Assembly: GCA_038061995.1 (NCBI GenBank)
Contig: JBBTYA010000009.1
Coordinates: 1 to 54,625, forward strand
Reading direction: 5' to 3'
DNA: 54,625 nucleotides
From: Patescibacteria group bacterium
GTDB taxonomy: Bacteria > Patescibacteriota > Minisyncoccia > 2-02-FULL-40-12 > GWA2-44-9
Shown here: piece after piece, positions 1 through 54,625 of the stretch
How the letters are laid out: each line of letters opens with the position of its first letter
How positions within the stretch are numbered: position 1 is the first letter of the stretch
Position numbers and translations under genes: made by a program
The notes under the pieces: model-generated
Database searches by the model: none
What the model was told of the DNA's origin: nothing
The model's input: the letters and a program-made list of their open reading frames with translations, nothing else

Positions 1-741
1 CAAAAAGGATTAGATACCCTTGTAGTCCACGCCCTAAACTATGCACACTAGCTATTGGGAGCATCGACCCTTCCAGTGGCGAAGCTAACGCGTTAAGTGT
101 GTCGCCTGGGAAGTACGATCGCAAGATTAAAACTCAAAGGAATAGGCGGGAACTCGCACAAGCGGTGGATCATGTGGTTCAATTCGACACAGAGCGAAAA
201 ACCTCACCAAGGCTTGACATCTAGCTGCATGCTCTGGAAACAGAGAGGCCTTCGAGGGTGCTAGACAGGTGCTGCACGGCTGTCGTCAGCTCGTCTCGTG
301 AGAGGTATCCTTAAGTGGATTAACGAGCGCAACCCCTATCGTGTGTTACAAGTGTCACACGAGACTGCTTCGGTAACGGAGAGGAAGGTGGGGATGACGT
401 CAAGTCAGCGTGGCCCTTTGATGCCTTGGGCTACACGCATGATACAATGGACGTTACAATGGGTCGCCAAGTCGCAAGACGGAGCTAATCCCATCAAAGG
501 CGTCCCCAGTTCGGATAGGAGGCTGCAACTTGCCTCCTTGAAGCCGGAATCGCTAGTAATCGCGGATCAGCACGCCGCGGTGAATACGTTCTCGAGTTTT
601 GCACTCACTGCCCGTCAACTCAAGGGAGTCGGTAATACCTGAAGACCCATAATTTCATGTGGGGCCATGGTAGGATCGATAACAGGGAGTAAGTCGTAAC
701 AAGGCAAGGGTAGCGGAAGCTGCTCTTGGATCACCTCCTTT
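1..741 (+). rRNA. rrs: 16S rRNA, 3' portion (5' part outside window)
   Basis: Conserved SSU motifs GATTAGATACCC, AAACTCAAAGGAAT, GTCGTCAGCTCGT, AAGTCGTAACAAGG and 3' GGATCACCTCCTTT (anti-SD intact). Exact 3' end is approximate. Confidence 0.98.
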
Positions 742-932
742 CTATTCAAGCAATCCACTTCGGTGGGTTCGGGATAGAAAACCAAAGGTGTCGATAGAGG
801 GTATGCACAGTTTGTTTGTCGATAGACAGATTCTGTGCATGATCTCTGCCGGGTCCGACGGCGAAATCGGAGATCAATGACTGTCCGATCTGAAAGTCAG
901 TCATGATTGGTGGGCGAGTATGAATAGGGAAG

Positions 933-978
933 GAAACAAGAACACCCCGCGCACATGCGCGGGGTGTTCTTGTTTCTT
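933..978 (+). terminator. Long inverted repeat; probable terminator of the 16S transcript
   Basis: GAAACAAGAACACCCCGCGCA-CA-TGCGCGGGGTGTTCTTGTTTC is a perfect inverted repeat. Confidence 0.7.
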
Positions 979-999
979 GGCCATGATACAATACAGGGG

Positions 1000-1275
1000 A
1001 TGGCAGACTTTTCAGCTCTAGCAGAGCGCATTCCATGGGGGCTGTTGATAAGTGCAGGCGTCTTTACGGTCTTTTGGGTTGGCGTATTTGCGCTCCTGTA
1101 TCATCTTATTCGCTTTGGCATTGGCGTTGCGCCTAAAATTGCATCGCTCACGCTTTTCATCGGCGCACTTTTATTATTTATGATCGCAATCGCCGCGCTA
1201 CAAAACGTGCACCTTTCTCTTGCAGCGGGAACGTTCACTCCCCACTTCCCTCTTCCTGATATTCTTGCCCCATGA
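1000..1275 (+). CDS. Small two-TM membrane protein, hypothetical
   Basis: Two hydrophobic stretches. ATG at 1000 lies 7 nt after TGATACAAT. Stop overlaps the next start (ATGA). Confidence 0.7.
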   Translation: MADFSALAERIPWGLLISAGVFTVFWVGVFALLYHLIRFGIGVAPKIASLTLFIGALLLFMIAIAALQNVHLSLAAGTFTPHFPLPDILAP

Positions 1276-1844
1276 AAACACTCGACGCACTCACCCACTC
1301 TGAGAATTCTTTTGAGGGCCAAAAGTCATATGAAGTGACAAAGATTGTCTTGCGACGCCATCCGTTTGTGTTGCTCGTGCGCTTCGCGGGGATGGTGTTT
1401 CTTGCGCTGATGCCGCTGTTTCTCTGGGCGTTTCTGGGAGACCTCCTCTCCGCGATAGGGTTAGGGTCAGTGGCTATCGCGGCCGGTGCGCTCTATGCAC
1501 TGGTGTGGTGGTATGGGTTGTTCTACCGCGTGACTATGTATCTCTTGGATGTATGGATTGTGACAGACCATCGCGTTATTGATAGCCAACAGTTCGGGCT
1601 TTTCCGCCGCACGCATGCCGAATTAAACCTCGGAAAGATTCAGGACATTTCCGTGTCTGTGAAGGGCGGCATGCCAACACTATTAGATTACGGCGATGTG
1701 GAAATTCAAACAGCCGCCGCGGATAAAAAATTCCTTTTTGAACAAGTACCTCACCCGCACAAAGTAAAAGATCTCATTATGAAAGCGCACACTCATTACG
1801 TTGCAGAGCACCCACACGGCAAGGAAACGCATACGGAAGTGTAA
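1272..1844 (+). CDS. Membrane protein with bacterial PH (bPH_2-like) domain
   Basis: Two TM helices followed by WIVTDHRVID...GLF...IQDI...DYGDVEIQTA, a pattern typical of bPH domains. Confidence 0.75.
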   Translation: MKTLDALTHSENSFEGQKSYEVTKIVLRRHPFVLLVRFAGMVFLALMPLFLWAFLGDLLSAIGLGSVAIAAGALYALVWWYGLFYRVTMYLLDVWIVTDHRVIDSQQFGLFRRTHAELNLGKIQDISVSVKGGMPTLLDYGDVEIQTAAADKKFLFEQVPHPHKVKDLIMKAHTHYVAEHPHGKETHTEV

Positions 1845-1867
1845 ATGCCAGCTACTGCGTGTACATA

Positions 1868-1921
1868 TTGACGCCGCTGTCGTATGGGCGTACCATCCCG
1901 CCAGTCCTTTTCAAGAGGTGA
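1868..1921 (+). promoter_or_regulatory. Sigma70-type promoter plus SD of the orphan gene
   Basis: TTGACG-17 nt-TACCAT (1868-1896); AAGAGGTGA lies 5 nt before ATG 1927. Confidence 0.6.
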
Positions 1922-1926
1922 GAGAC

Positions 1927-2361
1927 ATGGCACAAACAAGATTGGTTCAGTTTGCATTCGAGACGGGAAGCTTCGACCCGTGTAAGGGCCACCGCACGTG
2001 GACTGAAAAGATGACTGGCCTGGAGATCGGGCTTCCTGACGGCCGTTGCGTGGTGCTTGTGGGGTACGGCTACGACCTGGGCAGTATCGGGTACATGTTC
2101 CTGATGCGCGGGGAGAGCGTCGAAGCCCTCGAGAGGCTCGAGGATCGCATAGACGCGGAGCACATCATCACTGGGAAGCGTGAGGTGCTGCAGGAAGGGC
2201 TCAACTTCCCAGACGAAGCGCTTGCGAGCTTGGTTGCTCGCATGGAAGGAGATGCCGCGTTTCTCAAGGCCAGGCAGGGCGCGTTGTTCGCTCTGCAGCT
2301 CGAGCGCGATCGGTGGCTGGATTCCAGCCGTCGGAAGGCTTCGGACGCCTTGCGGTTCTAG
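1927..2361 (+). CDS. Orphan hypothetical protein (144 aa), GC-rich, self-contained unit
   Basis: Has its own promoter, SD and downstream hairpin. No family recognised. Confidence 0.7.
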   Translation: MAQTRLVQFAFETGSFDPCKGHRTWTEKMTGLEIGLPDGRCVVLVGYGYDLGSIGYMFLMRGESVEALERLEDRIDAEHIITGKREVLQEGLNFPDEALASLVARMEGDAAFLKARQGALFALQLERDRWLDSSRRKASDALRF

Positions 2362-2375
2362 CACTCTGCGTACCA

Positions 2376-2403
2376 AAAAGGGCACCCCCGCGGGTGCCCT
2401 TTT
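2376..2403. terminator. Bidirectional intrinsic terminator
   Basis: AAAAGGGCACCC-CCGC-GGGTGCCCTTTT between convergent genes. Confidence 0.75.
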
Positions 2404-2423
2404 CCTATTCCATACTTACGTAA

Positions 2424-3161
2424 CTACTTTATCTGATACGTAATCTGCACGTTTACCGAGATTTCGTTTTCACCACTTGGGATTGCTGGGCCACCACCGC
2501 CCATACCACCCTTATATACAGCGGCATCATACATGGGCATTGGGATGCCACCCGTACCGTTTTCAGAGAAGTTCACGATGCGACCGAGTTTCACGCCAAG
2601 TTGGCGCTCAAGCGCGCGCGCTTTTTCTTTTGCATCGGCGATCGCTTCGTCTCGCGCATCTGCCATGAGCTCATCGGAATCATCAACCGTTAACTGGAAG
2701 TTGTTGATCTGATTTGCACCAGCGGAAACAACTCCATCGAGAACGGTATCAACGGTATCAAGATTGCGTACGCGTACTTGAACCATCTGGTTCACCTGGT
2801 ATCCCGTGATACGCGCCTTTTCATATTGCGGGTAGGTGTACTGGGGATAGATGTTGTATCCCGTTGTCTTAATGTCTTTGTCTTCGATCCCTTCCTTCTT
2901 TAAGAATTCAACAAGGCGCTTTGAGCGGTTTGAATTCTCGTTTTGTGCCGCCTTTGATGTCTCTGCTTCAGTGAGAATGGAGAGATCAAGGAGTGCGATA
3001 TCTGGCTTTGCAACCACCTTTCCCTGGCCAGAGAAAGAGATGGTGTTCGTTGTTGCTGCGGTGTTTGCTGCCTGATTGGTGCTGACCAAGAGGAACAGCG
3101 TGAGCGCCACAAGAACTGCCGAACCGAGCCAGAACAAGACGTTCTTTTGCTTTGGATCCAT
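2424..3161 (-). CDS. SIMPL/DUF541 (BP26-like) protein
   Basis: N-terminal TM, then ISFSGQGKVVAKPDIA, IKTTGYNIYPQY, GANQI, A..DA..KA..L...LGV.LG and V.V.ITY. Start taken at MDPKQK. Confidence 0.9.
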   Translation of the reverse strand: MDPKQKNVLFWLGSAVLVALTLFLLVSTNQAANTAATTNTISFSGQGKVVAKPDIALLDLSILTEAETSKAAQNENSNRSKRLVEFLKKEGIEDKDIKTTGYNIYPQYTYPQYEKARITGYQVNQMVQVRVRNLDTVDTVLDGVVSAGANQINNFQLTVDDSDELMADARDEAIADAKEKARALERQLGVKLGRIVNFSENGTGGIPMPMYDAAVYKGGMGGGGPAIPSGENEISVNVQITYQIK

Positions 3162-3248
3162 GAATGTGTGCGCACAACGCGGGTCTGGCGTCAGGAGCTC
3201 TGCCGCTCGTCCCTGGCGTTCAGTGCATAGGCAGTATACCATAGTTCT

Positions 3249-5000
3249 ATGCACTCGGTGAGGCATCTTTTTTCTCATATACGCACCCACTGGCAGTTCT
3301 TATTCGCGCTCATGGTAGCGGGCATTCTGTGTTGGGGGCATATTGTTATTGTTGCCAATACATTTGTTGTTGATGAAACTGGCGCTATTCGTACGACGTA
3401 CTCGGGATATGGAGATATTCCACTCCACCTTACACAGGTTTCCCGTTTTGCATTTGGCCGTATCGGAGATTTAGAAGAACCTATCTTTGCAGGGACGCGC
3501 ATTGCATACCCATTCGGGATTAATGCGATAAGCGGGCTCCTGCTTCGCGTAACCGGTGCGTGGCGATTTTCTTTTCTTGCTCCAATCATGCTGTGCGTTG
3601 TGCTTTTGCACGGACTGTTATTCGTTGTGGGATATAAGATTACTCGGCGTGCACTATGGGCGCCCTTGCTCACCATTCTTGTTCTTCTGGGCGGTGGGTG
3701 GGGCGGGTGGTCGGTGGCACGAGATGCTATTCGAGAAGGATCTTCGTGGAGTGAATTCAAGCAACATCTTATTGATGGGAATATTTCAACCGTAACTCGT
3801 TGGGATGCGAAGTGGCCTGAACAGGTTATTGTCTTCGGAGCACCGCTTGGCTTAGTGCTCGTGCATCAGCGCACATTCTTTCCGGGCATTGTTGGTGCTC
3901 TCTTGGTATACGTCTTGTTATGGGAGGGTGTTGCTCGGCGTTCGCAAAAATACCTCTATGCGGGGGGTGTTGTGCTCGGATCTCTGCCGCTTTTTCATAC
4001 GCACTCATTTGTTGCTGCGGGGCTTATCCTTATTGTGGTGACATTGTGGGGGCTACTCCGTGGTGTGTGGTGGGGAATTCCTTTTATAAAAACAGGAGTA
4101 CTTGCGCTCATTCTTGCCGTGCCACAGGTATTATTCCTAGTGGGTGGAAAGCCCTTAGGAAGTGATGGAGACTTCGCGATGTTAAGACTCGGGTGGATGG
4201 TAGATCAAACTATCGACGGGTTTAAACCGCAGCCGGGGCATACGTCAAGCATATTCTCTGTGGCATATATACAGTTTCTTTGGATGAATTTGGGCACCCC
4301 ACTTCTCGCCCTGCTGGGGCTCTCATGTGCATATGTTGTGCGCAGCATGCGTGCTCGCTTTCCACACATGGGCGTGATGCTTGCGGTGGCGTGGATGCTC
4401 TTTCTTGTGGTGCAAACCGTTCGCCTCCAACCATGGGATTATGACGACAACAAGCTATTGGTCTATATGCAGTTTGCTATCATGTGTGCGGTGCTCTACG
4501 CGTTTGCACATGCGAAACTCCGCGCGCTTGCGGGAGTAAGTTTTGTGCTCTTTGTTGGGGCATCCATACTTTCTGGAGTGATTGATAGCATCCCGTGGCT
4601 TGCCACGCCCGAGGATCGTCTCCCCGTTATCTTTGATGCGCAGGCCCGTGGGATTGCCTCGTTTATCCGCGATGCCATTCCCAATGAGCGCATTATCACA
4701 TCAACAACACACACCAACCCCGTGCCAGCGCTGACAGGAAAATCGGTGTTTGTTGGATACCCTGGATGGTTGTGGACGCGCGGCCTATCCTATGGCTCTC
4801 GCGAAACTTTAGTGCGTGCCTTTTTTAATAATCCAGCAGGCGATACCACACAGCTTGATACACAATATCCAGCGAGATACGTACTACTCGACGATGCCGC
4901 TCGAAAAGATTTTGGCGCACAGGACGCGTCATTTCAAAAGTTGTTTCGGCTCATTGTGCGGAGCGGGCAGTACGCGCTCTACGAACGGAGCACGCCATGA
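3249..5000 (+). CDS. Polytopic membrane protein, probably GT-C-type glycosyltransferase-like
   Basis: More than 10 TM segments, an early D-x-P-x-H loop (GDIPLH) and a soluble C-terminal domain. The family assignment is inferred. Confidence 0.55.
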   Translation: MHSVRHLFSHIRTHWQFLFALMVAGILCWGHIVIVANTFVVDETGAIRTTYSGYGDIPLHLTQVSRFAFGRIGDLEEPIFAGTRIAYPFGINAISGLLLRVTGAWRFSFLAPIMLCVVLLHGLLFVVGYKITRRALWAPLLTILVLLGGGWGGWSVARDAIREGSSWSEFKQHLIDGNISTVTRWDAKWPEQVIVFGAPLGLVLVHQRTFFPGIVGALLVYVLLWEGVARRSQKYLYAGGVVLGSLPLFHTHSFVAAGLILIVVTLWGLLRGVWWGIPFIKTGVLALILAVPQVLFLVGGKPLGSDGDFAMLRLGWMVDQTIDGFKPQPGHTSSIFSVAYIQFLWMNLGTPLLALLGLSCAYVVRSMRARFPHMGVMLAVAWMLFLVVQTVRLQPWDYDDNKLLVYMQFAIMCAVLYAFAHAKLRALAGVSFVLFVGASILSGVIDSIPWLATPEDRLPVIFDAQARGIASFIRDAIPNERIITSTTHTNPVPALTGKSVFVGYPGWLWTRGLSYGSRETLVRAFFNNPAGDTTQLDTQYPARYVLLDDAARKDFGAQDASFQKLFRLIVRSGQYALYERSTP

Positions 5001-5620
5001 TTACGCCGACCACAGAACGAGAGCAGGAGCTTTTTACAGCGGGATACTCACGCGTCATTGGTGTGGATGAAGTGGGGCGCGGCTGTCTCGCGGGACCTGT
5101 CGTGGTGTGTGCGTTCTCATGCTCCGTAGAATCTATCGCAGTGCCATTGACAGGTGTTCGCGACTCTAAGCTTCTTTCTCCACGCCAGCGCGTGCAGGCT
5201 GCTGAAGACATTCGCGCGTTACCTGATACTCAGATCTCTCTTATTGAAGAAAGTGCCGGAACTATTGATCGGGTGAATATTCTTCGTGCAACAGATATGG
5301 CGATGCGTGCGGCTGTCTCGCAGGTGGCGTCTTCGCGTAGTGTGGTGCTCCTTGATGGGAATCACCGCGTTGCTGACATCCCCTGCTCTCAAGAGGCAAT
5401 TGTGGGTGGCGATCGCACGGTGTATGCCATTGCGTGCGCTTCTATTCTCGCAAAAGTATTTCGCGATGAACTTATGGTGCGCATGGCAAAAAAGTGGCCA
5501 GAGTACGGCTTTGATATACATAAGGGATACGGAACCCCGGCACACCTTGCGGCATTGCGCGCGCACGGACCGTGTCATATACACAGACGCACGTTCGCAG
5601 GGGTGCGAGAGCTGGTATAG
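4997..5620 (+). CDS. rnhB: Ribonuclease HII
   Basis: GVDEVGRGCLAGPVV, DSKLL, LDGN, ASILAKV.RD, HKGYGT, HRRTF. Confidence 0.97.
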   Translation: MITPTTEREQELFTAGYSRVIGVDEVGRGCLAGPVVVCAFSCSVESIAVPLTGVRDSKLLSPRQRVQAAEDIRALPDTQISLIEESAGTIDRVNILRATDMAMRAAVSQVASSRSVVLLDGNHRVADIPCSQEAIVGGDRTVYAIACASILAKVFRDELMVRMAKKWPEYGFDIHKGYGTPAHLAALRAHGPCHIHRRTFAGVRELV

Positions 5621-5627
5621 TGAGGGT

Positions 5628-6662
5628 ATGGCAACCGTTGCAATTAATGGGTTTGGTCGCATTGGCCGAGCATTTTTTAAGCTTGCGCGGTTGCATCGTG
5701 AGCTGAACATTATTGCGATCAATGATTTAGGAGATCCGGAGACGCTCGCGTATCTCTTGCGCTACGACTCTACCTATGGGCGTTTCGATAAGCCGGTATC
5801 AGTACAGAAGAGCGGCTCACAAACATTTCTTATCGTCGACGATATCGCATATCAGCTGATCAGTGAAAAAGATCCGGCAAAATTACCGTGGGGCGACATG
5901 GGTGTTGATCTCGTTGTCGAGGCGACGGGCATTTTTGAAAGCTACGAAAAAGCGCGCGTGCACATTGATGCTGGCGCGCAGCGCGTGGTGCTCACGGCAC
6001 CAGCAAAAGACGAAGACACCGATACGGCGCGCACCGTACTCATGGGCATCAATGCTGATGATTTAAAAACGTGCTCCATTTCTTCAAATGGATCGTGTAC
6101 GACCAATTCAGCGGCTCCTATTATTCGCATCCTCCAAGATGCTATTGGGATTCAAAAGGCATTTCTTTCTACAGTACACGGCTATACAGCAACACAGAGT
6201 CTTATTGATGGCCCCGTCAAAGGTGGTGATGTGCGCCGAGGTCGTGCTGCAGCGGCGAACATTGTTCCCTCAAGCACGGGGGCGGCGATCGCAGTAACGC
6301 GCGCGGTGCCCGAACTCGCACATCGCTTTGATGGCGTTGCGATGCGCGTGCCAATAATCACGGGATCGCTTTCAAGTATTACTTTTCTAGCGAAGCGACA
6401 AACGAAGGTTCCTGAAATTAATGACATTCTCTCCGCGGCGGCGATGCGCGAAGAATGGAAGGGGATTTTTCGTGTGAACACCGACCCTATTGTCTCTACG
6501 GATATCATTGGCGACCCGCACGCAGCTATCGCTGATCTCACACTCACCAATGTGGTGGATGGTGATTTGTGCACCGTATACTCCTGGTACGATAACGAGT
6601 TTGGCTACACCAACGCGTTAGTAAAACACGTGCGTGCGGTAGCTGCGCTTATTTCACGATAA
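5628..6662 (+). CDS. gap: Glyceraldehyde-3-phosphate dehydrogenase, type I
   Basis: VAINGFGRIGR, SNGSCTTN, SWYDNE. Start at MATVAING. Confidence 0.97.
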   Translation: MATVAINGFGRIGRAFFKLARLHRELNIIAINDLGDPETLAYLLRYDSTYGRFDKPVSVQKSGSQTFLIVDDIAYQLISEKDPAKLPWGDMGVDLVVEATGIFESYEKARVHIDAGAQRVVLTAPAKDEDTDTARTVLMGINADDLKTCSISSNGSCTTNSAAPIIRILQDAIGIQKAFLSTVHGYTATQSLIDGPVKGGDVRRGRAAAANIVPSSTGAAIAVTRAVPELAHRFDGVAMRVPIITGSLSSITFLAKRQTKVPEINDILSAAAMREEWKGIFRVNTDPIVSTDIIGDPHAAIADLTLTNVVDGDLCTVYSWYDNEFGYTNALVKHVRAVAALISR

Positions 6663-6916
6663 TGCTTCGAAGACACCGCGCATATGTAGAGGCTTTTGGG
6701 TGGTACGGCGTTATCGCCGTGGTACTTGCGTATGCTATGCATAATGTGGGAGTGTGGACGGCGCGCGATATTCCGTACGTCTTTCTCAATATTTCTGGTG
6801 GCGTTGGGCTCATGATTGATAACTGGATGCACAAGGCATACCAATCGATGTCAGTAAACATTGTGTGGATTATCGTAGGCTCGTACGCTTTCTGGAATAT
6901 TGTTGCTGGCACATGA
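6662..6916 (+). CDS. Small three-TM membrane protein (CBU_0592-like)
   Basis: GWYG....LAY...LN..G...L....N.VW pattern. Translationally coupled on both sides. Confidence 0.6.
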   Translation: MLRRHRAYVEAFGWYGVIAVVLAYAMHNVGVWTARDIPYVFLNISGGVGLMIDNWMHKAYQSMSVNIVWIIVGSYAFWNIVAGT

Positions 6917-7773
6917 AGCATTTCCACGATGAAGATATCCAGAAACTTGAGGTGATCGCGAATGATATTCGCCAGTCTATTGTCGCGATGCTCGAGAAGG
7001 CGAAGAGTGGCCACACCGCGGGACCGCTTGGCATGGCAGACATTTTTACAGCGTTCTATTTTCACATTCTCAAGCACGATCCCGCGAACCCTGACTGGGA
7101 AGAACGCGATAGACTCATTCTTTCTAACGGGCATATCGTACCAGTGCGGTATGCCACTATGGCGCACGCAGGGTACTTTCCGAAAGAAGAGCTGATGACG
7201 TTACGGACATTTGGTTCTCGCTTGCAAGGGCACCCAGAACGTGAGCGTTTGCCTGGCATGGAGACAACGTCTGGTCCGCTCGGATCTGGTCTAGGCCAGG
7301 CGGCTGGAATTGCGCTTGCGGCGCGCATGGATGGAAAAACGTTTCGCACGTATTGCCTCATGTCTGATGGCGAGCAAGACGCTGGAGCTGTCTGGGAATC
7401 TGCGCTCTTTGCAGGGAAGTACAAGCTCGCAAATCTTACCGGAGTTATTGATCGCAACATGATCCAAATTGATGGCTCTACGGAAGTAGTCATGCCGCTC
7501 GAATCACTTCGTGCAAAGTGGGAAGCATTCGGATGGCACGTCTTAGAATGCGACGGGCACAACTTCGCAGAGTTTGTTGGCGCCGTGGGGCAGGCGCACG
7601 CCATCGCTGATAGGCCAACCGTTATTATTGCGCACACCATTCCGGGAAAAGGTGTTCCTGAAATCGAATATGACTTTAAGTGGCATGGAACACCACCAAA
7701 CGCAGAACAGGCAAAGCGTTTTTTGCATGAGTTACGTACGTTGCGAGGTAAAATCGTCAGTGAACATGAGTAG
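6913..7773 (+). CDS. Transketolase, N-terminal subunit
   Basis: SGH, DRLILSNGH, LQGHP, SGPLGSGL, TPP motif SDGE...N. Confidence 0.95.
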   Translation: MKHFHDEDIQKLEVIANDIRQSIVAMLEKAKSGHTAGPLGMADIFTAFYFHILKHDPANPDWEERDRLILSNGHIVPVRYATMAHAGYFPKEELMTLRTFGSRLQGHPERERLPGMETTSGPLGSGLGQAAGIALAARMDGKTFRTYCLMSDGEQDAGAVWESALFAGKYKLANLTGVIDRNMIQIDGSTEVVMPLESLRAKWEAFGWHVLECDGHNFAEFVGAVGQAHAIADRPTVIIAHTIPGKGVPEIEYDFKWHGTPPNAEQAKRFLHELRTLRGKIVSEHE

Positions 7774-7818
7774 GGTGTGGTATGCTATGACTATGAACAT
7801 CAGAAAGGGGGTGTCGGT

Positions 7819-8073
7819 ATGAAACAATGTCATTGTGGGCATCATAAACTTGCACGTGTTATCCCTGCCCTTTCTTGGATAAGTGCGATCTTGTTCTTCT
7901 GGGCTTCGTTTACAGAAGGATTCGTTTTTGGTTTCGACACGCAATATTATTTTGAGACGGCTATCCTCTTAGTGGTTTTGGGGATGGGCATGAAGTCGTG
8001 TGGTTGCTGCTGTGAAGGTGGCTCGTGTGGGAAGATGGTATGTGGATCATGTGGTCCAGATGAGAAGCGCTAA
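7819..8073 (+). CDS. Small Cys/His-rich two-TM protein
   Basis: MKQCHCGHH...two TM...CGCCCEGGSCGKMVCGSC. Extended SD AGAAAGGGGGTG upstream. Confidence 0.7.
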   Translation: MKQCHCGHHKLARVIPALSWISAILFFWASFTEGFVFGFDTQYYFETAILLVVLGMGMKSCGCCCEGGSCGKMVCGSCGPDEKR

Positions 8074-8126
8074 CCCATAGCGCCGGCCGCCTTCTGGGCG
8101 GCTCCGTCATGGGTGAGTGACTACGT

Positions 8127-9095
8127 ATGCTCGCAGATAATATTACACAACGAGATGCTCTTCAGCAGATTCCTATCCGTGATGGGTACGGTCGTGGCTT
8201 AGTGCGTGCGGGAGAAGCCGATGAACGCGTTGTAGTGCTCTGCGCTGATCTGACCGAATCAACGAAATCACACTGGTTTGCGGAGCGTTTTCCTGAACGC
8301 TTCATTCAAGTGGGTGTTGCAGAACAAAATATGGCGCTCGTTGCCGCGGGCATGGCACAGTATGGCAAAATTCCTTTTATCGCTTCATATGCCGCATTCA
8401 GCCCGGGGCGAAACAACGAACAGATTCGCACAAATGCGTGTCTCAATAATGTGCCCGTGAAAATTGCGGGTTCACACGCGGGGATCTCTGTAGGGCCCGA
8501 TGGCGCCACACACCAAGCATTGGAAGATATTGGTCTCATGCGTATGATCCCGCGCATGCAGGTGGTGGTACCGTGCGATGCATTCGAGGCAGAGAAGGCG
8601 ACAGTAGCGATTGCTCAGAATGGAGCGCCGTCGTATATCCGCCTCGCCCGCGAGAAGACTCCCGTGTTTACCTTGCCAGAGACGCCATTCACATTAGGAA
8701 AGGCGCTTATCATGCGAGAGGGTACCGATGTTGCACTCATCGCCTGTGGGTCTTTAGTATATGAAGCGCTCGTTGCCGCAGAGCAACTACACAAAGAAGG
8801 CATTTCGTGTGCTGTTATTAATAACCACACCGTAAAACCTCTAGACGAAGAAACCATAACAACAGTAGCAAAGACATGCGGCGCTGTGGTTACTATAGAA
8901 GAGCATCAAATCGCAGGCGGGATGGGTTCTGCCGTTGCTGAATGTCTCATACAGCACGCTCCCGTGCCTATGGCCTTTGTGGGGATGCGTGATTCCTTTG
9001 GAGAATCAGGCACACCTACAGAACTGATGCATCATTTTGGCCTCGATACAGAGGGGATTATCACAGCGGCACGTACGGTTCTTGCCAAGAAATAG
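8127..9095 (+). CDS. Transketolase, C-terminal subunit
   Basis: ADL..ST, GVAEQNM, GPDGATHQ, YIRL.R, EEH...GG.GSAV. Confidence 0.95.
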   Translation: MLADNITQRDALQQIPIRDGYGRGLVRAGEADERVVVLCADLTESTKSHWFAERFPERFIQVGVAEQNMALVAAGMAQYGKIPFIASYAAFSPGRNNEQIRTNACLNNVPVKIAGSHAGISVGPDGATHQALEDIGLMRMIPRMQVVVPCDAFEAEKATVAIAQNGAPSYIRLAREKTPVFTLPETPFTLGKALIMREGTDVALIACGSLVYEALVAAEQLHKEGISCAVINNHTVKPLDEETITTVAKTCGAVVTIEEHQIAGGMGSAVAECLIQHAPVPMAFVGMRDSFGESGTPTELMHHFGLDTEGIITAARTVLAKK

Positions 9096-9155
9096 GGGGC
9101 GTGTTGATAACATCGCTTTTCTCTCATCTGTAAAGAGGCGTATACTGTACAGAAC

Positions 9156-18595: not shown

Positions 18596-19237
18596 ATGAA
18601 TGAACCACGTCCGCCTGTTCCTGGGCACGGCTTTACCGACGGAGTTGGTGGAGAGGTGCTCGCCTTTATTTGGGAGACCGCAAAGATCGTTTTGATCTCT
18701 CTTGCCATAATCGTCCCGATTAGGTATTATCTGGTCCAGCCGTTTTTTGTAAAGGGGGAGTCAATGCTCCCGAATTTCCAGGATAAAGACTATATTATCG
18801 TCGATAAGCTCTCATATCGATTGAGCGAGCCCCGGCGTGGTGATGTGGTTATTTTCCGGTATCCGCGGGATCCTCAAGAGTACTTCATTAAGCGCATTAT
18901 CGCCCTTCCTGGCGAAACCATCCTGATCCATAAAGGGAAGATCATTATTTATAATGAGCTCTTCCCGAACGGTGGTGAACTTGATGAATCGCTCTATCTG
19001 CCTAAGGGACTCGAGACACAGCTGTGCTCTATCCAGATGCCCTACCGTCTCGATCAGAACGAATTCTTCGTCATGGGAGATAATCGTGACCATAGCTCTG
19101 ATTCGCGTTGCTGGGGTCCTGTGAATGAGTCGTTCTTGTCTGGCCGCGCTTGGCTTCGCCTGTGGCCACTAGAGCAATCCTTCTTTATTGAAAGACTCAA
19201 CCCGTTCGTGGAGCGCTTAACCGAGCCGCTTCGTTAG
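18596..19237 (+). CDS. lepB: Signal peptidase I
   Basis: GESMLP, RGDVVIF, FIKRIIALPGE, GDNR.HSSDSR.WG. Confidence 0.95.
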   Translation: MNEPRPPVPGHGFTDGVGGEVLAFIWETAKIVLISLAIIVPIRYYLVQPFFVKGESMLPNFQDKDYIIVDKLSYRLSEPRRGDVVIFRYPRDPQEYFIKRIIALPGETILIHKGKIIIYNELFPNGGELDESLYLPKGLETQLCSIQMPYRLDQNEFFVMGDNRDHSSDSRCWGPVNESFLSGRAWLRLWPLEQSFFIERLNPFVERLTEPLR

Positions 19238-19253
19238 CCTTCTCTGCACTCAT

Positions 19254-20552
19254 ATGACTAAACCTAAAAAGGCGAAATCCTACCAAGCGCCACGGGGAAT
19301 GCATGACATTCTTCCAGAAGATCAAAAATACTGGCGCTACCTCCAGAAAAAAGCTGAGTCACTCCTTGAGGACTACGGCTTTGATCGCATTGATACGCCA
19401 ATTCTTGAAGATGTTGATGTATTCCTCAAAGGAGTTGGTGACGCAACCGACATCATCTCTAAGGAGCTGTATACATTAAGCACAAAAGGAGGCGACCGTT
19501 TTGCTTTGCGCCCCGAAGGCACTGCGTCTATTGCACGAGCCTATATCGAACACGGAATGCACGTGCGTCCGCACCCACTCAAACTCTATTATTGGGGAGC
19601 TATGTTTCGCCACGATCAACCACAACGGGGTCGCTACCGTCAGTTTTTCCAATTCGGCCTTGAAACGCTCGGTGATGCATCGGAGGCTGTTGACGCGGAG
19701 CTCATTTTCGTTGGCTGGCGCTATTTAGAGAGCATTGGTCTGAAGGGTATCAACGTGCACATCAATACCATCGGTGACCACAACTGTCGCCCTGCATATA
19801 TCCGCGCGCTTCGTGATTTCTATAAGGCGCGCACAAAGAAGATTTGTGAGTCTTGTCGTGAGCGAGTAAAGGAAAACGTACTTCGCGTATTAGACTGCAA
19901 AGAGGTTGAGTGTCGCGCCATCATGCAGGAAGCCCCGCAGATCATGGATTTTCTCGACGCGGATTGTAAGAATCATTTCCGCCGCGTGATGGAATTTCTT
20001 GATGCTGCAAACGTGCCCTATGTGCTGAACCCATACTTGGTTCGCGGCTTAGATTACTATACGCGTACAGTTTTTGAGTTTATTCCAGAAGATCGCGCCG
20101 ACGGCGCTCCTGTATTAAGTGTTGGTGGCGGCGGACGCTATGACCGCCTCTTAGAGCTTCTCGGTGGCTCAAAGACGCCAGCCGCAGGACTTGCTCTTGG
20201 TCTTGATAGGATCGTTGCAGAACTCAAGGAACGAGAGATTAGTGTTCCAGATGCCGTTGCAAAGCCAAAAGTATTTTTAGTGCAACTGGGAGATGCTGCG
20301 AAGCGTAAGAGCCTGCCACTGTTTGAGGAAATCCGTCGTGCGGGCATCCGTATTAAATCATCGCTTGGACGAGATAGTGTAAAAGCGCAACTACGCATTG
20401 CGCACCGCCTTGAGGTGAAGTACGCACTTATTTTTGGGCAGAAGGAAGCACTTGATGGTACGGTGATTGTCCGTGAAATGGAGACGGGCGTACAGGAGAA
20501 TATCCCACTTGAGAAAATCGTAGATGAGCTTAAAAAGCGTTTGCGCGAATAA
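19254..20552 (+). CDS. hisS: Histidine--tRNA ligase
   Basis: PRGM.D, LRPEGTA, FRH..PQRGRYRQF, LVRGLDYY, GGGRYD. Confidence 0.97.
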   Translation: MTKPKKAKSYQAPRGMHDILPEDQKYWRYLQKKAESLLEDYGFDRIDTPILEDVDVFLKGVGDATDIISKELYTLSTKGGDRFALRPEGTASIARAYIEHGMHVRPHPLKLYYWGAMFRHDQPQRGRYRQFFQFGLETLGDASEAVDAELIFVGWRYLESIGLKGINVHINTIGDHNCRPAYIRALRDFYKARTKKICESCRERVKENVLRVLDCKEVECRAIMQEAPQIMDFLDADCKNHFRRVMEFLDAANVPYVLNPYLVRGLDYYTRTVFEFIPEDRADGAPVLSVGGGGRYDRLLELLGGSKTPAAGLALGLDRIVAELKEREISVPDAVAKPKVFLVQLGDAAKRKSLPLFEEIRRAGIRIKSSLGRDSVKAQLRIAHRLEVKYALIFGQKEALDGTVIVREMETGVQENIPLEKIVDELKKRLRE

Positions 20553-20555
20553 GAT

Positions 20556-20903
20556 ATGACCGATATATTCTGCTCTATTATCTCCGGAGAGATCCCAGCC
20601 GACGTTGTCTTTCGTGACGAAGCGGTTATTGTATTTAAAGACATCCGCCCACAAGCTCCTGTGCATCTTCTCGTGGTGCCAATACGGCACATGGAGGGCA
20701 TTGGTGATGCAGATACCGCGACACTCGGAACGCTTCTTATGGCAGCGCATCGCGTGGCGCATGAGCAGGGACTGGTCGACGGCTACCGTCTCATTGTGAA
20801 TGACGGTGAACATGGCGGAAAGATTGTGCCCCACCTACACATCCATGTGTTGGGAGGCAAACATCTTGGGCCCAAACTAGCTCAAGATTCTGAGGTGGTG
20901 TGA
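20556..20903 (+). CDS. HIT family protein
   Basis: IFC.I..GEIP, DI.PQAPVH.LV, histidine triad HLHIH. Confidence 0.95.
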   Translation: MTDIFCSIISGEIPADVVFRDEAVIVFKDIRPQAPVHLLVVPIRHMEGIGDADTATLGTLLMAAHRVAHEQGLVDGYRLIVNDGEHGGKIVPHLHIHVLGGKHLGPKLAQDSEVV

Positions 20904-20975
20904 TGTAAGCGATGCGCCGTCTTGGTATGGCTCATCGCTTGCGGCACACGCCGCAGGCAAGAAAGGAGGTCTTCT

Positions 20976-21242
20976 ATGGTTGATGTCAAACGAAAACCAA
21001 ATGAAAGTACGGGCAGCCTTCTGCGCCGCTTTTCTCGTTTCGTGCAAGTGAGTGGCGTTGTGGTAAAAGCGAAACAATCACAATTCCGAGCGAAGAAGCA
21101 GAATCTGCGTCGTATGAAAAATAGCGCCATCATGGGCGTGCATTTGAGCACGCTGCGCAAGCGTCTTGAAAAGATGGGCGTCTATTCAGATGAGCGTTTC
21201 GAAGAAGAGAAACGCAAGCTCAAGCAAACAATCAAGTTGTAA
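20976..21242 (+). CDS. rpsU: Ribosomal protein bS21 with C-terminal extension (88 aa)
   Basis: V.VKRK.NES..SLLRRF...V..SG, very basic. Conserved HIT-rpsU-yqeY-ybeY context. Confidence 0.8.
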   Translation: MVDVKRKPNESTGSLLRRFSRFVQVSGVVVKAKQSQFRAKKQNLRRMKNSAIMGVHLSTLRKRLEKMGVYSDERFEEEKRKLKQTIKL

Positions 21243-21290
21243 CGAGTGCCAGGCGCGCCATCTGGCGCGCCGCGCGCTTTCTATGAAGAT

Positions 21291-21785
21291 ATGAGTATCA
21301 CTGAACAGGGGTTGAAGGATGAGCTAAAGGCCGCGATGAAGTCGGGCGATACATTACGCCGCTCTGTTATTGGGCTTGTGATGTCTGTAGCCAAGAATCG
21401 CTCCCTGGAAAAGCGCATGAAGCTGGTAAAGGGCGGAGCAACATCAGAAGACGCTGATGCGCAGAGCGCTCTTTCAAGTGAAGAGCTTATTGATGTCGTC
21501 GCAAGCGAAGCAAAAAAACGTCGTGAATCAATCGCAACATATGAGCAGGCGGGACGTCCCGAACTGGCGCAGGCTGAAAAAGATGAGCTTGGTGTTCTGT
21601 TGGCCTTTTTGCCAGAACAAATGAGTGATGATGAACTGCGAAGCATTGTTGCTGAAGTCGTTGCGGCGGCTGGTACGGTGACAGCGAGTGATCAGGGTAA
21701 ACTGATTGGACAAGTTGTCGCCCGCACCAAGGGCCGTGCAGACGGTTCGCGAGTGAGCGCACTTGTGCGCGAAGCACTTTCTTAG
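21291..21785 (+). CDS. yqeY: GatB/YqeY domain protein
   Basis: LK.AMK.GD, KKRRESI..YE.AGR.ELA..E, FLP.QMS, KGRADG. Confidence 0.92.
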   Translation: MSITEQGLKDELKAAMKSGDTLRRSVIGLVMSVAKNRSLEKRMKLVKGGATSEDADAQSALSSEELIDVVASEAKKRRESIATYEQAGRPELAQAEKDELGVLLAFLPEQMSDDELRSIVAEVVAAAGTVTASDQGKLIGQVVARTKGRADGSRVSALVREALS

Positions 21786-21788
21786 CAC

Positions 21789-22235
21789 ATGACGCCACGC
21801 GTTGATCTTGTTTTTCGCAATGAAGCACGGGTGGTTGGTTTCCCCGCCTCTTTCTTTCAGGCGCTCATCGGACAAACGTTGAGCGCCTGTGGCGTTTCTG
21901 GGCCACGAGGAATAAGTGTGAGTTTGGTAGCGCGCGAGCGCATGCGGGTGCTAAATAAAGAGCACCGCAATGTCGATGCAGTGACCGATGTCCTCTCATT
22001 TCCCCTAGGCGATGGGCCAGAAAATGCGTATACTACACCTGTACTTGGAGATCTCTTCATGTGTGTTTCGTATATCCGGGCCGCTGCAAAAGAAAAAAAT
22101 ATCCCGATACGACGCATGCTTGCATGGGCAACTATCCACGGAACCCTTCACCTCTTGGGGTATGATCACGAGCGATCGCGCAAAGAGGCGAGCACCATGG
22201 AAGAGCTTGAAGAGCGAATTCTTACCGCACTGTAA
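21789..22235 (+). CDS. ybeY: rRNA maturation endoribonuclease YbeY
   Basis: LN..HR..D..TDVLSFP, HGTLHLLGYDHE. Confidence 0.95.
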   Translation: MTPRVDLVFRNEARVVGFPASFFQALIGQTLSACGVSGPRGISVSLVARERMRVLNKEHRNVDAVTDVLSFPLGDGPENAYTTPVLGDLFMCVSYIRAAAKEKNIPIRRMLAWATIHGTLHLLGYDHERSRKEASTMEELEERILTAL

Positions 22236-23482
22236 TGACTAAGCAACCAATTATCACGGGCATAGATGTAGGCAACGCCAATATTAAGGTAGTGGTTGCG
22301 ACAATCGATCCAGAAACATTTCGTCCTGTGGTCATTGGCGCTGGACTTACTCCGTCGCACGGCATGCGAAAGGGTATGGTAACGGACATGGAGGAAATCA
22401 TCCAAAGCGTCCGAGCTGCCGTACAACAGGCGCATGCAACTGCGCAGACTCCTATCCGCCGAACCTTTTTATCAGTGAGCGGTATGCATATGCGGACACA
22501 GGTATCTCGCGGAGTTATCGCAGTATCTCGCGCCGATAATGAAATTTCACAACACGACATCGATAGAGTGATCCAGGCTGCATCAGTGATTAGTCTTCCG
22601 CCGAATCGGGAGATCGTCCACGTTATTCCCCGCACCTTTATTGTTGATGGTACGGAACATGTAAAAAATCCTCTTGGCATGAAGGGTGTACGCCTTGAAG
22701 CGGAGGTCCTTATCGTTGAGGGCATGGCGCCACACATCCGAAATGTGGTGAAGTGCATCAATGAGGCAGGGATTGAAGTTGCTGGATTAGTATACGCACC
22801 CCTTGCCGCTTCTTTGGGGGCATTAGATAAAAATCAAAAAGAATATGGCGTTGTCCATCTCGACATTGGTGGCGGCACCTCAAGTCTCGCAGTTTTTGAA
22901 GAGTCTGACCTTATTCATACGGCCCTGTTCCCGGTTGGTTCTCGACACATCACCAATGACGTCGCTATCGCGCTTCGTACTTCAATGGATGTTGCTGAGC
23001 GCATTAAGCTTGAATACGGCTCAACATCCGATGCGATTGATCTCCGTAAAAAAGATGAGATCGATCTCTCAGAGCTTATCCAAGATGAGCCGCGCATGCT
23101 TCCGCGCAAACAACTCGCACGTGTTATTGATGCACGTGCACATGAAGTGCTCGATATGACCATCGCAGAATTGAAGAAGATTTCTCGTGAAGGAAATCTT
23201 CCCGCCGGCGTTGTGCTTACGGGTGGTGGCGTGCACTTGCCAGGCTTTGCTGCGCTTGCGAAGGAGAAGCTTCGTCTTCCTGTGCGGATTGCGCACTCTC
23301 CGCACGTTGATGGAATGCCAGAGGTTATCGCTGATCCCACTTTTACCGTTGCCTTAGGCCTCGTGCTGTGGGGCCTCGACGCAGAATATGGCTCTGGAAG
23401 AACGCGTTCAAATCCTTTAAGCAGTGACGGGGGAGGGTTTGGAGGGCGAATGATTCGTTGGATCAAAAATTTTCTTCCCTAG
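22235..23482 (+). CDS. ftsA: Cell division protein FtsA
   Basis: GIDVG, GMRKG.V.D, P.GM.G.RLE, DIGGGT, AERIK, GVVLTGGG. Confidence 0.96.
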   Translation: MTKQPIITGIDVGNANIKVVVATIDPETFRPVVIGAGLTPSHGMRKGMVTDMEEIIQSVRAAVQQAHATAQTPIRRTFLSVSGMHMRTQVSRGVIAVSRADNEISQHDIDRVIQAASVISLPPNREIVHVIPRTFIVDGTEHVKNPLGMKGVRLEAEVLIVEGMAPHIRNVVKCINEAGIEVAGLVYAPLAASLGALDKNQKEYGVVHLDIGGGTSSLAVFEESDLIHTALFPVGSRHITNDVAIALRTSMDVAERIKLEYGSTSDAIDLRKKDEIDLSELIQDEPRMLPRKQLARVIDARAHEVLDMTIAELKKISREGNLPAGVVLTGGGVHLPGFAALAKEKLRLPVRIAHSPHVDGMPEVIADPTFTVALGLVLWGLDAEYGSGRTRSNPLSSDGGGFGGRMIRWIKNFLP

Positions 23483-23486
23483 GACT

Positions 23487-23507
23487 CTATCCACAGGGTT
23501 ATCCACA
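23487..23507 (+). promoter_or_regulatory. Tandem DnaA boxes upstream of ftsZ
   Basis: CTATCCACA (one mismatch) and TTATCCACA (perfect), 3 nt apart. Confidence 0.6.
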
Positions 23508-23589
23508 GTAAAAACGAGCTTCCTTGCGCCCGTTTTTCTTTTGTGATAAGACGCACCTACGCTTTTCAGGCGATCTCACTGCCACAGCT

Positions 23590-24762
23590 ATGCCCCAAGT
23601 TAAACCTCAATTTGAAACCTTTGCCCGCATTAAAGTATGTGGCGTCGGCGGCTCTGGTGGCAACGCTCTTGCGCGCATGATCGAGGCACGTATCCATGGT
23701 GTTGAGTTTATTGCGATCAATACAGATGCCCAGGCGCTCCATAACTCGAATGCGCCAGTAAAAATTCATATCGGCAAAAGTCTCACCAAGGGTTTGGGAG
23801 CTGGTATGAACCCGAATGTGGGACGCGAAGCTGCTGAGCAGACGCGCGAAGACATTCTCACCGCGCTCAAAGGAGCAGACATGGTGTTTATCGCGTGCGG
23901 CCTTGGTGGCGGTACTGGCTCCGGAGCTTCTCCTGTTATTGCCGATATGGCGCGCGAAGTTGGAGCGCTTACTGTTGGCGTGGTTACAAAGCCATTCAGC
24001 TTCGAGGGAGCACAACGCATGCGTATTGCTGAAGAGGCTCTTCAGACGTTGCGTGAGCGCGTCGATGCAATCATTGTTATTCCGAACGATCGTCTTCTCT
24101 CAATCATTGATCGCAAAACTCCACTTCTCGAATCTTTCGCCATTGTTGATGATGTGCTGCGCCAGGGTGTCCAAGGTATTTCTGATCTCATCACCATTCC
24201 TGGACTCATCAACGTAGACTTTGCAGATGTAAAGGCGGTGATGTCGAGCTCGGGCTCAGCGCTCATGGGCATCGGCCGAGCGAGCGGTGAAGAGCGCGCG
24301 CTTGAAGCTGCCCGTCAGGCGATCAACTCTCCACTCCTGGAACTTTCTATCGATGGTGCTCGCGGTGTACTGTTCAACGTTACTGGCGGTGACGACATGA
24401 CGATGGCAGAGATTTCTGAAGCTGCCCGTGTTATTACAGAGCATATTGATACCGATGCTAAAGTTATTTTTGGTGCAGTGGTCAGCGACAATCTCAAGAA
24501 GGGCGAGATGAAGATTACCGTCGTTGCTACCGGGTTCGTGAATGGGGGCATTGGTCCAATGCCACAACGTCCTATGACGGGAGATGGACTTTTTGATATT
24601 TTAAAGAAGCCAGAACCTATGTCTACGCAATCTCAAACAACATTGAATGGTTCCCAACCAACAACTGCGAAGGATCCGGTCAAAGAATTTATCGACTCTT
24701 CAGTAGAAGACGATAGTCAGTTTGACATCCCAGCGTTCATTCGTCGGAAAATGCAAAAATAG
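23590..24762 (+). CDS. ftsZ: Cell division protein FtsZ
   Basis: [31 protein letters not shown]-terminal DIPAFIRR. Confidence 0.98.
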
Positions 24763-24975
24763 TCTTGCGCACACATCAAAAGTATTCTCCAACAAGCCCC
24801 CGTGCCTCACGAGGGCTTGTTTTGTCTCATGTTTTTGCACGCGTGCCTTATCAACAGTGCAGATGACCGTGCACTATGGTTCAATAATGGCAGGATTTGT
24901 TCTCGGGAGTTTCTATGTAGCGATGCTCGCACCGTGTCTGTGCGAGCGGTTCCGTCATAGGCTCTCGTATTGTCT

Positions 24976-27810
24976 ATGACTGTACCGTATACACACTTCC
25001 CATCGCCTTCGTCGGAACGGCAATCGGGTAATGGGCATGTTTCCGACGGAGCAAGTGGTTCGGCGATGCCGGTTAGCGCTTCAGGAGGATTATCTTGGGA
25101 GCGCCGCTTTGGCGTTGGCCATCCGTATGACGCGATTACTTGGGAGCACCGCACTGCAAAAATTACGAAAGGCGACGGTACAATAGTTTTTGAACAGCGA
25201 GATGTTGAGGTCCCAGCATTTTGGACCCAAACCGCAACTGACATTGTTGCATCTAAATATTTCCGCGGGAAGAAAAACACACCGCAGCGTGAAACGAGCG
25301 TGAAGCAAATGATTGATCGCGTTGCAAAGACGATTGGTGCATGGGGACTGCAGGGAGGTTATTTTGCGACCCCTCTTGATGCCCAAAATTTTACCTTTGA
25401 TCTCACCTACCTCTTGGTGAACCAGTATTTTTCGTTCAATAGTCCCGTGTGGTTCAATGTGGGCGTTTCCGACCACCCACAATGCTCTGCGTGTTTCATC
25501 TTGGCGGTTGAAGACACTATGCCGTCAATTCTCGAATGGTATCGAGAGGAGGGACTCATCTTCAAGGGTGGCTCTGGATCAGGATTGAATCTTTCTAAGC
25601 TCCGTTCATCAAAAGAACAGCTCTCCAAGGGCGGATACTCTTCGGGCCCCGTTTCATTTATGAAGGGTGCCGACGGCGTTGCAAATACAATCAAATCTGG
25701 TGGTGCGACGCGTCGTGCCGCGAAGATGGTGGTATTGAATGTGGATCACCCAGATCTGAAAGATTTCATTTACGCGAAGAAGTATATCGAAGACATGACG
25801 AGTGCTCTCGTGGCGAGCGGCTTTACGAACAGTCTCGACGGTGACCTGTTTAGTCCCTATACCTTGTTGCCGTATCAGAATGCGAATAACTCAGTGCGTG
25901 TTTCTGACGCGTTTATGCAGGCGGTAGAGGCAGATGGTCCATGGGAGTTTAAGGCCGTTACGACGGGCGAGACTATCGAGCGCGTTGCGGCGCGTGAGGT
26001 GATGGACTGGATCGCTGATGCGGCGTGGCATAGTGCGGATCCTGGTATGCAGTACGATACAACAATTAATCGCTGGCACACGTGTCCGAATACTGGCCCG
26101 ATTACTGCGTCCAATCCGTGCAGTGAGTACATGCACATTGATAACTCAGCATGTAACCTTGCTTCATTAAATCTTCTCAAATATGCGCGCGCTGATGGCA
26201 TCTTTGAAACAGATTTCTTCAAAAAATCAGTCGATACCATCATTCTTGCTCAAGAAATTATTGTTGGTTTCTCATCTTATCCTACGGAAAAGATCGGAAA
26301 GAATGCGATTGACTATCGCCAGCTGGGACTCGGGTATGCGAACCTAGGGGCGCTTCTCATGGTGCTCGGTTTACCGTATGACTCGGATGAGGGCCGCGCG
26401 CTTGCTGGTCAAATTACGTCACTCATGTGTGGTGAGGCATACCGCATGTCGGCAGACATCGCCTCACGCATGGGGCCCTTCGCTGGCTATACCAAGAATC
26501 GTGAGCCGATGCTTCGCGTATTAGACATGCATCGCGCCGCAGCTGATGACCTCTACCGTACTTCGCAAGATACTGGCGTGGCAGACACGGGCCTCGCGCA
26601 CGCGTCTCGCATGGTGTGGCATGAAGCGCGCGAGCTTGCAGAGCAGTATGGCGTGCGCAACGCACAGGTGACCGTACTTGCTCCAACGGGGACCATCGCA
26701 TTCATGATGGATTGCGACACTACGGGCGTTGAGCCCGATCTCGCGCTGGTGAAATATAAAAAACTTGTTGGTGGTGGCATGCTCAAGCTCGTGAATAACC
26801 AAGTGCCTGCTGCGCTTGCGAAGCTTGGCTATAGTGACGCTGATGTACAAGATATTATCGCGTATCTTATGGAGAAAGATACGATCGAAGGTGCGCCACA
26901 TTTGCGCCCCGAGCATCTCGCAGTCTTTGACTGTTCGTTTAAAGCACAACAGGGGACGCGCAGTATTAGTTATATGGGCCACTTGCGTATGATGTCTGCC
27001 GCCCAGCCATTTATCTCAGGCGCGATCTCTAAGACGGTAAACCTTCCAAACGATGCAACGGTTGCTGATGTACGTGATGCGTATATGCAAGCGTGGAAAC
27101 TTGGCTTGAAAGCTATAGCCGTATATCGTGACGGCTCAAAGGGCGTCCAGCCGCTTAACACAAGTAAAGATGACAAGAAGGATCCCGTAGGGGACGTGAT
27201 GGCCGTGGGGACATATCGTCGCGAGCGTCTCCCGAATGAGCGCCCATCGGTGACGCATCGCTTCTCAGTTGCTGGTCACGAAGGATATCTCATTGTGGGA
27301 CTCTATCCTGAGTCGCGTATGCCTGGCGAGGTCTTTATCTCTATCGCAAAAGAAGGGAGTACGGTATCTGGTCTCTTAAACACCATCGCCATTCTTATCT
27401 CGGTTGCTTTGCAATCAGGTGTGCCGCTCGTATCGCTGGTCCGCAAGTTCAAAGACATGGCGTTCACCCCAGCGGGATTTACAGAAAATGAAGATATTCC
27501 GACGGCAAAATCTATTACCGACTACGTGTTCCGGTATATGGGCTTGAAGTTCTTGCCACCCGAAGAACGTGAATCCATTTTTGGTCCTGGTTACGAGCAC
27601 GTAGTGTCGGCGAACATACCTCTTGCCGAAAGTATGGAGAGCACTCAAGCGCCGCTCCCCATTCCTTCGAGTAACAATCACGTGGCAAACCGTCTTGCGG
27701 CTCAAACCAGCGTTGATGCACCTGTGTGTCAGTGTGGTACGCTGATGGTACGAGCTGGTTCATGCTATTCGTGTCCCAACTGTTTTGCGACAACGGGCGT
27801 GTGTAACTAG
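24976..27810 (+). CDS. nrdJ: Class II (adenosylcobalamin-dependent) ribonucleotide reductase
   Basis: FNSPVWFN, QCSACFI, SNPCSEY, ACNLAS, APTGT, AISKTVN, YRDGSK and a C-terminal Cys cluster. No beta subunit nearby. Confidence 0.93.
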   Translation: MTVPYTHFPSPSSERQSGNGHVSDGASGSAMPVSASGGLSWERRFGVGHPYDAITWEHRTAKITKGDGTIVFEQRDVEVPAFWTQTATDIVASKYFRGKKNTPQRETSVKQMIDRVAKTIGAWGLQGGYFATPLDAQNFTFDLTYLLVNQYFSFNSPVWFNVGVSDHPQCSACFILAVEDTMPSILEWYREEGLIFKGGSGSGLNLSKLRSSKEQLSKGGYSSGPVSFMKGADGVANTIKSGGATRRAAKMVVLNVDHPDLKDFIYAKKYIEDMTSALVASGFTNSLDGDLFSPYTLLPYQNANNSVRVSDAFMQAVEADGPWEFKAVTTGETIERVAAREVMDWIADAAWHSADPGMQYDTTINRWHTCPNTGPITASNPCSEYMHIDNSACNLASLNLLKYARADGIFETDFFKKSVDTIILAQEIIVGFSSYPTEKIGKNAIDYRQLGLGYANLGALLMVLGLPYDSDEGRALAGQITSLMCGEAYRMSADIASRMGPFAGYTKNREPMLRVLDMHRAAADDLYRTSQDTGVADTGLAHASRMVWHEARELAEQYGVRNAQVTVLAPTGTIAFMMDCDTTGVEPDLALVKYKKLVGGGMLKLVNNQVPAALAKLGYSDADVQDIIAYLMEKDTIEGAPHLRPEHLAVFDCSFKAQQGTRSISYMGHLRMMSAAQPFISGAISKTVNLPNDATVADVRDAYMQAWKLGLKAIAVYRDGSKGVQPLNTSKDDKKDPVGDVMAVGTYRRERLPNERPSVTHRFSVAGHEGYLIVGLYPESRMPGEVFISIAKEGSTVSGLLNTIAILISVALQSGVPLVSLVRKFKDMAFTPAGFTENEDIPTAKSITDYVFRYMGLKFLPPEERESIFGPGYEHVVSANIPLAESMESTQAPLPIPSSNNHVANRLAAQTSVDAPVCQCGTLMVRAGSCYSCPNCFATTGVCN

Positions 27811-27882
27811 TAACGTATAGAGTATGTGAAGAGCGGGTGAAAGCCCGCTTTTCGATTCGGGAAAGACGCGCTACACTTGTGC

Positions 27883-29427
27883 ATGCATTCTTCCGTCCGG
27901 CTTTCTTTCCTTGGCCTCAGCTTCTTGGGTGGCGTCGCTCTGGCTTCTTTTATTCCCGCAGTTTCCGCGGCATTACTCTGGGTCATTCTTCTCGGCACAG
28001 TGATACTGTGCGTTTCAGTATGGCGAGGAACGTTTGGTGATTCGCGTGAAGGTGTGCGTAGGCGCCTTGTTGGCGTGCTTATTGGTCTTTGTATATTAGC
28101 TTTTGCATCCGGCATGTGGCGCTTTGACGCAGTCGCAACTCTTCACTCGCGCCTTGCCGTGTTTGCGGATCGTCGCGCGGGAGATGCGCCAGTTTCTTTT
28201 CTTTTCCACGGCTTTGTCGACGGCGCGTTTACTTCGCGTGGCAACAACGGTTCTTTTTCATTCTATGTGACTGCGGTGCAGGTAGAAAATCGCATCGTTC
28301 CCATTCGTGAGAGAGTACTTGTGGAGACGGGCCCACTCCCTCTCTACGCCCCCGGAACACGTATGGGCGTCGAAGGAAGTGTCAGTGTTGCTGGAGAGCG
28401 TGATACATGGCTTTTGCGTGATGGCATCCGCATGAAGCTCGACGCAGGGGATATACGCACCTATGAACACGCTCCTTATGAAATAAGTACGCTCCAACGC
28501 ATTCGTATGCACATGCTTGCATCGGTGATTAGCGTGCGTAGTCTCTTTGAGCGCGCTATCCGTGCAAGCATCGGCGAACCAGCGAGTGCCCTCATTGAAG
28601 GCGTGCTCCTTGGTACGCGGCAATTTTTGCCGGACACTCTTCGCGAAGCATTCCGTGCTACGGGCATGACGCACATTCTTGCGGTGTCTGGATATAATAT
28701 TTCGGTGGTGGGCGCCGGTGTGCTCGCGTTGCTTCTCCGGTGGGTGCGTCGCCGAAGAGCTTTTTGGTTCACGCTTGGTGTGCTTGCGATCTTTACTATC
28801 ATGACAGGAGCATCGGCATCGGTGGTGCGCGCGGCAATCATGGGTGGCCTTCTTTTCTTTGCGCAAAGTTACGGGAGATTGCCCTATCTTACCAACGCAC
28901 TCATTCTGGCTGCATGTGCCATGGTGCTCGCACAGCCATTTGTGCTTCGCTATGACGTAGGATTCCAGCTCTCATTTCTCGCGGTGATCGGGCTTTCGTG
29001 GGGCGCTCCGCTTATTATGCGTTTCTTTGAAAAAACACGGATACCAGACATCGTGCGAGAACCGCTTGCGGCAACACTTGCGGCACAAATTGCCGTGCTC
29101 CCACTGATCCTTGTTGTCTTCGGCTCTTTGTCTATTGCTGCACCTCTCGCGAACATTCTCACGGTGCCAGTGGTCCCGTTTGTTATGGCAGCCGGGTTTT
29201 TTGCTGGTGTTGTTGCTCTGATCATACCCCCGCTCGCGCCCCTGGTGGGCATCCCAGCGTGGATAGGCGCCTCCTATATACTGTGGGTCATTGAGCGCAT
29301 TGCAGAGCTCCCTGGAGCGTCTGTGGGCGTTTCTCTGCCGTGGTGGGGTGGCGTAGTGCTCGCGGTAGGTATCTGGGGTGTTTGGAAATATCTTTCCCGT
29401 TTATATGCACCAGCTATTTCGTCGTGA
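27883..29427 (+). CDS. comEC: ComEC/Rec2 competence membrane domain
   Basis: GVLLG, TG.THILAVSGYN, SVVRAAIM, GFQLSF.A, AN.L.VP. Confidence 0.93.
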   Translation: MHSSVRLSFLGLSFLGGVALASFIPAVSAALLWVILLGTVILCVSVWRGTFGDSREGVRRRLVGVLIGLCILAFASGMWRFDAVATLHSRLAVFADRRAGDAPVSFLFHGFVDGAFTSRGNNGSFSFYVTAVQVENRIVPIRERVLVETGPLPLYAPGTRMGVEGSVSVAGERDTWLLRDGIRMKLDAGDIRTYEHAPYEISTLQRIRMHMLASVISVRSLFERAIRASIGEPASALIEGVLLGTRQFLPDTLREAFRATGMTHILAVSGYNISVVGAGVLALLLRWVRRRRAFWFTLGVLAIFTIMTGASASVVRAAIMGGLLFFAQSYGRLPYLTNALILAACAMVLAQPFVLRYDVGFQLSFLAVIGLSWGAPLIMRFFEKTRIPDIVREPLAATLAAQIAVLPLILVVFGSLSIAAPLANILTVPVVPFVMAAGFFAGVVALIIPPLAPLVGIPAWIGASYILWVIERIAELPGASVGVSLPWWGGVVLAVGIWGVWKYLSRLYAPAISS

Positions 29428-30274
29428 ATGGCCCCGCGTTTTCGTATTGTGCACGCTCCTCGTGCTGTGTATTCTCGTCGCCCGTACTCCTCAGAATGGC
29501 TCGGGAAGGCTAGTTGTTTCTTTGCTCGACGTAGGGCAAGGAGAGGCGATATTTATACAGACACCAAATGGTCGTCAGGTGCTTATCGATGGTGGGCCAA
29601 ATGCATCGGTACTTGAAGAGCTTGGTGCGGTGATGCCCGTAGGCGATCGGACGCTCGATTTGGTTGTACTTACCCACGCGCACAGTGATCACGTTTCAGG
29701 TTTAGTGCACGTACTTGAGCGTTACGCTGTTTCTGGGATTCTTGAATCGGGTGCGCCTTATACGACGGGCGTGTATCGTGCGTGGCGCGACGCAGTAGCA
29801 CAGGAGGGTGCAGTGGCAGTTCAAGCACTTCCTGGCAGACGCATTCTCCTAGATGCAGATACCGCCCTTACCGTGTACGCACCGAATCCTACACGAGCTC
29901 TTGCTGAAAAGAATCCAAACAATGCGTCAGTGATGCTCATGCTCCAGCATGGAGCGGTGCGCATGTTGCTTACAGGTGACGCGGAGGCGCCCGTGGAACA
30001 GCGCCTTGTCTCCCAAGGCGCTCAGCTCGTCGCAGACATTCTTAAGGTGGGGCATCAGGGTTCGCGCACTTCTTCAACGCTGCCATTTCTTATGCGTGTT
30101 GCTCCCCGCGTTGCTATCATGAGTGTTGGCGAAGGGAATACCTACGGCCACCCCCATCGCGTGGTGACTGAGCGTCTTGCGAATCTCAGCATTCCATACT
30201 ATCGTACAGACGTAGATGGACGAATAACTATTGAAAGCGACGGCACCTCGTTTGCGGTGCGGGCGCACAAGTAA
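29405..30274 (+). CDS. ComEC-type metallo-beta-lactamase-fold protein (separate C-terminal domain)
   Basis: LDVGQGE, LIDGG, THAHSDH, NNAS, LTGDAE, LKVGHQGS, NTYGHPH. Confidence 0.9.
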   Translation: MHQLFRREWPRVFVLCTLLVLCILVARTPQNGSGRLVVSLLDVGQGEAIFIQTPNGRQVLIDGGPNASVLEELGAVMPVGDRTLDLVVLTHAHSDHVSGLVHVLERYAVSGILESGAPYTTGVYRAWRDAVAQEGAVAVQALPGRRILLDADTALTVYAPNPTRALAEKNPNNASVMLMLQHGAVRMLLTGDAEAPVEQRLVSQGAQLVADILKVGHQGSRTSSTLPFLMRVAPRVAIMSVGEGNTYGHPHRVVTERLANLSIPYYRTDVDGRITIESDGTSFAVRAHK

Positions 30275-30279
30275 CACTC

Positions 30280-30795
30280 ATGCATACTGACAACGGATTA
30301 GAACGAACGCTCGTGCTCTTAAAGCCGGACGCATTAGATTGCGGCATCGTCGGAGAGGTGATCACACGCTTTGAGCGCGTTGGTCTCAAAATGGTTGGTG
30401 TAAAGATGTTGGTGTCGGAAAAAGACACAGCAGAGAAGCACTACACCGAAGATCTGGCAAAGCGTCGCGGCGAAGCTATCCGCAATTTGATGATTAGCAT
30501 GCTTACCTCCGGGCCGATCATTGCGCTTGCACTCGAAGGCGTTGATGCTATTGAGGTGGTGCGTAAGATGATCGGCTCTACCGAACCAAAAGCAGCAGCA
30601 CCGGGAACGATTCGTGGTGACTACACGCATGTGAGCTACCGCTACGCTGATTCAAAAGGAATGGGTATTTTTAATCTTATCCACGCGTCTGACTCTCCGG
30701 AGAATGCTGATGCAGAACTACGTGTCTGGTTTAAGCCAGAAGAACTAGTGTCGCATAAGCCGGGATACACGAAAATGACCTTGCGCGAGGACTAG
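30280..30795 (+). CDS. ndk: Nucleoside diphosphate kinase
   Basis: ERTLVLLKPDA, SGP, PGTIRGD, NLIHASDS. Confidence 0.96.
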   Translation: MHTDNGLERTLVLLKPDALDCGIVGEVITRFERVGLKMVGVKMLVSEKDTAEKHYTEDLAKRRGEAIRNLMISMLTSGPIIALALEGVDAIEVVRKMIGSTEPKAAAPGTIRGDYTHVSYRYADSKGMGIFNLIHASDSPENADAELRVWFKPEELVSHKPGYTKMTLRED

Positions 30796-30829
30796 TTGCA
30801 GGAGTCTTTGAGCGGAGTATACTGAGAGT

Positions 30830-30997
30830 ACCCTTTCGGGATTTGTAAAAGCCTTACCGTATTTAATGCACAGGGAGTCTTATCTGGGCTTCGGCCCAAT
30901 CCAAGAGTGCCGGTGAGCGAGCAATCGTTCCGACGTCCTCTTATGCGGACACCCACCAAAGCCTTAAGGTAAAGCGCTTTTACAGATTGCGGGAGGG
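30830..30997 (+). ncRNA. ssrS: Probable 6S RNA
   Basis: Promoter TTGCAG-16-TATACT (30796-30823). Rod-like end pairing: CCCTTTCG/CGGGAGGG, GATTTGTAAAAGC/GCTTTTACAGATT, CTTACC/GGTAAAG. Internal ACAGGGAG and TGCGGACACCCACC recall 6S RNAs. A terminator hairpin follows and there is no credible ORF. Confidence 0.6.
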
Positions 30998-31001
30998 CCA
31001 G

Positions 31002-31033
31002 AACGCCACCCATAGGGGTGGCGTTGTGTTTTA
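31002..31033 (+). terminator. Terminator after the ncRNA
   Basis: AACGCCACCC-ATAG-GGGTGGCGTT followed by a T-rich tract. Confidence 0.7.
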
Positions 31034-31075
31034 TGGGGCAAGCGTGTACTATTCCGCGCAACAAAGGAGGCGGAG

Positions 31076-31366
31076 ATGGGAACGAGTGAAGAGAGCAGCA
31101 AGGCTGCGGTGGGCGAAGCTGTGCAGCAGGAATATCTGCGAGGCACGCGAGCATGTCAGATGGCGCGACGTGAGGAGCTGACGCTTGTGGCGCACGCGAT
31201 TTCGTGGGCCGTGGATCGTTTCGGAGAAGACGAGGATGCGGTGCTCATGCACCGTCGCATGGATGCTCTCTGGGTGATCGTCTCGCAGTGCTCGGTGACC
31301 GGAGCACAGATCCCCGGCGATCTCGTGGCACTCATCCAGAGTCGGGGTGCCAAGCGGCTCGGCTAG
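31076..31366 (+). CDS. Orphan hypothetical protein (96 aa), GC-rich, self-contained unit
   Basis: TTGTGT-17-TACTAT promoter, AAAGGAGG SD, and hairpin AGAGGGAGGTTCT/AGAACCTCCCTCT at 31372-31399. Confidence 0.7.
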   Translation: MGTSEESSKAAVGEAVQQEYLRGTRACQMARREELTLVAHAISWAVDRFGEDEDAVLMHRRMDALWVIVSQCSVTGAQIPGDLVALIQSRGAKRLG

Positions 31367-31440
31367 GTCCAAGAGGGAGGTTCTGTAGAACCTCCCTCTA
31401 TTCTTTTTATATTTTCATTGGTAGGCTGTATGCGGTTATG

Positions 31441-31511
31441 CGGGCCGTCGTATAATGGTAGTACGCGTGGCTGGGGGTCATGCAGCCGGGGTTCGATTCC
31501 CCGCGGCCCGA
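31441..31511 (+). tRNA. tRNA-Pro(GGG)
   Basis: Acceptor CGGGCCG/CGGCCCG-A; anticodon arm CGTGG-CTGGGGG-TCATG; T loop TTCGATT. Confidence 0.93.
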
Positions 31512-31596
31512 CTTTATCAAATACAGAGTGCCTTGCGGCACACAGTAGAAATTAAAAAGAGACCCTTCCGGGCCTCTTTTTGGTTAGAGAGTGAGC

Positions 31597-31788
31597 TTAG
31601 GCTACTGCGCCTTTTGCGATGGTCTTAATGCAGTCTGTGCAGATCTTCAAGCGCTTGCCACCCACACGAGCCCACTGGAGGTTTGGGTAGCGACGAGAGC
31701 GGCTGGTTGGATTGTAGTGGCCGCGCAAAAGCTTACGGGTGGTGACCATAACCGATCGCTTTGCGCAGGTGGGACAACGTGTTGCCAT
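31597..31788 (-). CDS. rpmB: Ribosomal protein bL28 (Zn-ribbon type)
   Basis: MATRCPTCAK...R.R.PNLQ...KICTDCIK. Confidence 0.9.
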   Translation of the reverse strand: MATRCPTCAKRSVMVTTRKLLRGHYNPTSRSRRYPNLQWARVGGKRLKICTDCIKTIAKGAVA

Positions 31789-31865
31789 AGAGATTTGAAA
31801 GCGTCCTTGAGGGACGCGAAGTACGTGGACAGGATAGCAGAACATTGGTAGGCTGGTCAAGAGAT

Positions 31866-32480
31866 ATGCCCGACAGCCTCTTTCTTGGTGCCGTTTCTAT
31901 CGCAATGTTGGTGATGTCTGTTGTCGCGCATGAATATGCGCACGGTGCCGTTGCAGACGCTCTCGGGGACCCAACGGCACGCCTCTCGGGGCGCCTTACC
32001 CTCAACCCACTCAAGCACCTTGATCCATTCGGTTCGGTCATTCTTCCCTTTTTACTAGTGATTAGCGGCCTGCCGGCGTTTGGGTATGCGCGTCCTGTGC
32101 CCTATGATCCACTGCTTCTTTCAGATAGGCGCAGGGGACCTGCGATGGTGGCATTTGCAGGACCTGCGACGAATATCATCCTTTCTCTCCTGTGCGCCTT
32201 GACGTTGCGCGCCGGGATCGTCTCTATTGATACGATCCCCGGAGTCCTCGTGGCAAGCGCTGGGTTCATGAATGCTATTCTCGCGCTCTTTAACCTCATC
32301 CCCATTCCTCCATTGGATGGGCACTGGATTGCGGGTACCCTCGGTGGAGTGACGGGCGCTCGCCTTATGGCCGCGGCTCGGAGAATGCAGCTCCCGCTCC
32401 TTTTCCTCGCCCTCTTCCTAGTGGTTCCTATACTAGGAGATGTGGCATATGCTCTCTTTACGGCTCTTGCCGGGATTTGA
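31866..32480 (+). CDS. Site-2 protease family (M50) metalloprotease
   Basis: HEYAH, GDPT....[26 protein letters not shown]. Confidence 0.93.
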
Positions 32481-32554
32481 CGCTGATTTCTGTTTCTGCT
32501 ACGATGCACACCGCACGTTGTGCGCCCTTTCTTGCGCACGACGCTTACTGGCTC

Positions 32555-32965
32555 ATGCCAACACTGAATCAATTACTGAAAAAACCACGTGTCGTGGTTC
32601 GCGCAAAAACAAAAGCACCTGCAATGGTGTTTGGTTTGAATACGCTCAAGAACCGCCCCATCCGTTATCCCGCTCCCTTTAAGCGCGGCGTGTGCGTGAA
32701 GGTCACCACCATGACTCCGAAGAAGCCAAACTCTGCTATCCGTAAGATTGCTCGCGTACGCCTCTCTAACGGCATGGAAGTGACGGCCTACATCCCGGGC
32801 ATTGGCCACAACCTGCAAGAGCACTCCGTGGTCATGATCCGCGGTGGTCGCGTAAAAGACTTGCCAGGTGTTCGTTATCACATCGTCCGCGGCGTCTTGG
32901 ATGCAGCTGGCGTTGATGGTCGCAAGCAAGAACGTTCTAAGTACGGTGTAAAGCGCCCAAAGTAA
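32555..32965 (+). CDS. rpsL: Ribosomal protein uS12
   Basis: [29 protein letters not shown]. Confidence 0.98.
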
Positions 32966-32977
32966 TCCCATTATTCT

Positions 32978-33445
32978 ATGCGTCGTCCTATTAAAAAGCG
33001 TCCGATTGTAGATCCAGATTCTGTATATTCCAGTACTCTTGTTGCGCGCATTATTAATTCCGTCATGAAAGATGGAAAGAAGGCTATCGCACAACGCGCG
33101 GTCTACACTGCGTTGACTGATCTTGAGAAGCGTGCCGAAAAGCCTGCGCTCGAAGCTCTTGAGCTTGCAGTGCAAAACGTTGCTCCCAACGTACAGCTCA
33201 AATCTCGCCGCGTCGGTGGGGCAAACTATCAGGTTCCTGTAGAAATCGGCCCAGCGCGTCGACTTGCGCTGGCTATTCGCTGGATTGTTGGCTCGGCCCG
33301 CTCACTGAAAGGAAAGCCGATGAACGTAAAGCTCGCTGATGAACTTTTTGCCGCATTCCAAAACACTGGTTCTGCAGTAAAGAAGCGCGCCGACATGCAT
33401 CGCATGGCGGAGGCAAACAAAGCATTCGCACATTTGGCATGGTAA
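32978..33445 (+). CDS. rpsG: Ribosomal protein uS7
   Basis: SRRVGGANYQVP, HRMAEANKAFAH. Confidence 0.98.
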   Translation: MRRPIKKRPIVDPDSVYSSTLVARIINSVMKDGKKAIAQRAVYTALTDLEKRAEKPALEALELAVQNVAPNVQLKSRRVGGANYQVPVEIGPARRLALAIRWIVGSARSLKGKPMNVKLADELFAAFQNTGSAVKKRADMHRMAEANKAFAHLAW

Positions 33446-33514
33446 TGATGAGGTGAGTACTCGCGGAGCGACCACCATACTGTTGGTCGCTCCTGCGCTC
33501 TACTCACTGCGTGT

Positions 33515-35617
<2,103 letters not shown>

Positions 35618-35699
35618 AACAATAAAATCGTCCGTCCCAAGAGCGCCCCACATAGGGCGCTCTTGCTTTTTTGGGTGAGTGCGGTAGAAGAGATGTATT

Positions 35700-35981
35700 A
35701 TGCTTGATATGCGCGAATTAAAACCACTCCTGCGACAAAGCGGTTCCATCGTGGTGGTAGAAGATGGTCAGCCTTCGGTGGTGATTGTGGATTATGGGGT
35801 GTACCGAGGCCTCGTGCGCGCTCCCGCAGAGGGCGTATCAAGCCAGGCTGTGGCGCAAACGCCCGCCGTTCCTACTACTGCCGATGCAGAGTTCGTAGAG
35901 CGTCTCAATAAAGAGATTTTGGCCCTCAAAAACCAGATTGAGGCAGAGGAGCGGGCCCTGGTGAGCCCCGAAAACGAGTAG
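35700..35981 (+). CDS. Small hypothetical protein; N-terminus weakly Phd/YefM-like, C-terminal coiled coil
   Basis: IVVVEDGQPSVVIVDY..Y resembles the Phd fold. No cognate toxin adjacent. Confidence 0.55.
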   Translation: MLDMRELKPLLRQSGSIVVVEDGQPSVVIVDYGVYRGLVRAPAEGVSSQAVAQTPAVPTTADAEFVERLNKEILALKNQIEAEERALVSPENE

Positions 35982-35984
35982 GCA

Positions 35985-36012
35985 TTGACTTTCGTTTACT
36001 GTTTGCTAGAAT
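35985..36012 (+). promoter_or_regulatory. Promoter upstream of tuf
   Basis: TTGACT-16 nt-TAGAAT with extended -10 TG. Confidence 0.6.
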
Positions 36013-36131
36013 AGTCGGTACGCGTTTTATATTGAACAGCGCGGTACCGTGGTGGTTACTACACGAACGGCTTTCGAGCGGGTTTCGCGTCGTGTCCCTC
36101 ACGAGTATCGCCTCGTCACAACCTTAAGCAT

Positions 36132-37331
36132 ATGGCAGACACAAAGTTTGAGCGGACAAAGCCGCACTTGAATATCGGAACGATCGGACACGTGGACCAC
36201 GGGAAGACAACCCTGACCGCGTCTATTTTGCACGTCTTAGACATGCACAAAGGCGAGGGTTACGGCGCACGCGTTGAAGGTGTTGATGGTATCGACAATG
36301 CCCCAGAAGAAAAGGCACGTGGTATCACCATCTCTCTTCACCACTCTGAATACTGGACCCCAAAGCGTCACTACGCACACATCGACGCTCCTGGTCACGC
36401 AGACTACATTAAGAACATGATCACGGGTGCCGCCCAGATGGACGGTGCAATCCTCGTGGTTGCCGCAACTGATGGCGCAATGCCTCAGACTCGCGAGCAC
36501 ATCCTGTTGGCCCGCCAAGTCGGCGTACCTTTCATCATCGTCTTCTTGAACAAGGTAGACATGGTAGAAGACCAAGAGATGCTTGATCTCGTCGAAGCAG
36601 AACTCAAAGAATTGCTTGCAAAGTATGGCTACACTGATTCTCCAATCATCCGCGGCTCTGGCCTCAAAGCCCTTGAGTCAAAGGACGTAAGCGATCAGTA
36701 TGCACAAGCCGTAAAGAAACTCATCGACACCTGCGATGAATACATTGTTGAGCCAGCACGTGAAATGGACAAACCATTCCTCATGCCTGTCGAAGACGTG
36801 TTTACCATTGAAGGTCGCGGTACCGTTGTGACGGGCCGTATCGAGCGTGGTCAGGTGAAGGTCAACGATGAAGTAGAAATCGTCGGTATCCGCCCAACGG
36901 CAAAAACCGTTATCACGGGTATTGAAATGTTCAACAAGTCGCTTGATTCTGGTATGGCAGGTGACAACGCTGGTCTCTTGCTCCGTGGTTTGAAGAAGGA
37001 AGACGTCGAGCGTGGCCAAGTCCTTTCAAAGGCAGGTTCCATCACGCCGCACACCGAATTTGAGGCAGAAATCTATGTTCTCACGAAAGAAGAGGGTGGT
37101 CGCCACACTCCATTCATGAAGGGCTACAAGCCTCAGTTCTACTTCCGCACCACCGATGTTACAGGTGAAGCATTCTTGCCAGAAGGATCAGAAATGGTCA
37201 TGCCTGGTGACACTGTAAACCTTCGCGTGAAGTTAATCGTACCAATCGCCATGGAAGAAAAGCAGCGCTTCGCTATTCGCGAAGGCGGCAAGACCGTGGG
37301 CGCCGGTGCTGTAACAAAGATTATCGCCTAA
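36132..37331 (+). CDS. tuf: Elongation factor Tu
   Basis: [36 protein letters not shown]. Confidence 0.99.
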
Positions 37332-37389
37332 CCATTCACTCATCCCCGTCGCCGATGGCGGCGGGGATACACCGCTCTTTTTCAACACC

Positions 37390-37722
37390 ATGATGGCTAC
37401 AAAGAAACAAGAAGCAGCCCAACGCATCCGTATCAAGTTGCGTGCATATGACACGAAGATCATCGATCGCTCTGCAAAACAGATCGTCGAGACGATCGAG
37501 CGCTATGGAGGGACCCTTACTGGTCCAGTGCCACTGCCAACCGAAATCAAAAAGGTTACCGTGAACCGCTCATCCTTTACGGATAAGGATTCACGTGAGC
37601 AATTCGAGATGCGCATTCATAAGCGCTTGATCGAAATCGCAAACCCAAACCCGAAGATCATCGAGGCGCTCACCAACTTGAGTATGCCGGCGGGGGTTGA
37701 TATTGAGATCAAAATGGTGTAA
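37390..37722 (+). CDS. rpsJ: Ribosomal protein uS10
   Basis: IRIKLRAYD, GPVPLPT, SREQFEMRIHKR. Confidence 0.98.
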   Translation: MMATKKQEAAQRIRIKLRAYDTKIIDRSAKQIVETIERYGGTLTGPVPLPTEIKKVTVNRSSFTDKDSREQFEMRIHKRLIEIANPNPKIIEALTNLSMPAGVDIEIKMV

Positions 37723-37874
37723 AAGGTATAGGCATTGTTACTTTCCTCTCCCCATCGTTCTGCGGTGGCGAGAGATAAAGCAATAATCCGGCTCGTAGAG
37801 CATTCTGTGTGCCTCTGCGACAGAGCAGGCGTGTCCTTCATGGTTCCCGCTGTTCGCGGGTTTTTGTTTGCAAA

Positions 37875-38489
37875 ATGGCGAAATTTATTCTTGGCACAAA
37901 AGAGAGTATGACCCAGATCTTCCGTGAAGACGGCGTTGTCGTCCCAGTCACGGTACTTTCAGTGCGCCCAAACGTCGTTTTGCAACTCAAAAACAAAGAA
38001 CGCGACGGATACATCGCAGTACAAGTGGGTACTGGATCTCGTAAGCACGTGAACAAGCCACAAACGGGCCACTTCCGTGGACGCGGTACGTTCAGCGCAG
38101 TTCGCGAATTCGCATACGTGCAGCTTGGCGATAAAGAGCTCGCAGAAGGCGACACCTTTGACGCATCTGTCTTTGAGGTAGGCGATACTGTCACAGTGAG
38201 CGGCACATCAAAGGGTAAGGGCTTTGCTGGCGGTATGAAGCGCCACGGGTTCTCCGGTATGCCTGCAAGTCACGGTCATAAATCAGTGAAGCGCCACATT
38301 GGTTCCACTGGTCAGCGCTTCCCTCAGCATACACTCAAGGGAAAGCGTATGGCGGGCCACATGGGCGTAGAGCGCGTATCAGTCCGCGGCTTAAAGGTTG
38401 TTGCTGTTGATGCGGAACTTGGTATTATTGCTGTCCGCGGCGCAGTCCCTGGCCAACGCGGCTCCATTGTTGAAATCGTTTCACGATAA
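37875..38489 (+). CDS. rplC: Ribosomal protein uL3
   Basis: G.K..MTQIF, DGY.AVQ, SKGKGFAG.MKRH, GKRMAGHMG. Confidence 0.97.
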   Translation: MAKFILGTKESMTQIFREDGVVVPVTVLSVRPNVVLQLKNKERDGYIAVQVGTGSRKHVNKPQTGHFRGRGTFSAVREFAYVQLGDKELAEGDTFDASVFEVGDTVTVSGTSKGKGFAGGMKRHGFSGMPASHGHKSVKRHIGSTGQRFPQHTLKGKRMAGHMGVERVSVRGLKVVAVDAELGIIAVRGAVPGQRGSIVEIVSR

Positions 38490-38490
38490 T

Positions 38491-39165
38491 ATGGCAAACG
38501 TCCCTCTTCTCAATCAACGCGGCGAGTCTCTCGGAAGTATCGCATTGCCTGATGCTCTCTTTTCCGTACCTGTAAACATGGAGCTCCTTGCGCAGGTTCT
38601 TGCTGCACAAGAAGCAAACCAGCGCCAGGGCAATGCGCATTCTAAAGGTCGCGGTGAAGTGCGTGGTGGTGGTAAAAAGCCATGGCGCCAGAAGGGAACT
38701 GGCCGTGCCCGTCACGGTTCTATCCGCTCTCCTATTTGGAAGGGTGGTGGTGCAACGCACGGCCCAACTTCAGAAAAAGACTACACGCAAAAGATTAATC
38801 GTCGCATGGCTCTTGCCGCACTTCGTTCTATCCTTTCAGGTAAGGTTCGTGACGCAGAGCTTGTTGTGGTAGATGCATTCTCGCTCCCCGAAGCAAAGAC
38901 AAAAGAAGCTGTTACCTCACTCCGCGCAGTGGTGCGCGCCATCCCTGGCATTCGCGCAACTGACCGCACGCTTCCCAAAGCGCTTATTATCCTTCCTGGT
39001 GGCGAAGGCCACACGCCGGCAGTTCGTGCACTGCGTAACGTGCAACGAGTTGAAGTTGAATCGGTGCGTAATCTCCAAGCGCTTCATGTCGCAGATCATC
39101 AATACATTATTGTACACAAGGATGCTATTGATGCGCTCGTCACTCGTGTAAACGGTACTGCATAA
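38491..39165 (+). CDS. rplD: Ribosomal protein uL4
   Basis: RGEVRGGGKKPWRQKGTGRARHGS. Confidence 0.97.
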   Translation: MANVPLLNQRGESLGSIALPDALFSVPVNMELLAQVLAAQEANQRQGNAHSKGRGEVRGGGKKPWRQKGTGRARHGSIRSPIWKGGGATHGPTSEKDYTQKINRRMALAALRSILSGKVRDAELVVVDAFSLPEAKTKEAVTSLRAVVRAIPGIRATDRTLPKALIILPGGEGHTPAVRALRNVQRVEVESVRNLQALHVADHQYIIVHKDAIDALVTRVNGTA

Positions 39166-39171
39166 TCACGT

Positions 39172-39615
39172 ATGAAATTCCCATTTTTTGGATCATCGGA
39201 AAAGAAAGAAAGCCCAAAGAAGGGCGCGTCCTCAAAGAAGGCGGCAGTGTCGCGCGCACCAAAGAAAAACAGCGATGCTCCAGCATCGACTGAGGGCCAG
39301 GTGCTTGTGGTTCCCGCAGGCGCACACCGCGTTATTCGCGCTCCCTTTATGAGCGAGAAAGCGTCTCGTTTGGCGCAACAGAATCAGTATGTCTTTTTAG
39401 TCACTGCCGGCGCGACAAAGTCAGAGATAAAGAAACATGTAAGCACACTTTTCAAAGTAACCGTTCTGTCGGTCAATATTGTGAACTTGCCTCGCAAGAA
39501 GGCGGGCATGACACGTCGCCACTTCGCTGGCGTGCGTCCGCAAGTACGTAAGGCAATCGTAACACTTGCTCCCGGTCAAACTATTGGAGCAGCTATGGCA
39601 TCGCCTCAATCATAA
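39172..39615 (+). CDS. rplW: Ribosomal protein uL23 with ~50-aa N-terminal extension
   Basis: I.AP..SEK...N.YVF.V...ATK.EIK..V..LF.V.V..VN...KAIVTL. Confidence 0.93.
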   Translation: MKFPFFGSSEKKESPKKGASSKKAAVSRAPKKNSDAPASTEGQVLVVPAGAHRVIRAPFMSEKASRLAQQNQYVFLVTAGATKSEIKKHVSTLFKVTVLSVNIVNLPRKKAGMTRRHFAGVRPQVRKAIVTLAPGQTIGAAMASPQS

Positions 39616-39621
39616 TCTGGT

Positions 39622-40446
39622 ATGAAACGCTATAAACCAACAACTGCATCTCGTCGCCACATGTCAGCATATGACACTGCTGGTCTTTCCGACGTTGCCC
39701 CACTTCGTTCTCATACGAAGGGTTTTCACCGTGCAGTTGGCCGCAACAACCAAGGTCGCATCACAAGCTTCCACCGTGGTGGCGGTAACAAGCGTCGCTA
39801 CCGCGATATCGATTTTAAACAGCAGAAGTATGATATCCAGGGTATTATTGCGACTCTCGAATACGATCCAAACCGTACTGCACGCATTGCCCTCGTACAC
39901 TACCCAGATGGTGACAAGCGCTACATCATTGCTCCACAGAACCTCGCTGTCGGCGATACCGTTATTACTGCGGTACGCGCACCGATTCGCGTAGGCAATC
40001 GCATGCAGCTCGCGAACATTCCACAGGGTACCATCGTACACAACATCGAATTGCGCCCGGGCCAAGGGGGACGCATTGTGCGTTCCGCAGGAAGTGGCGC
40101 AACCGTGCTCGCAAGCGACGCCGGTTATGTACAGGTGGTGATGCCTTCCTCCGAAGTGCGTCTCGTGCCCGCTGAATGCTATGCATCTATCGGGCAAGTA
40201 TCGAATGCAGAGCACGCGCTCATCTCGTTGGGTAAGGCTGGTCGTTCGCGCTGGCTGGGCCGCCGTCCAAAGGTCCGCGGTACTGCCATGAACCCAGTAG
40301 ATCACCCACATGGTGGTGGTGAAGGTCGCCAAGGTCGCGGTACACGCCGTCCAAAGACACGCCACGGTAAGATCACCGGCGGTCACAAGACGCGCAATAA
40401 AAAGAAGCGCTCAGCACGCCTCGTTGTGCGCCGACGCTCGAAGTAA
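39622..40446 (+). CDS. rplB: Ribosomal protein uL2
   Basis: GRNNQGRIT, EYDPNR, RGTAMNPVDHPHGGGEG. Confidence 0.98.
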   Translation: MKRYKPTTASRRHMSAYDTAGLSDVAPLRSHTKGFHRAVGRNNQGRITSFHRGGGNKRRYRDIDFKQQKYDIQGIIATLEYDPNRTARIALVHYPDGDKRYIIAPQNLAVGDTVITAVRAPIRVGNRMQLANIPQGTIVHNIELRPGQGGRIVRSAGSGATVLASDAGYVQVVMPSSEVRLVPAECYASIGQVSNAEHALISLGKAGRSRWLGRRPKVRGTAMNPVDHPHGGGEGRQGRGTRRPKTRHGKITGGHKTRNKKKRSARLVVRRRSK

Positions 40447-40467
40447 TCATTTCCATTTCTTTATCTT

Positions 40468-40809
40468 ATGTCACGAAGTCTCAAAAAAGGTCCCTACGTT
40501 GATGAGCGATTGCTCAAGAAAATTGCAAGCCGAAAGGCGGGCGATAAGACCGTGATCAAGACGTGGTCTCGGGATTGCACGATCGTGCCGGAGATGATAG
40601 GCTTCACCTTCGGTGTTCATAACGGTAGGATCCATATCCCCGTTGTGATCACGGAAGATATGATCGGGCACAAGCTCGGAGAGTTTTCGCACACTCGTAC
40701 TTTCCGCCGTCATGGTGGCAAGATGCAGAAAGAGCTTGAAGCTGCCGCAAAGCAGCGTGAGGTTGATGCGGCAAAAGCTGCAAAAGCAGAGCCTGTTGCC
40801 GCAAAGTAA
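40468..40809 (+). CDS. rpsS: Ribosomal protein uS19
   Basis: [21 protein letters not shown]. Confidence 0.98.
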
Positions 40810-40821
40810 TCATCCACCCCT

Positions 40822-41238
40822 ATGCAACAAGTACGCGCACAACTCAATGGTATCCGACTCTCACCTCGTAAGGTCCGAGCGGTTACTGCGTTGGTAAAGC
40901 GCCACGATGTTGCGTGGGCACTTGATCAGCTCGCGCACACGGTTTTGCGTCCGGCACCAGCGCTTGCCAAACTTATCCGTTCGGCGGTCGCGAATGCAGA
41001 GCACACCTACAAGGCATCAGTAGAGCAGCTTTTTATTGCTGACATCATTGTGAATGAAGGCATGAAGCTGCGCCGTTGGCTGCCTCGCGCACAGGGTCGT
41101 GCAACTGAATTGCAGAAGAAGACGTCACGCATCTGCGTGGTGCTTGAGATCCGTGGAGCTGCGCCTGAAAAGGCCGCTTCGAAGACTCGCGCACGCCGCA
41201 CAACGCGATCCGCGGCGCCTGCTTCAACTCAATCGTAA
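40822..41238 (+). CDS. rplV: Ribosomal protein uL22
   Basis: SPRKVR, SAVANA, PRAQGRA. Confidence 0.96.
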   Translation: MQQVRAQLNGIRLSPRKVRAVTALVKRHDVAWALDQLAHTVLRPAPALAKLIRSAVANAEHTYKASVEQLFIADIIVNEGMKLRRWLPRAQGRATELQKKTSRICVVLEIRGAAPEKAASKTRARRTTRSAAPASTQS

Positions 41239-41240
41239 TT

Positions 41241-41876
41241 ATGGGACAAAAGGTTTCTCCAACAGGGTTTCGTATCGGTATTATTCGTGACTGGGCGTCA
41301 CGCTGGTTTGGCGGTTCGTCATATCAAAAATATCTTGCCGATGATTTGCGCGTCCGTCACTTCCTCGACAAGCGTCTCCGTGGTATGGCCGTGGATCGCG
41401 TCGAAATTGAGCGCAACACCGATACGATCACCGTGGTCATTGCGACCGCACGTCCTGGTTTAGTGATCGGGCGCGGTGGTGCCGATGTTGAAAAACTCAA
41501 AGATCAGATCCGCACGCTCGTGAAGCGAAAGCTTGCCGTACGTATTGAGATTCAAGAAGTGAAGAATCCAGAAGCATCAGCTGCTGTGATGGCCGAGTCT
41601 ATCGCTGAGCAGATTGAAAAGCGTTTGCCGTTCCGTCGCACGATGCGCATGTCTCTCGCAAAGATTATCGGTAGTCGCGATGTCAAAGGTGCCAAAATTC
41701 AGCTGGGCGGGCGTCTCGATGGTGCAGAAATCGCACGCTTGGAGCACGTCGAGTCCGGCAACTTGCCGTTGCAAAGCTTGCGTGCAAATATCGATTTCGC
41801 TCGCGCTACCGCGCACACGACATTCGGTACCATTGGTATCAAGGTGTGGATTTATAAGGGTGATACGTTTGAATAA
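41241..41876 (+). CDS. rpsC: Ribosomal protein uS3
   Basis: MGQKV.P.GFR, RPGLVIG, GRLDGAEIAR, GIKVWI. Confidence 0.98.
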   Translation: MGQKVSPTGFRIGIIRDWASRWFGGSSYQKYLADDLRVRHFLDKRLRGMAVDRVEIERNTDTITVVIATARPGLVIGRGGADVEKLKDQIRTLVKRKLAVRIEIQEVKNPEASAAVMAESIAEQIEKRLPFRRTMRMSLAKIIGSRDVKGAKIQLGGRLDGAEIARLEHVESGNLPLQSLRANIDFARATAHTTFGTIGIKVWIYKGDTFE

Positions 41877-41885
41877 TTATTTCGT

Positions 41886-42305
41886 ATGTTGCAACCAAAC
41901 CGCGTAAAACACACGAAGGTACACAAAGGTCGCAATCGCGTCGTTGCTACCCGTGGCGCCACATTGAGTTTCGGCACCTATGGCTTAAAGGCGATGGAGG
42001 CGACGTGGCTGACTGCGAGTCAGCTTGAGTCTGCGCGCCGTGCGATGATTCGTCTCCTTGCTCGCGGTGGCAAGATTTGGACTCGTGTCTTCCCAGACAA
42101 ACCCCGCACTGCAAAGAGCTCTGAAGTGGGTATGGGTGGTGGACGCGGTGCACTCTCGCACTTTGTTGCCCCAGTGCAGGCAGGCCGTATGCTCTTTGAG
42201 CTTGATGGTGTTTCGGAGACAGTTGCTCGCCAAGCATTTCGTCTTGCTGCGCACAAACTTCCTATTAAGACTCGTGTCGTGGTACGTATCGGCCACTCTG
42301 CATAA
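41886..42305 (+). CDS. rplP: Ribosomal protein uL16
   Basis: MLQP, FG.YGL, GKIW.RVFPDKP, KLPIKT. Confidence 0.97.
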
Positions 42306-42314
42306 TTCTTTCGT

Positions 42315-42509
42315 ATGAAATACAAAGACCTCCAACAGAAATCAATAGCAGAACTCCACGCACTTGTGCGCGATCTTCGTGCGCAGGTTCTCGTGTCGCG
42401 CTTTGAGGCATCACAGGGGGCATTAAAACAGAATAGTAAAGTGCGCGCGCTTCGTGTGCAGATTGCTCAAGTGCTTACTGCACTAAACGCACAGCAGCAC
42501 AGCGCATAA
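42315..42509 (+). CDS. rpmC: Ribosomal protein uL29
   Basis: Operon position; L..KS..EL...RF...R..IA..LT. Confidence 0.9.
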   Translation: MKYKDLQQKSIAELHALVRDLRAQVLVSRFEASQGALKQNSKVRALRVQIAQVLTALNAQQHSA

Positions 42510-42518
42510 TTATTGCTT

Positions 42519-42773
42519 ATGACATCTTCTCAACCAACAAAAGGACGTCGCCTCACCGGTACTATCGTTTCCGATAAAATGGAAAAGACGGTTGTGGTGG
42601 AAATCACCCGCTTGCGCAAGCATGCGGTATATAAGAAATATCAGAAAGTGACACAGCGTTTTCAGGCGCACGACGAACAGGAACAATATAACGTGGGTGA
42701 TCGCGTGATTATTCGTGAGACGCGCCCAATGTCAAAGAATAAGCGCTGGATTGTTGAAAGTAAGGCTGCGTAA
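42519..42773 (+). CDS. rpsQ: Ribosomal protein uS17
   Basis: G.IVSDKMEKTVVV, GD.V.I.ETRP.SK.KRW. Confidence 0.97.
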   Translation: MTSSQPTKGRRLTGTIVSDKMEKTVVVEITRLRKHAVYKKYQKVTQRFQAHDEQEQYNVGDRVIIRETRPMSKNKRWIVESKAA

Positions 42774-42782
42774 TTTACCCAT

Positions 42783-43148
42783 ATGCTTCAACTTCGCTCT
42801 ATCGTTTCAGTAGCAGACAACACAGGCGCAAAACGCGTTGGTGTCTTTAAGGTGCTTGGAGGTTCTCGCCGCGCCTTTGCAGAAATTGGCGACATCGTCG
42901 TTGTATCAGTAAAGGTTGCCGAGCCTCGTAAGCTCGTGAAGAAGAAAGATGTGCTTCGCGCAGTGGTTGTACGTCAGCGCAAGCCATTCCGTCGCAAGGA
43001 TGGTTCGTATATTCGCTTTGATGATAACGCGGTTGTTATCCTTGATGGCACTGAGCCAAAAGGCGGTCGTATCTTCGGTCCTATTCCTCGCGAAATTAAA
43101 GAACGCGGCTTCAGCACAATCGCCTCGCTTGCTCAGGAGCTGGTTTAA
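42783..43148 (+). CDS. rplN: Ribosomal protein uL14
   Basis: VADNTGAK, DGSYIRFDDNA, RIFGP. Confidence 0.98.
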   Translation: MLQLRSIVSVADNTGAKRVGVFKVLGGSRRAFAEIGDIVVVSVKVAEPRKLVKKKDVLRAVVVRQRKPFRRKDGSYIRFDDNAVVILDGTEPKGGRIFGPIPREIKERGFSTIASLAQELV

Positions 43149-43157
43149 TATTCTTCT

Positions 43158-43490
43158 ATGGCAACACACATGAAAATTCGAGTAGGCGATACGGTCACTA
43201 TGTTGTCTGGCAAAGACCGCATGAAAACCGGCAAGGTGATGCGCGCTTCTCCCGAAGATGGCAAGGTGCGTATCGAAGGACTTAATACAGTGATGCGTTC
43301 ACTCCGCTCTCGTAAGCAAGGCCAAAAGGGCCAGAAGGTTGCAAGTGAGCGTTTCGTTTCCATTTCGAGCGTCGCACTGGTTTGCCCTTCATGCAAAAAG
43401 CCAACCCGAGTAGGGTATGCATTCGCCGAAGTTGGAGGTAAAAAGCAGAAACAGCGTGTCTGCAAAAAGTGCGGAAAGGCGCTTGCATAA
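43158..43490 (+). CDS. rplX: Ribosomal protein uL24
   Basis: GDTV..LSGKD..K.GKV; CxxC...CxxC variant. Confidence 0.95.
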   Translation: MATHMKIRVGDTVTMLSGKDRMKTGKVMRASPEDGKVRIEGLNTVMRSLRSRKQGQKGQKVASERFVSISSVALVCPSCKKPTRVGYAFAEVGGKKQKQRVCKKCGKALA

Positions 43491-43523
43491 AAGGTATTTC
43501 TCACGTATACTCCACCCGCTTCT

Positions 43524-44063
43524 ATGACTCAAACATTACAGCAACAATATCAAAAGACGATCCTTCCTGCTCTGCAGAAGGAGTTTGGTATTGCAAATGT
43601 GATGGCAGTGCCACGCATCCAAAAAGTGGTGATCAATACTGGTATTGGTCGCATGGTAAAAGACAGCGGTGCTATCGAGCGCGTACAACGCGACATGACA
43701 GTCTTGTCTGGCCAGAAGCCGGTGATTCGTAAGGCAAAGAAATCAATTGCGAGCTTTAAGCTTCGTGAAGGTATGCCCGTCGGCGTTTCAGTGACGCTCC
43801 GCGGTAAGCGCATGTATGATTTCTTGCACCGCCTTATCGCGTTGGCGCTTCCTTTGTCGAAAGATTTTCGTGGCGTTGACATGAAAAATGTTGATGGCGC
43901 AGGCAACTTAAATCTTGGCATTAAAGAACACACCATTTTTCCAGAAGTGACCTATGAGTCAGTCAAAGACATTTTTAGCTTGCAGGTGACCATTGTGACA
44001 AATGCGCAGAATCGCGAACGCGGGATTGCCCTTTTGAAACAGATTGGTATCCCATTTAAATAA
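43524..44063 (+). CDS. rplE: Ribosomal protein uL5
   Basis: [27 protein letters not shown]. Confidence 0.98.
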
Positions 44064-44068
44064 ACGAC

Positions 44069-44257
44069 ATGCCAAAGAAATCAACTATCGCACGTACTGC
44101 AAAACACACGCCTAAGTTTTCGACTCGGCGCGTGAACCGCTGCGTACTGTGCGGTCGCAAACATGGATACCTGCGCGCATTCGGCCTGTGTCGTATTCAT
44201 TTCCGCGAGCTTGCACTTCAAGGTTTTCTTCCGGGCGTTCGTAAATCGAGCTGGTAA
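44069..44257 (+). CDS. rpsN: Ribosomal protein uS14, short Zn-type (CxxC...CxxH)
   Basis: NRCVLCGR...[10 protein letters not shown]...PGVRKSSW. Confidence 0.96.
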
Positions 44258-44269
44258 TACTTATTATTT

Positions 44270-44683
44270 ATGGCAATGATCCACGATCCAATTTCAGACA
44301 TGATCACACGCATTCGCAATGCGCTTGCAGTGCGTGCGACGCATGTACTCGTGCCAACATCCCGCATGAAGGTGGGCATCGCACGCGTTCTCCAGGAAGC
44401 TGGCTATCTTGAATCAGTCGAGCGTCGCACTAAAAAGGTGCGCGCAAGTGAACATGAATACATTGATCTCGTGTTCTCTCGTGACACAGATGGCAAGCCG
44501 ATGATCAACGACATGCGTCTTATTAGTAAACCCTCTCGTCACCTCTATGCAAAAGCGCGCGAGTTGCGCCCTGTCCAGTCTGGTTTTGGTATCGCAGTGC
44601 TTTCAACGCCCAAAGGCATCATCTCTTCTCGTGCTGCGCGTAAAGAAGGCGTGGGCGGCGAAGTCTTGTTTGAAATCTGGTAA
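44270..44683 (+). CDS. rpsH: Ribosomal protein uS8
   Basis: DPISDMITRIRNA, ISKP, STPKG, GGE. Confidence 0.97.
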   Translation: MAMIHDPISDMITRIRNALAVRATHVLVPTSRMKVGIARVLQEAGYLESVERRTKKVRASEHEYIDLVFSRDTDGKPMINDMRLISKPSRHLYAKARELRPVQSGFGIAVLSTPKGIISSRAARKEGVGGEVLFEIW

Positions 44684-44690
44684 TACTTTT

Positions 44691-45245
44691 ATGTCTAAAA
44701 TCGGCAAACGACCAATTCATATCCCGCAAGGCGCAACCGTCACACTCGACGGTACTACTCTGACGGTCAAAGGTCCGAAGGGGACACTCACCCGCACGCT
44801 GTCTGGCTTGATCGATGTTGCTGTTGAGGGCGCCCTTATTCAGTTAACGCCACGCATGGATGTTTCTGCAGATGCAAAAACAAAGACCATCACCTGGGGT
44901 CTCGAGCGCGCTACGCTCAACAACATGCTCATGGGTGTTACTACTGGCTTCACCAAGGTGCTGGAGTTTAATGGCGTTGGTTACAAAGCCGTGCCACAGG
45001 GTAAGAACCTTGAATTGAGTCTTGGCTTTTCGCACACGATTCCATTCCCAGCCCCCGAAGGTATCCAGTTCTCAGTTGAAAAGAATGTGCTTACCATTAC
45101 GGGAACTGACAAGGAAGTCGTGGGACAAGTTGCAGCAGAGATTCGCGCGCTGAAGAAGCCAGAACCATACAAGGGAAGCGGTATCCGCTACCAAGGCGAG
45201 GTTATTAAGCAAAAGGCAGGTAAGAAAGCTATCGCATCAAGCTAA
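44691..45245 (+). CDS. rplF: Ribosomal protein uL6
   Basis: MSKIGKRPI, GVGYKA, PEPYKG.GIRY. Confidence 0.98.
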   Translation: MSKIGKRPIHIPQGATVTLDGTTLTVKGPKGTLTRTLSGLIDVAVEGALIQLTPRMDVSADAKTKTITWGLERATLNNMLMGVTTGFTKVLEFNGVGYKAVPQGKNLELSLGFSHTIPFPAPEGIQFSVEKNVLTITGTDKEVVGQVAAEIRALKKPEPYKGSGIRYQGEVIKQKAGKKAIASS

Positions 45246-45253
45246 TTCATTCT

Positions 45254-45628
45254 ATGACACGTGCTATTTCTAAAAACGCAGGTCGCATTCGTCGTCACGC
45301 ACGCATTCGTGCGGTGATGTCTGGTACGGCATCTCGCCCCCGAGTGTGCGTCTTTAAGAGCAACTCATATACCTACGCGCAAGTCATTGATGACACGACG
45401 CGCAAAACGCTCTTTTCCGTGCATGACCACGAGATCAAACCAGCCTCCGATGCGCCAGAAGGTTCTGGTACAAAGGTCGCGAAGGCTTTCGCAGTCGGAA
45501 AGACGCTTGGAGAAAAGCTGAAAGAAGCAAAAATCACAACGGTTGTTTTCGACCGTGGGGGTTTTGCCTACCATGGACGCGTTCGCGCTATCGCGGATGG
45601 CTTGCGTAGCGCTGGAATCTCCGTATAA
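45254..45628 (+). CDS. rplR: Ribosomal protein uL18
   Basis: GTA.RPR..VFKSN, VFDRGG..YHGRV. Confidence 0.97.
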   Translation: MTRAISKNAGRIRRHARIRAVMSGTASRPRVCVFKSNSYTYAQVIDDTTRKTLFSVHDHEIKPASDAPEGSGTKVAKAFAVGKTLGEKLKEAKITTVVFDRGGFAYHGRVRAIADGLRSAGISV

Positions 45629-45644
45629 TCACTAGACATTCATT

Positions 45645-46283
45645 ATGGACGAACAGACACCAGTACAACCAACTCCAGAAGCAACGCCAGCGGCACCTGT
45701 CGCACCGGTAGCTTCTGAACCACAGCGCCATGGCCGCGGAGGTCAGCGTTTTGGTGGTTTTGGAAATCGTCGTCCGGGTGGCCGCCAAGGTCGCCGTCCT
45801 ATGCGTCCGATGGAGAAGCCAGAGTATGAGCAAAAAACCATCGACCTTGCTCGCGTCGCTCGTGTCACAAAGGGTGGCAAGCGCTTCTCTTTCCGCGCAA
45901 CCGTTGTCATCGGTGATGGCAAGTCGCGTGTTGGTATCGGTATGGGGAAGGGTAAAGATGTCGCACAGTCTGTGCAAAAGGCATACAACCAAGCCAAGAA
46001 GCGGCTCCTCACCGTGCTTACGGTCAATGGTACTATCTCAAATACGGTGCAAGCCAACTTCCACGGCGCCACGGTTATTTTAAAGCCTGCAAAGGGTGGC
46101 GTAAAAGCCGGTGGTCCTGTTCGTGTTGTCGCGAAGCTCGCAGGTATCACTAGTTTGACTGGTAAGTTGATCGAGCGCACAAATAATAAGATCAACATCG
46201 CTATGGCAACCATGAAGGCACTTAGTATGTTGCGTGATCGTGCTCGTACCCGCTTTACGCGCGTCGCTCCGCCGGTCGCTTAA
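45645..46283 (+). CDS. rpsE: Ribosomal protein uS5
   Basis: RV.RVTKGGKRFSF...VVIGDG, AGG.VR. Confidence 0.97.
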   Translation: MDEQTPVQPTPEATPAAPVAPVASEPQRHGRGGQRFGGFGNRRPGGRQGRRPMRPMEKPEYEQKTIDLARVARVTKGGKRFSFRATVVIGDGKSRVGIGMGKGKDVAQSVQKAYNQAKKRLLTVLTVNGTISNTVQANFHGATVILKPAKGGVKAGGPVRVVAKLAGITSLTGKLIERTNNKINIAMATMKALSMLRDRARTRFTRVAPPVA

Positions 46284-46291
46284 TCATTTTT

Positions 46292-46762
46292 ATGCAACGT
46301 CAAACTATCAAATCAGCATCTCGTAGTACCGGTAAGCGCGTTGGCCGTGGTGGTAAGCGCGGCACGACATCGGGTGGCGGTACGAAGGGTCAGAAGGGTC
46401 GTGCTGGCGCAAGCGTACGCCCAGGCTTTCGTGGCGGTGACAATCGCATCTGGCAATTGTTCCCAAAGCAGCGTGGTGCAACAAAGAAGCACGGCAGTAA
46501 GCGCGTACATCGCAAGCATCGTCGCTACCAAGTCATTGCTGATAAGCCGGCAGTGATTAACGTCGCAGCACTGAATGTGTTTGCGAAAGGTGATTCCGTT
46601 ACTCTTGCGACTCTCAAAGAGCGCCGCCTTGTTAGTGGGTCAGCAAAGGCAGCAAAAATTTTGGGCACAGGTGAGGTGAAGGTGGGCGTCACAGTTGAAG
46701 GCGTTGATGTGTCTACGTCCGCGCGGGAGAAGATCACTGCCGCCGGCGGGACCGTCGCGTAA
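46292..46762 (+). CDS. rplO: Ribosomal protein uL15
   Basis: RVGRGGKRG.TSG.G.KGQK.RAG, KILG.G, I.AAGG. Confidence 0.95.
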   Translation: MQRQTIKSASRSTGKRVGRGGKRGTTSGGGTKGQKGRAGASVRPGFRGGDNRIWQLFPKQRGATKKHGSKRVHRKHRRYQVIADKPAVINVAALNVFAKGDSVTLATLKERRLVSGSAKAAKILGTGEVKVGVTVEGVDVSTSAREKITAAGGTVA

Positions 46763-46773
46763 CTTTATTTGCT

Positions 46774-48033
46774 ATGGATCGCATATTGACCGCATTGAAG
46801 CGTCCGGAGCTCCGGAGCAAGATACTCTTTATTCTTGGTATCCTCGCGTTGTCGCGTGTCCTCTCTACGATCCCTGTTCCTGCCATTGATGGCAGTCAGC
46901 TGAAGGAATTTTTTGCAAACAACCAATTCTTTGGGCTCATTAGCGCGTTTACGGGCGGTGGCCTCTCGAACCTTTCCATTGCCATGATTGGCTTGGGTGC
47001 ATATATCACCGCATCCATTATCATGCAGTTGATGACCATGATCTTCCCTTCGATGGAGCAGTTGTATAAACACGAAGGAGAGGCAGGCCGTGCAAAGTTT
47101 AATCAATACTCTCGCATGTTGGCCGTACCCCTTGGTGCCATCCAAGCCTATGGCTTCCTAACGCTTTTGGTACGCCAGAGCGTTATTCCTGCTATGTCGG
47201 GCTTTGAGTGGTTTAATGCTATCACCGTTGTGGTGGCGGGGAGCATGCTCTTGATGTGGCTGGGTGAACTCATGACGGAAAAGAATCTTGGCAACGGTGT
47301 CTCGCTCTTGATTCTCGCTGGTATTGCCGCGAGCATTCCTACCACCCTGCGCCAAGCTATCTTTACGTACACACCTGACCAGCTCATCACGTACATTGTT
47401 TTTGCGGCAATCTCGCTGATCGTTATTGCCGGCGTGGTCTTTATCTCTGAGGCACAGCGCAACATTCCTGTCACCTACGCACGTCGTGTGCGTGGTTCTC
47501 GTGTGTTCGGTGGGGTATCTACGTACCTTCCCATGCGCGTGAACAACGCTGGTGTGATTCCTATTATCTTTGCGCTCTCGATCCTGCTCTTCCCGGGTAC
47601 GATCGCTACCTTCTTTGCGGGCTCCAGTATCACATTCCTCGCTACCGCCGCACAGTTCGTGCAAGGTGTGCTTGCGAACCAACTGTGGTACTCCATCATG
47701 TACTTCGTGCTCGTGGTGCTATTCACGTTCTTCTACACGGCAGTTACTTTTGATCCAAAATCAATCTCCGAGAACATTCAGAAGCAGGGAGGTTACATTC
47801 CTGGCTTGCGTCCTGGCCCCATGACTGCGCAGTTCCTCACCTTCTTAGTGAATCGCATTACGTTGGTTGGCGCACTGTTCCTTGGAGCTATCGCAGTGCT
47901 GCCAAACGTCATTCAGGGAGTGACTGGTCTCTCGGCCTTCTCGATCGGAGGCACCACCGTGCTTATCGTGGTCTCGGTTGCCTTGGAGCTCATGAAGCAA
48001 CTTGATGCTCAGCTCTCGATGTACGAATACTAG
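46774..48033 (+). CDS. secY: Preprotein translocase SecY
   Basis: YITASII.QL, WLGE.....LGNGVS, AGVIPIIFA, IPG.RPG, GGT..LI.V.V. Confidence 0.98.
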   Translation: MDRILTALKRPELRSKILFILGILALSRVLSTIPVPAIDGSQLKEFFANNQFFGLISAFTGGGLSNLSIAMIGLGAYITASIIMQLMTMIFPSMEQLYKHEGEAGRAKFNQYSRMLAVPLGAIQAYGFLTLLVRQSVIPAMSGFEWFNAITVVVAGSMLLMWLGELMTEKNLGNGVSLLILAGIAASIPTTLRQAIFTYTPDQLITYIVFAAISLIVIAGVVFISEAQRNIPVTYARRVRGSRVFGGVSTYLPMRVNNAGVIPIIFALSILLFPGTIATFFAGSSITFLATAAQFVQGVLANQLWYSIMYFVLVVLFTFFYTAVTFDPKSISENIQKQGGYIPGLRPGPMTAQFLTFLVNRITLVGALFLGAIAVLPNVIQGVTGLSAFSIGGTTVLIVVSVALELMKQLDAQLSMYEY

Positions 48034-48132
48034 AAAGAGGCGATACTGTATTTTTCCAACGGCGCCCAAAAGGGCGCCGTTGACTTTTACGCGTAAGTAT
48101 TGGATAATGTGTTTACCACGAGGAGGTGGAAT

Positions 48133-48513
48133 TTGGAGAGCTTTTTCACTGGCATGGGCATTGGCGATCGCGTGACCGCAAGCGTCGGTATGCACTCGAT
48201 CGACCTCACTCCGGAAGGGCGCCCCGACGTGACCTTGTCGTTGCCCGTCAACGACATCGGCTACATGGAGAGTGCGGAGGTGCTGGAGGAGTACATGTAC
48301 GCCCTCAACTGCGCCCTTCGCTTGGCCCGACGCCACCTTCGTTTGGTGGAGGTTCTCACCGTCGGCGGCGCAGCGATCGTCTTCAAGAACGAGCCGTCGT
48401 TCGATGAGCTTGCTGAGATCGGAGACGAGGGCGACGAAGGCCCGGAGGAGTACATCTTCGTCTTCGAGGCGATCCCCAACATGTCGTTGCAAGACCGTCA
48501 CATGATGCCCTAA
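48133..48513 (+). CDS. Cassette protein 1 (126 aa), unknown function
   Basis: TTG start after AGGAGGTGG. 61 of the first 90 residues are identical to cassette protein 2 (manual count). Confidence 0.8.
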   Translation: MESFFTGMGIGDRVTASVGMHSIDLTPEGRPDVTLSLPVNDIGYMESAEVLEEYMYALNCALRLARRHLRLVEVLTVGGAAIVFKNEPSFDELAEIGDEGDEGPEEYIFVFEAIPNMSLQDRHMMP

Positions 48514-48634
48514 TCGGGCTCACTAACGCGCGTCGCTTCCTTCGGGGACCGGCGCGCTGTTTTTTTAAGATGTGTGGCACACTTGACTTCTGTAAATAGT
48601 AGATGTTTAATACGCACTCCACGAGGAGGTGGGC

Positions 48635-49015
48635 ATGGAGAGCTTTTTCACCGACATGGGCGACGGTGATCGCGTGGTCGCGATTGTCGCTATGTACTCG
48701 ATCGACATGATCCCCGAAGGGCGTCCCGACGTGAGTCTGTCGTTGCCGATCAACGACATCGGCCACAGGGAGGGTGCGGAGGTCTTGGAGGAGTACATCC
48801 GCGCCATCAACTGTGCACTTAGCTTGGCGCATTGTCGCTTACGTCTGGAGAAGGTCTTCGACGTCGATGGCGGCGAGATCACCTTCAAGGGTGAGCCATC
48901 GTTCGAGGCACTTCTCCAGCACGAGGAGGGCAGGGTTCGCCCGCCCTTGGATGGCCCTCTCGCACCCAACAAGTTCGTCTTCGTCTTTGAGCGGGCGACA
49001 TTCGAAAAGCTCTAA
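48635..49015 (+). CDS. Cassette protein 2 (126 aa), unknown function
   Basis: ATG after AGGAGGTGG; paralog of protein 1. Confidence 0.85.
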   Translation: MESFFTDMGDGDRVVAIVAMYSIDMIPEGRPDVSLSLPINDIGHREGAEVLEEYIRAINCALSLAHCRLRLEKVFDVDGGEITFKGEPSFEALLQHEEGRVRPPLDGPLAPNKFVFVFERATFEKL

Positions 49016-49152
49016 GCCTCGTTCGCTCTACGCGCGTCGTTTCCTTCGGGGACCGGCGCGCTGTTTTTTTTGCCTCACGAGGAGGAGTATCCAGCATCCT
49101 TGACTTCGACAAAGATTAGTTGTTTAATGCGTCTTCCACGAGGAGGTGGGCA

Positions 49153-49557
49153 GTGAACACAGATCTTTTCGAAGGCGTAAGGTTCGGGTGCCACATTCGG
49201 TGCTCCGTGAGCCTCAAGCGTCTCGCATTCACTCGTGAAGATGATCCCACAATCTTCACGACGGTATTCACCGACGATACGAGCTTGATGGAAAACGCGA
49301 CGAGAGTGCGACATGTGCACCAGTTGCTCAACAGCGCGCTCGCGCTCGTCGGCGCTCACTTGCGTCTCGTTGGTGTGAACGCTCTCGGTGGCAAAGAGAT
49401 ACTCTTCCCGCCGAAGGGACCATCATTCGAGGCTCTGAGAGCTCTGGACGAGGAGAGTATGGCAGCCAGCCGCGGGCCTCTCCAGCCATGCGAATACCGC
49501 TTCGTCTTCGAGACGACTTCCCAACAGCGTGAGTTTCGTGACCCTCTGATTTTCTAG
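49153..49557 (+). CDS. Cassette protein 3 (134 aa), divergent paralog
   Basis: GTG start after AGGAGGTGG. Shares N.AL.L....LRL..V...GG.EI.F...PSFEAL...GPL.P....FVFE. Confidence 0.8.
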   Translation: MNTDLFEGVRFGCHIRCSVSLKRLAFTREDDPTIFTTVFTDDTSLMENATRVRHVHQLLNSALALVGAHLRLVGVNALGGKEILFPPKGPSFEALRALDEESMAASRGPLQPCEYRFVFETTSQQREFRDPLIF

Positions 49558-49657
49558 ATAGTGGTCCAGGCTCTGCCTGTAGTTGTCACTAACGCGCGTC
49601 GCTTCCTTCGGGGACCGGCGCGCTGTTCTTTTTTTGTTTGCCGTGTACAATAGGCGT

Positions 49658-50347
49658 ATGCAAAAACAGGCGATTATTCTTATCGGCCCTCCTGGTGCAG
49701 GAAAAGGAACGCAGGCCGAACTTCTTGCCGACGATTTCGGCTTTTTTCATTTTGATACCTCGCAAATCATCGAAGAACGTTTTCGTACTGCAGCTGCAGA
49801 TGATCCTGTGATCGCTCAAGCAAAAGCGAACTATGATGCAGGAAAATTAGTAGAGCCAGCACTGGTGGCGAGCTGGGTGATTGATAAAATCCGCGCACTC
49901 GGCGTGGGCGGTACGAGCATTGTCTTTAGTGGCTCGTTTCGCACGAATACTGAAGCGGCTGAAGAGCTCCCCGTGCTCCAAGAAGTATATGGCGCAAAGA
50001 ATGTGCACATTGTGAACATTGAAGTGAGTGAGGAAGAATCGGTGAAGCGCAATTCGGGGCGTCGTGTGTGCAAGGTGAATCGTCATCCTATCCCGAACTT
50101 TCCTGAATTTGCCGGCATCACCGCATGCCCCAAAGATGGTGGCGAGATCGTAACGCGCAGTCTCGATGTTCCTGAAACGATCCGTGTTCGCTATGCAACG
50201 TACCAAGAGCAAACCAAGCCCGTGGTTGCCTATTTTGAGCAGCAGGGCTATGCCGTGATTCGCATTGATGGCGAGCAAGCTATTCGCAAAGTGCATACTG
50301 ATATTATGAATCGCGTACACGAAACAGCGCATCCCGACCAACTATGA
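49658..50347 (+). CDS. adk: Adenylate kinase
   Basis: GPPGAGKGTQA, G.LV, R..GRR.C lid, R..D.PETI..R...Y..QT.P; position before map. Confidence 0.9.
   Translation: MQKQAIILIGPPGAGKGTQAELLADDFGFFHFDTSQIIEERFRTAAADDPVIAQAKANYDAGKLVEPALVASWVIDKIRALGVGGTSIVFSGSFRTNTEAAEELPVLQEVYGAKNVHIVNIEVSEEESVKRNSGRRVCKVNRHPIPNFPEFAGITACPKDGGEIVTRSLDVPETIRVRYATYQEQTKPVVAYFEQQGYAVIRIDGEQAIRKVHTDIMNRVHETAHPDQL

Positions 50348-54625: not shown

Follow-up and report, generated by a model that had tools for sequence, protein, structure and literature searches.

The extended Shine-Dalgarno (SD) sequence preceding rpsU in this Patescibacteria genome is real, strongly conserved and non-random. It repeats the pattern that is the hallmark of the Bacteroidia in a phylum unrelated to them, though the two cases clearly differ in several respects. 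An extended rpsU SD in an otherwise SD-poor genome has so far been treated as a peculiarity of that group. Here the same gene is singled out in another SD-poor phylum, one that is huge and only remotely related, and its SD is missing where the anti-SD core is mutated. This suggests that tying the synthesis of bS21 to the availability of the anti-SD is an old solution or one reached repeatedly; it also offers a second, independent test case for specialised-ribosome regulation, of relevance to those who work on specialised ribosomes or on how translation starts. The sequence comparisons give good support to an SD-anti-SD interaction on rpsU that is functional and under selection. As to its role, the preferred reading, plausible and given a probability of about 0.45, is that the SD helix and bS21 may exclude one another on the ribosome, with negative feedback of bS21 on rpsU much as in Flavobacterium.

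The rpsU leader and its product

The window, meaning the whole stretch of DNA analysed (54,625 nucleotides), belongs to a 547-kb genome, referred to below as G000, whose genes were called with a hexamer model that ignores SD sequences; the host of the rpsU locus is an ultra-small groundwater bacterium. All genes and elements given strands here are on the forward strand. The rpsU SD, AGAAAGGAGGT (20960-20970), is complementary at all 11 positions to the 3' tail of the 16S rRNA, ACCTCCTTTCT (733-743), which carries the anti-SD and is the equivalent of E. coli 1534-1544; the two strings are exact reverse complements. ACCTCCTTTCT lies at the 3' end of a partial 16S gene, for which the Rfam match stops at 741. 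Five nucleotides (CTTCT) separate the SD from the rpsU ATG at 20976, and both the coordinates and the perfect complementarity given for this element in the sequence-only reading of the window proved exact. Pairing with the 15-nt 16S tail was calculated at -19.3 kcal/mol over the whole 20-nt upstream stretch and at -17.5 kcal/mol for positions -22 to -3. None of 2,535 random intragenic windows contained a complement to the tail longer than 9 nt, a length reached in four cases, so that the 11-nt perfect complement at rpsU is far beyond chance expectation.

The leader, 72 nt from the stop codon of the upstream HIT-family gene to the rpsU ATG, is predicted to fold into two hairpins that leave the SD unpaired (minimum free energy -33.6 kcal/mol, z = -2.67; 5 of 200 shuffled sequences were equally stable), and these are the two small hairpins that had been read from the letters. 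The first (about 20911-20936) has in its loop a weak -10-like sequence, TGGTATGGC (20923-20931), recognised by eye; the second (about 20937-20958, core TGCGGC-ACAC-GCCGCA) ends 1 nt 5' of the SD and is retained in two genomes of the same genus, where a C-to-T change keeps a G-U pair and the loop is also changed. The HIT-family gene (20556-20903; Pfam HIT, E 8e-25) lies directly 5' of rpsU, and on the other side follow yqeY (21294-21785; GatB/YqeY family, Pfam YqeY, E 2e-37) and the endoribonuclease gene ybeY (21789-22235; Pfam YbeY, E 2e-33). A scan for consensus promoters and terminators around rpsU returned none of either. A GC-rich inverted repeat noticed by eye 3' of the rpsU stop, GGCGCGCC-ATCT-GGCGCGCC (21252-21271), is a possible transcript end; it has no T run, and for that reason was not scored in the terminator scan.

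The product of rpsU (20976-21242, 88 aa) is, judging by profile comparison, a divergent bS21 with a lineage-specific C-terminal helix-turn-helix (residues ~64-88). As a single sequence it falls below both curated cut-offs (PF01165, 18.8 bits with E 1.4e-3, where 27 bits are required; TIGR00030, 16.9 bits against 28.95), and in a PF01165 search of its own genome it scores 19.4 bits. The earlier identification as bS21 is upheld at the level of the ortholog profile: with a profile built from 33 orthologs, the 28 best PDB sequences were all bS21 (top 25 at E <= 0.005, best 3e-7). Searched alone against the PDB, the sequence had bS21 chains as all 21 of its best matches, at E 0.007-0.3 and co-linear with bS21 from the N-terminus. 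The ortholog profile aligns to the PDB chains over positions 1-63 only. Residues 64-88 are lineage-specific, with the consensus LEKLGKYDEETFEEEKRKLKQxLDL, and in the ortholog alignment G68 is invariant and Y70 is conserved in at least 90%; the last 25 residues carry almost no net charge (on average -0.6 in 49 orthologs). An AlphaFold (AF2) model with a pLDDT of 88 has helices at residues 12-26, 28-36, 44-67 and 72-86, the last of them coming after the conserved G68/Y70 turn; in a Foldseek search of the PDB, bS21 chains made up 10 of the 12 best matches, yet at non-significant E values (0.3-7) and TM scores of 0.4-0.65.

Likeness to the bS21 family as defined by PF01165 and TIGR00030 thus lies in an N-terminal two-thirds that is co-linear with solved chains and contains the E..LRRF.R motif, in small size and basic character (pI 10.5), and in the rpsU-yqeY-ybeY neighbourhood. 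The protein departs from the family in the replacement of the KPS/T motif and in the 25-residue C-terminal extension, to which nothing in the solved bS21 chains corresponds. G000 has a single credible bS21 copy, and full-length orthologs were found in 54 of 60 relatives. The gene order at the locus is HIT-rpsU-yqeY-ybeY; an rpsU-yqeY neighbourhood is typical of Bacillus.

PF01165 gave no match in five of five genomes of the same class, and its cut-off was passed in 78 of 121 genomes of the phylum. In an earlier survey bS21 was reported as often missing in Parcubacteria and as larger in CPR bacteria, with an anti-SD motif in 48% of Parcubacteria (Tsurumaki 2022, PMC9297842). Some of the absences reported there may be failures of detection, given that the bS21 of the present class does not reach the cut-offs of Pfam and NCBIfam.

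SD use elsewhere in the genome

The G000 genome is SD-poor. At a threshold of -10 kcal/mol, 41 of its 526 starts (7.8%) have an SD, against 4.3% of intragenic controls, and at -12 kcal/mol the figures are 4.0% and 1.2%; the whole genomes of two relatives give, at -10 kcal/mol, 5.2% of starts against 2.5% of controls and 6.0% against 2.4%. These values confirm the genome-wide rarity of SDs on which the interest of the rpsU element had been staked. About 4-8% of starts, or some 20-40 genes per genome, are SD-led, and rpsU is accordingly not the only gene able to use the anti-SD; a dG of -16 kcal/mol is reached by 4-7 genes in each genome. The string AAGGAGG-N3-9-ATG occurs 5-51 times per genome among 61 genomes of the order and 6-106 times among 121 genomes of the phylum, both being comparisons from which an SD-rich genome was absent.

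Most of the remaining starts look leaderless or coupled, and many mRNAs have the appearance of leaderless ones. A TANNNT -10-like hexamer ends 6 nt before the ATG of 46 genes in G000, against a background of about 8, and peaks at the same distance in two relatives (73 against about 17, and 72 against about 24); so sharp a peak is a signature of leaderless mRNA. About a third of the genes begin no more than 25 nt from the upstream gene. Spacers upstream of starts are G-poor and rich in T/C or A/T, and in G000 a G stands at -1 in 3-4% of coupled and leaderless-like starts, compared with 12% of the remaining starts. Translation dominated by leaderless mRNAs is known from Actinobacteria, Deinococcus and archaea, and is represented among the GeneMarkS-2 classes. 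The three genomes considered here, on sequence alone, share its hexamer peak, and are unlike it in that a very small set of extended-SD genes coexists with the leaderless-like ones. Gene finders that expect an SD are liable to misplace starts in such genomes. Four matches to GAAAGGAGG-N-ATG in G000 (C1:28928, C1:56022, C5:20485 and C10:11205) were considered as genes and rejected, since they open only frames of 60, 21, 15 and 9 codons, none of them called.

Within ORFs, AGGAGG is under-represented relative to synonymous-codon shuffles, with ratios of 0.43 in G000 (rank 53 of 3,892) and of 0.67 and 0.63 in the other two genomes. Its reverse complement is depleted to the same or a greater degree in two of the three, and the signal there is not strand-specific. 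The avoidance of AGGAGG on the sense strand in G000 hints at an anti-SD that is accessible.

Among ribosomal-protein genes, rpsU is the only one with an SD. None of the 22 others in the window (20 named by Pfam, uS14 and uL15 by eye) has a placed SD: dG ranges from +1.1 to -5.6, except for uL24, which reaches -9.6 but owes this to an AGGAGC 16 nt from the ATG, too distant to serve. Sixteen further genes outside the window likewise lack an SD, with dG of -0.3 to -5.3 where computed; of these, bS6 was named by Pfam and its upstream sequence judged by eye, with no dG, and the others are presumably ribosomal-protein genes, recognised by eye by their N-terminal motifs. Both rpsR and rpsF are without an SD. 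The strings upstream of uS7, uS19 and uL14 lack GGAGG and are as quoted in the sequence-only reading, whose statement that rpsU alone has an SD holds for ribosomal-protein genes and fails for the window as a whole, where the gene at 17199-17879 and an ORF at 31076 (SD AAAGGAGG) also have one.

The first of these exceptions is the more telling. In three-way reciprocal-best-hit groups drawn up between G000, a genome of the same family (G014) and a genome of another family (G044), only 2 of 299 groups have an SD at -10 kcal/mol in each of the three. One is rpsU; the other is the gene at 17199-17879, which encodes a 226-aa membrane protein with two MS_channel_1st_1 TM-helix repeats (Pfam E 4e-17). 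The SD of the latter, AGAAAGGGGGTG (17183-17194), pairs over 12 nt with one G-U, stops 4 nt short of the ATG at 17199 and has a dG of -19.1. It was found in 28 of 29 loci when the start was taken as the one with the best SD within 20 codons, with N-termini in agreement, and in 6 of 6 further genomes of two other families; the gene is present in 42 of 61 genomes, usually 3-4 kb from rpsU. On these comparisons its SD is as well conserved as that of rpsU, and its length is even greater. Ranked by dG, rpsU comes fifth of the 526 genes, below the DUF378 gene, the 17199-17879 gene, HU and the DUF218 gene, so that a high rank is borne out but not the top one, nor a place as the sole strong-SD gene. 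The SD of the DUF378 gene is present in some genomes only, and the other SD-led genes of a given genome mostly lack an ortholog in G000. HU was considered as a third conserved SD gene and rejected, its long SD being found in G000 and G044 and absent in G014.

These genes bring in a reading without feedback, nearly as likely as the one in which bS21 limits its own synthesis: the rpsU SD would be a plain strong ribosome-binding site, the few genes with 5' leaders needing a long SD to recruit the 30S subunit, and rpsU and the membrane-protein gene being two such monocistronic, leadered genes. It accounts readily for a core gene unrelated to the ribosome having an SD of the same kind and conservation, and for the long SDs of HU, DUF378 and many accessory genes; rpsU's own hairpins and the GC-rich repeat after its stop would also fit a separate transcript. 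What it leaves unexplained is that rpsU, one of some 40 ribosomal-protein genes and 300 core genes here, should have been singled out in two unrelated SD-poor lineages; in addition, the HU SD is not conserved, whereas that of rpsU persists across the phylum.

Conservation of the rpsU SD and its joint loss with the anti-SD

The strong SDs that had been anticipated on the rpsU genes of relatives were found. At the level of the order, 43 of 49 loci have one (dG <= -12.7). In the window's own family the count is 31 of 32 loci, the exception being G010, whose SD, following an 11-nt duplication, is weak; two further families have strong SDs in 6 of 8 and 6 of 7 loci, and a fourth (f2) in none of 7. 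All 35 further species of a named collection have an rpsU SD at <= -11, and in other Patescibacteria families 18 of 29 loci reach -12 and 21 of 29 reach -10. This last set comprises 29 of 30 fetched loci, from 99 PF01165-positive genomes among 121 sampled, with the anti-SD assumed canonical and starts picked by distance from the HMM start; ORFs neighbouring the 30 loci reach -12 in 2 of 66 cases at the first start, or in 4 of 66 at the best start within 30 codons. That selection keeps the rpsU SD across the order and most of the phylum is well supported. In several of the phylum-level misses a GGAGGTG-like motif can be made out by eye 17-30 nt upstream, separated from the start by a small hairpin.

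Another possibility, and a very improbable one, is that the SD-like element serves mainly to stabilise the 5' end of the mRNA, a 30S subunit bound near that end shielding the transcript. The STAB-SD elements of Bacillus are 5' mRNA stabilisers that act through 30S binding. About 16 of 78 rpsU orthologs have a good -10 box 10-14 nt 5' of the GGAGG core, from which the transcript would start at the SD; in other orthologs a hairpin lies directly 5' of the SD, and the mean fold z-score for the 40 nt upstream is -1.2. The distance between SD and ATG is, however, conserved at 5-8 nt, which is a requirement of a translational SD. Stabilisation of the mRNA and initiation of translation are not mutually exclusive.

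The 16S tail could be located in 37 of the 61 genomes of the order, and is canonical (CACCTCCT) in 33 of the 37, which share the window's tail GGATCACCTCCT. Where a canonical tail and an rpsU locus are both available (31 genomes), 29 genomes have a strong rpsU SD, one a weak one and one (G056) none; among the four genomes with a mutated anti-SD core (CCUAU, CUUAC twice and CCUUC), none has an rpsU SD. The altered tails are CACCTATT in G037, CACTTACT in G046 and G051, and CACCTTCT in G059. The membrane-protein gene has no SD in G051 or in 4 of 4 genomes of the f2 family, and keeps it in G059, where a single C-to-U change still permits G-U pairing. The association of SD loss with anti-SD loss represents at most three independent events and is suggestive rather than statistical; it shows that both SDs act through the anti-SD. 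It also fits a plain ribosome-binding site: any SD-dependent gene would be expected to lack its SD where the core is non-canonical, as both genes do in f2 and G051. The C-terminal extension of bS21, by comparison, is equally conserved in the f2 family, where neither the anti-SD core nor the rpsU SD is found, so that it would not be retained only to clamp the anti-SD. Of the earlier proposal that the lengthened C-terminus is a candidate clamp, the extension itself is real; clamping as the sole reason for its retention finds no support.

Possible feedback by bS21 and relation to the Bacteroidia

Autoregulation of rpsU by way of bS21-free ribosomes is known from F. johnsoniae and other Bacteroidia (Jha 2020, PMC7797042; McNutt 2023, PMC9976891; Arpin 2026, PMC13000457). 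In F. johnsoniae, ribosomes without bS21 translate rpsU better, feedback has been demonstrated, and rpsU is typically the only strong-SD gene (PMC9976891); in a 2026 structure the extended SD helix clashes sterically with the helix at the bS21 C-terminus, so that the two exclude each other (PMC13000457). In the present lineage, translation of rpsU by classical pairing of its 11-nt SD with the last 11 nt of the 16S rRNA is well supported, the SD lying in a predicted unpaired stretch just 3' of a hairpin. As to why this gene in particular has kept its SD, an arrangement similar to that of F. johnsoniae can be proposed, in which the reason would be the position of bS21 next to the anti-SD on the platform of the 30S subunit. 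An SD/anti-SD helix of 11-13 bp and the C-terminal helix of bS21 would be mutually exclusive, as in F. johnsoniae, with the enlarged C-terminal helix-turn-helix as the putative clashing part. The subunits best able to translate rpsU would then be those without bS21, and the protein would thereby limit its own synthesis. Feedback of this kind is compatible with a ribosome that is not blind to all SDs.

This logic of mutual exclusion and feedback is favoured by the SD's use of the same 1534-1544 stretch together with the longer C-terminus of bS21. On the other side of the account have been placed the membrane-protein gene with its equally strong SD, and the SDs of HU and DUF378 in some genomes; the few per cent of other starts that are SD-led; the persistence of the bS21 extension in lineages with a non-canonical anti-SD and an SD-less rpsU; the avoidance of AGGAGG in G000 ORFs, non-specific in the two other genomes; and the two exceptional relatives, G056 with a canonical anti-SD and no rpsU SD, and G010 with a weak SD.

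The genome here is SD-poor and retains a canonical anti-SD, as in F. johnsoniae; the extended rpsU SD pairs with 16S 1534-1544 in both (11 bp here, 13 bp there) and is conserved across both lineages; SD and anti-SD change together, by complementary change in Bacteroidia and by joint loss here; and the C-terminal part of bS21 is helical (a prediction in the present case) and, so far as a region that does not align to known bS21 can be compared, less basic at its end. Apart from belonging to a different phylum, the present system is unlike that of F. johnsoniae in that rpsU is not the sole SD-led gene, the membrane-protein gene being equally conserved in this respect; in that SD-less genes are leaderless or coupled with G-poor spacers, where Bacteroidia show an adenine pattern; and in that bS21, known here from its sequence, has 88 aa and a helix-turn-helix, compared with 64 codons there.

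One further possibility is full sequestration of the Bacteroidia type: the 16S tail would be held in a pocket formed by bS21, bS18 and bS6, mature ribosomes would be blind to SDs, and SD-led genes would be read only by bS21-free ribosomes. This is unlikely for the present lineage. The pocket signature in Bacteroidia consists of F50, N56, Q58 and K-R37 in bS18 and of W100, R103 and K107 in the C-terminal helix of bS6. The bS18 found here has 70 aa, and the bS6 tail (~30 residues) is without tryptophan. The scarcity of SDs despite a retained anti-SD, and the extended SD of rpsU, are what such a pocket would lead one to expect, and the nearly neutral end of bS21 with its conserved Tyr70 brings to mind Bacteroidia bS21, in which the C-terminal domain is less basic and Tyr54 is a signature residue (PMC7797042), though in a region that does not align to known bS21. 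The pocket is harder to reconcile with several conserved SD-led genes, HU among them in two of three genomes, with SD-less rpsR and rpsF, with AGGAGG avoidance on the sense strand of G000 ORFs, or with an upstream context that is G-poor and T/C- or A/T-rich, as against the adenine pattern of Bacteroidia (PMC13000457).

The suggestion in the sequence-only reading of an equivalent anti-SD-occlusion circuit thus keeps its parallel with Flavobacteria as regards pattern. Its strict form is weakened because a second core SD gene and 4-8% of SD-led starts indicate ribosomes that are not obviously SD-blind, because the C-terminal extension persists without an anti-SD core, and because the bS6 tail has no tryptophan. 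A wider combination, on the doubtful side, is that Patescibacteria would have, independently of the Bacteroidia, a small "extended-SD regulon" comprising rpsU, the mechanosensitive-channel-like membrane protein and sometimes HU and DUF378, and read only by 30S subunits lacking bS21: the C-terminal helix-turn-helix would be a gate that clashes with the 11-12-bp helix, bS21 occupancy would set both its own synthesis and that of stress-linked genes, and the whole circuit would be discarded upon loss of the anti-SD.

No publication linking rpsU or bS21 with the SD in Patescibacteria was found. Neither Patescibacteria nor CPR bacteria are mentioned in the F. johnsoniae papers searched for these names or in a 2024 survey; genomes from outside the Bacteroidia may figure in the supplementary tables of McNutt 2023 and Jha 2020. 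In Francisella tularensis, a gammaproteobacterium that uses SDs and has three bS21 paralogs, the leader of a bS21 mRNA (bS21-2) mediates repression by bS21, and the control is exerted on the abundance and stability of the mRNA (PMC13374519). The likeness to the present case is that the control site, as proposed here, would be the bS21 mRNA's own leader; unlike here, no extended SD is implicated in the abstract of that paper. The F. tularensis example indicates that control of bS21 through its own leader is not confined to the Bacteroidia.

Shine-Dalgarno-led frames beyond rpsU

Perfect GAAAGGAGG-N-ATG sites elsewhere in the window's own genome include two on the reverse strand of contig C1, at 28928-28943 and 56022-56039, preceding frames of 60 and 21 codons respectively, and one on the forward strand of contig C5, at 20485-20499, preceding a frame of 15 codons; none of these frames was called by the gene model used. 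The site before the 60-codon frame resembles that of rpsU in having a GC hairpin immediately 5' of the Shine-Dalgarno (SD) sequence. The SD-led membrane-protein gene (window 17199-17879) lies 3-4 kb from rpsU on one contig in at least 15 relatives.

Variant rpsU starts

Two relatives have unusual rpsU genes. In G001, of the same genus, an in-frame TGA replaces the invariant Arg6 at codon 6 of the gene (locus L002, C10:22161-22424); possible explanations are a sequencing error, a strain-level pseudogene, and recoding. In G010 (locus L021, contig C4, immediately upstream of 22386), the start carries an 11-nt tandem duplication (aggtatttatg, twice), as a result of which the strong SD now precedes an out-of-frame ATG.

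Elsewhere in the phylum, inspection by eye of five rpsU loci from other Patescibacteria (L278, L280, L284, L287, and L288) found an SD-like motif and the ATG separated by 17-30 nt that include a short palindrome. This arrangement could be a split ribosome-binding site whose parts are joined by a hairpin.

Leaderless starts, operon spacers, and avoided hexamers

Across the whole genomes of the window's own organism, a member of the same family (G014), and a member of another family (G044), approximately one-fifth of genes have a -10-like hexamer ending exactly 6 nt before the ATG, a position suggesting that leaderless mRNAs are widespread in all three. Operon-internal ribosomal-protein genes are preceded by a TAA stop and then a T/C-rich spacer of about 10 nt. 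Within coding regions, depletion relative to synonymous shuffles is strongest in G014 and G044 for CTGAG/CTCAG words, and in the window's own genome for a set of hexamers that includes TTGACA, TGTAAT, GCTAAT, and words containing TAA. Internal promoters and restriction sites may be avoided in this way.

rRNA genes

The 16S (window 1-741) and 23S (52093-54625) genes are on the same strand, but are unlinked, since the 51 kb separating them in the window holds approximately 55 protein-coding and three tRNA genes. In a fourth family of the order, the 16S gene is interrupted near its 3' end by an intervening sequence roughly 0.9 kb long (L255 from G037, L256 from G046). In both genomes the insertion point is between AAGTCGT and AACAAGG, and the 16S tail 3' of the intervening sequence has lost its CCUCC core.
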